From an uncultured Nitrososphaerota archaeon (GTDB lineage Archaea > Thermoproteota > Nitrososphaeria > Nitrososphaerales > Gagatemarchaeaceae), in assembly GCA_963703285.1 (NCBI GenBank), contig OY969807.1:64001-128000 (forward strand): a stretch of DNA of 64,000 bases. Reading direction: 5' to 3'. The notes beneath the pieces are model-generated. The model made no database searches and was not told where the DNA came from. It was given only the letters and a program-made list of their open reading frames with translations. The translations under genes and the position numbers were made by a program. Shown piece after piece: positions 1 to 64,000 of the stretch; within the stretch, counting starts at the first letter, position 1; each line of letters opens with the position of its first letter.

Positions 1-701
1 CCGTGTATCCACGCCTGGCCTAGGGTCAGGTTAGCCGGCGGCTCGTCGCTCACCTCGTCGCTGTCTGGCATCACAAAAGACACGTCGGGTAGGGTGTGCG
101 TCTTGATATCGGAGATGAGTGTCGTCGTGTCTTGCTCGTTGTTAAGCCAGCTGGGAGATTGCGTGAAGAACGACAGGGGGCACTCGTTGTAGTTGCAGTT
201 GAAGTAGTCCCAGGACACGCCCGCCGCTGTCATCTCGTCGAGTATCGTCGTGTTGGAGCGCCAGGGGAAGGCTTGCCCGGAGGTGTTCCAGTCGGTCACG
301 AAGCCGAGGGTCGAGCCCGCTATCATCGCCATGCGGTTGGGCAGGCTGGCCAGCGGCGAGACCGTGAAGTAGTTGTCGAAGAGGATGCTCTCGTTCGCTA
401 GGGCGCAGTAGTACGGGATGTCGCTGCAGGTGAAGTAGCCGTAGTTCTCGGGATGACCCACGAACCCCCCGAGGCTCTGATTCTCGTAGACCTCATCGGT
501 CGTATCGTGGAAGATGGGCGCTGTCGAACCCTGCAGCCCGTTGGCGCCGGGGTAGAAGCCGAAGAAGTTGTCGAAGGTATGGTTCTCCTGGACGAAGATT
601 ACCACGTGCTGGATCGCGGGTGCAGGCTGGGCCGTCGGGAGCTCCGGGATGGCGAACAGGAGCAGGAACGCCACGGCGGCAGCGAGGATGAGGTTCCTCA
701 T
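1..701 (-). CDS. Secreted phosphoesterase (phospholipase C / acid phosphatase AcpA family), runs off window start
   Basis: Manual translation from ATG 701: MRNLILAAAVAFLLLFAIPELPTAQPAPAIQHVVIFVQENHTFDNFFGFYPGANG; signal peptide plus the family motif ENHxFDNxFG. Not in the ORF track because it is truncated. Confidence 0.85.
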   Translation of the reverse strand, partial: MRNLILAAAVAFLLLFAIPELPTAQPAPAIQHVVIFVQENHTFDNFFGFYPGANGLQGSTAPIFHDTTDEVYENQSLGGFVGHPENYGYFTCSDIPYYCALANESILFDNYFTVSPLASLPNRMAMIAGSTLGFVTDWNTSGQAFPWRSNTTILDEMTAAGVSWDYFNCNYNECPLSFFTQSPSWLNNEQDTTTLISDIKTHTLPDVSFVMPDSDEVSDEPPANLTLGQAWIH

Positions 702-1177
702 CAATGTCCCGCCACCCAAAGACAGTCGCGTCCGGGGAGCGTCTGCTCGGTCGTCATATTCGTGCAGCCCGGTGGTCCTACTTGGCACGATTGCGTGCAA
801 GGTACGGGCCGATTACCTTCAGGGGCCAATATCGAAGCGATGAAACTTCGTCTCCAGGGGGGCCTACCGCGGTCACAGCATTCCATCGCTACCCACCAAG
901 TGCGGACGACCTTGGTCGAGTATATAATGCCGGCCTGCCATTCTCATCTTTGAGACGCACTTCTATCAGGTTTATTCTAACGGCGTTAATTTTCTCTCCA
1001 ACGGTGTTGACCCCAGGCTCACGTCAAGCCGGGCGGATGTCGTGGCCTTGGCCGGCGGCCCATCACTGGTTGGAATGGATTGCCGTCGCGAACTTCACTC
1101 CGGCTCGTTCTTTCACATCGTTTGCTTTATATGCAGATGCTGCGGGCCTCCGCCGAATTACTCGTCAGGCGATTGTC

Positions 1178-1354
1178 TTGTACACACCCAAGAAATGCTT
1201 CTTCTGCGGCAAGGACGTCCACCTCGGCGAGGGGATAATGCTCGTCTTGAACGACGGGTCGACCAAGAGCTACTGCTCCTCCAAGTGCAAGGTGAACGAC
1301 CGCAAGCTGAAGCGGGACCCACGCAAGTTCAAGTGGGCGAGGGAAAACAGGTAA
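1178..1354 (+). CDS. rpl24e: 50S ribosomal protein L24e
   Basis: C-terminal part of ORF 704..1354: CFFCGKDVHLGEGIMLVLNDGSTKSYCSSKC...KRDPRKFKW; TTG start at 1178; precedes ndk-infB as is usual in archaea. Confidence 0.93.
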   Translation: MYTPKKCFFCGKDVHLGEGIMLVLNDGSTKSYCSSKCKVNDRKLKRDPRKFKWARENR

Positions 1355-1767
1355 TGTCCCTCCCGCCCGTGGAGAGGACGCTCGTAGTCGTGAAGCCTGA
1401 CGCCGTGGGGCGGGGCCTCGTCGGCGAGATCATTGGGAGGTTCGAGAGGCGCGGCCTGAAGCCCGTAGAGATCAGGATGCAGACGGTGACCAAGGCCAAG
1501 GCCACTCAGTTCTACATCGTGCACAAGGACAAGCCGTTCTTCGGGGACCTCGTATCCTTCATCAGCAGCGGGCCCAGCGTCGGCGTCGTGCTCGAGGGTA
1601 GGGACGCGATCGCGCTCGTCCGCCGGGCGATAGGCTCCACCAAGAGCTGGGAGGCCGCCTCGGGGACTATAAGGGGAGACTACGCGACAGGGCTCCTGGA
1701 CAACGCCATCCACGCCTCCGACTCGAAGGAATCCTTCGACTGGGAGAGCAAGACCTACTTCTCGTAA
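1354..1767 (+). CDS. ndk: Nucleoside diphosphate kinase
   Basis: ERTLVVVKPDAV...GTIRGDY...NAIHASDS; ATG 1354 overlaps the rpl24e stop. Confidence 0.96.
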   Translation: MSLPPVERTLVVVKPDAVGRGLVGEIIGRFERRGLKPVEIRMQTVTKAKATQFYIVHKDKPFFGDLVSFISSGPSVGVVLEGRDAIALVRRAIGSTKSWEAASGTIRGDYATGLLDNAIHASDSKESFDWESKTYFS

Positions 1768-1833
1768 TCATGCCGAGCTCATTCGATAACTTATATTAAC
1801 CAGCCCTCGGGCTGAAGGTCAAGTTGTTCTCGG

Positions 1834-3627
1834 ATGTCCCAGCCCACACAGACGTTACGGCAGCCTGTAGTCGTCGTACTGGGTCACGTTGACTCTGGGA
1901 AAACCTCATTTTTGGACCGCATAAGGGGCACCGCCGTCCAAGCTCGAGAGGCCGGGGGCATCACACAGGAGATAGGCGCGAGCTTTTTCCCGATGGAGAC
2001 GCTATTCGCGATCTGCGGGCCGCTCTTGGACAAGTCGGGCGCGCAGCTGAAGATCCCTGGGCTGCTCGTCATCGACACGCCGGGCCACGAGATCTTCTCG
2101 AACCTGAGGATGCGTGGCGGGTCGGCCGCCGACATCGCCATCCTGCTCGTCGACGTCAACAAGGGCTTGGAGAACCAGACCATCGAGTCCATCGAGATCC
2201 TGAGGCAGCGGAAGGTTCCCTTCCTCGTCGCGCTCAACAAGATCGACATGATCCGGGGCTGGAGGAAGGAGACGACCGGGTCCCTTGCGAGCGCGCTGAA
2301 GCAGCAGCCGCCCGAGTGGAACGACGAGCTCGAGGAGAGGCTATACAACGTGGTCGGTGCCCTCTCCAGGCTCGGGTTCAACTCCGACGCATTCTACCGG
2401 GTGAAGGACTTCCGCAAGCAGGTATCGATTGTGCCGATCTCCGCCAGGTACGGGATAGGGATGCCCGAGATCATGGCCGTGCTCATCGGTCTCGCCCAGC
2501 AGTTCCTCGCGGAGAAGCTCGTCGCCATCGACGAGAACGGGAGGGCGAGGGGGATCATCCTCGAGCTCCAGGAGGAGGTCGGCATCGGGGAGACGGCCAA
2601 CGTGATCCTCACGGAGGGGAAGCTCTCCGTCGGGGACAGACTCGTTCTTGTGAAGAAGGAGGGGGCGGTCGAGTCCAGGGTCAAGGCGCTGTTCATGCCC
2701 AAACCCCTCGACGAGATGCGCGACCCGCGCGACAAGTTCACCCCGGTCCAAGAAGTCTACTCGGCGGCGGGGGTGAAGCTCGTCTCGCCCGACCTCGCCG
2801 GCGTGATCCCCGGGACCTCGGTCATCTCGTTCAAGTCACCCGAGGAGTTCCACTCCGTAAAAGCCGAGGCGGAGAAGGACCTCACGACGCTGGTCACCAA
2901 GACGGACATCGACGGCGTCGTCGTCAAGGCGGGTAGCATAGGGGGGCTGGAGGCGCTCCTGAGGATGCTCGAGCAGAGGCAGATACCCGTGCGGTCGGCG
3001 GACATCGGCGACATATCCAGGAACGACATCGTGGAGGCGGAGGCCGTCGCGGAGCACGACCCATACCTGGGGGTCATCATCGGCTTCGACGTCAAGGTCA
3101 TCCCGGACGCAAGGGAACAGGCGACCATGGCCCAGATAATCACCTCCGACGTGATATACGACGCGGTGGAAGGCTACGTCAAGTGGGCGGCCAACAAGAG
3201 GGACGAGGACCAGAGGAACGCGCTCTCCACGATAACCGGCCCGGCGAAGATCAAGGCGCTCCCTGGAATGTTCTTCAGGAGGAACGACCCCGCGGTCTTC
3301 GGGGTCGAGGTGGTGGGCGGCAAGCTCAGACCGAAGGTCCGGCTGATGGACGCGTCCGGCGTGGAGCTCGGCACCGTCGAGCAGATTCAGGACAACGGCA
3401 AGCCGGTCCCCGAGGCCACCCTCGGCATGCAGGTGGCGATATCGGTCCGGGGCCCGACGCTCGGCCGCCAGATCAAGGAGAACGACATCCTCTTCACGTT
3501 CCCCACCTCAGCCGACGTCAGGCTCCTCAGGGGGAAGTACGTGGGCAGTCTCAGTGCCGATGACGAGGCCGTGCTGGAGGAGATCGTCTCCATCCGTTCG
3601 GTCAAGGACATGATGTACGGGTTCTGA
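1834..3627 (+). CDS. infB: Translation initiation factor aIF5B (IF-2)
   Basis: LRQPVVVVLGHVDSGKT, REAGGITQEIGA, DTPGHE, NKID; 597 aa; no intein. Confidence 0.97.
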   Translation: MSQPTQTLRQPVVVVLGHVDSGKTSFLDRIRGTAVQAREAGGITQEIGASFFPMETLFAICGPLLDKSGAQLKIPGLLVIDTPGHEIFSNLRMRGGSAADIAILLVDVNKGLENQTIESIEILRQRKVPFLVALNKIDMIRGWRKETTGSLASALKQQPPEWNDELEERLYNVVGALSRLGFNSDAFYRVKDFRKQVSIVPISARYGIGMPEIMAVLIGLAQQFLAEKLVAIDENGRARGIILELQEEVGIGETANVILTEGKLSVGDRLVLVKKEGAVESRVKALFMPKPLDEMRDPRDKFTPVQEVYSAAGVKLVSPDLAGVIPGTSVISFKSPEEFHSVKAEAEKDLTTLVTKTDIDGVVVKAGSIGGLEALLRMLEQRQIPVRSADIGDISRNDIVEAEAVAEHDPYLGVIIGFDVKVIPDAREQATMAQIITSDVIYDAVEGYVKWAANKRDEDQRNALSTITGPAKIKALPGMFFRRNDPAVFGVEVVGGKLRPKVRLMDASGVELGTVEQIQDNGKPVPEATLGMQVAISVRGPTLGRQIKENDILFTFPTSADVRLLRGKYVGSLSADDEAVLEEIVSIRSVKDMMYGF

Positions 3628-3630
3628 GGT

Positions 3631-4047
3631 TCAACTCTCGCCTGGGCGGTCCGAGATGGCCCGCGAGGGCTCGAGCCGCGGTACATCCAGCCCGTCGAAG
3701 TGACGATCGAAGCTGACTATCGCTCGAGCACCGAGTTTCTTCGCCACATAGTACTGGAGCGAGTCGTCGAAGTCCATCCGTCTTTCGGAAGCTAACAGCC
3801 CTACCGCCATCTCCTCCGTCGTTGTCGTGTCGTAGACGTGAAGGCCCGAGGAGGTCTCTATGTTCCGCAGGAAGTTCGTCAGGTCGTTTCCACCTCCGAG
3901 GATTGCCTCTACGGCGTGTATCGTGAAGTGCGTGACGGTTGCTTCCTCCTCGCCCTTCGACATGCGATCCAGGAGCGCCCTGCATTCGGGACCGCGCTTC
4001 TGGCCGAGCATGAACTCGAGGAAGACGTTCGTGTCTAGGACGATCAA
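3631..4047 (-). CDS. vapC: VapC-type PIN-domain toxin
   Basis: MIVLDTNVFLE...DFDDSLQYYVA...IVSFDRHFD PIN acidic motifs; overlaps a small upstream gene by 4 nt. Confidence 0.88.
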   Translation of the reverse strand: MIVLDTNVFLEFMLGQKRGPECRALLDRMSKGEEEATVTHFTIHAVEAILGGGNDLTNFLRNIETSSGLHVYDTTTTEEMAVGLLASERRMDFDDSLQYYVAKKLGARAIVSFDRHFDGLDVPRLEPSRAISDRPGES

Positions 4048-4277
4048 TCCTGTCTGCGCCAGGCTTGGTGTTGGAGCTCAACGGAAGTCATCTTGCTCGG
4101 GGCGAGCACCCCGTCGAGCTTCGACCAGTCTGGCTCCCCCGGAGAGACGAACTTCCTGATCGCCGCTTCCATGGCCTTCTTCATGGCTCCCTTCTTGTAG
4201 CCGTAGGTCTCCATCGCCTTCTTCCGGAACCTTCTCGCCAGCGCGTCGTCGATCTCCACTTTTATCGTCTCGGTCAT
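4044..4277 (-). CDS. Putative antitoxin (ribbon-helix-helix-like VapB)
   Basis: 77 aa from ATG 4277, MTETIKVEIDDALARRFRKKAMETYGYKKGAMKKAMEAAIRKF; coupled to the PIN gene. Confidence 0.75.
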   Translation of the reverse strand: MTETIKVEIDDALARRFRKKAMETYGYKKGAMKKAMEAAIRKFVSPGEPDWSKLDGVLAPSKMTSVELQHQAWRRQD

Positions 4278-4368
4278 TCCACCATAAGTACATTTGTCCG
4301 TATATTTAACCGCCTCGACGCGCGGCACCAATCCTTTTATTAACAAACCCGGGGGCGGCTGATGAAAG

Positions 4369-4710
4369 ATGCCGACGTTCAAGATCGTGATCTCAGATTC
4401 CAAGACGGGCAGGTCCGAGGTGATGGAGGCGAAGGACTCGCAGGCACAGATATTCATGGGCAGGAAGATTGGCGACGTCATCGACCTCAGCGTCATCGGG
4501 CAGAACTACAAGGTCAAGCTCACGGGCGGCTCGGACAGGGCCGGCTTCCCCATGAGAGGCGACGTCATGGGCAGCGGCAAGAGGCACGTCCTGATGACCG
4601 AGGGCATCGGGTTCAGGCACTCCGTCGAGGGCGAGAAGCGCAGGAAGCTCGTCAGGGGCGGCACGGTGACCGAAGAGGTCTACCAGCTCAACGCAGTCAA
4701 GACTCAATAG
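4369..4710 (+). CDS. rps6e: 30S ribosomal protein S6e
   Basis: FKIVISDSKTG...KLTGGSDRAGFPMRGDV...GEKRRKLVRG...YQLN. Confidence 0.96.
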   Translation: MPTFKIVISDSKTGRSEVMEAKDSQAQIFMGRKIGDVIDLSVIGQNYKVKLTGGSDRAGFPMRGDVMGSGKRHVLMTEGIGFRHSVEGEKRRKLVRGGTVTEEVYQLNAVKTQ

Positions 4711-4767
4711 ACAACACCGCAGCAGCTTTATCTATCCCAGAAAGCCGAAGTTCTCGAATCATCTCTC

Positions 4768-7700
4768 ATGGCCCAGACGATGTCCACGGTCCCGACGATG
4801 CGCATCCCCAAGCAGCCGGAGTGCAACATAGGCAGCGCAGGCCACGTGGACTCCGGGAAGTGTCAAAGAATCGACCAGTATGTCCTGCTCGAAGGCGTTC
4901 CTGTCACGGGGTCTCAGATTCTCCAGAAAGCGAAGTCGAGGGGTGTCTTGCTCGGGCGGATTGATGGTGGAGAGGTCTACGAGTTCGATGGAAGCAACGT
5001 AGTCTGCGTGGACGACAGATTCGAACCTGTGACCGCTGGCTCGAAGCTCTTCGTACAAGACTACAGCGGTCCCATGTATACCGTCATAGGTAAAAGTGGA
5101 AGATCAATCTGCATAACGCCAGAACACCCACTGCTCGTCAACAGAATGGGAAATCTCCAATGGATGAAAGCCAAGGATATACGCGAAGGCGATTACGCCG
5201 CGTTCCTTAGCCGCGTTCCCTTGGGGGAATCCATAACTCTTCCCGATGCCTTACCATCACTGAGAGAACGCTACGACGTGCTGACCTGGGAAGACTATAG
5301 TGAGTTGAGGTCAGCGACTTCGGACTTCACAGAGTTCGCGACCCTGCCCCAGAACAAGTTCGAAAAGATGAGGCTGCTGACCGGTCTCTCGGCATCTGGT
5401 CTCTCCAGGAAAGCAGGCATAAGTCGGGAAGCCTACTATAGAGTTCGTAGAGGAAAGACCATGCGCGCCCTCATAGGCGAGAAGGTGCGGCGGGCGTTTG
5501 CGAATTCAACTCTCGTTCCACTCTCTCCGCAGGAATTCCTCGTCGAGAGAAGCAGAGGGCACGGGAGGAGTGTGTCGAGGCTCGTGGATGTGGGGCAAGT
5601 CGATGGCGACATCGTAAAGTGGTTTGCGTTCGTCTGGGCCGAAGGTACGAGTCGGTCGTCCTTTGTTGGGGTCACGCAGACAGTTCAACGCAGGATGCTA
5701 GAGGAGTTCCTCAGGGTTACGAAGGAAAAGATGGGTCAGGAGATCGCGGGCTACGAAGACGGGAACTTCAGAATCCACAGCACAGCCTTCGTCGATTACC
5801 TTCGCGCCAGATTCGACTACGCTCCCGGCAACGAGTCCGTGTGTGGGATAGCCGATTGGGTCTGCAAGCTTCCTAGGAGTCTCAAGGCGACATTCCTCAG
5901 GTGGTTCCTCACCCTCGATGGCGAATTCGATGACAAAGGCGTCATATCCGTCACGCAGCTGAACGACAGAAATGTCGTCATAATCTCCTACCTCCTTCAC
6001 TCGTTTGGCATAGTCCCGCGCTTCTCCATCAAGAGAAGCCCGACCAAAGGCGGCATGAAGCTGTACCCGAGGCTGTCCGTTTCCGGTCGAGAGAACCTCA
6101 GGCTCTTCGCGGAGCTCATCGGGTTTGAGGATTCTCGCATACAGGGAAGATTGCTTGGGTACCTCTCCAAAATCAAGAAAGAAAGCAAAGAGACGGATCT
6201 TAGCATCCCCATCAACATCGAGTCTATTCGTCTGCTATTCAGGAGTTGCGGGATCCAGCGAGAGGCATTCGACCGAAACTCGACTATACCACAAATGAAG
6301 GGGTCTGCTTGGTACAAGGCCTACGAAGGCGCCGTAAGATCAGGCAGGATTTCAAGGAGAAAGCTCTCCCTCGTGGTGGCAGCCATAGATGAGCACCTGA
6401 AGTCGACCGAGAGGTCCTTGTCTGTGCTCAGGGCAGAAGGAAACTCTGCGCGGTATCACATGGCGCTCATGGGTGCCTCGATTGAATCTGTCGCGAGCGA
6501 ACTCGGAACTACACAAAAGGTGCTGAGACGCATTCTGCGGAGGGGGTCCGAGAGCGAGCTGGCACCCATCGTCAAGTATCTCAGGGCGGAGACGCGGGGG
6601 ATTCTTCATTACGCCGCTGGCTCCCTAGAGCAATTGCGTCTGCTTGCTTCTTCGCCTCTGGAATTCGACAGAATCGTCTCCGTGCAGACCGAGGAGTACA
6701 GCGGTCTAGTCTACGACCTCAGCGTTCCCGAGTACGCTAACTTCGTTGCTGGCAAGGGAGCGACGGTCTGCCACAACACATCAATTGTAGCGAGCATAAC
6801 CGGCGTGTGGGCGAGTGCTCACAGCGAGGAGCTGAAGAGGGGCATCACCATTAAGGTGGGGTACGCGGACGCGGCATTCTACAAATGCGCGCACACGCCC
6901 CCTCCAGAGGCGTTCTCGACCTCCCCTGTCTGTCCGGTATGCGGCCAGGAGACACAGCTGCTCAGGGCCGTCAGCTTTGTCGACGCGCCGGGCCACGAGA
7001 GCCTGATGACGAACATGCTAGCGGGGGCCGCGCTCATGGACGGCGCCTTCCTCGTGATAGCGGCGAACGAGCCCGTCCCGATGCCCCAGACAAGGGAGCA
7101 TATGCTCGCCCTCCAGATGCTCGGAATGAAGAAGATGGTTGTGGTACAGAACAAGATTGACAGGGTAGACGCCGAGGGGGCAAGGAAGAACTACGAGGCG
7201 ATCAAGAGTTTTCTCGCCAACACCATCGCGGCCGATGCCCCTGTGATCCCCGTCTCGGCTCAGCACGGCATCAACATCGACGCCCTGATACAGGCGTTCG
7301 AGGAGAACATCCCCACACCGGCAAGGGATCCGTCGGCGGTGTCGCAGATGTACGTGCTGAGGTCGTTCGACGTAAACAAGCCGGGATCGGAGATTCGCTC
7401 GCTCGTGGGCGGGGTGCTGGGCGGAAGTCTAGTCAGGGGAGAGCTGAAGGTGGGCGAGGAGATCGAGATATCTCCGGGGCTTCCGGACGAGAGGGGGAAG
7501 TACGCCCCCATCCTCACGAAGATAGCGAGCCTCGGGACCGGCGCTGGGATGGCCGATAAGGTCGGCCCCGGCGGTCTGATATCCCTCGGAACATATCTCG
7601 ACCCCGCGCTTACCAAGGGTGACCTGATGGTCGGGTCGCTCGTCGGCAGACCCGGGACGCTCCCTGCTCCCAAGACCCACTTCACGGTCGAGCTCCAGCT

Positions 7701-7938
7701 CTTCGAGCAGGCGGTGGGTTCGGCGGAGCTGATGAAGGTCGAGAAGGTGAGGATGGGCGAGTCCCTCAGGCTCAACATCGGCACGGCTGCGACCCTCGGC
7801 TCGGTGACCTCCGTGAGGGACACGGTGGCGGAGCTGGACCTGCGCAAGCCCGTCGTCGCAGAACCCGAGACGCGCGTCGCGATCAGCAGGAGGCTGGCGG
7901 ACCGTTGGCGGTTGATCGGCTCGGGCCTGATAAAGTAG
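4768..7938 (+). CDS. eif2g: Translation initiation factor aIF2 gamma subunit, intein-containing precursor
   Basis: QPECNIGSAGHVDSGK|TSIV...HSEELKRGITIKVGYAD...FVDAPGHE...PQTREH...NKID...RSFDVNKPG...RWRLIGSG; 1056 aa including the intein. Confidence 0.96.
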   Translation: MAQTMSTVPTMRIPKQPECNIGSAGHVDSGKCQRIDQYVLLEGVPVTGSQILQKAKSRGVLLGRIDGGEVYEFDGSNVVCVDDRFEPVTAGSKLFVQDYSGPMYTVIGKSGRSICITPEHPLLVNRMGNLQWMKAKDIREGDYAAFLSRVPLGESITLPDALPSLRERYDVLTWEDYSELRSATSDFTEFATLPQNKFEKMRLLTGLSASGLSRKAGISREAYYRVRRGKTMRALIGEKVRRAFANSTLVPLSPQEFLVERSRGHGRSVSRLVDVGQVDGDIVKWFAFVWAEGTSRSSFVGVTQTVQRRMLEEFLRVTKEKMGQEIAGYEDGNFRIHSTAFVDYLRARFDYAPGNESVCGIADWVCKLPRSLKATFLRWFLTLDGEFDDKGVISVTQLNDRNVVIISYLLHSFGIVPRFSIKRSPTKGGMKLYPRLSVSGRENLRLFAELIGFEDSRIQGRLLGYLSKIKKESKETDLSIPINIESIRLLFRSCGIQREAFDRNSTIPQMKGSAWYKAYEGAVRSGRISRRKLSLVVAAIDEHLKSTERSLSVLRAEGNSARYHMALMGASIESVASELGTTQKVLRRILRRGSESELAPIVKYLRAETRGILHYAAGSLEQLRLLASSPLEFDRIVSVQTEEYSGLVYDLSVPEYANFVAGKGATVCHNTSIVASITGVWASAHSEELKRGITIKVGYADAAFYKCAHTPPPEAFSTSPVCPVCGQETQLLRAVSFVDAPGHESLMTNMLAGAALMDGAFLVIAANEPVPMPQTREHMLALQMLGMKKMVVVQNKIDRVDAEGARKNYEAIKSFLANTIAADAPVIPVSAQHGINIDALIQAFEENIPTPARDPSAVSQMYVLRSFDVNKPGSEIRSLVGGVLGGSLVRGELKVGEEIEISPGLPDERGKYAPILTKIASLGTGAGMADKVGPGGLISLGTYLDPALTKGDLMVGSLVGRPGTLPAPKTHFTVELQLFEQAVGSAELMKVEKVRMGESLRLNIGTAATLGSVTSVRDTVAELDLRKPVVAEPETRVAISRRLADRWRLIGSGLIK
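4861..6777 (+). mobile_element. Intein with LAGLIDADG homing endonuclease and HTH inserts (639 aa)
   Basis: Starts with Cys (TGT 4861) after GK; block B ITPEHPLL; endonuclease blocks WFAFVWAEG and FLRWFLTLDG; block F VYDLSVPEYANFVA; ends VCHN before Thr+1. Codon usage is visibly less GC-rich than the host gene. Confidence 0.95.
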
Positions 7939-8324
7939 GGCGGACCAGAAGGGTCCTCTTCGACACCAGCTTCCTCCTCTCTGTGATGGAACACCCGACT
8001 CCGTGGCAGGACGACATCCTGGGTGCGCTGGGCGGTTTCGAGGGCGTGGTCCTCCAGCCAGTCTACTCGGAGCTCAAGCGTCTCTCCGAGGGGAGTGCGA
8101 GGTCGTCGCGGTTCGCGCTGCTCGCCCTCGGGCTCGTCGACCGCGGGGCGATTAGGGTCGAGCCCTCCGGTCCGGGCGGGGCGGACGACGAGCTGGTATC
8201 CAGCGCCCTGGGGGACGGAGCCGCCGTGGCGACCCTGGACCGCGACCTCATTCGAATGCTGCTGGCTTCGCACGTCGACGTTGTGTCCCTCAGGCGCGGC
8301 AGGGTCGAGGTTCGCCGCAGCTGA
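7905..8324 (+). CDS. PIN-domain protein, Fcf1/Utp24-like
   Basis: VLFDTSFL...ADDELV...VATLDRDL; conserved position after aIF2-gamma; start uncertain. Confidence 0.82.
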   Translation: MAVDRLGPDKVGRTRRVLFDTSFLLSVMEHPTPWQDDILGALGGFEGVVLQPVYSELKRLSEGSARSSRFALLALGLVDRGAIRVEPSGPGGADDELVSSALGDGAAVATLDRDLIRMLLASHVDVVSLRRGRVEVRRS

Positions 8325-8382
8325 AATCGCCAACAATCTTATATTAGGGACGCCGAGGGTGGTCAGTTTCTCTGGTTTAGAC

Positions 8383-8964
8383 ATGTTTCAGCTTGTTGAG
8401 CTCGACGATGTGGTGCGCGTTCCACCAAACCGTTTCGGTTCATCGCTCGAAGCTGTGGCTCTGGAGCTGCTGAAGCAGAAGTACGAGAGCACGATCAACC
8501 CCGACTACGGGTATCTGGTCCTCGTTACCAACGTCAAGGTCGACAAGATAGGGAAGATCATCGCCGGCGACGGCGCGACGTACCACAAGGTCAAGTTCGA
8601 GGTCTTCGCCTTCTTCCCTCTGAAGCAGGAGATAATCGAGGGAGAGGTCGTCGAGATCACGGACTTCGGAGCCTTCGTCAGGATCGGCCCGACGGACGCC
8701 CTCCTTCACCTGAGCCAGATAATGGACGACTACCTGACGAGCGACGTGAAGTCGGGCGTGATCACGGCCTCGCAGTCCAAGAGGACGCTCAAGGTGGGGT
8801 CGAAGGTGAGGGTCAGGATAACGGCAGTCTCGCTGGGGCACGGGATATCGATGGGCAAGATCGGGGTCACATGCAGGCAGCCCTTCCTGGGAGCGCTCGA
8901 GTGGATCGACGACGAGGTCGCGAGGGCGACGAAGCAGGCCAAGGCCGAGGCCCGGGCGGCTTAG
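8383..8964 (+). CDS. rpoE1: DNA-directed RNA polymerase subunit E' (Rpo7)
   Basis: MFQLVELDDVVRVPP...GDGATYHKV...EIIEGEVVEITDFGAFVRIGPTDALLHLSQI...RQPFLGALEW. Confidence 0.96.
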   Translation: MFQLVELDDVVRVPPNRFGSSLEAVALELLKQKYESTINPDYGYLVLVTNVKVDKIGKIIAGDGATYHKVKFEVFAFFPLKQEIIEGEVVEITDFGAFVRIGPTDALLHLSQIMDDYLTSDVKSGVITASQSKRTLKVGSKVRVRITAVSLGHGISMGKIGVTCRQPFLGALEWIDDEVARATKQAKAEARAA

Positions 8965-8976
8965 TAGTGATCTTGG

Positions 8977-9162
8977 TTGAAGGAACTAGCCTGCAGGAAA
9001 TGCCACATGCTGACGACCGAGAAGAAGTGCCCGAACGACGGGTCCAACGAGCTGAGCGATGAATGGTCGGGCCTCATAATCGTGCTCGACCCAAAGAACT
9101 CCAAGGTAGCCGAGACGCTCGCCATCAAGGTGCCCGGAAGATACGCGCTCAAGGTCAGCTAG
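8977..9162 (+). CDS. spt4: Transcription elongation factor Spt4 (RpoE'')
   Basis: ACRKCH...CPNDGS...WSGLIIVLDPKNSKVA...PGRYALKV. Confidence 0.95.
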   Translation: MKELACRKCHMLTTEKKCPNDGSNELSDEWSGLIIVLDPKNSKVAETLAIKVPGRYALKVS

Positions 9163-9680
9163 AACCAGAAGCCGACAGGCTCGTACTGACCCCGTACCTT
9201 CGAAGGAGGCTGAAGAGGCCCGTAGGCAAGCTCTACACGGCTAGGCAGCTGCGGTCTGGCGAATTCCTCCAAGCCCTCCGTGCCTCTCCGCTGGTGATCT
9301 CCGTCGGGGACCGTGTCACCGAGTCCCTCCAGGAGCTCGGGAGAACCCCGGACGTCCAGGTCATCGACGAGACGGAGAGGAGGGTCAGGAGGCAGCCGCC
9401 CGAGGTCCCCTACCTGACCCTGCTGCGCGCAAGGAACCCGGCGGGGACGATAACGTTCGAGGCCATCGCCGCGATACGCAGCGCCCTAGAGGGGCGGAAA
9501 CCGGCGCGGGTGCTCATAGAGGGGGAGGAGGACCTGCTCGCGATCCCAGTCATGGAAGCGGCCCCTGCGGAGTCCAGCCTCTACTACGGTCAGCCCGGGG
9601 AGGGCGTGGTGCGCGTCGTCGTCGACGGACGGGCGAAGGAGTCTGCGGCGAGGATTCTCGCCTCGATGGGGCGCGAATGA
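9159..9680 (+). CDS. GTP-dependent dephospho-CoA kinase (DUF359)
   Basis: LKRPVG...VISVGDRVT...NPAGTIT...IEGEEDLL...YGQPGEGVV; usual position after spt4. No canonical start codon near the spt4 stop, so the start is approximate. Confidence 0.85.
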   Translation, partial: LEPEADRLVLTPYLRRRLKRPVGKLYTARQLRSGEFLQALRASPLVISVGDRVTESLQELGRTPDVQVIDETERRVRRQPPEVPYLTLLRARNPAGTITFEAIAAIRSALEGRKPARVLIEGEEDLLAIPVMEAAPAESSLYYGQPGEGVVRVVVDGRAKESAARILASMGRE

Positions 9681-9710
9681 TTTCCTACCCCCGGGGGCCG
9701 CGGCATCCGC

Positions 9711-10172
9711 TCAGGATTCCGGATACATCACCATAGTCTCGGTCTGGGCGGCCGTCCCCGGGGCGAAGTCGACCTTCACCGTAAGGATGTACTCCTGTCC
9801 CGACGCGATGCCCGACACGGCGATGCTTCCCGTCCCCAGCTGCCCCGCCGGCAGCGGACTAGACGGGGTCACGAGGTTGCCGTTGAACTCCACGAACGAG
9901 GAGTTTGCGACTCCCGCTATCTGAGGCTGTACAGATACCACTGTTATCCCGGTGATCGGAGAGCAGGTGGTGTTGGTTACCGTCAGGGTCAGGTTGCTGC
10001 CCACCGACCCGGTCGGGAGAGAGATCTTCCCGAACATCGTGACCAAAGTGGTCGCGCTCCGTGAGCAGCTGGCGCTGGCCTGTTGCTGTGTGATGATGTA
10101 AGAAGTGAGGGCGAGGACCACCGCAAGAGAAGCGACGATGGCGACTATCAAGATGACCCGAGAGCGCTTCAT
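9711..10172 (-). CDS. Hypothetical membrane-anchored exported protein
   Basis: Basic N-terminus plus hydrophobic helix, then a Ser/Thr-rich beta-type domain. Confidence 0.65.
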   Translation of the reverse strand: MKRSRVILIVAIVASLAVVLALTSYIITQQQASASCSRSATTLVTMFGKISLPTGSVGSNLTLTVTNTTCSPITGITVVSVQPQIAGVANSSFVEFNGNLVTPSSPLPAGQLGTGSIAVSGIASGQEYILTVKVDFAPGTAAQTETMVMYPES

Positions 10173-10309
10173 GAACCGCCTTCCCCTTCCCGGAGCGGGT
10201 AATTATCTCTCAACCCGCCGCCCTGTCCTACCCGGCCCCGTTACGGGTCTGGGGAGGCCACCTCCTGTGACTACTTTATTTACCCCCCTCCTCTGCACCG
10301 TCGGAAGCT

Positions 10310-10666
10310 ATGGAGATTATCAGCCGCAAGGACTCGAAGCTCCTCGGGAGGAGCGAGGTCAGGGTCCTCTTCGCCGGCAAATCGGGGGCCATCGACAGGA
10401 AGGAGGCCGTTAAGGAGGTAGCCCAGGCCATGAACTCGGTTGAAGGCAAGGTCACCCTGGTGAAGCTCTCGCCCCAGTCGGGCTCGCGGAACCTGGTGGG
10501 GTTGTTTCAAGTCTACGACTCAGAGCAGGGGCGCAAGGACCTTTCGCACCGCTACCTTTCCGTCCGACTCCTGACGAAGGAGGAGAAGGATGCCCTGAAG
10601 GCCGCGAAGAAGAAGGCAGAGGCGGCCGCCGCTGCGGCCGCTCCGGCGCCAAAGAAGAAGAAGTGA
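10310..10666 (+). CDS. rps24e: 30S ribosomal protein S24e
   Basis: KDSKLLGRSEV...RKEA...QVYDS; lies before rps27ae; Ala/Lys-rich tail. Confidence 0.85.
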   Translation: MEIISRKDSKLLGRSEVRVLFAGKSGAIDRKEAVKEVAQAMNSVEGKVTLVKLSPQSGSRNLVGLFQVYDSEQGRKDLSHRYLSVRLLTKEEKDALKAAKKKAEAAAAAAAPAPKKKK

Positions 10667-10672
10667 TAGCAG

Positions 10673-10987
10673 ATGTCCAAAGAAGCGAAGGATGCCAAGG
10701 CCCCGGTCAAGGGCGCACCGGCCCCGGCTGCCGCACCCGCTCCTGCGCCTGCAGCGGCGCCACCGGTTGAAGGAGAGGGAGCGGCGCCCAAGGTAAAGAA
10801 GGAGCGCAAGGAGAAGAAGCCGAAGGCGAACGTGCAGGTCTGGAAGCTCTACAAGGTCGAGGACACCACGCTGACGAGGCTGAAGAAGGAGTGCCCGAGG
10901 TGCGGCAGGGGCTACTTCATGGCCGAGCACAAGGACAGGATGTCCTGCGGCAACTGCGGCTTCACGACATTCAAGACAAAGAGCTAG
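10673..10987 (+). CDS. rps27ae: 30S ribosomal protein S27ae with Ala/Pro-rich N-terminal extension
   Basis: YKVE...RLKKECPRCGRGYFMAEHKDRMSCGNCGFT. Confidence 0.95.
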   Translation: MSKEAKDAKAPVKGAPAPAAAPAPAPAAAPPVEGEGAAPKVKKERKEKKPKANVQVWKLYKVEDTTLTRLKKECPRCGRGYFMAEHKDRMSCGNCGFTTFKTKS

Positions 10988-10988
10988 C

Positions 10989-12614
10989 TCAGCCCGCGTG
11001 GCTTTCCAGCGAGCCCCTTATCGCCTTCAGGACCTGATACACCACGAGGGGTCTGAAGGGCGTAAGGTATTTTGACGCCATCGCCTTAGCCACGGTCTCG
11101 CTCCCGCCCGTCTCCCGGTATCCGTCCAGGAATGAGTTGGCCACGGACCTCATCGCTTCCTCCCTGATGGAGAGCTTCCCAGCATAGTAGAGGAACTCCG
11201 CGATGTCCCAAGCCTGGTCGCCGCCCTCTTCCGCCTGCTCGAGGTCCGTGAAGTAGAGGCTGTCGTCCTTGACCACGATGTTCTCGGCCTTCGCGTCGCC
11301 CAGCGCGAACCCGGCCCTGTGCATCTTCCCCATGTCCCTGCCGTAGCTCCTGACGTACGTGTTGTCATGGGAGCTCCCCCGAAGGATCTGCTCGACATAC
11401 TTCGAGAGCGGCCTCCCGTCGACGAACTCCTTCACCAGGACCCTGTCGTCGATGGCGGCGCCGAGAACCCTCTGCGTGCTCACCCCGGCGCTCCTCATCC
11501 TCAGCGTGGCGATGTACTCCCTGTGCATCCTCGCCTGCGGCGACAGGCTGAACTTCATCCTGGGAGCCCAGACGTTCAGGAGCGCCCACTTCATCGACCG
11601 GATGTCAGCGAAGTGCTTGAAGACGTAGCTCAGCTGCCTCTCGCCCTCTATAGTGACCAGCTTGGCGGTCGAGTAGACTTCACCGAGGTTCTTCGTCTTG
11701 TGGCTGTAGGTCGAGAGACCCGCCTGCTCTGCGAGAGCCTGGATCATGTCCGCCGTCTTGGCCACGACCAGTCCCTCCTCCAGCCTGAGCAGCTCCTTCG
11801 GTCGGAGGAGCTCCGCCGGCGGTTCGATCTTCTGCTGCATCCTCTTGACCTTCGATAGCGCCTCGTCCTTCACCACCGTGAAACCCACCCTCCCCGCGTA
11901 GCCGTGGACAGCGTACTGCCTGACTCCCCTCGCCGTCAGGTTGAAGAGGGCAAGGAGCTTCGCGAACGCCTTCCCCCTGAGCCTCTCGGCGGAGAGCCGC
12001 ACCTGGTCCCCCCGCATCTCCAAGAATCCCTGGGATGCGAGCAGCTTCGACGCCTCTCTGAATCCGTCCAGGCTGCTCGCCCTGTTCTGCGCGGCGGACG
12101 GGCACGTGTAGGTCTTGATGTAGCTGTAGAGGACCGGGGGGTAGATCGACGCCCTCTTGTGCAGTTTGTCGAAGAGGAAGTAGTCGAGCGGGATGAGCAG
12201 GTCCTGGGAGAACTCCCCGTTCCAAGACGAGAGCTCGAGGATGGCCTCGGCGATGACCCGCTTCTTGCTCTCCACCTCCGCTTCCCTGGTGAAGTCGGCG
12301 TTGAGGAGGGGTTCGTGGACGTTCAGCAACCTCCCCGACACGAACTCCCCCAGCGAGGCCTTCTTCGCGTCTGAGAGGAAGAGTTCGTCGCGCACGATGA
12401 GCGCCGAGGCCTTGACGGGCGAGTCGACGTACCTGTACCTCACGCGGCCCCTGAAGCCCTTCGACGTCACTATGATGTCGTAGTCCGAGTCCGGCCTTGA
12501 GTAGCCCGCCACCTTGGAACCGTAGGCTGTCACCGACGTGACCTCGTCCTGGACCAGACTGCGGGCGAGACCGAGGAGCTTCTCCTTCTCGTCTTCGGTC
12601 AGAGCCTGGCTCAA
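10989..12614 (-). CDS. Pol-beta-type nucleotidyltransferase fused to a Bud32/Kdo-like kinase domain
   Basis: N-terminal YGSKVAGYSRPDSDYDII; C-terminal VFK...KEFVDG...MHRAGFALGDAKAENI...FTDLEQA...WDIAEFL. Confidence 0.75.
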   Translation of the reverse strand: MSQALTEDEKEKLLGLARSLVQDEVTSVTAYGSKVAGYSRPDSDYDIIVTSKGFRGRVRYRYVDSPVKASALIVRDELFLSDAKKASLGEFVSGRLLNVHEPLLNADFTREAEVESKKRVIAEAILELSSWNGEFSQDLLIPLDYFLFDKLHKRASIYPPVLYSYIKTYTCPSAAQNRASSLDGFREASKLLASQGFLEMRGDQVRLSAERLRGKAFAKLLALFNLTARGVRQYAVHGYAGRVGFTVVKDEALSKVKRMQQKIEPPAELLRPKELLRLEEGLVVAKTADMIQALAEQAGLSTYSHKTKNLGEVYSTAKLVTIEGERQLSYVFKHFADIRSMKWALLNVWAPRMKFSLSPQARMHREYIATLRMRSAGVSTQRVLGAAIDDRVLVKEFVDGRPLSKYVEQILRGSSHDNTYVRSYGRDMGKMHRAGFALGDAKAENIVVKDDSLYFTDLEQAEEGGDQAWDIAEFLYYAGKLSIREEAMRSVANSFLDGYRETGGSETVAKAMASKYLTPFRPLVVYQVLKAIRGSLESHAG

Positions 12615-13300
12615 GAAGCGACCTTCACTTCCAGCTCTCTGATCTTGGCGAGGACCATGGGGTCGAACGCCGTGTTCGCAATCACTTCGGCGCCGATGCT
12701 CACGACGTTCTCTTCGGGTGAGACCCTCTTCGTGGGAAGGCCCTTCTCAATCCAGTTCTTCGCGACCTTCTCGTTGAGCTTTTCGTCGGAGAGACCCACC
12801 ACGAACTTTTTCTTGACCAGAGCGGCAAGCTTCTTGTCGCCCGTAAAAATCCTGGCCGGGTCGACCAGCCTCTCCTCGTCTGCATACGCGGACTCGAACA
12901 GCGTCCCGACCCTCTCGTCGCTCGTGACCTGCATCCTGCTGAACCTCCTGACGAGGTCGATGTAATGCGTGAACTCGTGGGCCGCGACCGCCTCGATGGT
13001 GCCCTTCAACCCGAAGGCTACGAGAGGCGCGGTGAACTGCACGATGATGGAGAGCCTGCCTTCGAACTTCGCTGGGATTACCCTAGCGTAGAGCGCCCCC
13101 ACGGTCCCGAACTCCAACGAGCTCGTTGCCAGTGGCATGGACGGTTCGATGTAGTACGGCGGATAAGTCAGCCCCGACGCCTTCTGGACCCTCTCGACGG
13201 AGGCAGTCAGGTACTTCGACCTCTCCCTGACCTTGCTTGCCATGGAGGCTTTCAGGTGACCCTGTGAGACCGACTGGTCGAGCAAGACGAAGGGGTCCAA
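12611..13300 (-). CDS. Conserved hypothetical protein with HEXXH (zincin-like) motif
   Basis: AVAAHEFTHYID; overlaps the NTase-kinase gene by 4 nt. Confidence 0.65.
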   Translation of the reverse strand: MDPFVLLDQSVSQGHLKASMASKVRERSKYLTASVERVQKASGLTYPPYYIEPSMPLATSSLEFGTVGALYARVIPAKFEGRLSIIVQFTAPLVAFGLKGTIEAVAAHEFTHYIDLVRRFSRMQVTSDERVGTLFESAYADEERLVDPARIFTGDKKLAALVKKKFVVGLSDEKLNEKVAKNWIEKGLPTKRVSPEENVVSIGAEVIANTAFDPMVLAKIRELEVKVAS

Positions 13301-13337
13301 GTGATTCGGCCTGCGGGTGCCTTGCTATAATAGAGTA

Positions 13338-13808
13338 TCAGGTTGGGGGCTCGTTGGCAATCCTGAACTTCACGACGGGCCTGATCTTCTCCACCTGTAT
13401 GAAGGTCTCAGCCTGATTAACGCCGGGGACCTTGCCGAGGCTTTCGGCCACGATCTTGTAGATGTCCTCTATGGTCTTCGCTCTCAGCGTTATGAACGCG
13501 TCGAACCTGCCGGTCACCTCCTGTATCGTCCTCACCTCGTCGAGCTTCGCTATCTCGCTGAGCGCCTGGTCGCGCTGCTTCGGGTCGAGGTTCAGACCCA
13601 CCATCGCCGAAGCGGGGAGGCCGAGTTTGTCCTCGTCTACGATTATCGTGAACTGCTTGATTATCTGGCGCTTCGAGAGCCGCTTTATTCTGCTGTACGT
13701 CACGGAGAGATTCAGCCCGAGGTCCTTGCTGAGCGAGGGTATCGAGACCGACGCGTCCTGGTAAAGAGAGCCCAGTATTTTCATGTCCACTTCGTCAAGT
13801 TTTCCCAT
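13338..13808 (-). CDS. Lrp/AsnC family transcriptional regulator
   Basis: LDEVDMKILGSLYQDAS...RIKRL...IIKQFTIIVD...EVTGRFD. Confidence 0.92.
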   Translation of the reverse strand: MGKLDEVDMKILGSLYQDASVSIPSLSKDLGLNLSVTYSRIKRLSKRQIIKQFTIIVDEDKLGLPASAMVGLNLDPKQRDQALSEIAKLDEVRTIQEVTGRFDAFITLRAKTIEDIYKIVAESLGKVPGVNQAETFIQVEKIRPVVKFRIANEPPT

Positions 13809-13979
13809 TTGGAGCCACTTTAGTTGCAATTAATTCATGTCATGTATATACGTCTTTTGCTATTGCACGAGAATGTTAGTCATTTTCCGAACTTATTTCC
13901 AAGTGCGCGCTAAAATGCCCAGTTGCGCCGACCTTCGTGGGCAAGAAAACTAATCAATCTCGAATTCGAGGCGCGTCAC

Positions 13980-14552
13980 GTGCAGCGCAAGAGCAGATAC
14001 AATTCCAAAATTGGCAAGCTTGTCTTCTTCGCTCCCGCTGCCATAATCATAATACTCGTTGTCTATGCTTTCGTCCAGCTGAATTCACCGGGCACGTTGG
14101 TCGTGCGGGCTGAAGACCAGAATTTCAAACTGCTCAACGTCCCCTTCACAATCAACGGGAACTCCTACACCACGCCGAAGAACGTGTCGTTGTCGCAGGG
14201 GTCCTACGTTGTGGACTTTGGCGTCATAACTTGGTACTACGCGCCGGCTTCAAGGGACGTAACGGTCACACCCGGCCACACCGTGTATGCCGTCGGATCC
14301 TACACGCCGGCCACGAAGTTCGTACAGGTCACCGGCAGTGGGTTCAACGTCACTTCGGTCTCCGCGCTCCACGGTGTCACACCCGTCGAGTGGATCAACC
14401 CTTCCGACTCTGTGGTGACGTTCAGCGGAGGCCCGTTCCAGCAGGTCAGGTTAGAGCCCGACCAGTCCTACACCTATACGTTCCCTACGGCGGGGACCTT
14501 CATCGTCAATGTCGGAACCACCAACGAGACCCTTACGATCAACGTCCAGTAA
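13980..14552 (+). CDS. Membrane-anchored protein with a cupredoxin-like C-terminal domain lacking Cu ligands
   Basis: TM helix FFAPAAIIIILVVYAF; C-terminal VEWINPS...LEPDQSYTYTFPTAGTF pattern without His/Cys/Met. Confidence 0.55.
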   Translation: MQRKSRYNSKIGKLVFFAPAAIIIILVVYAFVQLNSPGTLVVRAEDQNFKLLNVPFTINGNSYTTPKNVSLSQGSYVVDFGVITWYYAPASRDVTVTPGHTVYAVGSYTPATKFVQVTGSGFNVTSVSALHGVTPVEWINPSDSVVTFSGGPFQQVRLEPDQSYTYTFPTAGTFIVNVGTTNETLTINVQ

Positions 14553-14743
14553 CCGCACGTCCTATCCCATGGCCATGCATTCTGGAATCGTCTGGACTGG
14601 ATTCGGCCCGCGGGTGTGCGTCGATTCAAAGCTCGGCTTGGCGCCCTCTCGACCCTTCGAGGCGAGGAATGGAATATTAGTGAGATTTGTGCCACGATTA
14701 TTTTTTAGAGCCCTAAAACGGTTCTCTTGCCCCTAGAATCGCC

Positions 14744-14779
14744 CGAATTGTAGACAATTCGTCCACTCTCCTTATATAC
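14744..14779 (+). promoter_or_regulatory. S-layer operon promoter: perfect inverted repeat plus TATA box
   Basis: CGAATTGT-AG-ACAATTCG (14744-14761), then CTTATATAC (14771-14779) about 25 nt before ATG 14799. Confidence 0.65.
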
Positions 14780-14798
14780 TGATTTCAAGCGACCTGCC

Positions 14799-17700
14799 AT
14801 GAAAATAATGAATACATCTTCGATGTATTTCAACAAATTCAGTTCGGGAACTATACTAGCATTGCTAGCACTGTCAGGAATGCTGTTGCTGGTACCAGCA
14901 GTGGTACCGGCACATGCAGCAGGAAACGCAAGTCTTCCATCCCTCACCGCTGCGCCAAACACATTGCTTAGCGCGAACACCCCAGTCACCTTCACAACGA
15001 CTAACCCCTCGTCAAACGCATACGCACTAACCAGCATGACGATCATCGCACCAAGCGGTTGGTCGTTTGTCCTTGCCACCTTCTCTTGTCCAACAGGACT
15101 AACGTTACTCGGGGCCTCGTCGACCTCAGCGTTCCAATGCACGGGAACTCTGCCTCCTGGCTTCAGTGCCACCGCAACAGGCACAGTAACGCCAGTCACC
15201 GCAAACACAGGTCCGGCAGCCACGGGCACATTCTCGTCTGCCGTTGTTGACGCGTCTTCAAGCGCATCGTACAACGGTCCGACGGTCGTCTTGTACTCGA
15301 TAGCAGCTGGAACCACCGTCTCTTGTGTAACCCCAATCGGCGCAGGCACCTGTGCAGCCCCAGGAGGAACGAACTTCATCGCAGGTAGCGCTCCGATAAC
15401 CGTTACGGCGACCCTGAGCACCAACCAGGCAGGCGTGCCCATCGTCTTCTCCGTGACGACGGCTCCATCGGCAGGCTTCACCGCGACTGTCTCACCGACA
15501 TCTTCAACGACAACAGCTGGTGCAACACAAAGCAGCGCAACGACATCCTTCACTCCAAGCAACCACTTCCCTGACACGACGACCATAACCGCAACCATCG
15601 GCACCTCAGGCACACACGGCGCATCTGGTGTCATCTCGACCGTTGCCGGAAGTCCGTCAACTGTCGGATGGACCTACGCAGGCCCCACATCGTTCAACGC
15701 TGGAAAGACATTCTACCTCAGCACCGGATACTTCGGCCTTCCCACATACGCAGGAGCCACGAGGATGGCTGAATTCCCATTCGGAGCGCTAAGTGGCCCG
15801 TTCACGGTCTCGGTGTCTGATTCCTTTGGCAACGCCATCGCCTACAACAACGCCAATCTCGCCGGCGTGGCCATCACCGTCGCCGCTTCTGGCGGCTCAG
15901 GCTTCGATAACGGTGGAACCGCGCTGCTCAGCACGATATCTTGTGCAACAGTCGGCATCAACAACTGCAACGCAGCCGGCGGCGGACAGATCGACCTCAA
16001 CTACTTCCAGGGCTATACCTATGGATTCGTTGGGGCCCTGAGCGCGCTGATAACCGGCACCTACTTCGGTACCGCGTTCTCAGTTAGCTCGACCAGCGGG
16101 AACATCATCACCGGAACCGACACGACATACACGATAGCGGCAGCCTCTCTCGCCCCAGGTGCAGGAACTACCGACAAGATCACCGTCACACCAGTAGGTG
16201 GCCTTACTCAGCCGGGAGTCCCAGTGACCTTCAACCTCTGCGGATTCCAGGTAGGAGCCACCGTATGTCCGGGCGTAACGACCGGATACACGGGAAGCTT
16301 CGTCGGTGGAGGCCAGACCGGCTTCGGAGCGACGACAGGCGGCGCAACCGGAACAGCGACGGCGACCTACACAGTCGATACGGCGCTGAACAGCAAGGGT
16401 GAATGGAACGCAACATACGCAGCACCAACTACAGCAGCTCCAAAGACGGTCGCTAGCGCGGGCCTAACCGGCGTCGCGATTACAGGACCGGGCGCGGCAG
16501 CCTCCTTCACGTCTCTAGTCTACTTCGACCAAGGAGTCACGGCGCTCAGTAGCACGCCCTCCATCGTTCCAGGCGGAATCATGTACGTCAACGTGCAACT
16601 CGTGGACGAATTCGGCAACCCCACGACGAACACGGGCGTAACCCAGATTCAGGTCCAGCTGTCCGTAACCGCACCCTCGACGATCGCGGTCCAGTCGGCC
16701 TACATCCCATTCGGCGGCTCCAACACGGTCGCAACCTTCGGGTACATCCAATGGACGGTTCCATCCACGGTCGCAGTCGGCTCGGTGCTGACCCTGACCA
16801 TGAACGGAGTAGTCAATGGGATCCAACTCTCACCAGCTCCATCGTACACAGTGAAGGTCGTCTCACCACTACCGACCCTGAACGTCCTGGCACCGACTCC
16901 ATCCTCGAGCGGATACATCTACTCATCCACGACAGGGGTAACCTTCAAGGGATGGGCTAACGTCTCCGCAGGTTACTCCCCGCTGACGACACACATAGCA
17001 ACCGTAGGCTACAAGGTCGGCACGACACCGTGGGTACAGACGGCAGGCTCGGGTACCGCGACTGACAACTACATCCTCTCCCTCTTCATGCCAGTCGGCC
17101 TGAGCACCCTCCAGATCAACGCAACAGACAACACACACGCAAAGAACACGGCTGTAAGCCAAGTCTACAACGTACTTGTGGACACGCAGCCCCCGACGTT
17201 CACCTTCAGCACAGCTTCTTCCAACAACGGATGCGTCACTGTGACAGCGGCGACCGCTGAGGGCGACTTCAACGAAGCCCTTACCGGCACAGGTGCATTC
17301 AGCGCCTCGTTCGGCGGAGTAGCAGTCTCAAGCGGAGCCATAACATGGGCCGGAACGCAGACGCCCGGAACAGCCGGGAGCGTCGCCGCGACCATCTGTG
17401 GCCTCGTCTCTCAGACGGCAACATTCTCCGTGACGGGCAGCACCCTGGCTGGATTGAGCTCGACAAACAGTGAGTCACTCACAGTCACTGTTCCGTTCGC
17501 AGACTCGGTCACCTTCAACACAGCGACAGCAACCTACGGAACTGTTGGCGCCTACTCGGGTGTCACAGTCACCGTGACCAACGGTTGGAACACAGCTCAG
17601 ACCCTAGTCATCTACGCGACCTTCAAGTCCGGAACCAGCATCTACGTGGCAGACGGTACGGTAACCCTCGCCGCCGGTGCATCCGCGCCAGTGTTCTGCA

Positions 17701-17810
17701 TTGACGTGATCCCCATCCCGGCAGGTTCGTACACTGTCACATTCGCGGCCGTGACCACCTCCAACCAGGCGGTCTCCGCACCAACAACTGGCATCACCCT
17801 GGTAACTTAG
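14799..17810 (+). CDS. Major S-layer protein candidate (SlaA-like)
   Basis: 1003 aa, signal peptide ending AHA, Thr/Ser/Gly/Ala-rich, very few charged residues, several NxS/T sequons, Ig-like C-terminus, no C-terminal TM. Confidence 0.7.
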   Translation: MKIMNTSSMYFNKFSSGTILALLALSGMLLLVPAVVPAHAAGNASLPSLTAAPNTLLSANTPVTFTTTNPSSNAYALTSMTIIAPSGWSFVLATFSCPTGLTLLGASSTSAFQCTGTLPPGFSATATGTVTPVTANTGPAATGTFSSAVVDASSSASYNGPTVVLYSIAAGTTVSCVTPIGAGTCAAPGGTNFIAGSAPITVTATLSTNQAGVPIVFSVTTAPSAGFTATVSPTSSTTTAGATQSSATTSFTPSNHFPDTTTITATIGTSGTHGASGVISTVAGSPSTVGWTYAGPTSFNAGKTFYLSTGYFGLPTYAGATRMAEFPFGALSGPFTVSVSDSFGNAIAYNNANLAGVAITVAASGGSGFDNGGTALLSTISCATVGINNCNAAGGGQIDLNYFQGYTYGFVGALSALITGTYFGTAFSVSSTSGNIITGTDTTYTIAAASLAPGAGTTDKITVTPVGGLTQPGVPVTFNLCGFQVGATVCPGVTTGYTGSFVGGGQTGFGATTGGATGTATATYTVDTALNSKGEWNATYAAPTTAAPKTVASAGLTGVAITGPGAAASFTSLVYFDQGVTALSSTPSIVPGGIMYVNVQLVDEFGNPTTNTGVTQIQVQLSVTAPSTIAVQSAYIPFGGSNTVATFGYIQWTVPSTVAVGSVLTLTMNGVVNGIQLSPAPSYTVKVVSPLPTLNVLAPTPSSSGYIYSSTTGVTFKGWANVSAGYSPLTTHIATVGYKVGTTPWVQTAGSGTATDNYILSLFMPVGLSTLQINATDNTHAKNTAVSQVYNVLVDTQPPTFTFSTASSNNGCVTVTAATAEGDFNEALTGTGAFSASFGGVAVSSGAITWAGTQTPGTAGSVAATICGLVSQTATFSVTGSTLAGLSSTNSESLTVTVPFADSVTFNTATATYGTVGAYSGVTVTVTNGWNTAQTLVIYATFKSGTSIYVADGTVTLAAGASAPVFCIDVIPIPAGSYTVTFAAVTTSNQAVSAPTTGITLVT

Positions 17811-17818
17811 GTGAGAGC

Positions 17819-19006
17819 ATGAAACTCCAACTCCTCGCAATCCCGCTGCTCTTGGCACTGGTGCTGTCACCCTTGGCGGCAGCCGCGGCGACCGGCTCGA
17901 TATCTTTCACGAGTCCGACCGCCGGGTCGTCGTTCACCGGTACAGCATCCTACACGATCAGCGGAACAATCACTCCGACCCCAACACTCCCTGACAACGT
18001 CTTCATCTCGGTCACGAATCCGGCCGGAGCCGTCGTAGACGCGCAGCAAGTGTCCGCGGCCGCAGGTGGAACTTTCTCCTACCCCACAAACGTAGGAGCA
18101 AGCTCCGCGTGGTCCAGCGGAACGTACACGATCACGGCCACCGACTCTAACGGCGCGACAGGGACGACGACGTTCAAGTACACCGCATCAGTCTCAACCA
18201 CAACAGGAGCCGTAACGGTCTTCGGACCCAGCGTGCTAACGACAGGTCAGACAGCGGACATAGTCATCTGGTCCTCGGCGCCCGGGACGGTAACGGCCTG
18301 GGTACTGCCGGCAGGTGCAACGTCCACTACTCCCCTGACGACGGCACGGGTCAGCCTCGGAGCCGGATACTACGTCTACACGGGTAGCTATGCGGTCGCA
18401 GCGACAGCTGCTACCGGACCCTACCTCGTGGGCGCATCTATCTCCAACTCGACCTCAGGGTTCACCGGAAGTGGCATTAGCTCGTTCACAGTGAACGGCG
18501 GACTCGCCACCTCGGCGGCTCAAGCCCAGATCCTCACCAACATCGGGACACTCACCACCAACCTCGCCACACTTCAGACCGCAGTCACTACGGGCTTTGC
18601 AGGGCTGACGACAAACATCGCCAACATCGGCAAGAACCTGACCGCGGACACTGCTACAATCACCAGCACACTCGGCACGATCTCCAGCTCTCTCACCGGC
18701 ATAGCATCAGCTGCGACAGCGGCGCAAACTGCGGCCCAGGCAGCCCAAACGGCTGTCACGAGCCTGCAGAACACCGTGAACACCCTCTCCACTACAGTCA
18801 ACGGCATCACTGGCACCCTCACTGCCATCCAGTCGTCTCTGAGCACCATCAGTTCAACTGTTAGCGGCCTATCGGGTCTCACGACCTCCGTTAACAACAT
18901 GAACTCGACGGTCTCGAACGACCAGACCTACATTCTGGTCGTAGCGGCTCTGGTAGTCATAACCCTAGTCCTCGAACTCGCCATATTGATCAGAAAGATG
19001 TCCTAA
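17819..19006 (+). CDS. S-layer membrane anchor candidate (SlaB-like)
   Basis: Signal peptide, Ig-like domains, long heptad-patterned Thr/Ser coiled coil, C-terminal TM YILVVAALVVITLVLELAILIRK; 8 nt after the SlaA-like gene. Confidence 0.72.
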   Translation: MKLQLLAIPLLLALVLSPLAAAAATGSISFTSPTAGSSFTGTASYTISGTITPTPTLPDNVFISVTNPAGAVVDAQQVSAAAGGTFSYPTNVGASSAWSSGTYTITATDSNGATGTTTFKYTASVSTTTGAVTVFGPSVLTTGQTADIVIWSSAPGTVTAWVLPAGATSTTPLTTARVSLGAGYYVYTGSYAVAATAATGPYLVGASISNSTSGFTGSGISSFTVNGGLATSAAQAQILTNIGTLTTNLATLQTAVTTGFAGLTTNIANIGKNLTADTATITSTLGTISSSLTGIASAATAAQTAAQAAQTAVTSLQNTVNTLSTTVNGITGTLTAIQSSLSTISSTVSGLSGLTTSVNNMNSTVSNDQTYILVVAALVVITLVLELAILIRKMS

Positions 19007-19014
19007 ACGGGCAC

Positions 19015-19036
19015 CTTTCTCTTCCTCTTTTTATTA
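19015..19036 (+). terminator. Pyrimidine/T-rich archaeal terminator candidate
   Basis: CTTTCTCTTCCTCTTTTTTATT directly after the slaB-like stop. Confidence 0.5.
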
Positions 19037-19100
19037 GAAGACTCCTAGCGTAAGCTCCGCCGTTCTCTGGCGCTTAAATAAGCCCCCGCCGTCCTCTGTC

Positions 19101-20643
19101 ATGAAGGCTATCAGCTCCGTCTACGGCTTCATCCTCATCTTCCTGCTCTCGATGGCTTCGATTCAGACCTGGTCGTCCGCCGTGGGGGCGATGGAGGGCA
19201 TCCAGGGGGCCGCTGACGAGGGTCACCAGCAACAGCAACTCCAGGGCCTGGAGCACCTCTCGCTCTCCGTCTCGGGCCAGAACCTCACTATCACCAACGA
19301 CGGACAGATACCCTCGACTCTCGAGTACCTGAGGTACGTTTCAGAGAACAGCTCGCGGACGGTTCCGATCGGGGTGCAGCTCGGAGTCGGAGGTTCGGTC
19401 GTGGAGAGGGTGACGGGCTCGGTCTCGGTCGAGGTGCTGACCTCCTTGGGAAACGTCTTCGTCCTCTCACCCGGTTCTGAGCCTCCCGGCATGGTCTGGT
19501 CGCAACCCTCGGGGGCGGCCGGGGCGGGAAACGACCAGAATCTTCGAACCCTACGAAGGATCCTACTTCTACGTCAGCTCGGGACCGCGGGTCTACGCGT
19601 TCTCCTCATCCGGGGCGTACCTGTGGTCCTTCGATGCCGGCGCAGGCGAGGTCACAGACGTGATGCCAATCTCAGGAGGGTTCGTCTACGTCTCGGTCGC
19701 GTACGGCTCTATCACCGACGTCGGGGCACTCTTCGAGCTGGACTCGGCAGGCCGGGTCCTAGCCTCCTTCACGGTCAGGGTCCTCGCCACGTCTAGCCCC
19801 TCGCTCTATCCGGTTTCGCAGTCAATCTCGATGGGTGAGGACTCGGGATACGTCTACTACGACGGCTGGTTCTACGGCCCCGGCGGCCCGTCGGTCTCCC
19901 TCACGGCCGAGGACCCGCAGCTCGCGTCCACCGACTCCTCGAGCTTCTACGTGTACTCGCCTCTCGGGGGGTCCAGCAACGGAGCCTGCCAGCCGGGCGG
20001 AAATGAGGAGGTCTTGAGCTCCTACCACCCTGGCCCGGGTACCAACGGTACTTCCGCGACCAACTGGACAGCCTACGCGTACGTCGGACCATGCACCCGC
20101 TACGACCCGCAGCTCCTCGGCGCGAGCACGGGCGGCGGACTCCTGGTGGCGCTCTTCGGGGCGCCGTACTTCAGCAACTCTCTCGCCGGGGCGCTGCCCG
20201 GGTACGACCCCTACATCGTGGCCATCTCCCAGTCCGGGGAAGTCAAGTACGACGCACAGGCTCCGACTAACGGCTTTGCGGCGATCGCGACCGACGGGTC
20301 GAACGTCTATCTCTCGTTGCCGGAGCTCGATGAGGTGGACGTGCTCTCGCTGTCCACGAACTCTACGAGCACGTACAACCTAGGGTTCCCGGCGACGGAC
20401 CTGATATGCGACTTCGGCCTGCTCTTCGCGGTATCCCGGAGCCAGGTGAACGTATACGACGGCAGCATGCAGCTGATAAAGTCAATCAGCCTGGAGCCGC
20501 TTTCTCTCTCTTCTTTCTCGAACTCGCTCTCACTAGGCTCCGCGATGCAAGCCCCGTCGTTTGTTGTGCTCAATGACACGAGCTACGCGGCCCTGGCCGT
20601 GAACGCCACCGGGTTCTCCTCCCTCGTCGTGGGGAGTTACTGA
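19101..20643 (+). CDS. Pilin-like signal plus beta-propeller-like surface protein, split by an apparent frameshift near 19500-19545
   Basis: MKAISSVYGFILIFLL (class III-like signal); continues in another frame as IFEPYEGSYFYVSSGPRVYAFSSSGAYLWSFDAG into ORF 19660..20643. Confidence 0.6.
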
Positions 20644-20673
20644 AGCCGTCGGAATCCCATCTCTTAATTAGCC

Positions 20674-22302
20674 TTGGGCGGAACCGAGGCGCCAATCCGG
20701 AGAAACATCAGCCAGTTGTCCCACGCCGAGATCGCCCGCAGGTCCGCCCGTGGTTCCGTCGCCCTGTTCGCGGGGAACTTCACCACGACGGCCATCGCCT
20801 TCGTCGCCATCACCATCATCGCACGGCTGCTGGGCCCGAGCCAGTACGGCGTCTACACCCTCTCCATCCTGATTCCAAACCTCCTCCTCAACGTCCTGGG
20901 ATTCGGCGTCACTTCGGGCATAACCCGCTACGCGGCGTACCACATCTCGCGCGGGAACCCCGACGAGGCGAGGAGGATGACCCTGAACGGCGTGTCCTTC
21001 ATACTGATCTTCGGCGCCGTGCTGGCCGCCGTCTCGTTTGCGAGCGCCGGGTTCCTCGCGGACCTCGTCCTCAAGAGGCCCGAGATCGCGCCGCTCGTCA
21101 GGTTCGCCTCCCTCCTCATCTTCGGTCAGGCCATATTCCAGTCGGGCATCGCCGCGCTACTGGGCTGGAGCCAGATGGGCGACATCAGCATCACGAACGT
21201 CTCCCAGGCGATCCTCCGACTGCTCGTCGCAGTCCCCCTCGTGGTGATCGGCTTCGCGGTCTACGGCGCGCTAGCAGGCTACGTCGTCTCGCTCTGCGTC
21301 GCCGGCATCATCGCGTTGCTCATGGTCTTGAGGAAGATGAAGGGCGCCCGGTTCAGGCCTTTGCAGAGCTTCACCTCAGACGTCCGCACGATGCTGGCGT
21401 ACTCTCGGACGCTCTTCGTCGGCCTCTTCGCCTCGAACATCATGCCACAGTACGTCGTCGTCGTCTTGGCCGCCTTCGCCGCCAACAGCTACGTCGGATT
21501 CTACCAGTCGGCGAACAACTACGTTACAGCGATAACCCTCACCTCCGGCGCGATGACCCAGGCTCTATTCCCAGCGTTCGCCCATCTCGAGGGCACGAAG
21601 GGCGACCTGAAGCTCGCCTTCGCATACGCGGCGAAGTACATGGGCTTCGTGCTCGCCCCGATCATCTTCTTCTTGATGGGTGCCTCGGTCCAGCTGATCC
21701 GAGTGACCTTGGGGTCCTCCTACAGCGTCGCCTCCGGATACCTCTCGCTCCTCGCATTCGCCAACATCTCGATCCTCTTCGGTCAGGGCGTGCTGCCGTC
21801 CTTCTTCAACGGCGTCGGAAGCCCGAGGTACTACATGATGTTCAGCCTCGTGGCAGCGGGCTCCCTCTTTGCGCTCGCCCCCGCCCTCTCCATCGGCCTC
21901 GGGATCGGAGTGCCTGGACTCATCTACTCGATTCTGGCAGCGAACCTAATCGGCGTTAGCGTTGGCCTCTACCTTGGGAGGCGTCATTTCGCCGCGCAGA
22001 TAGACGTGAAGGCGACCCTGTCAATCCTGGCCTCCTCGATTCTTGCGTTCCTCGCAGTGGTCCCGCTCGAGACCTCTCACTTCGACGGCGTCGTCCTGCT
22101 GCTGGCTGAGATAGCCATCTTTGTCGCAGTATACCTCACGGCAGCGCCCATCCTCAGGGCGCTCACGACCCAGGATCTCGAAGTTCTGGAGTCGGCTGTT
22201 GCTGGTCTGGGCAGGTTCAAGTCGCTGGTCCTCCCAATCCTGGGCTACGAGCGCTTTGTGATTCTTCACACTCGTGGAGAGGGCGGGTCTGGTCAGCCCT
22301 AG
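20674..22302 (+). CDS. Oligosaccharide flippase (MOP/Wzx family)
   Basis: IIARLLGPSQYGVYTL, VGFYQSAN, LFPAFA; many TM helices. Confidence 0.88.
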   Translation: MGGTEAPIRRNISQLSHAEIARRSARGSVALFAGNFTTTAIAFVAITIIARLLGPSQYGVYTLSILIPNLLLNVLGFGVTSGITRYAAYHISRGNPDEARRMTLNGVSFILIFGAVLAAVSFASAGFLADLVLKRPEIAPLVRFASLLIFGQAIFQSGIAALLGWSQMGDISITNVSQAILRLLVAVPLVVIGFAVYGALAGYVVSLCVAGIIALLMVLRKMKGARFRPLQSFTSDVRTMLAYSRTLFVGLFASNIMPQYVVVVLAAFAANSYVGFYQSANNYVTAITLTSGAMTQALFPAFAHLEGTKGDLKLAFAYAAKYMGFVLAPIIFFLMGASVQLIRVTLGSSYSVASGYLSLLAFANISILFGQGVLPSFFNGVGSPRYYMMFSLVAAGSLFALAPALSIGLGIGVPGLIYSILAANLIGVSVGLYLGRRHFAAQIDVKATLSILASSILAFLAVVPLETSHFDGVVLLLAEIAIFVAVYLTAAPILRALTTQDLEVLESAVAGLGRFKSLVLPILGYERFVILHTRGEGGSGQP

Positions 22303-22344
22303 CCAATGCAAGGCTTTTATCGAAGTGGCTGGCCCCGTTTTTCA

Positions 22345-23163
22345 ATGAACCGGGCGAGGATGGTCCTTCCGGCACTTGCCCTTGCGGCTCTGCTGCTGGG
22401 CGCCGTCGGGACGGTGAGCGCTGCGAGTCCGGGTTACGCGGTCTACGGGGTCCAGGTGTCTTACATGGGGACTTCGCACAGCGTAACGGTGAACGAGTCA
22501 CTCTCCGCGACCACCAGCGCGAGCTACGACAAGCTCATCCTCTCCGTCGTCTCGGGCAACTCCACGTACAGCTACTCCACGCAGATAAACTCGTCACTGG
22601 ACGTATCCCCCTTCGTGCCCTCCATCTCCAACCAGAGCTTCACCTACACGTCCAACTCGACGACCGTTTCTGTATCAGTCATGAAGAACGGGTCGACACC
22701 GGTCCAATTCCACGGGTCTAGCTACTCCCTGACGAGCTACGCGGTGAAGGCGGCAGCCACCTCCAACGGGACCACCGAGACGGTCGACGCGGGACTCTTG
22801 ACCTTCCCATCTGGTTTGATTTACTCTGTAAAGGCCAGCATCCCTGTCCCCAACATCGATAGTCTGGGGAACCTCACCGTGCCCGGCCTGACAACGGGCG
22901 CTGGGCTCGGCTCGCTGGGCCTTGGTCCGGACACCGCCGTCTCGTCGATTGCGACCACCTCCGGAACGGCGACGCTGAGCGTCACACTTCTATCCACATC
23001 GCTGCAACTATCGGGTCCCGCTTCATCCGCGACCGAGCAGGTCGCGTCGATTGGTATCGGCGCCGGCGCTGTGGCGGGGGTACTCGCGCTCGGGCTGAGC
23101 GTCCACAACAGGCGCAGGCACAAGCCGGAAGCAGCTCCGAAGCCCGAGTACGCTGTGGACTGA
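22345..23163 (+). CDS. Exported Ser/Thr-rich protein with C-terminal membrane anchor
   Basis: Signal peptide, C-terminal TM followed by basic RRRHK. Confidence 0.65.
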   Translation: MNRARMVLPALALAALLLGAVGTVSAASPGYAVYGVQVSYMGTSHSVTVNESLSATTSASYDKLILSVVSGNSTYSYSTQINSSLDVSPFVPSISNQSFTYTSNSTTVSVSVMKNGSTPVQFHGSSYSLTSYAVKAAATSNGTTETVDAGLLTFPSGLIYSVKASIPVPNIDSLGNLTVPGLTTGAGLGSLGLGPDTAVSSIATTSGTATLSVTLLSTSLQLSGPASSATEQVASIGIGAGAVAGVLALGLSVHNRRRHKPEAAPKPEYAVD

Positions 23164-23195
23164 CACCCGACCCTTCGTTCCAGATGGGACAATAG

Positions 23196-24128
23196 TTGGA
23201 CGATGTTCTAAGATTCGAAGAAGCGGTCAAGGATTACGGCTCGAAGAAGATTGGTCCCATCAGCCTCTCGGTGAAGCGGGGAGAGGTTCTCGGGCTGCTG
23301 GGCCCGAACGGCGCGGGGAAGTCGACCTCGATCAGGCTCGCGCTGGGGCTCTCGCGCCCGTCTTCGGGCAGGGTGTTCACAATGGGACTGAACCCGATCC
23401 GGGACCACGTCGGGGCGCTCCGCAATGTCGGATACTCCCCAGAACTGCCGAACCTTCAGACCTTTCTTACTCCGGGCGAGCTGCTGGAGCTCATCGGCAG
23501 AGAGCTCGGGCTGAGCTCCTCAGCGTCGGGGGCGCAGATACCCGTCGTCCTGGAGTCGGTGGGTCTCCTCGAGTACCGTGACCAGCGAATAGGACGGCTG
23601 TCAAAGGGGATGGTCCAGAGGCTTAGCGTCGCGCAGGCGCTGCTCGGCACTCCTTCTCTCCTGATACTCGACGAGCCCATGATAGGGATAGACCCGGCGG
23701 GGGTCGTCCACTTCCGGTCCCTCTTCAGGCAGTTCGTGGCCAACGGGGGGACTATTGTCATGTCCTCCCACGTGATGCCCGAGGTTGAGAACCTCTGCAC
23801 CAGCGTGGCGATAGTCCACTCCGGGAGGCTGGTCTTCAGGGGGGAAATCTCGGACTTCATAACGAGCTCGCTCGACACGCGGCTGGTACTGGTCGAGGTG
23901 CAATCTCCCTCGGCGGAGCTTGTCGAGAGGCTGAAGAAGATACCCGGGGTCGTGAGCGTCGCGGCCGCCGGCACCGAGGTGACCATCAAGACCGAGAAGG
24001 GCGCCGACCCCAGGGGCGAGATCTCCAGCGCGGTCGTGGAGATGAACGCGGGGCTGCTCGCCATGGGATACTCTAGGAGCGAGATAGACGAAGCCTACCT
24101 CGCCGCCATAAGGGGGTCAAGCGCGTGA
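23196..24128 (+). CDS. ABC transporter ATP-binding protein
   Basis: GPNGAGKST, LSKGMVQR, LILDEP, SSH. Confidence 0.93.
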   Translation: MDDVLRFEEAVKDYGSKKIGPISLSVKRGEVLGLLGPNGAGKSTSIRLALGLSRPSSGRVFTMGLNPIRDHVGALRNVGYSPELPNLQTFLTPGELLELIGRELGLSSSASGAQIPVVLESVGLLEYRDQRIGRLSKGMVQRLSVAQALLGTPSLLILDEPMIGIDPAGVVHFRSLFRQFVANGGTIVMSSHVMPEVENLCTSVAIVHSGRLVFRGEISDFITSSLDTRLVLVEVQSPSAELVERLKKIPGVVSVAAAGTEVTIKTEKGADPRGEISSAVVEMNAGLLAMGYSRSEIDEAYLAAIRGSSA

Positions 24129-25006
24129 ACGCCGCGCGAGTCTGGGCGTTCGCCCGCTACGAGATCAGGAGGGCCACGGCCCGAAAGAAGGTCCTCGTGC
24201 TCGTCATCATGACCATCCTCGTGAGCACAGTCCCGGTGGTCCTTATCAGGTCCGTCGGGCTTTCGTTGGCGAGTTCGGCACAGGGTCCCGCCGGAGGTTC
24301 TCTCCTCACACCTCAAGACTATCCTTACATGTGGGTCTTGGGGATATTCCTCGTGCAGGGCTTCTTCCTCCCCTTCACCGCCCTGCTCATCGCCGCCGGG
24401 TCTATGTCCGAGGAGTACGAGCAGGGGACGGCCGAGGTCCTCCTCTCCAAGCCCGTGACGAGGGACGACTACTTCGCAGGCAAGTTCCTCGGTGGCTTCA
24501 TCCTCATCACGGCGGTGATTCTTCTGGGCGCAACCCTGAGCGTGACAGCATCGACCTTCACCTTCGGGGTTCAGGAAGCTCTTAACATCGTTCCGCCCGT
24601 CGTGCTCTCCCAGGTGTATTCTGCCCTGGTCTTCTTCACGGTGGCGTTCATGTCGGGTGAGCTTCTCAGGCGGTCCTCGCTCTCCTACATCACCGCCTCC
24701 GCGGTGTACTTCGTCAGCGAGGTAGCGGGCATAATCCTGAGGATCATCTACACCCTCACGGGCGACTCATTCTACCAACAGATCAACGTCTACCTCCCCA
24801 CCACCCCCGTCACCTCCCTGCCACTTCAGATCGGACTTCCAGGACTTCCTGCCGGAGCGAAGTCCATCCTCTCGATTATAGGGACCGGGCCCGCCGAGAC
24901 TTCCGTTGCGCTCTCGATTGGGCTGATAGCGGCCTACGCGATCGTCGCCACGGCGATAGCGCGCACCTACTTCAACTGGGTCGACGTCGCCAAGCGCGTC
25001 TCCTGA
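24125..25006 (+). CDS. ABC-2 type permease
   Basis: SMSEEYEQGTAEVLLSKPVTRDDYFAGKFLG; multiple TM helices. Confidence 0.88.
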   Translation: MNAARVWAFARYEIRRATARKKVLVLVIMTILVSTVPVVLIRSVGLSLASSAQGPAGGSLLTPQDYPYMWVLGIFLVQGFFLPFTALLIAAGSMSEEYEQGTAEVLLSKPVTRDDYFAGKFLGGFILITAVILLGATLSVTASTFTFGVQEALNIVPPVVLSQVYSALVFFTVAFMSGELLRRSSLSYITASAVYFVSEVAGIILRIIYTLTGDSFYQQINVYLPTTPVTSLPLQIGLPGLPAGAKSILSIIGTGPAETSVALSIGLIAAYAIVATAIARTYFNWVDVAKRVS

Positions 25007-25072
25007 CACCGAACCTGATTAATAACGTCAGGAGACCATGCTGGCCGAGAACGCGTTGGCCACGAGGATCCC

Positions 25073-25807
25073 TTGCCTCCACTTCCGCGAAGCAGTTGGG
25101 ACCAAACCGTGACGATCCTCGCCATCGTGGTCACCAGGGAGGACCCGTCCGGAGCTCTGAGCAGCCTGGAAGCGCAGACCGTGAAGGCCGACAGGGTCGT
25201 CGTCTCCGACCACCGCTTCAGCGATGGCAAGACGGGGACCCGCGTCGCTAGGTCGATGAACATGACCCTGGCCGAAGTGCCCTGGCGAGGCTACGACTAC
25301 ATCCTGCGGTTGGATGGCGACTCGAAGATACCTCCCGACTTCATCGAGAAGGCTCTACGCGAGAACGCAGACATGGTCGGGTCGGGAGGGTCAGGGCTGC
25401 TGCTGAAACGAGGGGTTCTCGAGGCGATGGGGGGGCGCTGGCCCGTGCTGGACCCGGAGGACTCCTACTTCATCTGGAAGGCGCGACAGCTGGGCTTCAG
25501 CCACAGGCAACCCAGCGTGAGGGGGACGGGACGGCCCTTCGGGAGCGAGTACAACCTCTCTCGGTTCCTCAGCTGGGGGTTCAACGCCTACTGGTTGGGA
25601 TACGAACCGGTCTACTTCCTGAGGATGGTCTTATTGAGCGCCAGGGCTGCGAAGAGGCCCGGTTTCGTCTTGGCCATTCCCGTGTACCTCGACTGTTTGC
25701 TGATAAGGAAGCGGCGCCTCGACGTCGCGGACTTCGTGACGAGAACCCAAGTCAGGCTCATCTCTCGTGGGCTGAGCGGTTCGCGCCCTAGGCGCGTTTC
25801 TAACTAA
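25073..25807 (+). CDS. Glycosyltransferase family 2-like protein
   Basis: LSSLEAQT...VVVSD...YDYILRLDGDS (DxD)...PEDS; start uncertain. Confidence 0.65.
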   Translation: MPPLPRSSWDQTVTILAIVVTREDPSGALSSLEAQTVKADRVVVSDHRFSDGKTGTRVARSMNMTLAEVPWRGYDYILRLDGDSKIPPDFIEKALRENADMVGSGGSGLLLKRGVLEAMGGRWPVLDPEDSYFIWKARQLGFSHRQPSVRGTGRPFGSEYNLSRFLSWGFNAYWLGYEPVYFLRMVLLSARAAKRPGFVLAIPVYLDCLLIRKRRLDVADFVTRTQVRLISRGLSGSRPRRVSN

Positions 25808-25866
25808 AGCGGAACACCATATCAGGTCCATCGTATGAGGGGATGGTCCACAACGGGGACCCCGGG

Positions 25867-26661
25867 CTACCATCCGCCTATCATCGGCGGGTAGACGCGC
25901 TTGTGCGCGGAGCTCCGGTGGCGTCTGACCACCTCTTCGATGATTTTCAGGTCCACACCGGTCTTCTTCGAGACCTCGGGGGGTGGGAGCTTCTCGTCGA
26001 AGAGGCATATCAGAACCGGATCCAGACGGTCATAGTCGAGCGGGATCTCGTCGACTGCCCTGTGTCCGGGCCAGAGCTGAGGGGAGGAGGGCTTCTGCAC
26101 GACTCGCTCTGGCAGGCCGAGGTACGCGCCCAGCCGCCTGACCTGCGTCTTGTAGAGGTGAGCTATAGGAAGGAAGTCTACGCCGCCATCCCCAAATTTC
26201 GAGAAGAACCCGATCTCGTCTTCGGACTTGTCGCCCGTGCCCGCGACGAGCATTCCTTTGGTATTGGCAAAATAGTAATTGATAATCATCCTGATTCTCG
26301 CTTTGACGTTGGCGTAGGCGATCTTCGTCTCTCCCTCTCTGGGTAGAGTCTTCTCGAATGCCGAGAAGATCGGGTCGATTCCCATCTCATAGGTCTTGAT
26401 TCCCCACCCCTTGGCAAGCGACCTCGCGTCCTCCGTATCCTCCTTCGGGGTGTGGGATGCAGGCATCAGTATCCCGATGACCTTGTCCTTGCCAAGCGCC
26501 CTGACAAGAAGTGCACCCACGACCGCGCTGTCGATGCCCCCACTGAGTCCGATGACGGCCCCATCCCTCCCGGAGTCCGAAACAACCTTTCTGATGAAAC
26601 GCAGAATCTCCTTCTCCGCCTTTGCGCAGTCCAACGACGAAGCCTTGGAATTGATCTGCAC
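25867..26661 (-). CDS. nadE: NH3-dependent NAD+ synthetase
   Basis: GLSGGIDSAV, ANVKARIRM, GTGDKSE, KFGDGGVD, LYKTQV, KPSSPQLW, SAHKR. Confidence 0.96.
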   Translation of the reverse strand: MQINSKASSLDCAKAEKEILRFIRKVVSDSGRDGAVIGLSGGIDSAVVGALLVRALGKDKVIGILMPASHTPKEDTEDARSLAKGWGIKTYEMGIDPIFSAFEKTLPREGETKIAYANVKARIRMIINYYFANTKGMLVAGTGDKSEDEIGFFSKFGDGGVDFLPIAHLYKTQVRRLGAYLGLPERVVQKPSSPQLWPGHRAVDEIPLDYDRLDPVLICLFDEKLPPPEVSKKTGVDLKIIEEVVRRHRSSAHKRVYPPMIGGW

Positions 26662-26912
26662 TCTACCAAGAAGCGACTCCTACGGATTAAAAGTGTTGGG
26701 TGGCGGGCTCTGGCGCCTATGTGAATGGGAATATCGGTCAGCCATTGACCGTCTCAGGAATTTGGGGTACTCCGTTGACGTTGCGCCGTCGAACCTAACG
26801 AAATTCGACGGAGCCGTGTCCGCACCCCTGATTCGCTTGGTGAGTGGCTTGGGCACTACGGAGGGGATATTTGAGCACAACACTATTATAGCCCAGTTCG
26901 CTGGTTCGATCT

Positions 26913-27323
26913 GTGTTCGTAAGAGCCAAGAGGGTCGGGCGGAGGCGATACCTCTACCTGGTCGAAGGGAGAAGGGACAACGGAAAGGTCAGGCAGGTCA
27001 CGCTCTGCTACCTCGGCCCCCTGTCGGAATTGGCCTCTGGCGTGCCAGAGGCCCTCAGGAGAGGGATTGACGTCCGTCTCCGCGTCGACTGGCAGAGGGT
27101 GAACGACGAGATTGGTCAGATCCCTCTGACGTTCGAGGAACTCTCAGAGGCGAGGAGGGCACAGTTCGCCCTTTCCGCCAGGGCGAGGACCCAGCGAGGG
27201 CGTCCCACCCAGGGCGACTTGCCGAGAAAGGAGGGGGAACTCTCCGCGCTTTCGAAGCTGGCAGCATTGAGATTCGAAGAGCTCTTCGAGGAAACCGGAG
27301 CGCTCACCTTTCGGATGAGGTGA
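26913..27323 (+). CDS. Small basic protein with IS1634-transposase-like N-terminal domain; putative antitoxin/regulator
   Basis: MFVRAKRVGRRRYLYLVEGRRDNGKVRQVTLCYLG; no DDE domain follows; overlaps the next gene. Confidence 0.55.
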   Translation: MFVRAKRVGRRRYLYLVEGRRDNGKVRQVTLCYLGPLSELASGVPEALRRGIDVRLRVDWQRVNDEIGQIPLTFEELSEARRAQFALSARARTQRGRPTQGDLPRKEGELSALSKLAALRFEELFEETGALTFRMR

Positions 27324-27928
27324 GGAAGATGATTCCGAGCAGAAGAACCCCAGCCGGGCCACGCAAGGGGCCCCGGCGCACACCACCGCGAATCATCCTA
27401 GCGCAGCTCAGGAAGGAGCCGAACGAGCTGAAGAAAAAGATGCTCCTCCTCGGATTCATCTCTGATGAACTATCGAGAAAGGATGGTTTCCTCTTCCTCG
27501 TCGGGGGGCAGGCGGTCGAGACCTACACCGCCGGTCAGTTCACGACCGGAGATGTCGACATCACCACCACTGACCAGGAGGCGACGGAGAACTTGCTGAG
27601 CCGATTGGCCTTCAAGAGAGAGGGGATGGTCTGGCTGAACGAGAAACTGGCCATCGCAATCCACATCGTCGGCTCTTATCCAACGAGGACTGAGAAGGTT
27701 CGCACCCTGGAGGTCGGAGGGTACTTGGTCAGGATAGTTGGGATTGAGGAGTTGATAATAGACAGGCTGAAAGCAGCGAAGTTCTGGAAGAGCAGACGAG
27801 ACTCCGAGCAGGCCGTTGTCCTCTTCGACGGTTTCAGGGAGCGCATTGACCGTGAATATCTCAGGAAGAGAGCCAGAGAGGAGAAGGTCGATGACATCCT
27901 TCCCGAAGTTGGGCGGATGAACGGTTAG
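27320..27928 (+). CDS. Nucleotidyltransferase (AbiEii/DUF6036-like), putative toxin
   Basis: LVGGQAVETY...TTGDVDI...EELIIDRL...IDREYL. Confidence 0.7.
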   Translation: MRKMIPSRRTPAGPRKGPRRTPPRIILAQLRKEPNELKKKMLLLGFISDELSRKDGFLFLVGGQAVETYTAGQFTTGDVDITTTDQEATENLLSRLAFKREGMVWLNEKLAIAIHIVGSYPTRTEKVRTLEVGGYLVRIVGIEELIIDRLKAAKFWKSRRDSEQAVVLFDGFRERIDREYLRKRAREEKVDDILPEVGRMNG

Positions 27929-28071
27929 CAGGTAACTCGGGACAGAGCCTCGATGCGGTTATCTCGAGCACGATGTTTGGCCAGAAGTAGAGCAAGAGAC
28001 CTCAAAATCAATAAAGACTCTCACTGGGAGAAGCCGGAGTCGACGGCGATGCTTTGACCGGGCCCAAAGGG

Positions 28072-28152
28072 ATGAAGATTTTGTCGATCCTGTGGGCCCC
28101 ATTCGGGTTTCGCGTGTTGCTTAAATCTTCGTTCCACCTGTCAAACAGTTGA
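28072..28152 (+). pseudogene. Orphaned 5' copy of the glycosyltransferase gene (14 homologous codons, then unrelated sequence)
   Basis: MKILSILWAPFGFR matches MKTIVLVWGPFGFR at 28887-28929; its TGA (28150-28152) overlaps the endonuclease TTG start. Confidence 0.72.
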
Positions 28153-28886
28153 GAAGAGGATCGCACCATTCCGTCGAGGCCAAGCGGAAGGTGTCGGAGG
28201 CTAGAAGAGGAAATCATCCAAAGACAGAGTTCAAGAAGGGTAACACCCTGTGGGTAGGAAGGCATCACTCTGAGGAGTCGAGACAGAGGATTTCTCGGGC
28301 GCTCATCGGTAGGACAGAGTCCGTTGAAACTCGAGCCCGAAAATCTAGGGCACACATGGGAAAGATCCCTTGGAACAAGGGTCTGACAAAAGAGACGACG
28401 CCAAGCTTGGCAAGGATCGGGGAGAAGAAAAGATCGTGGTGGACCGATGATAGGAAGAAACAACTAGCTGAGCGTAACCACTGGTTCTTCAGAGAATGGT
28501 GGAGAAAACATCCCGAACACGCGGAAACAATGGCGAGGGTCGCCAGGCCAACAACAATCGAGATGCTCGCGAGAGAGTCTCTGACGAAGAGAGGGGTGAA
28601 GTTCTCAGTCTGCAAGAGGGTCGAAGAGATTTGTTTTCCCGATCTCTTCCTTCCTGATGAAAAAATCGCGATATTCTGCAACGGTTGTTACTGGCACGCT
28701 TGTCCGAAGCACTGTCCAAGCGTGCCAGACTGGCTTCGAAAGAAGATTAAGGACCGACAAATCTATGAAGAGCTCGGAAGACGTGGTTGGAAGGTGCTAG
28801 CCATCTGGGAACATGAGTTCAAGCTTAATCACGATGTAGCTGGAGAGAGACTTGAACAGATGCTCCATGACGCGAGAGGTGAGTGA
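28149..28886 (+). CDS. Free-standing homing-endonuclease-like protein: NUMOD3-type repeats plus Vsr/EDxHD nuclease domain
   Basis: HHSVEAKRKVSEARRG, HHSEESRQRISRALIG, ESVETRARKSRAHMG, PWNKGLTKE; then TTIE...PDLFL...AIFCNGCYWH...KD...GWKVLAIWEHE. Confidence 0.85.
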   Translation: MRRGSHHSVEAKRKVSEARRGNHPKTEFKKGNTLWVGRHHSEESRQRISRALIGRTESVETRARKSRAHMGKIPWNKGLTKETTPSLARIGEKKRSWWTDDRKKQLAERNHWFFREWWRKHPEHAETMARVARPTTIEMLARESLTKRGVKFSVCKRVEEICFPDLFLPDEKIAIFCNGCYWHACPKHCPSVPDWLRKKIKDRQIYEELGRRGWKVLAIWEHEFKLNHDVAGERLEQMLHDARGE

Positions 28887-29895
28887 ATGAAAACCATAGT
28901 CTTGGTTTGGGGTCCCTTTCGGCTTTCGTGCTGATGAACTCGCGGAATCCGTGGGTGCCGAGAGGGTCAGCATCACCGTCCTCTACGGCCCGCGATACTT
29001 CGCACCCATCCGCTACGTGGCGCTCTTCTTCAAGACCCTTCTGATACTCTCCCAGCGGAAGCCGGATGTCGTCTACGCCCAGAACCCTCCGGTGTTCTGC
29101 CCCCTCACCTGCATGCTCTACTGCCGTGCCACCGGCAAGAAGCTGGTCATAGACCACCACTCGGTTTGGAAGGTCAAGACCCTCGGCCGGGGGCCACTAT
29201 CCAGAATCATAGGGGTCCTTGAGGGGGTCGTCTCCCGCTCGGCCGCTGGGAACACCGCTCCCCACGTCTTCTGGGCCGAGATGCTCAGGTCGATGGGCGC
29301 TAGGAACGTTCTGGTGGTGCACGACTATGTCGAGAGGAACACCAACGCGCGCGACGAAAAGCTGCGGCTCTCCTTCACGGACAGGCCCTTGGTGGCGGTC
29401 TGCTCCCACGGCGGGCATCCCCTCGAGCGTATCGAGGCCGAGGCGTCCGGCGTCGGTCAGGTCGGCTCCGTCGAGCTGCTGATCACCGGCCCGAAAGAGA
29501 AGCTCGAGCGCAGGCTCTCAGCGGTCGCGCTCCCGGAGAACGTCCGGTACCTGGGCTTCCTCCCGAGGCAGACCTACGAGTCGCTCAAGGCCTCCGCCGA
29601 CATGGCGATCAACGTGACCGACGAGCCCTTCACCCTCTCTCACGTGCTCCTGGAGTATGCGGCCAGCTCCCTCCCGGTGATATCCTCCAGGGAGGAAGTG
29701 GTGCGGGGGTTCTTCGGGGACGCCCTGCTGTACACCGACACCACGGACTCCGCCGAGGTCGCGGAGAAGGTGAGGATGATGCTCGACCCGGCCGTCCGTG
29801 ACGAGTACAGGGAGAGGGTGACGAGGTGGTACGGCGAGCTCTCCCTCTCGCACCAGGCCGAGGTGCGGTCGCTCAGGTCGCTGCTGGGCCGATAA
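28887..29895 (+). CDS. Glycosyltransferase family 4-like protein (one extra base at about 28917-28920)
   Basis: MKTIVLVWGPF/GFRADELAESVGAERV...KPDVVYAQNPP...VIDHHS...NVRYLGFLP...LEYAASSLPVISS; the ORF track starts at GTG 28951. Confidence 0.82.
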
Positions 29896-31390
29896 CCGGT
29901 TTCAGGAGGGCCCTCGTGAGCCGCCGGAAGTTCCCGTCGGTCGCGAACAGGAACGCGAAGTAGATCAGCACGCCCAGGATGCCGATCACGGCGAGCTCCT
30001 CCGTGAAGTCGAGGCTGCGAACATGGTAGCTCAGGTAGCCGCCCGCTGCCAGGAAGAAGACACCCATCAGCGCCGACCCCGTCACGTACTTGAGGAACGA
30101 GGGTCTCAGGGAGAGCTTCCCGCTCTTCCTGATTCTGACGACCCGCGCAGCCACGAAGACCGAGAAGACGACCAGCTGGGCGGCCGCCCACGCGTCGATT
30201 ATCGCCTCGGGCGAGGCCCCGATGTGTGCCCCGACGGCGACGATCACGAGGACAGAGAGCACGTAGGCCACGGCGCTCGCGATATCAACGAGGAAGACGA
30301 AGAACAGGTTGCTGTGGAGGAAGTGCGTGAACCCGGCCGAGTCGTCGGCGTCGACCGTCACCCTCCCGGAGAGGACGTTGTCGAGGATCTGTGCCATCGC
30401 GTAGACGAGCGCGGAGAACGCCAGGATTTCCAGGGCCGTCGTGCTCTCGACGTAGTACATCGACTTCGGACTGAGCACGAAGAGTATCGGCTTCGCAAGG
30501 GTCGCAGCCCCGACGGCCATGGGGATTCCGAAGAGGAGCGAAAGGTCGAGCGTGATCGTGGGCAGCTCCTCGGAGCCCGCCCCGCCCCTGAGGAGGAGCG
30601 GGTAGAGCGCCGCCCCAAGGTAGTAGGAATACCCGGCGAGCGTCGCCACCGCGGCCGCCGCCTGATAGAACCCGACCGTCATCGTCCCTCCGGCGACGAG
30701 GCTAGCCACGAAGGTGTCCGCGATGCCGAGTATGTATGGTAGCGTCGCGAGGGAGGGCAGCCAGGCCCGCCTCCACCACCTCCTCCCAGAGTCAGGGTCG
30801 AACGGGAGCTGCAGCGCCCCCCTCGCGAGGAGCGTGGAGCTAGCCGCCTGGGCGAAGTTCGCCGCCATCAGGGAGACTATGACGCCGTCGATGCCCACGT
30901 GGAAGACGATCAGGAGGGGGTACGCGAAAGCAAGCTTGCTGACCTCCGAGGCCATCGTCGAGTAGCCCAGCACAATGGGGTCGTAGCCCGAGACGATGGC
31001 GTTCGATGCCTGGCTCCAGTACGCTATCGGCACGAGGAAGATTGCGAGGAGCATCGTCGTCAGGTCCGAGTGTCCTATTCGGGCGGACGTGGCGAAGGAG
31101 AGCACCGCGTAGAGCGCCATCCCCCCCAGGCTTAGGACCATGTTCATCCCGAGGGCCGTCTTTCCGAGCATCCGCCCCCTCGCTATGTCGCGCGTTGCCC
31201 AGTAGACGAGTATCCCTGCTGGGTACGAGGCGAAGGTGACGAGGTCGAGTACCACCTCCCAGAGCCCGAACTGGGAGACGGAGAGCGACCTGGTCATCAT
31301 GAGGAGGAACGCAAGACCGGTGAAGATGCTGACGAGCCTGAACGAGAAGACCGCGAACCCAGTTCTCCTGACGGAGATGCGTTTCGCCAT
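29873..31390 (-). CDS. Polysaccharide flippase-like membrane protein
   Basis: MTRSLSVSQFGLWE, VGFYQAA, LYPLLL; about 14 hydrophobic segments. Confidence 0.78.
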   Translation of the reverse strand: MAKRISVRRTGFAVFSFRLVSIFTGLAFLLMMTRSLSVSQFGLWEVVLDLVTFASYPAGILVYWATRDIARGRMLGKTALGMNMVLSLGGMALYAVLSFATSARIGHSDLTTMLLAIFLVPIAYWSQASNAIVSGYDPIVLGYSTMASEVSKLAFAYPLLIVFHVGIDGVIVSLMAANFAQAASSTLLARGALQLPFDPDSGRRWWRRAWLPSLATLPYILGIADTFVASLVAGGTMTVGFYQAAAAVATLAGYSYYLGAALYPLLLRGGAGSEELPTITLDLSLLFGIPMAVGAATLAKPILFVLSPKSMYYVESTTALEILAFSALVYAMAQILDNVLSGRVTVDADDSAGFTHFLHSNLFFVFLVDIASAVAYVLSVLVIVAVGAHIGASPEAIIDAWAAAQLVVFSVFVAARVVRIRKSGKLSLRPSFLKYVTGSALMGVFFLAAGGYLSYHVRSLDFTEELAVIGILGVLIYFAFLFATDGNFRRLTRALLKPVIGPAAT

Positions 31391-31396
31391 GTTCGA

Positions 31397-32140
31397 CTAG
31401 TCCAAGAACTTCAAGTTCTTCTCGACCAGCTCGTTGTCCAGCTTCTCGTACGACTCGGTCGTCCCGACGTCGTACCAGAAACCCTCGATGTAGAAGGGCG
31501 AGACGAGCATCCCCCGCTCGACCACCATAGGAACGAAGTGACTCATTATGTCCGGCGCCTCCTTCCCTGCCGCGGCCTCCCTCAGGACGGGGACGCACTC
31601 CTTCGATATGACCAGCGCCCCCACCGTCACGTTGAGGGGGAGGGAGGGCTTCTCCGCAAAGGAGACCACCCTGTCCTTCTCGACCTTGGCCACACCGACG
31701 GGCACCTTGTAGTCTCTGGAGAGCACGAGCGTCACCGCCGACCGCCGCTCCTCGTGCTGTTTCACGAGCCCGCGTATGTCGAGGGTCGTGAGGACGTCCC
31801 CGTAGTAGACGACGAGCGTGTCGAACCCCCTAAGGCTCTCCCCATCGAGCGCGCCGACGAGCGATGCCGCCGTCCCCCTCCTCCCGGGCGGGTCCCTGGA
31901 GTAGCTCATCCTGACGCCGTAGCCGCGTCCGTCGCGGAAGTAGTCCTCGATCTCCTCCGACCGGTGTCCCGTGAGCAGCGTGACGTCCTCGATGCCGTTG
32001 TAGGCCAGCAGCCTGACTATGTACTCGAGGAGAGGCCTCCTCTTGGTACCTATGGGTATCATGGTCTTCTGGAAGTAGTTGGAGAGCGGCCTCAGCCTTG
32101 TCCCTTCCCCGCCGCAGAGGACCGCCGCCTTGGTAACCAT
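31397..32140 (-). CDS. Sugar-phosphate nucleotidyltransferase
   Basis: AAVLCGGEGTRLRPLS...KTMIPIG...VYYGDVL...FAEKP...WYDVGT. Confidence 0.92.
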   Translation of the reverse strand: MVTKAAVLCGGEGTRLRPLSNYFQKTMIPIGTKRRPLLEYIVRLLAYNGIEDVTLLTGHRSEEIEDYFRDGRGYGVRMSYSRDPPGRRGTAASLVGALDGESLRGFDTLVVYYGDVLTTLDIRGLVKQHEERRSAVTLVLSRDYKVPVGVAKVEKDRVVSFAEKPSLPLNVTVGALVISKECVPVLREAAAGKEAPDIMSHFVPMVVERGMLVSPFYIEGFWYDVGTTESYEKLDNELVEKNLKFLD

Positions 32141-32256
32141 GCCCGTTCCCGGGCTGCGCGGAGCCTTCACTTAAACCATCGACGGCCGGCAGGTTCCGCG
32201 AAGATTCTTTAATCAACCGTTGAGGGTCGGTGCCAAGGCGCAGCGAGCCATTGAAG

Positions 32257-33195
32257 ATGAAAGCGACTGTCGTGCTCTTCTTCGTCGTCTCGCTGGCTCT
32301 CGCGCTCCTCCTCCCGGACGTCGGCTTCGCCCTCCCCTTCGTCTTCGGCTTGGCGTTCGGCCTGTACGGGGTGGCCGCGAGCCGCTCCCGGCGCCTCGAT
32401 CCTCTCAACGACGCGCCGAACGCCCTCCGAGTCTTCCTGGGATCCTTGGGAGGGTACCTGGTGACCATCGACCGCGTCTTCATCTTCCCCTCCCTGGGAA
32501 TCCTCCTGCTGTTTGGCGGCTTGTTCCTCAACGACGAGTTTCAGAGGCGGGCGATCTTCTCCCTGAGGAAGGGTCGCAGGGGGGGCTCCATCGCGCTGCT
32601 CGGGATCGACGGCTCGGGCAAGTCCACCCACTCGGCAGTCACGAGCGGCTGGCTCGAGGGGCGGGGATACAGGGTAAAGTTGATGCCCTTCCACAGGTAC
32701 CTGTTCGTAGAGAGGCTCTCCTCCCTCTCTTCCTCCGTCAGGGGGGCCCCAGCCGCCCGCAGGAGGAACCCCCTCAGGCCGGTCGTCTCTCTGGTGGACA
32801 ACCTCCTCCTCCAGCTATCGTCGTCCATCGGCTCGAGGTTGGAGGGAACGATCGTGATCTATGACCGCTTCATCTGGAGCACCTACATCAAGTACGAGGC
32901 GCTGGGCTACCCGGTGAAGCCGCTCTCGTTCCTGTACCTGCTCCCCCGTCCTTACTTCGCGATAGTCCTCGACGTGCCCATCGAGAGGTCGCTGAAGGTG
33001 ATCGACGAGCGAGACTCACACATCCGCTATCCCGGACGCGTGCTCGAGCGCGAGAGGGAGCGCTACCTTGGCATCGCCGAGAAGAACGGCTACCCAGTCA
33101 TCGACTCGACAGCGCCCTTCGACGACGTGCAATCGAAGATCGAGGGCCGCCTGTCGAAACTCTTCCCGAGCGCGGCTGGAGCGGAGCCGAATTGA
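32257..33195 (+). CDS. Thymidylate-kinase-like P-loop protein with N-terminal membrane segments
   Basis: About 100 hydrophobic residues, then IALLGIDGSGKST...VIYDRFIWS...LPRP...LDVP. Confidence 0.75.
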   Translation: MKATVVLFFVVSLALALLLPDVGFALPFVFGLAFGLYGVAASRSRRLDPLNDAPNALRVFLGSLGGYLVTIDRVFIFPSLGILLLFGGLFLNDEFQRRAIFSLRKGRRGGSIALLGIDGSGKSTHSAVTSGWLEGRGYRVKLMPFHRYLFVERLSSLSSSVRGAPAARRRNPLRPVVSLVDNLLLQLSSSIGSRLEGTIVIYDRFIWSTYIKYEALGYPVKPLSFLYLLPRPYFAIVLDVPIERSLKVIDERDSHIRYPGRVLERERERYLGIAEKNGYPVIDSTAPFDDVQSKIEGRLSKLFPSAAGAEPN

Positions 33196-34415
33196 CCGAC
33201 CAGCGCACCTACGCCGCGTCTACCATCGAGGACAGCCTCGGCCTCCTAGAGGGCTCGCTCAAGCCGAAGGGGCTCCCCGAGGGCCTCGTGGACTCGATCT
33301 CGTCGGCGGTCCGCGGCCGTCCTCCCAAGGAGACCGAGGGGCCCAGCATCGAGAAGCAGGTGATCGCGCTCCTCGCCGACGCCAGGGCGTCCGCCCTGGC
33401 AAAGGACGGCTTCTTCGTGCGCAAGGCCAGGTGGCCGCGCGCAGCTCCCTTCGCCGTCTGCCTCACCCACGACGTGGACAACATCTCCCGGCCGAGGGGG
33501 CACCTCTGGAGGACCAGGTCGAGGTTCGGCAGGTGGGACCTCATCAGGGGCTTACTCGGCCTGGCGTCTCTCTACGACAACGTGGACCTCATATCCTCGA
33601 GGGAGGAGTCGCGGGGCTTCCACTCCAGCTTCTACTACCTCTCCTCGAACTACCCGCTGGCGGACGTGCGCCGGGACGCGGGGCGCATACGCGCCTCGGG
33701 CTGGGACGTCGGGCTGCACGGGGACTTCGGCACGCACGATTCGCAGGAGAAGATGCACTCGGCTGTGTTGCAGTTCTCCAGGGGGATGGGTTTCAAACCC
33801 CTTGGACTGAGGGAGCACTACCTGAGGTTTGACTTCGCCAAGTCGTGGAAGATCATGGAGGCCGAGGGCTTCGACTACGACACGACCATCGGGACGACGG
33901 ACCGTCTCGGGTTCAAGCTGGGACTGGCAACCCCGTTCCACCCTCCCGACGACTCTTGGTCCGAGATGAACCTGCTCGAGCTCCCGCTCGTTCTCATGGA
34001 CACCACGCTCTGGGGGTACCTCAAGAGGTCCGAGGAGGATGGCTACGCCGACGCGATGATGATGATGAAGAGGGTCGAGGAGGTCGAGGGGCTCTTCACC
34101 CTCCTGTGGCACCAGGAAGCGGTGAGGATGAAGGGAGGAAGGATGTACTGGCGGCTCCTGGACGAGTTCATGCGCAGGGGATGCTATGTCGGGAGCGGCG
34201 CCGAGGTCGCGGGGTGGTGGCGCGAGAGGTCTCTTCCGCTCCTGAAGGAAGGCAAGGCGATCAGGTTCTCCGGGGAACCTCCGAGCGAACTCGTCCTGAG
34301 GCTGAACGTCGCAGAGGGGCGCACCCCGAGGGTCTCGTCGGGCACGCTCACGCGCAGCGGGGAGGAGATATTAGTGAGGCCGCAGGGCGCGAACTTCAGG
34401 CTCGAGGTGACCTAG
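33192..34415 (+). CDS. Polysaccharide deacetylase-like protein
   Basis: FAVCLTHDVD, VGLHG, GLREHYLRF, FDYDTT, LELPLVLMDTTL, FTLLWH. Confidence 0.82.
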   Translation: MTDQRTYAASTIEDSLGLLEGSLKPKGLPEGLVDSISSAVRGRPPKETEGPSIEKQVIALLADARASALAKDGFFVRKARWPRAAPFAVCLTHDVDNISRPRGHLWRTRSRFGRWDLIRGLLGLASLYDNVDLISSREESRGFHSSFYYLSSNYPLADVRRDAGRIRASGWDVGLHGDFGTHDSQEKMHSAVLQFSRGMGFKPLGLREHYLRFDFAKSWKIMEAEGFDYDTTIGTTDRLGFKLGLATPFHPPDDSWSEMNLLELPLVLMDTTLWGYLKRSEEDGYADAMMMMKRVEEVEGLFTLLWHQEAVRMKGGRMYWRLLDEFMRRGCYVGSGAEVAGWWRERSLPLLKEGKAIRFSGEPPSELVLRLNVAEGRTPRVSSGTLTRSGEEILVRPQGANFRLEVT

Positions 34416-34427
34416 ACGGCAGAACGC

Positions 34428-35522
34428 GTGCTCGTGACCGGTTCGGGAGGTTTGGCTGGCGTGAACTTTGTCAGAGCGCTCAGGGCCTCCAGCAGGAAGT
34501 ATTACATCGTCGGGGCCGACTTCAGCAGCTATCACATAGTCTACCCCGACGTCGACGCCCGGTACCTAACCCCGAGGCACACGGACCCGTCTTTCGTCCC
34601 CACGGTCGCTTCGCTCGTGAAAGCCGAGAAGGTCGATTTCCTTCACCCCCAACCCTCCAGCGAGGCATTCGTGATTGCCTCGAACAGGAAGAGGATCGGC
34701 TGCCGCGTCTTCCTCCCGGACAGGAGGGTGATGGCCCTGGGACAGGACAAGCTCCTCTCGCAGCAGGCGCTGGCCAGAAAGAAGGTTCCCGTCCCGAAGA
34801 CGAGGACTGTCGAATCGATCGGCGAGGTGAAAGAGGCCTTCTCGGAGCTCTCCCTCGACCTCTCCCCGGAACCGGGTTCGCCGCTGTGGGTCAGGGCGAG
34901 GCACGGAGCGGGCGGGAAGCTGAGCCTCCTCTGCAACGGCTACCGAGAGGCTCAGCACTGGATGGGCCTCTGGGTCCTGAGGGGGAACCCCATCAGCGAG
35001 TTCATAATTCAGGAGTATCTCCCGGGGAGGAACATCGCCTGGGACAGCATCTGGTCCGACGGCTCGCTCGTCACATCCTACGCTAGGGAGAGGCTCGAGT
35101 ATCCCTTCAAGCACATCTCACCCTCCGGTATAACCGGGACGCCCTCCGTAGCGAGGATCGTCAAGGACGATAGGGTGAACGCCGTGGGTCAGGCTGGGGT
35201 CAGGGCGATTGACCCCCATCCGCATGGCGCATACTCGGTGGACGTGAAGGAGTCTTCGACCGGCGAGGTCTGCGTCACCGAGGTCGACGCTGGGAAGTTC
35301 CACTCCACGATGCCGCTTTGGGGGTACATCGCGGTGAAGCACCTCGGGCTGCCCTGGTACGCGAACCTCGCGGACCTTTACCTGAGGCTGGGGATGGGCG
35401 AGAAGGTTCCCTCCTCCATCCCGCGCACCGACCTCATCCCCGAGGGCAACTACCTGCTGAGGGACATGGACGTCGGGGCGTTTCTCTGGCGCGAGGACGG
35501 CTTCAAGGAGAAGGTGCTTTGA
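34428..35522 (+). CDS. ATP-grasp carboxylate-amine ligase
   Basis: LVTGSGGLAG...QDKL...VPVPKT...IIQEYLPG...VTEVDAGKF. Confidence 0.82.
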   Translation: MLVTGSGGLAGVNFVRALRASSRKYYIVGADFSSYHIVYPDVDARYLTPRHTDPSFVPTVASLVKAEKVDFLHPQPSSEAFVIASNRKRIGCRVFLPDRRVMALGQDKLLSQQALARKKVPVPKTRTVESIGEVKEAFSELSLDLSPEPGSPLWVRARHGAGGKLSLLCNGYREAQHWMGLWVLRGNPISEFIIQEYLPGRNIAWDSIWSDGSLVTSYARERLEYPFKHISPSGITGTPSVARIVKDDRVNAVGQAGVRAIDPHPHGAYSVDVKESSTGEVCVTEVDAGKFHSTMPLWGYIAVKHLGLPWYANLADLYLRLGMGEKVPSSIPRTDLIPEGNYLLRDMDVGAFLWREDGFKEKVL

Positions 35523-36112
35523 CCGCGGCGCCGCTTGCCTACGTTTTCGACTTCGACGGGACCCTCGGCGAGATACCCGTGGACTGGGACGGGGTGAGGG
35601 AGGGCCTGAGGAGGGTCACGGCCAACTCCTCAGAGTTCAGGCCCGTCTTCCCGACGCTGGGTGGCGTGATTGCAAAGAACCCGAAGCTCGCCGCCCCTGC
35701 GTTCAAGGTCATAGACGAGTTCGAGGCCGCGGCGGCGCCTTCCGCCCGCCTGTACGAAGGGAGCGTCGACCTGCTCTCCAGGCTCGCGGAGACCACCAAG
35801 GTCTCACTGGTCACGATGCAGGGGAGGAGGGCGTGCTCCCAGGTGCTGGACCGTTTCGGCCTCAAGCAGTTCTTCATCGAGTGCTTCACCAGGGAGGACT
35901 CCCTGGACAGGGCCGAACAGATAGGGCTGGCTCTGACCGCGATGAAGGCCCAAAGGCAGACGAGCATGTTCATCGGCGACCGACTCAACGACCTCAGAGC
36001 CGCGAGGACAGTCGGGGTCCCCTTCACCCTCATCCGCACGCATGGGACGGACCCCGAGGACGACGTCCCGATCTACCACAGCCTGGCAGAGTTCTCGGCT
36101 GCAATCCTCTAG
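35519..36112 (+). CDS. HAD family hydrolase
   Basis: TTG start; VFDFDGTL, LVT, FIGDRLNDL. Confidence 0.88.
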   Translation: MTAAPLAYVFDFDGTLGEIPVDWDGVREGLRRVTANSSEFRPVFPTLGGVIAKNPKLAAPAFKVIDEFEAAAAPSARLYEGSVDLLSRLAETTKVSLVTMQGRRACSQVLDRFGLKQFFIECFTREDSLDRAEQIGLALTAMKAQRQTSMFIGDRLNDLRAARTVGVPFTLIRTHGTDPEDDVPIYHSLAEFSAAIL

Positions 36113-36912
36113 CCGCCTTCAAGCCTCGCGAGGATGCGGGCGTGAAGGGTACCGTTCGCCCCAGCCACAAGGCTGAACCTCTCCCGGACGTTCATCGCAG
36201 GGTCGAGCGCCGTACCGCTATGATCGCTGAAGACACCCCCCGCCTGCCTGGCTATCAGGTACGCGGCGGCCACATCGACCACCCTCGCCCTTCCCCTGAC
36301 GTCGACGATGCCGTCGAGCCTGCCCTCGGCGAAGAAGCACGTCTCGAGGGCGTTCGCCCCGAAGTGCATCTGCCTCTTTATGGAGGCTATCAGACCGTTG
36401 AGGCTCTTGACCACGGGCAGCGTGGTTCTGGAGATGTCTATGCCCAGGGTGGCGTCCCGCAGCTCGGAGGCGGCGCTCGTCTTGATCTCCGACCCGTTCT
36501 TCGTCGAGTACCCCGCCTTTTCTGAGTAGTACGTGTCTCCGTTGACGAGGTTTCGGACGAGCGCGTAGCTGGCGTCCTCGAGCCTCCTGCCCTCCAGCAC
36601 AGCTATCGACGTGCAGTAGAACGGTATTCCCCGCTCAAAGTTCGAGGAACCATCGATGGGGTCTACCACGACCGTCCATCTCGCTCCCTTCGGACCCGAC
36701 TCCCCGTGCTCCTCGGCGACGAACCTGACGTCGCCCTTCTGCCTCACTGCGTCGACTATCTCGTCCTCGGCCTCCTTGTCGACCCTCATCGTCACGTCCC
36801 CTGAGGCGCCCTCGCCCATACTCTCCGTCCCCTGCTGGGCCGAGACGAGCCTGTCCCTGACGTCTTGGACCCTCTCGGCCGCTTCGCGGAGCACCGATTC
36901 CCACTCTACCAT
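36109..36912 (-). CDS. Inositol monophosphatase / FBPase class IV
   Basis: VDKEAED, AEE, VDPIDGSSNF, DVAAAYLIARQAGG. Confidence 0.92.
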   Translation of the reverse strand: MVEWESVLREAAERVQDVRDRLVSAQQGTESMGEGASGDVTMRVDKEAEDEIVDAVRQKGDVRFVAEEHGESGPKGARWTVVVDPIDGSSNFERGIPFYCTSIAVLEGRRLEDASYALVRNLVNGDTYYSEKAGYSTKNGSEIKTSAASELRDATLGIDISRTTLPVVKSLNGLIASIKRQMHFGANALETCFFAEGRLDGIVDVRGRARVVDVAAAYLIARQAGGVFSDHSGTALDPAMNVRERFSLVAGANGTLHARILARLEGG

Positions 36913-36959
36913 CGCTTCGTCGCCCCTACCCTGCCGGAGCCCCCGAATCAGCTTTACGA

Positions 36960-37565
36960 CTAGGGAAGGCTGAGCAGGACTCCGCTCTGGAAGATTGCGA
37001 GGTAGACCAGGTAGATCATGTACCCGACGGCGATGTAGGCGACTGTGGGCACGCCGTACTGCACCTCGACCATGGCGTTCTCGTCCGTCACCTTCTCGAC
37101 GTCATCTCGCGATATGTTCACGTCGTTGACCACCTCCTTCCTCTCCTGCCCCGAGATGACCGCCTTCGGGATCCACCTGGCCTCCTTCTTGAACTGCCGA
37201 ATTGGTATCACCTTGCTCTTCCCCGTCATGCCCGTAGCGAAGAGGTAGCCGATGTGGCAGAGAGCCACCCCCGCTATTGCGAAGAGGACTGGTAGCGGCG
37301 CCAGCGGCGCGGGGTCGGCCACCACGAGGACGAACGCAATGCCGTCGGCCTCGCCGACGAAGCCGTACCAGGCGATCACCAGGGCGATTCCGCCGATGAT
37401 CGCTATCCTGACCAGGAGAATGAGGTCCTCAGACGGCACGAAGTAGAACGCAAGGACGACACCGATGATGGCGGGGATCCACGCGACGTCCGAGACAAGT
37501 CTCTCCCTGATGTCTTGGTAGCCTGCAATCAGGAAGGATACCGCCATGAGTATCTGCAGGAACAA
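36960..37565 (-). CDS. Prepilin peptidase (A24, PibD/FlaK-like)
   Basis: AGYQDIRERLVSD, VGEADGIAF (two catalytic Asp), VQYGVPTVAYI; divergent from the pilin genes; start at 37565 or 37577. Confidence 0.75.
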   Translation of the reverse strand: MFLQILMAVSFLIAGYQDIRERLVSDVAWIPAIIGVVLAFYFVPSEDLILLVRIAIIGGIALVIAWYGFVGEADGIAFVLVVADPAPLAPLPVLFAIAGVALCHIGYLFATGMTGKSKVIPIRQFKKEARWIPKAVISGQERKEVVNDVNISRDDVEKVTDENAMVEVQYGVPTVAYIAVGYMIYLVYLAIFQSGVLLSLP

Positions 37566-37582
37566 GCTCGCACGCACACTCT

Positions 37583-37604
37583 GGCGGGCCTTATAAGCTC
37601 CGCC
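37583..37604. promoter_or_regulatory. Palindromic TATA box, candidate bidirectional promoter
   Basis: GGCGGGC-CTTATAAG-CTCCGCC centred between the divergent starts at 37565 and 37618. Confidence 0.5.
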
Positions 37605-37617
37605 CGCTTGCTGGTCC

Positions 37618-38124
37618 ATGTCAAACCAGAATTTCGAGTCGCTCGTGAAGGCGCTCGCCTCCATCTGCCCGCTCGGAGGTCTCGCCGACTCGTTACAGGT
37701 AAGGTTCTCGAGGTTGCTCTCCTCCTCCCAGCTCTATCTCTCGCCGTTCCTCTACTCGCGGTTCTCCGTCTCCCTCGTCTTCTACCCGGCCATCGCGGAG
37801 GTCCTCGCGCTCCTCCTCCCGCGCCCCCAGAGCCTCATCATCATCGCCTCCCTCGCGCTCGTCCAGACGATCCCGCTACTGGTCCCCGCAATCTCCATCT
37901 CCTCGATCTCGTTCTTGAGCAGCTTCAACCAGGGCAGAGTGCCCTTCCTGCCCAGTTTCACCGCTGTTTCTGAGAGTTACATACTCCTCTCCATATCGAC
38001 GGTCTCGCTCCTGACGGGCGTGCTCCTCTCGAAGCTCTTCACCCAGACGACCAGGCACGCCATTGCCGTCCCGCTGCTGCTCGCCTCTACGATCGTTTCC
38101 CTACTGATCTTTGGGATCGTGTGA
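37618..38124 (+). CDS. Membrane protein of the pilus locus (possibly a reduced TadC/FlaJ-like platform)
   Basis: Almost entirely hydrophobic; directly upstream of the pilins; no diagnostic motif. Confidence 0.5.
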   Translation: MSNQNFESLVKALASICPLGGLADSLQVRFSRLLSSSQLYLSPFLYSRFSVSLVFYPAIAEVLALLLPRPQSLIIIASLALVQTIPLLVPAISISSISFLSSFNQGRVPFLPSFTAVSESYILLSISTVSLLTGVLLSKLFTQTTRHAIAVPLLLASTIVSLLIFGIV

Positions 38125-38161
38125 GAGGGGGCGATTAAATATCCCGCCCAGGTATGGGTGC

Positions 38162-38596
38162 ATGAAGACTCGCAACGGCATCAGCCCGTTTCTGGCGACG
38201 ATAATACTCGTCGTGATAACCCTGGCCATCGGCGGACTGCTCTACACACAGTTCAGCAACCTGATCGTGGCCCAGGTCAAGAACCCTTCGATGGACCTAA
38301 CGGACATCAACGTCGCGCCCAACGGCGAGAACATAATCCTCAGCATCAAGAACGACGGAAACGTCCCGATAAATATCACATCCTTCTCAGTCAGCTATGG
38401 ATCAGACCTCAACACGTTCAGGTTCAGCTCCTCGAATGTCACGGTACTCTCGTCTCCCTCCGGCGGGACCGACATTCAGCCCGGAGACATACTCACTGCA
38501 CAGATGTCCACCAACTTCGTGATTCCCAGCTTCAGCACCTTCACGGTGACGGTCGTCGGGGATCAGCTGGCGCGGGCGTTCAACGTGCAGTCATGA
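38162..38596 (+). CDS. Archaeal type IV pilin
   Basis: MKTRNG|ISPFLATIILVVITLAIGGLLY class III signal peptide. Confidence 0.88.
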   Translation: MKTRNGISPFLATIILVVITLAIGGLLYTQFSNLIVAQVKNPSMDLTDINVAPNGENIILSIKNDGNVPINITSFSVSYGSDLNTFRFSSSNVTVLSSPSGGTDIQPGDILTAQMSTNFVIPSFSTFTVTVVGDQLARAFNVQS

Positions 38597-39213
38597 GGAC
38601 CTCGAAGGCGATAAGCGGATTCGTCGCGACGCTGGTGCTCGTGGCGATCGCGCTGTCGCTCTCCTACGTCGTCTACGAGGGGGTCAGCAAGCTCACCCCT
38701 CCCAAGACGGACGTCTATTCCAACCAGGTCCTGAGCCTCGGCGGCTCCCCCCAGATTGACGAAATCCAGGTCAACGCATCCTCGGAGAGCACGCCACAGG
38801 CGTTCGAGGCCGACTCGGCGGGTTCGGCCTCTGGGATTCTGTACTTCAACGGGTCAGAATACGGGACGACACGCCTGCTCTGCCTCCCGGGCTCCACCAC
38901 GTTCTTCTCTGTCTACACTGCCACGCCCGGCCTGCTCCGGGTTTCAGCCACAGGCGCTGAGTGGATCGACGGGGTGATGACGAGTTCGCTGAGCGTGACG
39001 CCGGGGTGGCACGAGGTGATGTTCACGGACTCGGCCTCCTGCAGCGTGACCGCGCCCGACGGCTCTGGACTCGCATACCCCAACGCCGACGTCAGCTCCA
39101 TCCCCATAATCGGTCCGGTCCCATCGACCAGCTTCACGATGTATCTCCCGACCGATGGCCTCGGCCATTCACTCGTCCTCGTCTTCGATGGAGGCTACGA
39201 CCGGATTGCGTAG
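38593..39213 (+). CDS. Archaeal type IV pilin (minor)
   Basis: MRTSKA|ISGFVATLVLVAIALSLSYVVY. Confidence 0.82.
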   Translation: MRTSKAISGFVATLVLVAIALSLSYVVYEGVSKLTPPKTDVYSNQVLSLGGSPQIDEIQVNASSESTPQAFEADSAGSASGILYFNGSEYGTTRLLCLPGSTTFFSVYTATPGLLRVSATGAEWIDGVMTSSLSVTPGWHEVMFTDSASCSVTAPDGSGLAYPNADVSSIPIIGPVPSTSFTMYLPTDGLGHSLVLVFDGGYDRIA

Positions 39214-39610
39214 GTCGAAGGGGGTCAGCGAGGTTGTCTCTTCGGTCACGATGCTCGCAATCACGATCGCGGTCCTGGGTGGCGTGGGCGTGATATCCCT
39301 CGGGTCCCTTAGGAGCGCCAACGGCCTCCTGCTTACGGGCTCCCAGAACGCCGCGTCGGCGGAGGGGGTCCTGCTGACGGTCGTTTCGACGCAGGGCAAC
39401 GCTTCCGGCACTTACGTCTGGCTCTTCAACTACGGATGGACGCCCGCGCAGATCACCCAGATCTACTTGAACGGGGGGCAGATCGCTGGTTGGACCTCGA
39501 CATGCAGCCCCCTCCAGCCGAAGGGGATCTGCGACGTCAGGCTGGCTCCCGGCGCCCACGGCTCGGTGACAATTGCGTTTGGAACAAGAACCGTCAGCCT
39601 CACGTTATAG
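39206..39610 (+). CDS. Archaeal type IV pilin (minor)
   Basis: TTG start, RRSKG|VSEVVSSVTMLAITIAVLGG. Confidence 0.82.
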   Translation: MRRSKGVSEVVSSVTMLAITIAVLGGVGVISLGSLRSANGLLLTGSQNAASAEGVLLTVVSTQGNASGTYVWLFNYGWTPAQITQIYLNGGQIAGWTSTCSPLQPKGICDVRLAPGAHGSVTIAFGTRTVSLTL

Positions 39611-41126
39611 GTCTCTGGCCGGCCTGAAGATTCGCAAGACACGCCCGGCCGAGCCGAAGGCAGCCCTCGAGACGATACCGTTCGAGCCTCCGCGCGGCGG
39701 CGCCATGACCGAGAACTATCTGGTCGACTACGAGATACGCACCGCCGACTCCATCTCCTACAGGGCGAGCTACACCGTGTACATCTACGAGGCGGAGGGC
39801 AGGGGACTCTACCTTGTGAAGGAGCCGTACCTCTCGCCGGAGCTGAGCGCGGCGGTCGCGAAGGCGATAAACTCCCTGACATCCTGGCTCGCGCCCTCTC
39901 CGATAATCTCGGTCGACCCCCTCGGATACCTCTTCGCCGAGATAAGGAGAGCGGGGTTCCTCAGCTCGCGCGTGACCGAGGAGGACCTGCAGGCGGCGAC
40001 CCACTACCTGATGAGGGACATCCTCGGCTACTCGACCATCGACCCACTAATTCGCGACGGAGCGATCGAGGACATCTCCTGCGAGGGCGCTGGGAGGCCA
40101 GTGAAGGTCTGGCACAGGAAGTTCAACTCGCACGGCTGGCTCGAGACGAACATCGCTTTCGCACAGCCTGAGAAGCTCGACGCCGTGGTCTCGAGGCTGG
40201 TCCACAGGTCCAACAGGTCCTTGTCCGTCTCCTCCCCAATCGTCGACTGCGTCCTCCCGGAGGGTTACAGGCTGGCCGCGACATGGGGCAAGGAGGTCAC
40301 CAGCCTGGGCAGCAGCTTCAGCATCCGCAAGCTCCGCGCCGTCCCGTACACGGTCTCCGAATTGATCCGGGCCGGGACCCTCGATTCGAAGGTCGCGGCG
40401 TACCTGTGGATGCTGATGGAGATGAAGGGGTTCGTCATCGTGGCGGGGGTTACCGCCTCGGGGAAGACAACCCTGCTCAACGCCCTGGGGACCGTCATCA
40501 ATCCCAACTGGAAGGTCCTGTCCATCGAGGACACAAGGGAGATCAGCCTGCCCCAGTCGGGATGGAAGCCCCTCCACACGAAGCACACACAGACCCCCGG
40601 GTCGGACGTCTCGCTCTTCGACCTCGTCAAGCTCAGCCTGAGGGAGAGGCCCGACTACGTGATCCTCGGCGAATCCAGGGGGGAGGAGGTTCAGGTTCTC
40701 TTCCAGGCCGCGGCCTCCGGGTCTGGCTGCCTGACCACGTTCCACGCCCAGAACACGGAGGGCCTGGTCGCGAGGCTCACGCAGCCTCCCCTCTCGGTCG
40801 CAGCCTCGTCCCTCGACCTGATAGACGCGGTCGTCTTCATGGTCCGGGACGCGAAGGGCGCGAGGTACGTCCACCGAGTCGTGGAGCCGGGAAGAGAGTG
40901 GAACGAGGTTTTCACCCGCGCAGGGGAGGCGTGGGAGGGGTCGGCCGAGACGTCAACGAAGCTCGAACGCAGGGCCGCGGCCTACGGATTATCGTCCAGG
41001 AGGGTCTCATCTGACCTCGAGAGGAGGTCGAGGTTTCTGGAGGAGGTCGTCGGCAAGGGCGTGGCGGAGTACGGGGCGCTCTCACGCGAGCTCGCCCGAT
41101 TCTACAGCTCCGACCTGACCTTCTGA
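39573..41126 (+). CDS. Type II/IV secretion (pilus assembly) ATPase, VirB11/FlaI-like
   Basis: IEDISCEG, GSSFSIRK, GVTASGKTT, SIEDTREI, LRERPDYVILGESRG, TTFHA; start uncertain. Confidence 0.92.
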   Translation: MRLEQEPSASRYRSLAGLKIRKTRPAEPKAALETIPFEPPRGGAMTENYLVDYEIRTADSISYRASYTVYIYEAEGRGLYLVKEPYLSPELSAAVAKAINSLTSWLAPSPIISVDPLGYLFAEIRRAGFLSSRVTEEDLQAATHYLMRDILGYSTIDPLIRDGAIEDISCEGAGRPVKVWHRKFNSHGWLETNIAFAQPEKLDAVVSRLVHRSNRSLSVSSPIVDCVLPEGYRLAATWGKEVTSLGSSFSIRKLRAVPYTVSELIRAGTLDSKVAAYLWMLMEMKGFVIVAGVTASGKTTLLNALGTVINPNWKVLSIEDTREISLPQSGWKPLHTKHTQTPGSDVSLFDLVKLSLRERPDYVILGESRGEEVQVLFQAAASGSGCLTTFHAQNTEGLVARLTQPPLSVAASSLDLIDAVVFMVRDAKGARYVHRVVEPGREWNEVFTRAGEAWEGSAETSTKLERRAAAYGLSSRRVSSDLERRSRFLEEVVGKGVAEYGALSRELARFYSSDLTF

Positions 41127-42755
41127 GCGCCGTATATCTTCCTGACCTTCTCGATCGTGTCGATCTGGCCCGCGTCCTTGTCGTCCCGGATCCTCTTGAT
41201 CCTCGGGAACCGGAGGGCGAATCCGCTGTCGTGCCTGTCGCTCCTCTGGATGCTGTCGAACGCGACCTCGATCACCAGTTCGGGCTTCACCCGCCTGAAG
41301 TAACCATCGTCCTCGGTGGTGAGCCTCTCGATCCTTCCCATCATCTCTTCGATCTCTTTGTCGGTCAGGCCCGAGTACGCCTTCCCGATTACTCTGAGCT
41401 GGTCGCCGTCCCTGACGGCGAATGTGTAGTCGGAGATTACACCCGCGCGCTTGCCGTGACCCATCTCGGCCCCCACGATCACGACGTCCAGCGTGTCGAG
41501 CTCCTCCTTCAGCTTGACCCAGTACTTCCCGCGCTTCCCGGGGGTGTAGGGGCTCTCCGGGTCCTTGAGAACCAGCCCCTCGTAACCCAGGGACCTGGCC
41601 CTCCTGAAGAGGGTCTGGATCTCGGTCTGCTCTGGATACCAGCCGCATCTCAGCCATCCGGAAGGTCGTCCCCTCGACGACCCGGGAGAGAGCCTCCCTC
41701 CTGAGCCGAAGGGGCTTCCTGAAGAGGTCGTCGCCGTCCAAGAGGAGGATGTCGAAGCAGAAGAAGACCACAGGCGCCTTGTCCATCGCCTCTTCGAAAT
41801 TCTCTATCCTCCTCAGCCGCCTCTGAAGCAGCTGAAAGGAGAGGGGCCTGCCGTCCCTGAAAGGGACTATCTCTCCGTCGATGAGCACATCGTGGCCGAT
41901 CTTCCCGGCCCCCTCGACGAGCTCCGGGAAGCTCTGTGTTATCTCCTCGAGCCTCCTCGAATACGCCCTGACCTCCCGTCCCTTCTTGTGAAGCTGGGCC
42001 CTCACCCCGTCGTACTTGTACTCGGCGTAGACCTCCTTCCCGAAGTAGGACGCTATCTCCTCGGGTGTCTGCATCGGCTCGGCGAGCATGAAGTTGGTCG
42101 GGCGCATCAGCTGTAACCTGATCCCGCTGACGTCCCCCGACCTGGCCCGGCGCGCGAGCATCCCGATGTCCCCGATGAGCAGATGGGCCTCCCTCAATTC
42201 TCCGCGGTCGATGTCGTAGGCGCGTGCGATCGCCTCCTCTACCAGTCCGTCGACCAGCCCTATCCTCATCTCCTTCGTAAGAATCTTGATCAGATACTTC
42301 GCCTCGGTCCCGTCCGATCTCAAGAGGAGCGACTTGAGGTGCGCCTTCTTGAGACCTGTCGAGCCCTTCCCCTTCGCCTGGGTCATGGCCTCGAAGGTCT
42401 CGGCCACATCCTCGAGGGTCAGTTCCTCCTGGAAGAGTGTCGTCTCGCTCCTCTTCGCCAGCACCTCCTGGACTACCTTGCCGAGGTCCCCGTGTCTGAG
42501 GTAGACGCGGCTCAGCTCCCTCGGAGAGAGGCCCGTCAGCTCCTCCACGGCATCGGTTATGGTCGAGTACCCTATGTGTGTCTCGTCCACGCTGCCCTTC
42601 ACGGAGGCCCTTCCCGTCGCGAACCGGGCCGCACGTTCTGCGTCATCGGCGTCGAGCTTGCGGAGGTACTCCGAAAGGATCCTCACCTTCTCGTTCTTCC
42701 CCGGCGACGCGCTGACTTGGTCGAGGGTGGAAGCGAACTCCGAGAAGCTGCCCAT
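41102..42755 (-). CDS. lig: ATP-dependent DNA ligase (apparent frameshift near 41625-41640)
   Basis: EYKYDGVRAQLH, IDGEIV, FDILL; resumes in another frame as GYEGLVLKDPESPYTPGKRGKYWVKLK...ALRFPRIKRIRDDK. Confidence 0.93.
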
Positions 42756-42762
42756 GTCCCGA

Positions 42763-43260
42763 TCAGAGGGGTATTGCCATCGTGTACGCAGACTCGCCGT
42801 CTTTGTAGTACCCGTGGAGCGTGCTGCCTATCTTGAAGCCGAGCTTCTCGTACAGGTCGATCGCTCCCCTGTTCGTGGTCCGCACCTCCAGATAGCACTC
42901 CTTCCCCGAGCCCTTGCGAACCTCTTCCAGGGCCGACTTGATCAGCTCGGTCCCTATGCCCTTCCCCCTCCACTCCTCGAGGACCGCTACCGAGATTATG
43001 TGGCCCTTCTTTGCAAGCCCGAATCGCCTGGTCATCGAGAGGCCGTACTCGAGCCTGCACATTATGTACCCGACGACCTTCCCGCCCTGGTCCGCCAGGA
43101 GAAAGGTGTTGGGGAAGTCCTTCAGTATGTCGTAGTAGAAGTAGTCAGAGTAGTGCTCCGGCAGGGTGAGCGTGTTGACGTTGATGACGCTCGGGATATC
43201 CTCTGGGCCACAGTGCCTGATGGAGTAGTCCCCTGCTTTGCTCGTGGCCGACTCTTGCAT
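42763..43260 (-). CDS. N-terminal protein acetyltransferase (Ard1/RimI family)
   Basis: TLPEHY, VVGYIMCRLE, GHIISVAV..WRGKGIG, LEVRTTN..AIDLYEKLGF, YYKDGE. Confidence 0.92.
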   Translation of the reverse strand: MQESATSKAGDYSIRHCGPEDIPSVINVNTLTLPEHYSDYFYYDILKDFPNTFLLADQGGKVVGYIMCRLEYGLSMTRRFGLAKKGHIISVAVLEEWRGKGIGTELIKSALEEVRKGSGKECYLEVRTTNRGAIDLYEKLGFKIGSTLHGYYKDGESAYTMAIPL

Positions 43261-43374
43261 TCTCTGATGTTCGTGCCGTCAACAAGAGACTAATAAATTT
43301 CTGGTTCCAGCGACCCGTCAGAAGCACGACGCCCCAGTCACCCGTCCTTCGTGCCGGTGGGCTAGACAGGGGAT

Positions 43375-44541
43375 CTAAGGAGCCTTCTTGCCGTCGATAA
43401 TCTTGAGCTGCTCCGCCAGGTTAGCGATCTGAGCGTCCAGGTCGAAGACCCAATCCTTGGTCTTATCATTGTAGACTCCTGGATCCGGAGCAAAGACAGC
43501 GGCCTTGCTGGTGTCTATCATGAAGTACTCGGACCTCTTCGCCACGGGCGCCAAGACTTCCCTGAGGTAGGTCATCGTCTCGACCATCTGCTCCAGCGGT
43601 ACCCCCATCTCCGCGAGGTAGTCGGGCCCTGCCCCCTCGCACCACAGGAACGGGAGGAGGTTCATCCTTTCGCTCAGCGTGGACTGTTCTTCGGGGGTCA
43701 CTCCGTGGACGTAGACGTGCATGAACGCGAACTTGTGATGGGGGGCGAGCGGTTCGCCCCGTTCCCGGTCGACGTGGGTCTTCATCCAGTTGACCCTGTA
43801 CCACTCGATCAGACGCGCGTCTTCAATGTGCCGGGCGTGCCGGTAGGCTGTCTTGCTGCTGACACCGAGATCCTTGGCGATGTCCTTTATCGACATGGAT
43901 GCGTCCATGAGGAAGTAGCGCAGGACCGAGAGGTCGGCCGCGTCGAATCTCTGCCTGGGGGTCTCTCGCCGGGCCTCGGGGCCGTCGCCAGAGGAGAGCT
44001 GCGACCAATCGAATTCCCACCTGCCCTTCTTGAAATCGAAGAGGTCCGCGCGCATGGGCTGGTATCTCCGCCAGGAGAATCGGAGGGTCGTGTGCACCTT
44101 GGTGACGAAGCCCGCCTCCTGCATTCCCTTCAGGAGTCCGGGGAACTCTTCATAGTGCTCCTCGGGCAGGTTGAAGTCAAGAATGTACTTGCCGTCGGGG
44201 AGCGTCCTGTAGATACTGTGAAGGAACCAATGACCGCTCATGTTGCCGCTCAGCTGGACAGTGTTCTCTCCGTGTTCCTCCGCTATGTCGACCACGGCTG
44301 CGATCTCCCTCAAACCCAGGGCTCCCCTGCTGGGACGGGCTTGGACCACGTACCCTTTCTTCTCGATGGTTGACCTGAAGTTGTAGCTCACGCTCTCCTT
44401 CGGAAGCTTCAGCCTTCTGGCTACCTCCGCCATGTTCGGTCCGACCTCTTCCAGTTCCCTCACGATGGACGCGATTCGGGATCGCCTCGTCTGAGGTCGA
44501 GCTGGAATCAGGGTCGGTTCGGTTGAGATTCCTTTCTTCAA
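43375..44541 (-). CDS. Duplicated HTH (Lrp-like) transcriptional regulator
   Basis: Two HTH segments: NMAEVARRLKLPKESV and DLSVLRYFLMDASMSIKDIAKDLGVSSKTAYRH. Confidence 0.7.
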   Translation of the reverse strand: MKKGISTEPTLIPARPQTRRSRIASIVRELEEVGPNMAEVARRLKLPKESVSYNFRSTIEKKGYVVQARPSRGALGLREIAAVVDIAEEHGENTVQLSGNMSGHWFLHSIYRTLPDGKYILDFNLPEEHYEEFPGLLKGMQEAGFVTKVHTTLRFSWRRYQPMRADLFDFKKGRWEFDWSQLSSGDGPEARRETPRQRFDAADLSVLRYFLMDASMSIKDIAKDLGVSSKTAYRHARHIEDARLIEWYRVNWMKTHVDRERGEPLAPHHKFAFMHVYVHGVTPEEQSTLSERMNLLPFLWCEGAGPDYLAEMGVPLEQMVETMTYLREVLAPVAKRSEYFMIDTSKAAVFAPDPGVYNDKTKDWVFDLDAQIANLAEQLKIIDGKKAP

Positions 44542-44651
44542 GCCCCGGGTGGGAGCAACCCGCTAGTGGCTTATAATCGTAGGCAGTGACAGGCATTCCA
44601 GCACCGGTCCCGGCGAAAGAGCGCGCTACTCCTGCACCCAAGACTTAAAGC

Positions 44652-45815
44652 GTGTACAGTGAACCGCCCTCGAGGTACTTGTCGGAGGACTCCGGGGTCG
44701 AGGTGATCGTCCGCTCCCTCTTCACTGTCAAGGACGTCTTCGACAGGGGCGAGGGCTCGAAGGAGTTCAGCGTCGTCTATGACGACAAGAGCAAGCACGC
44801 CTTCAGGGAGCTGTACGCGAAGGTGAAGCCGCTCGGGTTCACGCCGAGGCTCTTCGGGACGAAGGACGACGCGTCCTTGACGTTGACCAAGGGGGAAAGT
44901 GCGCCATCGCTCGCCCCCAGAACCCCGATATTCCTCCTCCTCCTCTCGATCCTCGCGATCATCGTCGGCGGGTGGCTTCTGGGTGACATCTACTCCCGGG
45001 TCGAGGGGGGAAACGCGGTGCTGATTGGAAGCGGCTTCGTGGTGGGTGTTGCCATTGTCTTGGTCTCCAAGGGCCTCGTCCAGCGGTTCGTCGTCAGGCG
45101 GAGGGGAGGGGGCTCGACCATTCAGTACTACCTCCCCAACATACCGTTCTTCATTGCCCTCCCGGTCCTCTACTACCTGCCGACCTTCGGAGCGGTCACC
45201 TTCGTGCGCTCTCCCACGGTCGACAAGGACACGCTCTTCGACTGCTACTTCTTCGCCCCTCTGGTCGGGGTGCTCGTGGCGCTAGCCGTGGCGTTCGCCG
45301 GCGCCGCGTCTGCGATAACGCTGACGAGCACCCAATACTCGTCCATCTTCACGGCGGGGAACCTCGCGACCCTCAACACGAACCCTTCCCTCCTCCAGTC
45401 GGGGGCCATCTCCCTCGCAAGCTACCTCGGCCTTTCGCCCAAGATCCCTCCCGGCGGGGTCAGCATCTTCTCGCCGCTGGAGGTCGCCGCTTGGATAGCT
45501 TTCCTCCTTTCGTTCTTCAGCCTGCTCCCCGCCGCGCTCTTCGATGGGGGGAGGATGGCGACGCTGGCCCTCGGGGTCAGGGGGAGCCGCATCACGACCA
45601 TGGTCACCGGATTCCTGCTGGTCGCGGTCGACGTCCCCAACTACTGGGTGATCTTCCTGATGATATTCCTGCTCGCCGCGGTGCAGCCGACCAACGAGAC
45701 GCTCGACTCGCTCTCCCCCATCTCCCGCTCAAAGAAGCTGCTCTTCGTGGCGATGGTGCTCCTCGTCCTCCTCTGTGCACCCGTACCCCAGAACTTCCTT
45801 ACCTACCCGATCTAG
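44652..45815 (+). CDS. Site-2 protease (M50) homologue lacking the HEXXH motif
   Basis: PTFGAV, LFD..FFAPLVG, SPLEVAAW, LLPAALFDGGR, LSPISRSKK match archaeal M50 proteins; the HExxH position reads SKGLV. Confidence 0.7.
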   Translation: MYSEPPSRYLSEDSGVEVIVRSLFTVKDVFDRGEGSKEFSVVYDDKSKHAFRELYAKVKPLGFTPRLFGTKDDASLTLTKGESAPSLAPRTPIFLLLLSILAIIVGGWLLGDIYSRVEGGNAVLIGSGFVVGVAIVLVSKGLVQRFVVRRRGGGSTIQYYLPNIPFFIALPVLYYLPTFGAVTFVRSPTVDKDTLFDCYFFAPLVGVLVALAVAFAGAASAITLTSTQYSSIFTAGNLATLNTNPSLLQSGAISLASYLGLSPKIPPGGVSIFSPLEVAAWIAFLLSFFSLLPAALFDGGRMATLALGVRGSRITTMVTGFLLVAVDVPNYWVIFLMIFLLAAVQPTNETLDSLSPISRSKKLLFVAMVLLVLLCAPVPQNFLTYPI

Positions 45816-46924
45816 CCCAGGAGGGCTTCGGGCGCGCGGGTGAAGACGTGAACCTTCGCGTTGCGCCCGGCTGAAGCGAGGACCTTCTGGACCGCGTCCG
45901 CCGAGTTCTTCGCCGTCCTGAACCTGAACCTCCCACTGGCATAGAGCTCGGGGAGCGACGAGAGCAGCGTGACAGAGTAGTTGTCCCTCAGCGAGTCGAG
46001 GTACCCCAACTCTTCCAGCCCATCCGCATAGTACCCCCTTCGCAGGGCTGTCTCGCTCAGCCTCCCGGTCGCCTGCATCTGGAGGGCTTCTGAGCCGATG
46101 CCCTCCCTCGCCTCACCCACGAGGAGGATCTCGCCTCCCTTCCTCACGGCCTTGGTCGCGCCGAGGCAGAGCCTGAGCATGTGCGAGAGCGTGTCGTCGA
46201 AGCCGAGCCCTCCCGTTCCCACGACCAGCCCCTTTGCAGCGCTGACTTGGTGCTCGGCGAAGTGGACCTTTGCCTGCTCTGCGCCCCCCTCGACCAGCGA
46301 GAACGGCTCCCCTCCCCTCGTGACTATCGTCGCGAAGCCGGCCGCGGTCACCTTGTCGACCAACGAGACCATCACCGAATGGGCCTGCGTCTCCCGGAAG
46401 AACCCGGGTTCGTCGCTCCCCCTTCCGAGATAGGCCACCCTCCTTGCGCCGCCCAGCGCTGAGAGGCCGAGGGACACCCTCGCGTCTAGGTATCCGAACA
46501 GCGGATCGGGCTCGCCGGTCGCCAGCGCGAAGCCCGTGCCGCCCTCGACCTCCGCGGAATGGGTGACCTCCCCTCCCGGAGAGTCCGGCGGTGGCGAAAG
46601 CTTCAGCACCCGTCCCTTCAGCTCGGGCACCCCCTCCTCCAGCCCCTTCGGCGAACGAGTGTAGACCTTCGGGGGGTTCTCCTGAGGGAGCTTGGGGACC
46701 ACCGCCCTGAGGAGCTTGTAGGTCGCGGGCTTTCCGTCGCAGACGAAGAGCCTCTCCCTCCCTCTCAGCCTCTCGGCTAGCATCTGACCGAGCTCCTCCG
46801 AGTGGTTCTCGGGCAAAGGGTCGACGAGCTCTCCGAGGTTCTCCGCCTGCAGCGTCAGCAGCGACTCTACGCCTCCGTAAGGGAGCCAGATCTCCAAGAG
46901 CTGTTCCTGCCCCCGCCCTCGCAT
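45812..46924 (-). CDS. Divergent LarA (lactate racemase)-like domain protein
   Basis: EIWLPYG N-terminus; VVGTGGLGFDDTL...AVRKGGEILLVGEAREGIGS C-terminal pattern. Confidence 0.55.
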   Translation of the reverse strand: MRGRGQEQLLEIWLPYGGVESLLTLQAENLGELVDPLPENHSEELGQMLAERLRGRERLFVCDGKPATYKLLRAVVPKLPQENPPKVYTRSPKGLEEGVPELKGRVLKLSPPPDSPGGEVTHSAEVEGGTGFALATGEPDPLFGYLDARVSLGLSALGGARRVAYLGRGSDEPGFFRETQAHSVMVSLVDKVTAAGFATIVTRGGEPFSLVEGGAEQAKVHFAEHQVSAAKGLVVGTGGLGFDDTLSHMLRLCLGATKAVRKGGEILLVGEAREGIGSEALQMQATGRLSETALRRGYYADGLEELGYLDSLRDNYSVTLLSSLPELYASGRFRFRTAKNSADAVQKVLASAGRNAKVHVFTRAPEALLG

Positions 46925-47007
46925 TCCGCCACTATCAAGCTTTCCGCGAAGCCCGCGCCAGCGTCATTCTCGATACACATTTCTACTGGCCGCCAGGTCG
47001 CGGGGCC

Positions 47008-47634
47008 ATGAGCTGGAAGGGGAGGAAGGCGATGGTCGATGAGCTGGCAATGGTCCTCGTCAAGGTGAGGGCCCTGCAGGTCGGGACCTTCACTCTCGCT
47101 AGCGGGAAGCTCAGCTCCTACTACGTCGACCTGAGGACGGTCCCCAGCTTCCCGGGCGCGTACCGTTACGTCGTAGACTGCTACGTCTCGCTCATCAAGA
47201 ACGAGGTAGGTCTGGACAAGTTCGACGCGATCGCAGGAATACCCACCGCAGGGCTCGCGTTCTCTTCCCCAGTCGCCCTGGAGCTGAAGAAGCCGATGAT
47301 ATACGTCCGGAAGGACGAGAAGGATCACGGACAAATGAAGAAGATCGAGGGAGCCATCAAGCCGGGCTGGAAGGTGCTGGTGATGGACGACCTCATCACG
47401 ACGGGTCACTCGCTCCTTTCAGGGATCGACGCGATTCGGGGAGAAGGAGGGGAAGTCGGGCAGGTCGCGGTGCTGATAGACCGTCAGGAGGGAGGGAGGC
47501 AGAACCTCAAGAAGGCGGGGGTGGCCCTGAGCGCCCTCACGGACATCTCCGAGCTGGCTCGGACGCTACACGCCAAGGACGAGATCTCCGATGAGGAGAT
47601 GCGGGCGATTAAGAGCCAGGTCGCGGGAAGCTAA
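47008..47634 (+). CDS. pyrE: Orotate phosphoribosyltransferase
   Basis: GTFTLASGKLSSYYVDLR, YVRK..KDHG, VLVMDDLITTGHS, LIDRQEGG. Confidence 0.96.
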   Translation: MSWKGRKAMVDELAMVLVKVRALQVGTFTLASGKLSSYYVDLRTVPSFPGAYRYVVDCYVSLIKNEVGLDKFDAIAGIPTAGLAFSSPVALELKKPMIYVRKDEKDHGQMKKIEGAIKPGWKVLVMDDLITTGHSLLSGIDAIRGEGGEVGQVAVLIDRQEGGRQNLKKAGVALSALTDISELARTLHAKDEISDEEMRAIKSQVAGS

Positions 47635-48915
47635 CAAATGATTATCCGAGAGGATTCACCCTCCATACCCTGAACGTAACTTCACCTGCGACGCGTGGTG
47701 CTTAAAGGCGATTCTGGACTAAAGAGCAGGAGGTAAGCGGTTCTCGATTACCTACAAACTTCGAGTCTACCCGACGAAGACTCAGTACAGAATCATGTCG
47801 GAAACAATCGAGACTTGCAGGAGGTTGCACAACGAGTTACTAGAGGACAGAATTGAGCATGGAACAAATTGCTTCGCTCAGAAAAGAGCTCTCACCGCCT
47901 CCCGAAGGGGTAACAAATTCCTAAGCGCAGTCAATGCCCAAGTGCTACAAAACGTAGCCTTTAGGCTTGATAATGCGTTTGAGCGGTTTTTCGCTGGTCT
48001 CTCCCGTGCACCGAGATTTAAGCGAAGGGGCAGGTACAATTCTTTCACTTATCCCCAACTTGGTGGTTTCAGGATTGTTAGTGGAAAGCTTCGGCTTTCC
48101 AGAATAGGCTTACTCACAGCAAAACTGACCCGTCCAATAGAAGGGATTCAGAAGACGTGCACGATCGTTAGAGACATAGACCGCTGGTATGCCTGCATAA
48201 CCTCAGAGGAGGAACCGTCTGGACAGGTCGTAATGGAATCGGAGCGACCTCCAGTCGGGGTTGATTTAGGAATTCCAAACATTGTCACTCTCAGCAACGG
48301 CAAGACTGTAGAGAACCCGAGATTCCTCAATTCTTCAACATCTCGCCTCAAACGTCTTCAGCGAGAATTATCGAGGAAAAAGAAGGGTTCTAACAACCAA
48401 GAGAGGGCACGAACGTTGCTTGCTAAAGCTTGGCGCAAAGTCAGGAACTCGCGATTGGACTTCTTACACAAAGTCTCAGCAGAACTTGCTGAGGACTACT
48501 CAACCATAGTTTTCGAAGATCTTCGCATTACGAACATGACCAAGAACCGCAATCTAGCATCGGCAATAATGGATGCGTCATGGGGAGAGCTACGTCAGTT
48601 GACTGCCTACAAGGCAGAACGACGTGGCGGACGAGTAATCCTCGTCAACCCCAGTAGGACATCGCAGAAATGCTCGAGATGCGGCGAGATAGTCAAGAAG
48701 GAACTCTCTGAACGAGTACACGACTGTCCGAACTGCGGTTTGGTCATAAACAGGGATGTCAACGCGGCAAGGAACGTACTCAGAGCGGGCCTGGAACGGG
48801 CCTGTGTGGAGGAACAGCCTCTACTTGTCCAACGCAGGGGATCAAGCATGTTCGTTCCCGTGAAACAAGAAGTTCAAGACGCGAAGCACAACGGCTTCAG
48901 CCTTGGGTAGTTCAA
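47635..48915 (+). mobile_element. IS200/IS605-family solo tnpB element (IS1341-like, no tnpA)
   Basis: Lower-GC segment between pyrE and tbp; the right end GAAGCACAACGGCTTCAGCCTTGGGTAGTTCAA resembles IS605-type ends; boundaries inferred by empty-site reconstruction. Confidence 0.72.
47747..48910 (+). CDS. tnpB: RNA-guided endonuclease TnpB
   Basis: ITYKLRVYPT (upstream of ATG 47795, no canonical start), PRFK, VGVDLG, IVFEDL, TSQKCSRCG...CPNCG, RDVNAARN; RuvC D-E-D intact. Confidence 0.93.
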   Translation: MTYKLRVYPTKTQYRIMSETIETCRRLHNELLEDRIEHGTNCFAQKRALTASRRGNKFLSAVNAQVLQNVAFRLDNAFERFFAGLSRAPRFKRRGRYNSFTYPQLGGFRIVSGKLRLSRIGLLTAKLTRPIEGIQKTCTIVRDIDRWYACITSEEEPSGQVVMESERPPVGVDLGIPNIVTLSNGKTVENPRFLNSSTSRLKRLQRELSRKKKGSNNQERARTLLAKAWRKVRNSRLDFLHKVSAELAEDYSTIVFEDLRITNMTKNRNLASAIMDASWGELRQLTAYKAERRGGRVILVNPSRTSQKCSRCGEIVKKELSERVHDCPNCGLVINRDVNAARNVLRAGLERACVEEQPLLVQRRGSSMFVPVKQEVQDAKHNGFSLG

Positions 48916-49469
48916 TAGACCATCAGCTGCTTCTCTTCGAGGAGGACGTGCAGGTTGTTCACGGCCCTGTAGACCTCGCTCTCCCTCTTCGCCCCGGTGC
49001 AGACTAGCTTCCCGGACGCGAAGAGCAGTATCACAGTCTTGGGGTCGGCCATCCTGTGGATGAGGCCGGGGAACTGCTCGGGCTCGTACATCGACTTCGG
49101 GAGCTGCCTCGCGGCTTCCTCTAGGTGCACCTTCCCCCCCAGGTTGGCGGAGGCGACGATGTTCTGTATCTCTATTTCAGCCTCGTTCTTGATGGGGATG
49201 CTGCCCTTCTTCAGGCGCCTGACTACCTCCTGGACCGCTTTCCTCGCCTGCTCCTCGGACTTGGCTCCGGTGCAGACCATCTTGCCCGAGCTGAAAATCA
49301 GCGTCGCCGTCTTGGGGGTCTTCAGCCTGAAGACCAGTCCAGGGAACTGGTCAGGGTGGTACTCCACGTCGACGAAGTTCTTGGTTATCTGGTTAAGGTC
49401 GACCGTCTGGTTTATGGAGGCCGAAGCGACTACGTTCTCAATGCTGACTATCGCCTTTGTTTGGGGCAT
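48912..49469 (-). CDS. tbp: TATA-box binding protein
   Basis: IENVVAS, YHPDQFPGLVFRL, LIFSSGKMVCTGAK, second repeat IQNIVAS..YEPEQFPGL. Confidence 0.97.
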   Translation of the reverse strand: MPQTKAIVSIENVVASASINQTVDLNQITKNFVDVEYHPDQFPGLVFRLKTPKTATLIFSSGKMVCTGAKSEEQARKAVQEVVRRLKKGSIPIKNEAEIEIQNIVASANLGGKVHLEEAARQLPKSMYEPEQFPGLIHRMADPKTVILLFASGKLVCTGAKRESEVYRAVNNLHVLLEEKQLMVY

Positions 49470-49508
49470 TGTTGGGCGGTCAGAATCCGTCGAGTATATA
49501 AAGGGTAT

Positions 49509-50063
49509 TTAAGGGGCCGCGGCTTTTTCATCTCCCTCCCTTCCTTTCTCACCGCTCCCGCTGTAAAGCTCCACCAGGAAGATCAGCAAGATGATAGCTG
49601 CGACGAGGGCGTAGTTGTAGGGAGGCGGGAATGCCTCGGAGATCCTTCCGAGGAACGGTATTGAGACAACGACGAGTCCCTTGAGGCACTGGGGGGTGAC
49701 CGGAGGCCAGCTGTCCGGCTCGTCGGGGCGGGGGTTCGTGAACCTGTTGTCACCCTGGGTGATCAGCCCCTCGCTGGTGATGTTCACTACCCTGTGCACG
49801 ATCACCTCGGCCTCGCACCCTCCTCCCGCGATCGGGGGCGAGTAGATGATCACGTCCCCGATGTGGATGCTGTTGTACGGGACGGCCTCTGCCAACACGA
49901 GGTCGCCCACCTCGAGCGTGGGCCTCATGCTAGGTGTCGGATATACGTCGTACACCTGGACGCCCCCCAGCCGGCTGTCGATGAGGAACGCGGCCCCCAC
50001 GACGAGGACAAGGACCACGACCGCGTATGTGGCCGCTCGGCTCGCTTTGGAGGAGGCGCTCAA
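49509..50063 (-). CDS. Signal peptidase I (Sec11-type)
   Basis: TPSMRPTLEVGDLV, GDVIIY, IVHRVV, TQGDN...PD; start probably TTG 50063. Confidence 0.9.
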   Translation of the reverse strand: MSASSKASRAATYAVVVLVLVVGAAFLIDSRLGGVQVYDVYPTPSMRPTLEVGDLVLAEAVPYNSIHIGDVIIYSPPIAGGGCEAEVIVHRVVNITSEGLITQGDNRFTNPRPDEPDSWPPVTPQCLKGLVVVSIPFLGRISEAFPPPYNYALVAAIILLIFLVELYSGSGEKGREGDEKAAAP

Positions 50064-50128
50064 GAGATACGCCGCAGCCGGTCCCCCCTTAGGTTTTAAA
50101 GTAGCGCTCAGGGGAGAGCGCGCTTCCA

Positions 50129-50449
50129 ATGAAGGCATACGATCTTGCTAGAATCACTGTTATCAATGCGGTGGTTCTGGTCCTGATTTGGGCCGTCTAC
50201 CAGGACTTCCAGGGACGCCTTGCCTACTTCCAGAAGCTAGGCTTCACGCCCTCCACGACCTACTACCCCTTCTTCTACATCACCTCCGCCGTCAACGGCT
50301 CGACCCAAATCCAAGGTCTCCTGACCTTAGACTGGATACAGGTTCTCGCTGTGGTCCTCGCGGTCATCGACGCGCTGTTCGTTGTGGGTCTCCTCAGGAA
50401 CAGGAAGGCGACCAAGGCGACCGATGGGACGAACGGTCCGAATCTCTAA
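50129..50449 (+). CDS. Small membrane protein
   Basis: Two hydrophobic helices; TTTTAAA about 30 nt upstream. Confidence 0.6.
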   Translation: MKAYDLARITVINAVVLVLIWAVYQDFQGRLAYFQKLGFTPSTTYYPFFYITSAVNGSTQIQGLLTLDWIQVLAVVLAVIDALFVVGLLRNRKATKATDGTNGPNL

Positions 50450-50475
50450 ATACGGTTGGTCATCGTCTGCGCGCA

Positions 50476-50658
50476 TTGCGGCACTCTGTCAAGGTCCTCC
50501 TGGCGGCCGTCTCCATGCTCTTCGGGTCCATCGCCCTCGACCTCGCCGGGTCGTACCTCCAGAACCTCGTGATTCTCGTGATTTCCTTCGCCCTGGGAAT
50601 AGCGGGGGCGCTCGTGGCAATCCGCGGCCTTGTCGAGTTCCTAGGTGATCGTTACTAG
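50476..50658 (+). CDS. Small two-TM membrane protein
   Basis: TTG start, VKVLLAAVSMLFGSIALDLAG...ILVISFALGIAGALVAIRG. Confidence 0.5.
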   Translation: MRHSVKVLLAAVSMLFGSIALDLAGSYLQNLVILVISFALGIAGALVAIRGLVEFLGDRY

Positions 50659-51692
50659 TTGAGCCAGCAAGCGGCGTAGTGGTTCGGCGCCGCCTCCTTG
50701 AGCGGCGGTTCCTTCTCCTTGCAGATGGGCATCGCGAAGGGGCACCTGGGGTTGAACTTGCACCCGGACGGGTGGGAGGTCGACTGCGCCAGCTCTCCGA
50801 CGATGTTGATCTTCTTGATCTGTGTCTTCATGGAGGGGTCAATCACGGGCGAGGCCTGGAGCATGGCCTTGGTGTAGGGGTGCAGCGGCGTGTCCACGAG
50901 GTCGCTGGCTAGGCCCAGCTCGACCACCTTCCCCAGGTACATCACAGCTATGTTGCTCGCCACGACCTTGGCGACCGCCATGTCGTGGGTGATGAACAGG
51001 AAGGCGACACCGTGCTCCTTCGACTCCCGCTCGATTATGTTGAGGATGTCTCCCTTCAGGGAGGCGTCGAGCATCGAGACTGGCTCGTCCGCCACGACGA
51101 CCTCCGGATCGAAGAGCAGGACCCTCGCTATCCCTATCCTCTGCCTCTGGCCGCCGGAGAGCTGGAAAAGGTAGTTGCTTACGACCTCGTCCGGAAGGCC
51201 GACCCGCTTCATCACATCGGATATCTTGTTGTGTATCTCGGTACTGTCGCGTATCCCCTGGGACTGGAGGGGAAGACGGAGCGCGTCGTAGACCCTCATG
51301 TTTGGGTCGATTGACGAGAACGGATCCTGGAAGACGATCTGGAGATGCTTGCGGAGGCGCTTCCACTCTCGCCCCCTCGCGTTCCCGACGTCCTTCTCGG
51401 CCCCGTCGACCATGATCTTGACCGTTCCGCTGGACGGCCTCACCAGGCCTATCACTGCGCGGCCGAGGGTCGTCTTCCCTGAGCCGCTTTCGCCCACGAG
51501 GCCCAGTATCTCCCCCTTCGTCAGCTCGAAGGATACCCCATCGACAGCTTTCACGACGGTCGTCTTCTCCAAGAGCCTCTTCTTGATGAAGTGGACCTCG
51601 AGGTCCTTCACCCTCAGTATCGTATCTGCGGCTTCCCCGTCTCCGTCGCCCTCAGTATAGCCAGCAGGCAACCTCTTCTCCTCCTTCCGCAC
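50655..51692 (-). CDS. oppF: Oligopeptide ABC transporter ATPase
   Basis: KAVDGVSF, GESGSGKTT, FQDPFSS, LSGGQRQR, ADEPVSMLDAS, GCKFNPRCP. Confidence 0.9.
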   Translation of the reverse strand: MRKEEKRLPAGYTEGDGDGEAADTILRVKDLEVHFIKKRLLEKTTVVKAVDGVSFELTKGEILGLVGESGSGKTTLGRAVIGLVRPSSGTVKIMVDGAEKDVGNARGREWKRLRKHLQIVFQDPFSSIDPNMRVYDALRLPLQSQGIRDSTEIHNKISDVMKRVGLPDEVVSNYLFQLSGGQRQRIGIARVLLFDPEVVVADEPVSMLDASLKGDILNIIERESKEHGVAFLFITHDMAVAKVVASNIAVMYLGKVVELGLASDLVDTPLHPYTKAMLQASPVIDPSMKTQIKKINIVGELAQSTSHPSGCKFNPRCPFAMPICKEKEPPLKEAAPNHYAACWLN

Positions 51693-52596
51693 CCCTGAGC
51701 TCCGGTCTCTCGGCCCTGCAGACGTCCATGACGAACGGGCACCTTGGGCTGAAACTGCACATCTCCGCGGGGTTGGCCAAATCTGGCATGAACCCCGGAA
51801 TCCCCCTTATCTGCTTGGTGTGGAGCGTAGGAGTCGAGGCGAGGAGCCCCTGCGTGTACGGGTGCTTTGGCTTTCCGAAGAGGGCCTCGGACGGCCCATC
51901 CTCGACGATTCTCCCGGCGTACATGATGTAGAGCCTGTCTACGGCCTCCGAGAGCAGCGCGAGGTCGTGGGTTATCAGCAGGATGGAGATGCCCATCTCG
52001 TTCCTCAGCCTCTTCAGGAGGTTGACGATTGTCGCCTGGGTGATGACGTCGAGGGCCGTGGTCGGCTCGTCGGCTACGAGAAACTTGGGATTGAGGGCGA
52101 GGGCCATGGCGATGAAAGCCCTCTGCTTCTGACCCCCCGAGAGCTCGTGCGGATAGCGGTGCGCGATGCTCTCGTCGAGGTCGACCATCTCCAGCAGCTT
52201 CCGCACGGTGAGCTCGCTGCCCTCCTGCCCGTGTATCTTCATGACCTCCTGGATCTGGTTCCCTATGGTGAAGACGGGCGTGAACCCGTTCATGGAACCC
52301 TGAAAGACCATCGCCATCTTGGACCACCTGTATTGCTTCCTGAAATCCTCCGCGGAGAGGCCGAGGATGTCAGTCCCCTCGAACCTGACCTCTCCCCCCG
52401 CTATCCTCCCGGGCCTGCCGATCAGGCGCAGCATGCCGAGCGCGAGCGTGCTCTTCCCCGAGCCGCTCTCCCCAGCGAGCCCGACGATCTCCCCACGGTC
52501 GATGCGCAGGTCGACGTCCTCGTTCGCTCTCACCTCGCCCCGGGGGGTCGAAAAGTAGACCTTGAGGCCCTTCGCTTCCACCAGCGGCTGCGTCAT
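51652..52596 (-). CDS. oppD: Oligopeptide ABC transporter ATPase
   Basis: From ATG 52596: GESGSGKST, YPHELSGGQKQR, ADEPTTALDV, HPYTQGLL. Confidence 0.9.
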   Translation of the reverse strand: MTQPLVEAKGLKVYFSTPRGEVRANEDVDLRIDRGEIVGLAGESGSGKSTLALGMLRLIGRPGRIAGGEVRFEGTDILGLSAEDFRKQYRWSKMAMVFQGSMNGFTPVFTIGNQIQEVMKIHGQEGSELTVRKLLEMVDLDESIAHRYPHELSGGQKQRAFIAMALALNPKFLVADEPTTALDVITQATIVNLLKRLRNEMGISILLITHDLALLSEAVDRLYIMYAGRIVEDGPSEALFGKPKHPYTQGLLASTPTLHTKQIRGIPGFMPDLANPAEMCSFSPRCPFVMDVCRAERPELRGAEGGEEVACWLY

Positions 52597-53969
52597 TTCG
52601 CGTTGACCCTCGGCGCGACTATCCTGTCGAGGGCGAACCCCACCAGGACGAAGGGGACGGACGCCACGAATATCATTATGCCCGGGAAGAGCACCCACCA
52701 CCACCAGCCGTGTACCGAGGCATCGAACGTGATCGCATCGTTCAGTAACCCGCCCCAGGTTATGATGTTCCCCTGCTCTATGCCCAGGAAAGCGAGCGTC
52801 TCGGCCAGGATGATCACGCCCGGCACGGAGAGGGCCGTGTATGCTATCGTGACCGGGGTGAGCCTCGGGAGGATGTGGGTAAAGAAGGACCTTGTGGACG
52901 AGATCCCCATTGCCCTGTCGGCTTCGACGTAGGTCTGGGACCGGATTGAGAGCGTAACCGACCTGGCTAGGATCGCGTAGAAGGGCCATGTTAGGAATGC
53001 GATGATGAGAGACTCGTTGAGGACGGTGAGAGGCTTCCCTGAGGAGACGGTGATGGCGACGAGGAATGCGAGGGCCGGCAGAGCCAGGATGACCAGCGCC
53101 CCCCATTGCATGAACTGGTCCTTCCAGCCACCCATGAAACCCGAGAGCCCGCCATAGATGATGCCTCCGAAGACGGAGGCTATCGAGGCTATTATCCCGA
53201 TCTCGAGCGCCCAGGGCAACCCCGCCAGGATGCCCAGGCTGATGGGCCTTCCATCGATGTCCGTCCCCATTGAACCGTAGGAGTCGCCCACGAGGGACAA
53301 CGTCGACTTCGATGATATCAGCTGGGGGCCTCCGGCTATCAACTGGACCGTCACGCTGTACGTTCCCTTCTCGACCGGGTTGGAAAGTAGCTGGGGGCCG
53401 GCCTTGTTGAAGAGCCCGGCGAGCTCTTGGCTCGGCGTTACTGTGCTGATCAGCTTTCCGGTCTGACTCTGGAGGTAGGGAAGCATGCTCTGCTCGATTG
53501 ATGAGGTCGTGAGGTCGTAGAACTGCCCAGAGGTGGGGTAGGTGACCGTGATGGGTATCGAAGACCCGTCGGGCTTTGTCCAGTTGATGGAGACCTCGTA
53601 GGCCGTGCCGTTGAAGATAGGGACGACCGCGAAGTCGCTGGGCGAGACCGCGTGGTTCCAGGCCAGGGTTGCGGTCGCGGTGTACGTGTATATCCCGCCC
53701 GACACCTGCTGAGTCCAGTCAGCCAGAGAGACCGTCGCGCTCGTGGGCGCGTCCTGGCCGAGAAGGTTCACCCAGGAGGGTGGCGCCGAGATCGGATTCC
53801 CCTGCCACGCAGTGGGGTTGTCCCATTTGTAAACCTCTGACGAGGGAATCGCCACCAAGACGTAGACTGAGGTCCCGATGAGGATGATGAGGACGATCAG
53901 CCCGAAGACCCCGGACTTGGATTTCAAGAAATCGCGGTCATAGGTCTTCAGCTGGTTTGGAGCCGACAT
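52593..53969 (-). CDS. oppC: Oligopeptide ABC transporter permease
   Basis: MGTDIDGR, YVEADRAMG, THILP, LAFLGI, WWWVLFPG. Confidence 0.9.
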   Translation of the reverse strand: MSAPNQLKTYDRDFLKSKSGVFGLIVLIILIGTSVYVLVAIPSSEVYKWDNPTAWQGNPISAPPSWVNLLGQDAPTSATVSLADWTQQVSGGIYTYTATATLAWNHAVSPSDFAVVPIFNGTAYEVSINWTKPDGSSIPITVTYPTSGQFYDLTTSSIEQSMLPYLQSQTGKLISTVTPSQELAGLFNKAGPQLLSNPVEKGTYSVTVQLIAGGPQLISSKSTLSLVGDSYGSMGTDIDGRPISLGILAGLPWALEIGIIASIASVFGGIIYGGLSGFMGGWKDQFMQWGALVILALPALAFLVAITVSSGKPLTVLNESLIIAFLTWPFYAILARSVTLSIRSQTYVEADRAMGISSTRSFFTHILPRLTPVTIAYTALSVPGVIILAETLAFLGIEQGNIITWGGLLNDAITFDASVHGWWWWVLFPGIMIFVASVPFVLVGFALDRIVAPRVNAK

Positions 53970-53972
53970 CCT

Positions 53973-55025
53973 TTACTCGCCCGTCTTTATCCTCGGGTCG
54001 AGAAGGCCGTAGGTCAGCTCCCCGATGTAGAGTCCTAGGAAGAGTATCAAGGTCAGGATGAAGGTGGAGCCCACAATGACGGGAAGGTCGTTTTGATTTA
54101 TGGCGATGAAGGTCAAATAGCCGAGACCCGGCCACCTGAAGACTACTTCTGTCGTTATCCCTCCCCCGAAGGAGCCTGCCACGGCCAGGATCGACTGGGT
54201 CGCGATGCTGGGCGAAGCCGCCCTCAACACGTGCCTGAAGAGCACCCTGTTCTCTGTCATCCCCCTCGCCCTAGCTGTCGTAACGAAGTCCTCTCCCATG
54301 GTGGATACCGCTAAGCTCCTCGTCACATAGGCGAAGCCGCCGACGTTGACGATGAAGAAGGCTAGGAGGGGCAGGGTCAGGTGCGCTAGGAGGTCTGCGA
54401 AGTGCGGGAGGATCGCAGCGGGCGGCGGAACGGACGAAATCCCGCCCGAGGGGAGGACGTTAAGCGAGTACGCGAAATAGGCTATCAGGATGAATCCTAT
54501 CCACCAGGTCGGGAGGCTGGAGTGGATAACGGCGATTATCGGGATGGACCTGTCGAACTTCCCGCCGGCCGACCTCGCCGCCAGGAGTCCGAGCATTGCA
54601 CCCACAGCGACCACGATGAGAGTCCCCGTCGTGAAGAGGAGGATCGTGTTCGGCAGGTAGGCGACGATTATGCTCAAGACCTGTTTGGAGCCATCCGGAG
54701 CCTGAAGGAAGTAGGCCGAACCAAGGTGGAACTCGAACAGATTGACCATCTGCAATGCGAACTTGACGGGAAACGGCTGGTTGAACCCGAAGGCGGATAG
54801 GTAGGTCGCTTTGTACGTCGCGACTGCCGTTGTAATCGCGGTGAGGCTAAGCCCCGAGTGCGACTTTATCAGATTGCGCTGGAACTCGCTCGCCGCTTCG
54901 TCCGCAGTAGCCTCGATGACCTTCTGCATCGTTGGATAGATTCCAACATAGAGTATGGATACGGCTCCGAACAGCGCGAGTACATAGGACACGGTTTTCG
55001 TCAGGACAAAACGGGCGTATCCCAT
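53973..55025 (-). CDS. oppB: Oligopeptide ABC transporter permease
   Basis: LPNTILL, HLTLP, EDFVTTARARG, TEVVFRWPGLG, LDPRIK. Confidence 0.9.
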   Translation of the reverse strand: MGYARFVLTKTVSYVLALFGAVSILYVGIYPTMQKVIEATADEAASEFQRNLIKSHSGLSLTAITTAVATYKATYLSAFGFNQPFPVKFALQMVNLFEFHLGSAYFLQAPDGSKQVLSIIVAYLPNTILLFTTGTLIVVAVGAMLGLLAARSAGGKFDRSIPIIAVIHSSLPTWWIGFILIAYFAYSLNVLPSGGISSVPPPAAILPHFADLLAHLTLPLLAFFIVNVGGFAYVTRSLAVSTMGEDFVTTARARGMTENRVLFRHVLRAASPSIATQSILAVAGSFGGGITTEVVFRWPGLGYLTFIAINQNDLPVIVGSTFILTLILFLGLYIGELTYGLLDPRIKTGE

Positions 55026-55389
55026 TGTCGGACAATGCCGTGGAGCCTCCTATTAACATTAGCATTCGACGGAATCTGGATTCTGGCGACAGTTCCGGCT
55101 CCTCATGGGTCGACTTGTCCCCTTCGTTCCGCTGAGATTCCATCACTCGTCCCTCCCCGCTTTCACAGTGCGGGAAGAAGCGTTGCCAGATGAGGAAACG
55201 CGAGTCCTCCGAGCTCCGACCGGTTGAAGCGTTTGCTGCGAATCCGGATCCCGACTAGCTCCGCCTGCGCGTTTTGCATTGACTGATGTGGCGAAGCTTC
55301 CTGAAGTTGTCCTTCGGAGCGTTCCGCGGGGCGCGGGAGCATCGCGAGCAAGTGTTATATACGGCAGGCTCCCCTTAAGCGGCTTAAGA

Positions 55390-58104
55390 ATGGTAAGCAT
55401 TCTCAAGAACAAAAAGGCGCTCTTGGTTCTCGTAGTTATGCCGTTGTTGGCGATATCATCGCTCGTGGCGGTTCCGCTTGCACAGGGGTCGACGATCACC
55501 ATACCATCGTCCCCGTCGCTCAATAGCATCACGCTCACTTCCTATAACGGTGCAGACTCATCAGGGGTCTCTGACCTTGTGGCTGGGAAGATCCAGGCGT
55601 ACGACTTTGCGGTCACGCCCACCGAGGCGTCAACCGTGCCGTCCACCTTCGACCAGTACAAGGCCCCTGCTTCTTGGTACGGGCTTGAGATTAACCCGAC
55701 CAACACAGCTCAGGGCTACAACCCGTTCCAGCTCCAGGCTGTGAGGTTCGCGCTCAACTACCTCGTCAACAGGAACTACTTCGTAGGAACGTTGCTCGGA
55801 GGCGAGGGGATTCCGACCGTCTCGGTCTTCGGCGGCGAGCCAGACCAACTGATTACGTCCTCGGCGACCGCGCCCTACGCAGGCATCACCTACTCGGTCA
55901 GCACGGCCAACTCCTCGATCTACACTGCGCTGATAGGCGCAGGAGCGACGTTCAAGGACACCTCGACTCCGCAGTGGTACTACAAGGGACAGGCCATAAC
56001 CATCAGCATCTTCGACAGGACGGATGACCCGATCAGGCACACCTTCGACGGCCAACTCGCGTCCGAGCTCAAGTCGATAGGATTCGCCGTCACAGTCATC
56101 CCCGGAACCCTCCAGACAGCCGACACGATAGTCTACGGCACGGACCCGGCGAACGCTACCTGGGACATCTATCCCGCAAGCTACGGTGATGTGTACAGCT
56201 ACTATGACGAAGGCTTCGCAGAGCTCTACGCTCCGATAGCGGGCGCCATCCCGGCCAGCAGCGCACAGGGCCTCGCCTTTGGCACGTATAACGACACAGC
56301 GAAGGAGCAGCCGTCCACGGTCGCGCTTCTGAACACAGCGGACACCCAGGCTCTCAACTTCTTCACGACCAACTTCACGAGCATCACTCAGAGGGACGCA
56401 GACCTCAACACTCTGACGGGGGCGGGGGTGCAAGCCGCAGTCGTGATAGGCATTGCGACATCGCTCGCGCCCTACGACGCATCGCCCTCGCTGCAGGGAG
56501 TCACAGCCAACTTCGTCGACGACCCGATCGACAACGCTCTCTCCTTCCTCACCATGAACACCGCCTCTGGGACGGCCGACATTGGCGTCCGTTACCTGGC
56601 CGAGTCCTCGTTGAACCCGGTGGGCGGATATTCAGACACCTACAGTGTCACCTGGTCCGAAGCGACTTCCTTCCCTCCGGTCTTCTATGAGCCGTCGACT
56701 GGCTACCCGTACACAGTCGGTTGGAGCTTCAATGTGAAGGGCGACAACCCGACTCCGACGATATCGGTCCCGACGAGCGCGGTAGTGATGAACGCCACCC
56801 AAGACAAGTTCGTCAACGTTGCCTCGGGGACGACCGCCAAGACCGCGGTGATAGCCAACTTCGCCCCGATGCTTCAGCAATCCTGGGCGGACGGCCAGCC
56901 TCTGACGCTGGCAGACATCCTCTACCAGTACATCCTTGCCGGTGAGGTCACCCAGAACCCGAACAGCCCTGTGTATGACGGCTACTCGGCTGCGGTCTAC
57001 GGTCCATCCTGGCAGACCGTGGTGGGCCTGCAGATCATCAACGCGACCTCGGTGGAGGTCTACTCGACCTTCTATTATCCAGACACGTACTACGCGGGCA
57101 TCAACGCCGCGGGCGCGCTCTTCGCGTTCACCCCGACCACCGGCGCTCAGGGAATGCTCCCATGGCAGGTCTACGCTGGCATGGCCAGCCTGGTCGCCAA
57201 CGGAAAGGACGTCTGGTCCAGTTCGACGTCTGTCGCAAAGGGCCTGCCGTGGCTCTCTCTGGTCAACCCGACCGACGTCTCCAACCTCAACTCGGCGGTC
57301 ACCAGCTACGCCTCCCAGTCGTACATCCCGCCGGAGTTCGCCTCGCTCCAGACTCTCACCGGAGTCAGCCTCGTGACGGCGACCACAGCGAAAGCAGGAT
57401 TCACCGCGGCCTCGACATTCATAGGGAAGTACGGAAACGGGATAATCGGCAACGGCCCGTTCATCCTAACCGACTACTCCTCTTCCACCTCTCCGGCCTT
57501 CGCTACGCTGACGAAGAACCCGGCCTTCACGTGGGGCAACCAGATGTCTGCGCAGCTAGCACAGGCACCAGTCTTCCTCACCGCAGAGGCGCAGATTCCG
57601 CCGATTGTCTCACCGGGGCAGTCGATCACCGTGACGGCAGTGCAGACGGCCGAAGGCACGGGAGCGACATCGCCCGCCGCAGGCGTCAACGTGACCCTAC
57701 AGATGGTAACGAACGGTGCAGTGGCATACCAGGGTAGCTTCACGACGAGTTCGGCTGGGACAGTCTCAGTGACAATCCCCTCCACCCTCGCCACAGGATC
57801 GTACACCCTCTCCATATACACCGCATCGGCCGGGTCCACGCTGTACAACCCGCTGGTCGAGACGGTGCAGCTAAGTCCAATCACCACCACGACGACCTCT
57901 TCGTCTCCGACCACATCGTCTCAGACGACCACGTCCACGTCCACTACAACGACCACATCCTCTACCACGACGACTACGTCGCTCTCGCCGACCGTGGTGG
58001 GTGTCATCACCCTGGTGGCCCTCGTCGCAACGGCCAGCATCGCAATCGGAACCAGCCGCAGGCGGAGCAACGCAGGAAGATCACAGCCGTCGTCTCTCCT
58101 CTGA
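55390..58104 (+). CDS. oppA: Oligopeptide ABC transporter substrate-binding protein (family 5), membrane-anchored
   Basis: Signal peptide, NPFQLQAVRFALNYLVNR, WADGQPLTLADI, GNGPFIL, Ser/Thr linker and C-terminal TM; divergent from oppBCDF. Confidence 0.88.
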   Translation: MVSILKNKKALLVLVVMPLLAISSLVAVPLAQGSTITIPSSPSLNSITLTSYNGADSSGVSDLVAGKIQAYDFAVTPTEASTVPSTFDQYKAPASWYGLEINPTNTAQGYNPFQLQAVRFALNYLVNRNYFVGTLLGGEGIPTVSVFGGEPDQLITSSATAPYAGITYSVSTANSSIYTALIGAGATFKDTSTPQWYYKGQAITISIFDRTDDPIRHTFDGQLASELKSIGFAVTVIPGTLQTADTIVYGTDPANATWDIYPASYGDVYSYYDEGFAELYAPIAGAIPASSAQGLAFGTYNDTAKEQPSTVALLNTADTQALNFFTTNFTSITQRDADLNTLTGAGVQAAVVIGIATSLAPYDASPSLQGVTANFVDDPIDNALSFLTMNTASGTADIGVRYLAESSLNPVGGYSDTYSVTWSEATSFPPVFYEPSTGYPYTVGWSFNVKGDNPTPTISVPTSAVVMNATQDKFVNVASGTTAKTAVIANFAPMLQQSWADGQPLTLADILYQYILAGEVTQNPNSPVYDGYSAAVYGPSWQTVVGLQIINATSVEVYSTFYYPDTYYAGINAAGALFAFTPTTGAQGMLPWQVYAGMASLVANGKDVWSSSTSVAKGLPWLSLVNPTDVSNLNSAVTSYASQSYIPPEFASLQTLTGVSLVTATTAKAGFTAASTFIGKYGNGIIGNGPFILTDYSSSTSPAFATLTKNPAFTWGNQMSAQLAQAPVFLTAEAQIPPIVSPGQSITVTAVQTAEGTGATSPAAGVNVTLQMVTNGAVAYQGSFTTSSAGTVSVTIPSTLATGSYTLSIYTASAGSTLYNPLVETVQLSPITTTTTSSSPTTSSQTTTSTSTTTTTSSTTTTTSLSPTVVGVITLVALVATASIAIGTSRRRSNAGRSQPSSLL

Positions 58105-58123
58105 GAGTCGACCCATCGTCCAG

Positions 58124-58145
58124 CGGGAGGCTACTCTGCCTCCCG
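58124..58145 (+). terminator. GC-rich hairpin after oppA
   Basis: CGGGAGGC-TACTCT-GCCTCCCG, 8-bp stem, 20 nt after the stop. Confidence 0.4.
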
Positions 58146-58251
58146 TCATTTCATCCTCCATCTAGCGATGACTCTGTCGCTACTACGAGTCCGCTTTCTC
58201 CGTTTTCTAAGGTAGGTCCTAAAATAGGCGGCCGACTTCATCCATCGCAGG

Positions 58252-58866
58252 GTGCCCTGGTTGAACCTCTCCGGACCACTACCGACGGTAGAGACTCCCT
58301 TCGAAATCCTCTCAAAGAAGATGCGGGGGGACGGGGCCGCCTTCGAGGCGCTCCGCGAGCTATCATCACAGTTCCGGATGAGCCTCCAGTCGGGACTCAC
58401 CGGACCCGTACCGGACCAGGTGCTCTCGGCCATTGCCCTGATCAACTTCGGGATGACCCCTGAATCCGTAAGCTCCCTCCTTACCTGGCGGGAGTTCGAG
58501 GGGTTCTGCGCAGGCGTCTTGAGGGCCTACGGATACGGGGTCTCTACGAACATAGTCCTCACCAAGCCCCGCAGGCAGATCGACGTCTTCGCCCAGGCGT
58601 CCACCCTCGCCCTCTGCGTCGACTGCAAGCACTGGGGCAGAACGTTCTCTCCTTCCTCACTCGAGAGGATCGCCAGGGAGCAGATAGAGCGAGCCTCGCT
58701 CTACAAGGAGAAGCGGTCTGTCAAGACGCCAATCCTGCCAATGGTCCTGACCCTCCTCGACGGTCCAGCGAGGGAAACCCTCGGGGTCCCCATCGTCCCG
58801 GTCTTCGCGATGGGGGATTTCCTCGCCTCCGTGAGCCGCTTCGAGTCCGGGCTCGTCATGGTCTGA
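58252..58866 (+). CDS. PD-(D/E)XK nuclease (Mrr/restriction-endonuclease-like)
   Basis: LTWREFEGF...GY...RQIDVFA...VDCKHW. Confidence 0.75.
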   Translation: MPWLNLSGPLPTVETPFEILSKKMRGDGAAFEALRELSSQFRMSLQSGLTGPVPDQVLSAIALINFGMTPESVSSLLTWREFEGFCAGVLRAYGYGVSTNIVLTKPRRQIDVFAQASTLALCVDCKHWGRTFSPSSLERIAREQIERASLYKEKRSVKTPILPMVLTLLDGPARETLGVPIVPVFAMGDFLASVSRFESGLVMV

Positions 58867-58986
58867 GTGTGCGCCCCTCCTGCTGCGGCGCCGACAATCC
58901 CGGAGCGCTGGCGCCCGCGATCGACCAACCCCTAGGAGGACCGACCCCAACCAATGCTTTATAGTTCGTGACGGGTTGGCTGGGCT

Positions 58987-59052
58987 GGGGGCTGTGATGA
59001 ATCAGAGTTACGAGAACCTAAGCGTGACGAGAAGGCATTTGTCTGAGCCTCC
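58987..59052 (+). ncRNA. C/D box 2'-O-methylation guide sRNA
   Basis: Terminal stem GGGGGCT/AGCCTCC, box C GTGATGA (58994-59000), C' GTGACGA (59024-59030), box D CTGA (59043-59046), upstream TATA CTTTATAG; guides complementary to 23S rRNA motifs. Confidence 0.85.
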
Positions 59053-59137
59053 ATCCAACAGACGGCAGCTCGCCCGGATGCGAACCATGCTGCCGGTCAC
59101 CGCCTAGTTTTAAGGCGGGGCCCCCGAGTCGAGCCTC

Positions 59138-59740
59138 ATGAGGGTCCACCCCAACAAGAGGGGAATCAGGGTTCTCGGCATCGCCGAGAGCTTCCGGAAG
59201 GGCGACTCTCGCTCGGTACTCGGCGGCGTGGTGATGAGGTCGGACCTCGTCATAGACGGGATCTCACTCGGCGAGACGACTGTGGGGGGCGACGATGCGA
59301 CGGCCTCGATAGCGGAGCTGTATCGTCGGCTCAAGAGGCAGGACGTGAACGTCTTGATGCTCTCGGGCTGCGTGATAAGCCACTACAACATAGTGGACCT
59401 CGACTTGCTCGCGAAGAAAGTTGGTCGACCCTTGATCTGCCTGACCTACCGGGAATCGTCGGGCATCGAGGACGCCATAACCCGCGAGTTCGGGGCGGCC
59501 ACAGAGAAGCTAGCTCTCTACAGGAAGCTCGGCGAGCGCGTCAGGATGGTGCTCCATACGGGCCACCCCGTCTATGCTCGTCTCGCTTCCATCTCGCGGC
59601 CGGACGCTCTGCGCGTCATAGAATCTTTCGCCCTCCAGGGCGGAATCCCGGAGCCGGTCAGGGTCGCCAAGCTGCTCGCCCACGCCAGGCGCTCCTCGGG
59701 TCAGCCGGGCGTGCGTATGTCGGCGACGAGCTCCAGGTAG
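59138..59740 (+). CDS. DUF99 / UPF0215 (endonuclease V-like) protein
   Basis: IRVLGIAESF, GVVMRSDLVIDG, VGGDDAT, YNIVD, IPEPVRVA. Confidence 0.88.
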   Translation: MRVHPNKRGIRVLGIAESFRKGDSRSVLGGVVMRSDLVIDGISLGETTVGGDDATASIAELYRRLKRQDVNVLMLSGCVISHYNIVDLDLLAKKVGRPLICLTYRESSGIEDAITREFGAATEKLALYRKLGERVRMVLHTGHPVYARLASISRPDALRVIESFALQGGIPEPVRVAKLLAHARRSSGQPGVRMSATSSR

Positions 59741-60528
59741 TGGGGTCCTATCTCTCTGACCCTCCTGCTCGTCCAGCCGTATCCCTCCCCGAGCAACCCT
59801 CGCAGCTCCGTCTGCAGATTGGACGTCGCCTCTGCGACGTCGGCGCCCGAGACGTGCCTGTAGTAGTGTATCCAGCACCCCTTCTTCGCGAGCCGTTGTG
59901 CGACCGCTAGGAACCGGTTCGACTGGGACGGGTGCGGCATGAGTATCCTGTCAAACTTCGTGTCCAGGAGTCCGGGGAGCTCTGCCGCGTCCACGTTCGA
60001 CATGCGCATCCTCGCGACCACCTTGTTGAGCCTGTTGTTCTCGAGGTGCAGTCCGTACGCGGCCCCGTTGAGCTCGTTGCTGTAGACCTCCGCCACCTTC
60101 CTCTTCGCGATGGTGATCGAGAACGGACCTACTCCTGCGAACATGTTCAGCACAGTCTCCCCGTCTTCGACGAGGTCCGCTATCCTCGCCCTCTCGGTCG
60201 AGAGCCGGGGTGAGAAGTAGCACGTCTCGACATCGACCATGAGCCTTAGACCGTTCTCTCTGTGGAGGGTCAGCGTCCTCTCCTCCCCCGCCAGGTGCCT
60301 GAGCCTCCTGAGCCTGAAATCTCCCTCCAGTCCCCCCTCTTGATCGTACACGGCCTTGACGCTCTTCATCGTTGCCAGAATGGCCCGACCGACCGCAGGG
60401 CCAGCCTTCTTGTCTCCAGGCAGCTTCACGATGGCGATGTCACCGATCACGTCTATCCCGGTCTCCAGCGCACCCTGCTGCTCCGGCGGTAGGACGTCCT
60501 TCAGCGAGTCTCTGAGCAGCCTGACCAA
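59701..60528 (-). CDS. trm5: tRNA methyltransferase, Trm5/TYW2 family
   Basis: DVIGDIAI, HRENG, YFSPRLSTERARI, NMFAGVGPF, ELN, FDRILM. Confidence 0.88.
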   Translation of the reverse strand: MVRLLRDSLKDVLPPEQQGALETGIDVIGDIAIVKLPGDKKAGPAVGRAILATMKSVKAVYDQEGGLEGDFRLRRLRHLAGEERTLTLHRENGLRLMVDVETCYFSPRLSTERARIADLVEDGETVLNMFAGVGPFSITIAKRKVAEVYSNELNGAAYGLHLENNRLNKVVARMRMSNVDAAELPGLLDTKFDRILMPHPSQSNRFLAVAQRLAKKGCWIHYYRHVSGADVAEATSNLQTELRGLLGEGYGWTSRRVREIGPHYLELVADIRTPG

Positions 60529-60542
60529 ACGGGCCCCACCCG

Positions 60543-62354
60543 CTACTCCTCCTGCGTCTCCGCCGGAGCGAACTTGGTCACGTAGTAGTATTGGCCCCTT
60601 TCCTTCTGTTCCCTGTCGACCTTGCTGTCGGGCTTGTTGACCCGGGGCCTGCCGCTGTTGATGTCCCTGCGGTAGGTGAGACCGACCTCGTGCAGGAAGA
60701 TGTTCATGCCCTCCTCCTTCCCCATCGGGGCCGTGGCTCTCCCCTCGACCGCGGGCGTTCCGGTGAAAACCAGTATCTTGTCCGAGACCAGGTCGAGGAG
60801 CTGGATGTCATGGTCGATTACCATCGCGCTCTTACCCACCGCCTTGACCAGCCTGCTGATCGCCTTTGCGATCACGAAGCGGTCCTCAACGTCGACGAAC
60901 GCCGATGGCTCGTCGAGGGCATAGAGGTCTGCGTCCTGGGCGAAGGTCGTGACGATGGCCACCTTCTGGAGCTCGCCTCCGCTGAGCTCAGACATGTTCC
61001 TTGCGAGCAGCTTCTCGATCCTGAGCGGGACCGCCAGGTTCGCCTGAAGGTTGGGCTCGTCGAACCCCTTGCCGACCTTCTCTGTGAAGAAGTCCTGAAC
61101 CGTCCCAGAGTAGTCGGACCTCAGGTACTGTGGCTTGTAAGCGATCTTGGCACCCAGGTTGATGCTACCGCTGTCCGGCTTCTCCTCCCCGGCGAGCGTC
61201 CGCAGGAAGGTCGTCTTGCCGAGAGCGTTCGCGCCTATGATGCCGAGCACTACGCCCCTCGTGAGCTCGCCCCCGTGGGCCTGGAGCCGGAAACCGGGGA
61301 AGGTCTTCGTGATGTCAGTGTAGCTGGCCACGACCTCTTCGGACTGCTGGCTTTCCATCGAGGTGGCCGTCTCGAAGGTGATTGCTCTGTCCCTGAACCG
61401 GATGTTCTCCTGGGGCAGCATCCCCTCGAGGAGAGAGTTTATCCCCGTCCGCGACGGGTAGAGCGAAGACACCACACCGTAGGCGCCTGGCTCACCGTAG
61501 ATTATCTGGACGTAGTCGCTCGCGTAGTCCAGGAAGGTGATGTCGTGCTCCACCAGGACGACGTACTTTCCCTTCGCCGCTATCGACCTTATCAGCCTCG
61601 ACACGGCGAGTCTCTGATAGATGTCGTTGAAGGAAGAGGGCTCATCGAAGAGGTAGATGTCGGCGTCCTTCAAGGAGGCAACAGCGACGGCCAACCGCTG
61701 GAGCTCACCTCCGCTGAGTTCGGGCACGTTCTTCTCCAGGGCCTCCCTGAGGGCGAGCTCCCTGACGACGTCGTCCATCGCCCCCGTCTCGTCGACCTTC
61801 TCGAGCAGCGACTTGGCGTCCTTCTTCCAGATCTCGGGGAGCTTGTAGACGGCCTGGGGCTTGAGCGAGACCCTGATCTCTCCCTGTTCTATCCTCTTGA
61901 AGTGCTCCTTCATCTCCCTCCCGCTCAGGTACGCTAGGAACTTGTCCCACGATGGCTCCCTGTCGTACTCCCCCAGGTTCGGGATCAGCTGACCCGAGAG
62001 TATCTGGAGGGCCGTCGACTTGCCCACCCCGTTCCTGCCCACGAGGCCGACGACCTGCCCCTTCCGCGGGGTCGGTAGACGATACAGCCTGAACGAGTTG
62101 ATGCCGTACTGGTGGATCTTGTCCTGCTTGAGCTCCTCGCCGAGGTTGAGGATCGTTATCGCGTCAAAGGGGCAGACCTTGACGCATATCCCGCAGCCTA
62201 TGCAGAGCGACTCGGAGATTACGGCGAGCTTCTCTTCACCGAGGACGATGCACTGCTCGCCGTTGATGTTCACGGGGCAGTCTCTGATGCACTCTAGGCC
62301 ACACTTGTCTGAATGACACAAGTCAGAATCAAGTACCGCAACCCGGTGAACCAA
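60543..62354 (-). CDS. rli1: Ribosome recycling ATPase ABCE1/Rli1
   Basis: N-terminal Fe-S CIGCGICVKVCPF, YGINSFRLYRLP, two ABC domains with LSGGELQ, GRPRVNKPDS. Confidence 0.96.
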   Translation of the reverse strand: MVHRVAVLDSDLCHSDKCGLECIRDCPVNINGEQCIVLGEEKLAVISESLCIGCGICVKVCPFDAITILNLGEELKQDKIHQYGINSFRLYRLPTPRKGQVVGLVGRNGVGKSTALQILSGQLIPNLGEYDREPSWDKFLAYLSGREMKEHFKRIEQGEIRVSLKPQAVYKLPEIWKKDAKSLLEKVDETGAMDDVVRELALREALEKNVPELSGGELQRLAVAVASLKDADIYLFDEPSSFNDIYQRLAVSRLIRSIAAKGKYVVLVEHDITFLDYASDYVQIIYGEPGAYGVVSSLYPSRTGINSLLEGMLPQENIRFRDRAITFETATSMESQQSEEVVASYTDITKTFPGFRLQAHGGELTRGVVLGIIGANALGKTTFLRTLAGEEKPDSGSINLGAKIAYKPQYLRSDYSGTVQDFFTEKVGKGFDEPNLQANLAVPLRIEKLLARNMSELSGGELQKVAIVTTFAQDADLYALDEPSAFVDVEDRFVIAKAISRLVKAVGKSAMVIDHDIQLLDLVSDKILVFTGTPAVEGRATAPMGKEEGMNIFLHEVGLTYRRDINSGRPRVNKPDSKVDREQKERGQYYYVTKFAPAETQEE

Positions 62355-62370
62355 GGGTGCCCACCACCAG

Positions 62371-62934
62371 TCAGTCGTTTCTTAGCTTTTTGGCAATCGG
62401 ACAGAACGCGCAGATTTGAGGGTCGCCCGCGAGGCCGAGGCCGTCGTAGCTGTACTTCCTCCTCGCCTCCCCCCAGATGACATCCTCGCTCCTCTCCCCG
62501 TTGAGGTGCATCGACTCATGCTCTTCGATGATTGGCCTGAGCCTGCAGCCTGAGCAGTACTCCTTCAGAAAGGCGATGCGGCACCGAGTGGAGTTGTAGA
62601 TCATTATCACCGCCGTGCCGCCGGTCAGCCAGGCCATGACGAGGTCGCCCGCGGGCCCTATAGACGCCGAGAGCATGAACCCCATCGTGCCCGTCACCCC
62701 GAGGAGCGAGAGGCCGAGGACCCTCCCTTCTATACCGCTCGGATAGGAGAAGCCTATCGCCCTCTTCGGTATTGAAGAGAAGAAGAGCGGGGGGAACGCC
62801 ATCTTCACCAGGGTCGAGAGGACGACGAACCTGACCTCAGGGTCCGCCATGGGAGCCGACGGAGCGCGCCAAGACACCAGGCTCTTCGCCAACCCTAAGC
62901 ACCGGACCTCATCGAGTCTCGACTTGAGAGGCAT
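62371..62934 (-). CDS. Hypothetical membrane protein with two CxxC motifs
   Basis: Hydrophobic segments, then CSGCRLRPIIEEHE and CAFCP. Confidence 0.55.
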   Translation of the reverse strand: MPLKSRLDEVRCLGLAKSLVSWRAPSAPMADPEVRFVVLSTLVKMAFPPLFFSSIPKRAIGFSYPSGIEGRVLGLSLLGVTGTMGFMLSASIGPAGDLVMAWLTGGTAVIMIYNSTRCRIAFLKEYCSGCRLRPIIEEHESMHLNGERSEDVIWGEARRKYSYDGLGLAGDPQICAFCPIAKKLRND

Positions 62935-63271
62935 TAGACGAGCGCCCTATTTATCCTTGATTCCCCTTCTCTTGATTGTTTTGCTCTAGATATCCAACCA
63001 TCAACCTTTATCACGCTGACTTTGGGGCACCACTGGCGGGACTGACAGCCGATGACGCCGTCGGAGCGCGTGAATTGGAGCGGAGGGTCATGATTCTCTA
63101 TAGATTAGGGAACGATTTCGGAAATTTCCCAAATATCGACCATTGGGCGGCTAACGGCATGGGGTTTGAAGGATCCGATGACCTAGGGGTCGGGAGCACA
63201 GGAGTGCTTCAGCCCCGGCGCCGTGTCGAGTACCACGCCCTCAAAGCGTCTCCGGAATCGATGGGTGACGC

Positions 63272-64000
63272 ATGATGGACCGGTCAAGGCGAATCTTGCT
63301 ACCCGCGACGGTGGTCCTTCTGGCTTCTCTCCTGGTGATGTCTGGGCTTGCAGCCTCCAGGTCCGGGCAAATCGAGACGGCGACCCACGCGATTACGCCT
63401 GGCGAGACCGTCCACATGGGAGGCTCGCCGAGTGCTGCATCGCTCTCCGCAGAGCTCCAGAGGCACCCTCCGGTCCCAACGAACTATGACGAGCAGCTGG
63501 GGATAACCTTCACCCAGAATTTCAATTCATTGGAGTACAACGTGACGGCGGTCGAGCAGGTTGACCCGACCTTGGACACCGGCCCTGGTTACCTTCTCAG
63601 CGGAGTCTCCAGCGTCGGTTACTGGTTCCAGGTCGGCCTCTCCTATAACTGGTCTCCAGGAGACATGCCGGGGACGGGGTTCGCCATGAGCTACGAGGTC
63701 TTCAACTCCCAGGGCAACTCCATCTTCCCCGCCAACGGCGGCGGGGGTCTCACGTCATACTCGGGCACCATCAATCCCGGAGACAATGTGACCATCCAGC
63801 TGTACTTCTCCGCCGGATTCGTCGTCATGGCAGCGCACGACGTTAACACCGGCGCATCTGCAACGGAGGAGTACCCGGCAGGCGGCGCTACATACTTTCT
63901 CGGCCTCAACAGCGATGCAAACGCCGAGGGCTTCTTCACTGGCCTGATGACGGAGTGGTACCACGGCGAGCCCTACTACTCTAACCCGGCGGAGGTAATT
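63272..64000 (+). CDS. Secreted/surface protein, distantly thermopsin-like; runs off window end
   Basis: Manual translation from ATG 63272: signal peptide, YDEQLGITFTQ...GPGYLLSG...GYWFQVGLSYNW...GFFTGLMTEWYH; open to the window end. Confidence 0.65.
   Translation, partial: MMDRSRRILLPATVVLLASLLVMSGLAASRSGQIETATHAITPGETVHMGGSPSAASLSAELQRHPPVPTNYDEQLGITFTQNFNSLEYNVTAVEQVDPTLDTGPGYLLSGVSSVGYWFQVGLSYNWSPGDMPGTGFAMSYEVFNSQGNSIFPANGGGGLTSYSGTINPGDNVTIQLYFSAGFVVMAAHDVNTGASATEEYPAGGATYFLGLNSDANAEGFFTGLMTEWYHGEPYYSNPAEVI

Follow-up and report, generated by a model that had tools for sequence, protein, structure and literature searches.

Introduction

How can the gene of a presumed homing endonuclease lie inside an archaeal glycosyltransferase gene, and how would the glycosyltransferase still be made when its first 14 codons occur twice and the copy next to the enzyme body is out of frame by a single base? 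These questions are raised by a locus of an uncultured Nitrososphaerota archaeon (assembly GCA_963703285.1, contig OY969807.1, positions 64,001 to 128,000). This stretch of 64,000 nucleotides is called the window in the following; all coordinates refer to it, and all features described lie on its plus strand.

The explanation which appears probable from comparison with relatives is a homing cassette without intron or intein that comprises a promoter, a nuclease and a replacement 5' end and makes its host gene dependent on programmed +1 ribosomal frameshifting. For Archaea, the part of a 2021 review that was available (PMC8211752) gives only one programmed frameshift as shown, i.e., the -1 shift of fucA1. 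No description of this locus, or of a +1 frameshift in an archaeal cellular gene, was found in a literature search which had most subscription journals outside its range.

Results and Discussion

Structure of the locus

The promoter-like motif AATCAATAAAGAC (28006–28018), presumably the native promoter of the glycosyltransferase, now lies 5' of an orphaned start; its region aligns with the sequence upstream of the empty allele in one relative (G014) and upstream of the orphan in another (G001). The orphan itself, MKILSILWAPFGFR (28072–28113), is the original 5' end of the glycosyltransferase and is homologous to the starts of empty alleles. It comprises 14 codons from ATG at 28072 to CGC at 28113, after which 12 unrelated codons follow in frame until a TGA (28150–28152) that overlaps the TTG start of the nuclease gene at 28149. 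The left end of the cassette carries the TATA-like GCTTAAATC (28119–28127, with CTTAAAT at 28120–28126), which may act as a promoter. A preliminary description of the locus had noticed this element, and its conservation directly 3' of the orphan lends weight to the observation: it is the first cassette sequence past the junction in the window, in five metagenome loci (L063, L082, L083, L084 and L088) and in the second cassette of genome G019, and it ends 22 nt 5' of the nuclease start by hand count on the printed sequence of the window and L088.

The nuclease gene extends from TTG at 28149 to TGA at 28884–28886 and encodes 245 amino acids. Its stop codon is abutted by the ATG at 28887, which opens the replacement 5' end carried by the cassette; codons 1–11 (28887–28919) read MKTIVLVWGPF in the frame of this ATG and are conserved codon by codon in 14 distinct alleles. 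On re-check, eight of the 14 residues are identical between the upstream and the downstream copy, as had been reported, and all coordinates of the preliminary description were borne out, with the first 14 codons of the glycosyltransferase present on either side of the nuclease gene (28149–28886).

That description let the downstream copy run on into the glycosyltransferase (GT4) body. The body does lie downstream, but the frame is not continuous: in the frame of ATG 28887, MKTIVLVWGPF is followed by RLSC and a TGA (28932–28934), at which non-shifting ribosomes would stop, and the GFRADEL body is found one base further on. The glycosyltransferase, a GT4-type GT-B enzyme by Pfam, would be read from codon 12 in the +1 frame to the TAA at 29893–29895 (28921–29895). 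Since the body is one base out of the frame of ATG 28887, the T which had been put in parentheses as a detail is a real extra base (CCC TTT C GGC, 28914–28923). It belongs to the proposed +1 frameshift site CCC TTT C GG (28914–28922), in which the old frame reads UUU_CGG, and nothing else at the locus is as unusual as this conserved site. Fourteen distinct assemblies carry the extra base. Positions 28863–29013 are also covered, with zero differences, by a short-read contig (X3, record 7) from a soil metagenome belonging to the same study; the four DNA runs consulted are contigs of one study, possibly the source of the window, and confirm the DNA sequence only.

Empty alleles, orphans and insertion site

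Related genomes contain empty alleles with the unbroken reading (M/V/L)KILxLVWGPFGFR-ADEL, and the upstream copy aligns at 5 distinct loci, together with about 70 nt preceding it, with promoter and gene start of uninterrupted alleles of relatives. By sequence comparison the duplication of the 14 codons is not a chance match, and the related genomes show an insertion. An orthologue of the glycosyltransferase was found in 20 of 22 genomes of the same genus; all orthologues begin with the motif, residues W8, F11 and R14 being invariant (20/20). As had been predicted, relatives without the nuclease possess a single N-terminus, ...WGPFGFR joined directly to ADELAE.., and none of 23 nuclease-free alleles carries both copies.

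The nuclease lies directly 5' of the glycosyltransferase in genomes G001, G019, G020 and G021. Likewise, the 5' end of this glycosyltransferase follows directly downstream in all 13 metagenome loci with a close nuclease (at least 53% identity), 12 of which were found by tblastn, while L086 is cut by the contig end with the motif still visible. The close nuclease family was found at this site only, and where enough upstream DNA was present, an orphaned or decayed host 5' end preceded it. These single-site occurrences, the empty alleles of relatives and the orphans support the proposal, made in the preliminary description, of a homing cassette (promoter, nuclease and new N-terminus) without intron or intein.

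Orphans ending exactly at FGFR occur in the window, L048/L079, L063, L080 and L088. The upstream copy has lost its start codon in L048, contains an in-frame TGA in L083, is decayed in L084 as well, and is deleted in L052, L061 and L064. This decay, as well as the codon-by-codon conservation of the downstream copy, speaks against a cassette that is spliced from the mRNA as an archaeal bulge-helix-bulge intron, joining the upstream 14 codons to ADEL... and leaving the downstream copy as a relic. Pairing of the junctions is stronger than in shuffled sequences (-36.1 versus -28.5 ± 3.7 kcal/mol, a value reached by 7 of 200 shuffles), as an intron would have it; the bulge-helix-bulge geometry, however, was not seen at the junctions in the predicted pairing, in agreement with the preliminary description and by a check that was simple rather than exhaustive, and there was no Rfam match at E ≤ 1. 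Splicing of this kind appears exceedingly improbable.

The nuclease

Pfam searches identified NUMOD3 (E 1.7e-10, two stretches) and Vsr (E 2.2e-8) in the nuclease, which is single-copy in the genome of the window. Residues E159, D165, H183 and D202 are invariant across 19 nuclease sequences, and the nuclease aligns with the catalytic residues D51, H69 and D97 of Vsr. C180, C185 and H188 are invariant as well, and a Vsr-like Cys/His cluster is retained. The earlier classification as an EDxHD nuclease of the I-Bth0305I type holds for the architecture and the composite catalytic motif; in sequence comparison, however, the family profile matches true Vsr far better (E 2.4e-12) than it does I-Bth0305I (3R3P; E 0.03, marginal). 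The C-terminal part of the nuclease has a dN/dS of 0.18. A homologue with 30% identity resides within an intein-like insert of an RFC gene. The nuclease of the window is without about 35–40 N-terminal residues that most relatives have and may therefore no longer bind its target.

Two other arrangements were considered and rejected. An intein is contradicted by the nuclease having its own start and stop, with no Hint or intein domain by Pfam. Read-through of the stop codon, which would yield a fusion of nuclease and transferase, is contradicted by relative frames that differ between loci and by a further TAG at 28897 in the transferase frame of the window.

Spread, re-invasion and decay

Genome G019 contains two tandem nucleases, with a replacement end of the frameshift type, followed by GCTTAAATC, between them; the replacement end of an older cassette has thus been invaded by a second, and the codon of entry was the same. 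Horizontal spread is seen in a pair of sisters. L048 (occupied) and L050 (empty) group together in both trees (99/98 and 100/100), yet the first 90 nt of the L048 gene are 86% identical to the window and 78% to L050, whereas the remainder is closer to L050 (74–94%, versus 69–83% to the window, in 90-nt segments). When L048 is compared with the window, the C-terminal part of the nuclease has a dS of 0.28 and the glycosyltransferase one of 0.97. The frameshift type is represented in each of the five nuclease lineages (identity between them only about 50%) and always beside a nuclease or its remnant; the recoding signal is inherited with the endonuclease as one unit. Like a free-standing homing endonuclease gene, the nuclease is present or absent at one fixed site, has entered this position independently and has spread horizontally. 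Among viral contigs no close copy of the cassette was found, the best viral homologues being 25–45% identical.

It could be argued that the nuclease is a resident Vsr-like repair or defence gene which is merely syntenic, the duplicated 5' end having arisen by local tandem duplication. The catalytic domain, nearer to Vsr than to I-Bth0305I by the E values given above, and the retained Cys/His cluster would fit such a gene. A resident gene would be difficult to reconcile with its presence and absence between sister species, with a dS much below that of the host genes, with a second insertion nested at the same codon, or with a nuclease that is variously intact, frameshifted, truncated or reduced to a tail among the loci (remnants in L052, L061, L064 and L091). 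Furthermore, the orphans are host-specific and match the promoter of their own host clade, whereas the replacement end is common to all hosts and matches the native GGTGAnTGA-start region of one clade; NUMOD3 DNA-binding repeats are typical of homing enzymes, and the homologue in the intein-like insert points in the same direction. A resident gene is therefore regarded as highly improbable.

The proposed frameshift site

The sequence TGG GGY CCC TTT C GGN is kept in 14 of 14 distinct alleles, which share ancestry and are thus not 14 independent trials. Neighbouring codons drift synonymously, each in the matching frame: 6 codons are used for Leu6, 4 for Gly12 and 5 for Arg14 among the 14 alleles, and in 29 of the 30 codons 3' of the site the third base, counted in the +1 frame, is variable. 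CCC is combined with TTT in only one of 27 in-frame alleles. In this genome TTT is used at 2.9 per mil, versus 34.8 for TTC; CGG is not rare (9.9 per mil), so that a pause at a "hungry codon" is not supported. The old frame ends 5–9 codons past the site in all 14 alleles (5 in the window). A conserved alternative in-frame start was not found; the first such codon lies 3 to 87 codons past the site in the alleles compared. Nor was a conserved RNA structure with compensatory changes detected 3' of the site (0/20 pairs).

The locus thus combines UUU_CGN at the required change of frame, conservation of this motif against synonymous drift, and purifying selection in both frames. In influenza PA-X and in amalgaviruses, UUU_CGN is known as a motif for +1 frameshifting (PMC5052127), and UUU_Ynn is prone to +1 shifts in E. 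coli (PMC5009743). According to PMC5052127, shifting at UUU_CGN amounts to only about 1–2% in rabbit reticulocyte lysates, a rate that would give very little enzyme.

Instead of the ribosome, some other process may correct the extra base, the cassette being otherwise as described: the polymerase might slip during transcription, one U might be edited out of the RNA, or a tRNA might read four bases. The match of the site to a documented ribosomal +1 motif speaks against all three, although the conservation of CCC TTT C would fit a signal acting on RNA, too. The tracts known for polymerase slippage (review PMC5009743) are much longer than the three T and three C of this run. Decoding by four letters (TTTC as F, or CCCT as P) reproduces the junction ...WGPFGFRADEL; both tetranucleotides recur in frame further on, and neither decoding therefore yields the whole product. 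No tRNA with a four-base anticodon was reported by ARAGORN, the intron mode of which is noisy. The program listed 16 tRNAs without introns and 42 with introns, incomplete or noisy lists for this genome, and among them no tRNA-Phe, which could be taken in favour of such a non-ribosomal correction and means that the tRNA set is not fully known. Taken together, correction by one of these routes seems unlikely.

A second gene depending on CCCTTTCGG was sought in the genome. Nineteen sites were examined, and the sole candidate, near genome position 179322, proved to be an ordinary single-frame gene; its product resembles arginyl-tRNA synthetase by eye.

The glycosyltransferase body

Between alleles of the frameshift type, the glycosyltransferase body has a dN/dS of 0.15–0.22 at a dS of about 0.9–1.1, the same as between intact alleles (dN/dS 0.13–0.18); by this measure the enzyme body is under purifying selection. 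The body is open in all 11 alleles whose contigs reach its end, although one of these, L081, shows a further frame break within the body (perhaps a dead gene, perhaps a contig error). With a profile of the orthologues, no solved structure was found at E ≤ 0.001.

These data bear on the view that the frameshift kills the glycosyltransferase, i.e., that the gene is a pseudogene in the frameshift-type genomes and the site is conserved by shared ancestry. The second frame break of L081 and the descent of the 14 alleles from one event would agree with it. A pseudogene should hardly show the dN/dS of intact alleles and an open body in 11 of 11 cases, nor does shared ancestry go well with flanking codons that are saturated with synonymous change next to a CCC TTT C GG that never varies, or with the persistence of the frameshift type across nuclease lineages as divergent as those described above. 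A dead gene is considered very unlikely.

Proposed mechanism and significance

The homing cassette would thus consist of its own TATA-like promoter, a NUMOD3 and Vsr-type nuclease and a replacement 5' end, the latter comprising a start codon and 14 codons together with the old ribosome-binding region. The nuclease, we infer, cuts uninterrupted alleles of the GT4-like glycosyltransferase near codons 11–16, and the cassette would be copied in by repair behind the FGFR(A) codons. The first 14 codons and their original promoter would remain as an orphan and then decay; the enzyme would now be made from the start carried by the cassette, which directly follows the stop codon of the nuclease. The cassette of the window belongs to the commonest type, apparently also the ancestral one, in which the extra base (CCC UUU C GG) would make a +1 shift necessary for the full enzyme: peptidyl-tRNA-Phe may leave the rare UUU and re-pair with UUC, or tRNA-Pro may change from CCC to CCU. 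Ribosomes that do not shift should terminate 5 codons later. The ribosomal nature of the shift and its efficiency are likewise inferred.

The extra base lies 9–10 nt from the insertion junction. It would render the rebuilt target resistant to the cassette's own nuclease, comparable to the 50-nt bypass insert of T4 gene 60. It is put forward tentatively, as a possibility that falls short of the probable, that the extra base is a device of self-immunity, which breaks the rebuilt DNA target and is neutralised in the protein by programmed +1 frameshifting; later cassettes (FGDR type, G019) would then stand for the second round in an arms race about a single 20-bp target. The cassette of L084 has an unchanged, in-frame FGFR end, so that an altered target is not always needed, and in G019 a frameshift-type end did not keep an FGDR-type cassette out. 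If the proposal is true, no conserved +1 frameshift would have been known before in a cellular archaeal gene, and T4 gene 60 would be the only earlier known example of a recoding signal which spreads within a homing element.

Several consequences may be considered. The 14 natural alleles point to an archaeal +1 site with a motif known from eukaryotic viruses, and this site is situated in a small gene. The locus would offer a third way for a homing endonuclease to live inside a gene without intron or intein, by a new gene start and not by splicing or by a split into two proteins. In addition, the invasion and decay of the cassette family, its re-invasion and its horizontal spread can be read from the genomes of uncultured soil Nitrososphaerota. 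Without this knowledge, annotation of these genomes would let the glycosyltransferase begin at a late start codon or list the gene as a pseudogene.

Comparison with known systems

No archaeal case was known to the authors of the preliminary description. The literature searched for the present work describes no such locus either, but free-standing homing genes are known from alternative glycosylation clusters of Haloferax (PMC5867893), likewise on an archaeal chromosome and without intron or intein. These are LAGLIDADG genes between genes; the part of that source available to us describes no interrupted gene, duplicated end or recoding.

The nuclease shares with the EDxHD enzyme I-Bth0305I the order of N-terminal NUMOD repeats and a C-terminal Vsr-like domain (PMC3239194). 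The composite E-D-x-H-D motif is present and invariant, i.e., E, D (Vsr D51), x (position of Vsr H64), H (H69) and D (D97), and the H64 position is N, as in I-Bth0305I. According to the same source, the repeats of I-Bth0305I are NUMOD2 whereas those found here are NUMOD3, the Vsr-like Cys/His cluster kept here is missing in I-Bth0305I, and members of the EDxHD family occur in introns, in inteins and free-standing.

With influenza A PA-X (UCC_UUU_CGU) and the plant amalgaviruses, the site has in common a UUU followed by C, on which tRNA-Phe can re-pair to UUC, a CGN arginine codon in the A site, and conservation of the motif against synonymous drift (PMC5052127). As reported there, the known UUU_CGN cases come from eukaryotic viruses, in which the shift yields an additional product at low efficiency; in the present case only the shifted product would be of use, the gene belongs to an archaeal cell, and CGG is not rare.

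Free-standing homing genes of fungal mitochondria (atp6, cob; PMC6279837) also adjoin a duplicated piece of the host gene, and there as here the duplication beside the endonuclease leaves one copy functional and the other as a fragment. In the fungal cases the C-terminal end is duplicated and the enzymes are LAGLIDADG or GIY-YIG. Here, it is the N-terminal end, with start codon and ribosome-binding region, and the new copy would need a frameshift.

The closest analogue is the mobA/gene 60 bypass cassette of phage T4 (Bonocora et al. 2011, cited in bioRxiv 10.1101/2022.08.31.505936 and PMC5009743). Both systems have a homing endonuclease gene within a coding region, without intron or intein; in both, a recoding signal travels along in the downstream part of the gene near the target, and copies exist with a decayed nuclease but a retained recoding signal. 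The gene 60 insert is thought, according to the same two sources, to protect against the nuclease which spreads the adjacent homing gene; the T4 signal protects the occupied allele, and a corresponding protection may be supposed here. T4 has an HNH nuclease (MobA) and a hop of 50 nt, neither of which was found at this locus, where a NUMOD3 and Vsr-type nuclease and a single-base +1 shift are combined on an archaeal chromosome. Moreover, the T4 gene is split into two proteins with added tails, whereas the glycosyltransferase gene stays whole because its first 14 codons are supplied afresh.

Organization of the locus

The window is part of a closed 2.25-Mb genome, in which the nuclease gene is single-copy. 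A promoter-like AATCAATAAAGAC (28006–28018, +) is followed on the same strand by a short ORF, the orphan, from ATG 28072 to TGA 28150–28152, consisting of 14 codons, MKILSILWAPFGFR, and 12 unrelated codons. The TATA-like GCTTAAATC is located at 28119–28127 (+) and the nuclease ORF of 245 codons, with Pfam matches to NUMOD3 (two stretches) and Vsr, at TTG 28149 to TGA 28886 (+). Since the orphan stop overlaps the nuclease start (28149–28151), translation of the nuclease could be coupled to that of the orphan peptide on transcripts initiated at the native promoter. A new start, ATG 28887 (+), lies immediately 3' of the nuclease stop. Its frame reads MKTIVLVWGPF, then RLSC, and stops at 28932–28934; the +1 frame reads GFRADELAES... 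and is open until TAA 29895, encoding a GT4-type, GT-B glycosyltransferase (Pfam). The preliminary description had this downstream copy leading into the GT4 body; the body does follow, but only one base further on. The G+C content changes from about 0.62–0.66 in flanking genes to 0.48–0.53 over the nuclease gene.

Among the genes adjoining the glycosyltransferase locus are one for a sugar nucleotidyltransferase and one for a large membrane protein without Pfam match at E ≤ 0.01; judged only by size, position and hydrophobic sequence, the latter is a putative flippase. With these neighbours, a glycan-synthesis cluster is plausible. Two overlapping ORFs at 26913–27928 (+), flanked by the NAD synthetase gene on one side and the native glycosyltransferase promoter on the other, encode 136 aa without family match and 202 aa with a weak match to a DUF6036 nucleotidyltransferase (E 0.0077, below cut-off). 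Their G+C content is 0.54–0.57 in the second ORF and reaches 0.65 in the first, and tblastn found no counterpart at that place in the related genomes G001 and G014. The NAD synthetase gene of G001 (L043, G001:C78; window counterpart 25867–26661, –) is extended in frame by about 385 codons; this insert is probably an intein, since its first residue is C, its end N followed by T, and two LAGLIDADG-like blocks are present. An insert of equal size occupies this position in G014, but contains stops; the window's gene has no insert.

Empty and occupied alleles

Glycosyltransferase orthologues were found in 20 of 22 genomes searched from the same genus and in 23 of 41 overall. The scan of species-representative genomes yielded 32 loci, 30 of which were analysed (L047–L076); L077, without 5' end, and L078, a bacterial protein of 32% identity, were left out. 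The nuclease was absent from 23 of the 30, and these alleles started with (M/V/L)KILxLVWGPFGFR joined directly to ADEL, or with close variants, among them FGHR, FGYR and FSDR, as had been predicted for empty alleles. None of the 23 carried the extra base or, again as anticipated, a second copy of the N-terminus. W8, F11, R14 and E17 were invariant among 20 aligned in-frame orthologues; thus, the first 14 residues are part of the glycosyltransferase protein. One locus (L066, G008:C3) has an FGDR N-terminus, yet no nuclease within 4 kb upstream; this end may be cassette-derived, surviving its nuclease, or a native variant. Additional frame breaks were noticed near residue 65 of the empty FGYR allele of genome G009 (L012/L045/L056, G009:C3) and near residue 157 of a frameshift-type metagenome contig (L081); pseudogene formation or faulty assembly may explain them.

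Close nuclease relatives were few (33 proteins at E ≤ 1e-5 in a large protein collection), and in genomes G001, G019, G020 and G021 the gene is immediately upstream of the glycosyltransferase. Among 77 loci from a metagenome scan, 13 had at least 53% identity to the nuclease; tblastn placed the glycosyltransferase directly 3' in 12 of these, and the contig of the thirteenth (L086) stops a few codons into that gene, its start being visible. The close nuclease family is thus tied to one site. An N-terminus copy ending exactly at FGFR precedes the nuclease in the window, G001 (loci L048/L079), G020 (L063), L080 and L088, in agreement with the suggestion that nuclease homologues recurrently accompany duplicated host N-termini. 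The ~70 nt preceding the orphan align with the upstream region of empty alleles, the motifs in common being AATCAATAAAG for one host clade and CATGCTTTAATG for the second; this upstream copy is the gene's original start, now orphaned. It has lost its start codon in L048, contains an in-frame TGA in L083, is scrambled in L084 and at most a vestige in L082; in L052, L061 and L064 it is gone entirely, by deletions which also took most of the nuclease. Four contigs begin inside the nuclease, with the upstream side out of reach.

Ends and mobility of the cassette

The cassette begins right after the orphan FGFR(A) codons with GCTTAAATC (a T-rich variant in L048/L080), which in the window and L088 ends, by hand count, 22 nt 5' of the nuclease start codon; this spacing would fit an archaeal TATA box for a leaderless or nearly leaderless transcript. 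On the right side, the new start codon directly follows the nuclease stop or overlaps it. Since the last 10 nt before the new start (GGTGAnTGA) match the native pre-start sequence of one host clade's empty alleles, the replacement end is a fragment taken from an actual allele, ribosome-binding region included. To judge from L048, its sister L050 and the window, the transferred segment ends on the right within the gene's first ~90 nt.

On trees of both the glycosyltransferase and the neighbouring putative flippase, occupied and empty alleles were intermixed; for example, L048 (occupied) and L050 (empty) were sisters (support 99/98 and 100/100), and both major host clades contained frameshift-type alleles. 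Between the window and L048, the C-terminal two-thirds of the nuclease had a dS of 0.28; in the glycosyltransferase, dS was 0.62 for the first 60 codons and 0.97 for the remaining ones. DNA identity steps likewise. Each orphan shows the sequence type of the host clade it is found in, and the replacement end is of one type in both clades. In G019, two tandem nucleases enclose a frameshift-type replacement end with mutated slip site, which continues at the FGF(R) position with GCTTAAATC and the second nuclease (FGDR type); this is a second insertion at the same codon of an already occupied allele. Taken together, intermixing, dS step, host-specific orphans and G019 show that insertion occurred repeatedly at one specific site, spread horizontally and was followed by decay. 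A homing endonuclease gene would be expected to pass through such a cycle.

The conserved extra base

Starts of the frameshift type (CCC TTT C GG) occurred 16 times in the window and loci L047–L091, as 14 distinct sequences, all with TGG GGY CCC TTT C GGN. Around this block synonymous drift was seen, each side in its own frame, with six codons for Leu6, four for Gly12 and five for Arg14. In the 30 codons 3' of the site, read in the +1 frame, 29 third, 12 first and 6 second positions were variable (13 sequences; L086 was too short). The upstream signal was weaker, with 6, 3 and 7 variable sites at positions 1, 2 and 3 over 10 codons. Across the in-frame alleles (27 distinct), proline was encoded by CCG (11), CCC (9), CCA (3) or CCT (2), two alleles having AGC instead, and phenylalanine by TTC (21) or TTT (6); CCC and TTT were combined once. 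The window genome uses TTT at 2.9 and TTC at 34.8 per mil.

Sequencing error was rejected, since the extra base is common to 14 assemblies made by different methods, as was a read-through fusion of nuclease and glycosyltransferase, since the nuclease frame varies among loci. Other readings considered were a dead glycosyltransferase gene, correction of the extra base in the RNA, a repair gene native to the locus and a bulge-helix-bulge intron, each of them unlikely. The old frame terminates 5–9 codons past the site. No conserved in-frame start followed the site in frameshift-type alleles, the first one being 3–87 codons downstream and, in five alleles, at least 42 codons past the site, beyond invariant residues. 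The glycosyltransferase body is under purifying selection among frameshift-type alleles (dN/dS 0.16, 0.15, 0.22), as among intact alleles (0.18, 0.13). A quick tree of the nuclease's 150 C-terminal residues showed the frameshift type in all five nuclease lineages, and the in-frame types FGDR and L084 nested inside frameshift-bearing groups (support 83 and 99); thus, the frameshift looks ancestral to the cassette family.

One-base forward re-pairing would be possible at either codon of CCC UUU C (CCC to CCU, UUU to UUC), and the protein would be identical. Influenza A PA-X (UCC_UUU_CGU) and plant amalgaviruses use UUU_CGN as their +1 motif (PMC5052127). A single tRNA-Phe wobbles on UUU and pairs fully on UUC, which favours the forward shift (PMC5052127). 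In E. coli, UUU_Ynn is reported to be particularly prone to +1 shifts (PMC5009743). Against an efficient shift speak that CGG is not rare in the window genome, that no conserved RNA structure was found downstream of the site, and that the viral motif is reported to give only 1–2% shift in reticulocyte lysate (PMC5052127). For Archaea, a review of 2021 mentions one proven frameshift (–1, fucA1) and further cases as only proposed (PMC8211752).

The nuclease family

E159, D165, H183, D202 and a WEH motif were invariant in 19 aligned relatives. D165, N178, H183 and D202 align with D51, H64, H69 and D97 of E. coli Vsr, positions described as defining the composite EDxHD motif of I-Bth0305I (PMC3239194). 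With residues at these positions, the family would work like an EDxHD enzyme, whether or not it belongs to that class. The earlier assignment to the I-Bth0305I type holds for the motif positions, but the sequence is far nearer to Vsr (E 2.4e-12, versus 0.03 for I-Bth0305I domain 3R3P), whose Cys/His cluster is kept. The window nuclease lacks about 35–40 N-terminal residues present in most relatives, and its activity is therefore uncertain. Distant homologues are common in viral contigs (best 80 of 189 confirmed stretches, at 25–45% identity), and a 30%-identical homologue is present inside an intein-like insert of a replication factor C gene of G021. There (L035, G021:C8:78589-82242; 727–3082, –), the small-subunit gene is broken after DEADEM; the insert, with Intein_splicing at E 9.8e-5 (below Pfam cut-off) and the NUMOD3/Vsr nuclease inside, is divided between two overlapping frames.

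Possible role of the extra base and known systems

Because new codons 1–14 are placed before codon 15 onward, the cassette rebuilds its own insertion target, and a homing enzyme's own allele would have to escape cutting. Changes in the replacement ends cluster near the junction: the extra base is 9–10 nt away from it, and in the FGDR type the F13-to-D substitution is 4–6 nt away. In phage T4 gene 60, a 50-nt bypass insert, 20 nt from the nick site, is reported to protect against MobA and to move with it (bioRxiv 10.1101/2022.08.31.505936; PMC5009743). By the same logic the extra base might protect the occupied allele from the cassette's own nuclease, a tentative proposal about which we have more doubt than confidence. 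The unchanged FGFR in the replacement end of L084 and the re-invasion in G019 show that the picture is more complex.

The cassette and its interpretation in the preliminary description were borne out by the comparative data; what goes beyond it is a conserved, predicted +1 frameshift site, which travels with the cassette. Homing cassettes and frameshift sites are both already known kinds, the closest precedent being phage T4 mobA/gene 60; the present locus stands apart by its nuclease family, by the exchange of a gene's 5' end, by recoding through a single base and by its archaeal chromosomal setting.
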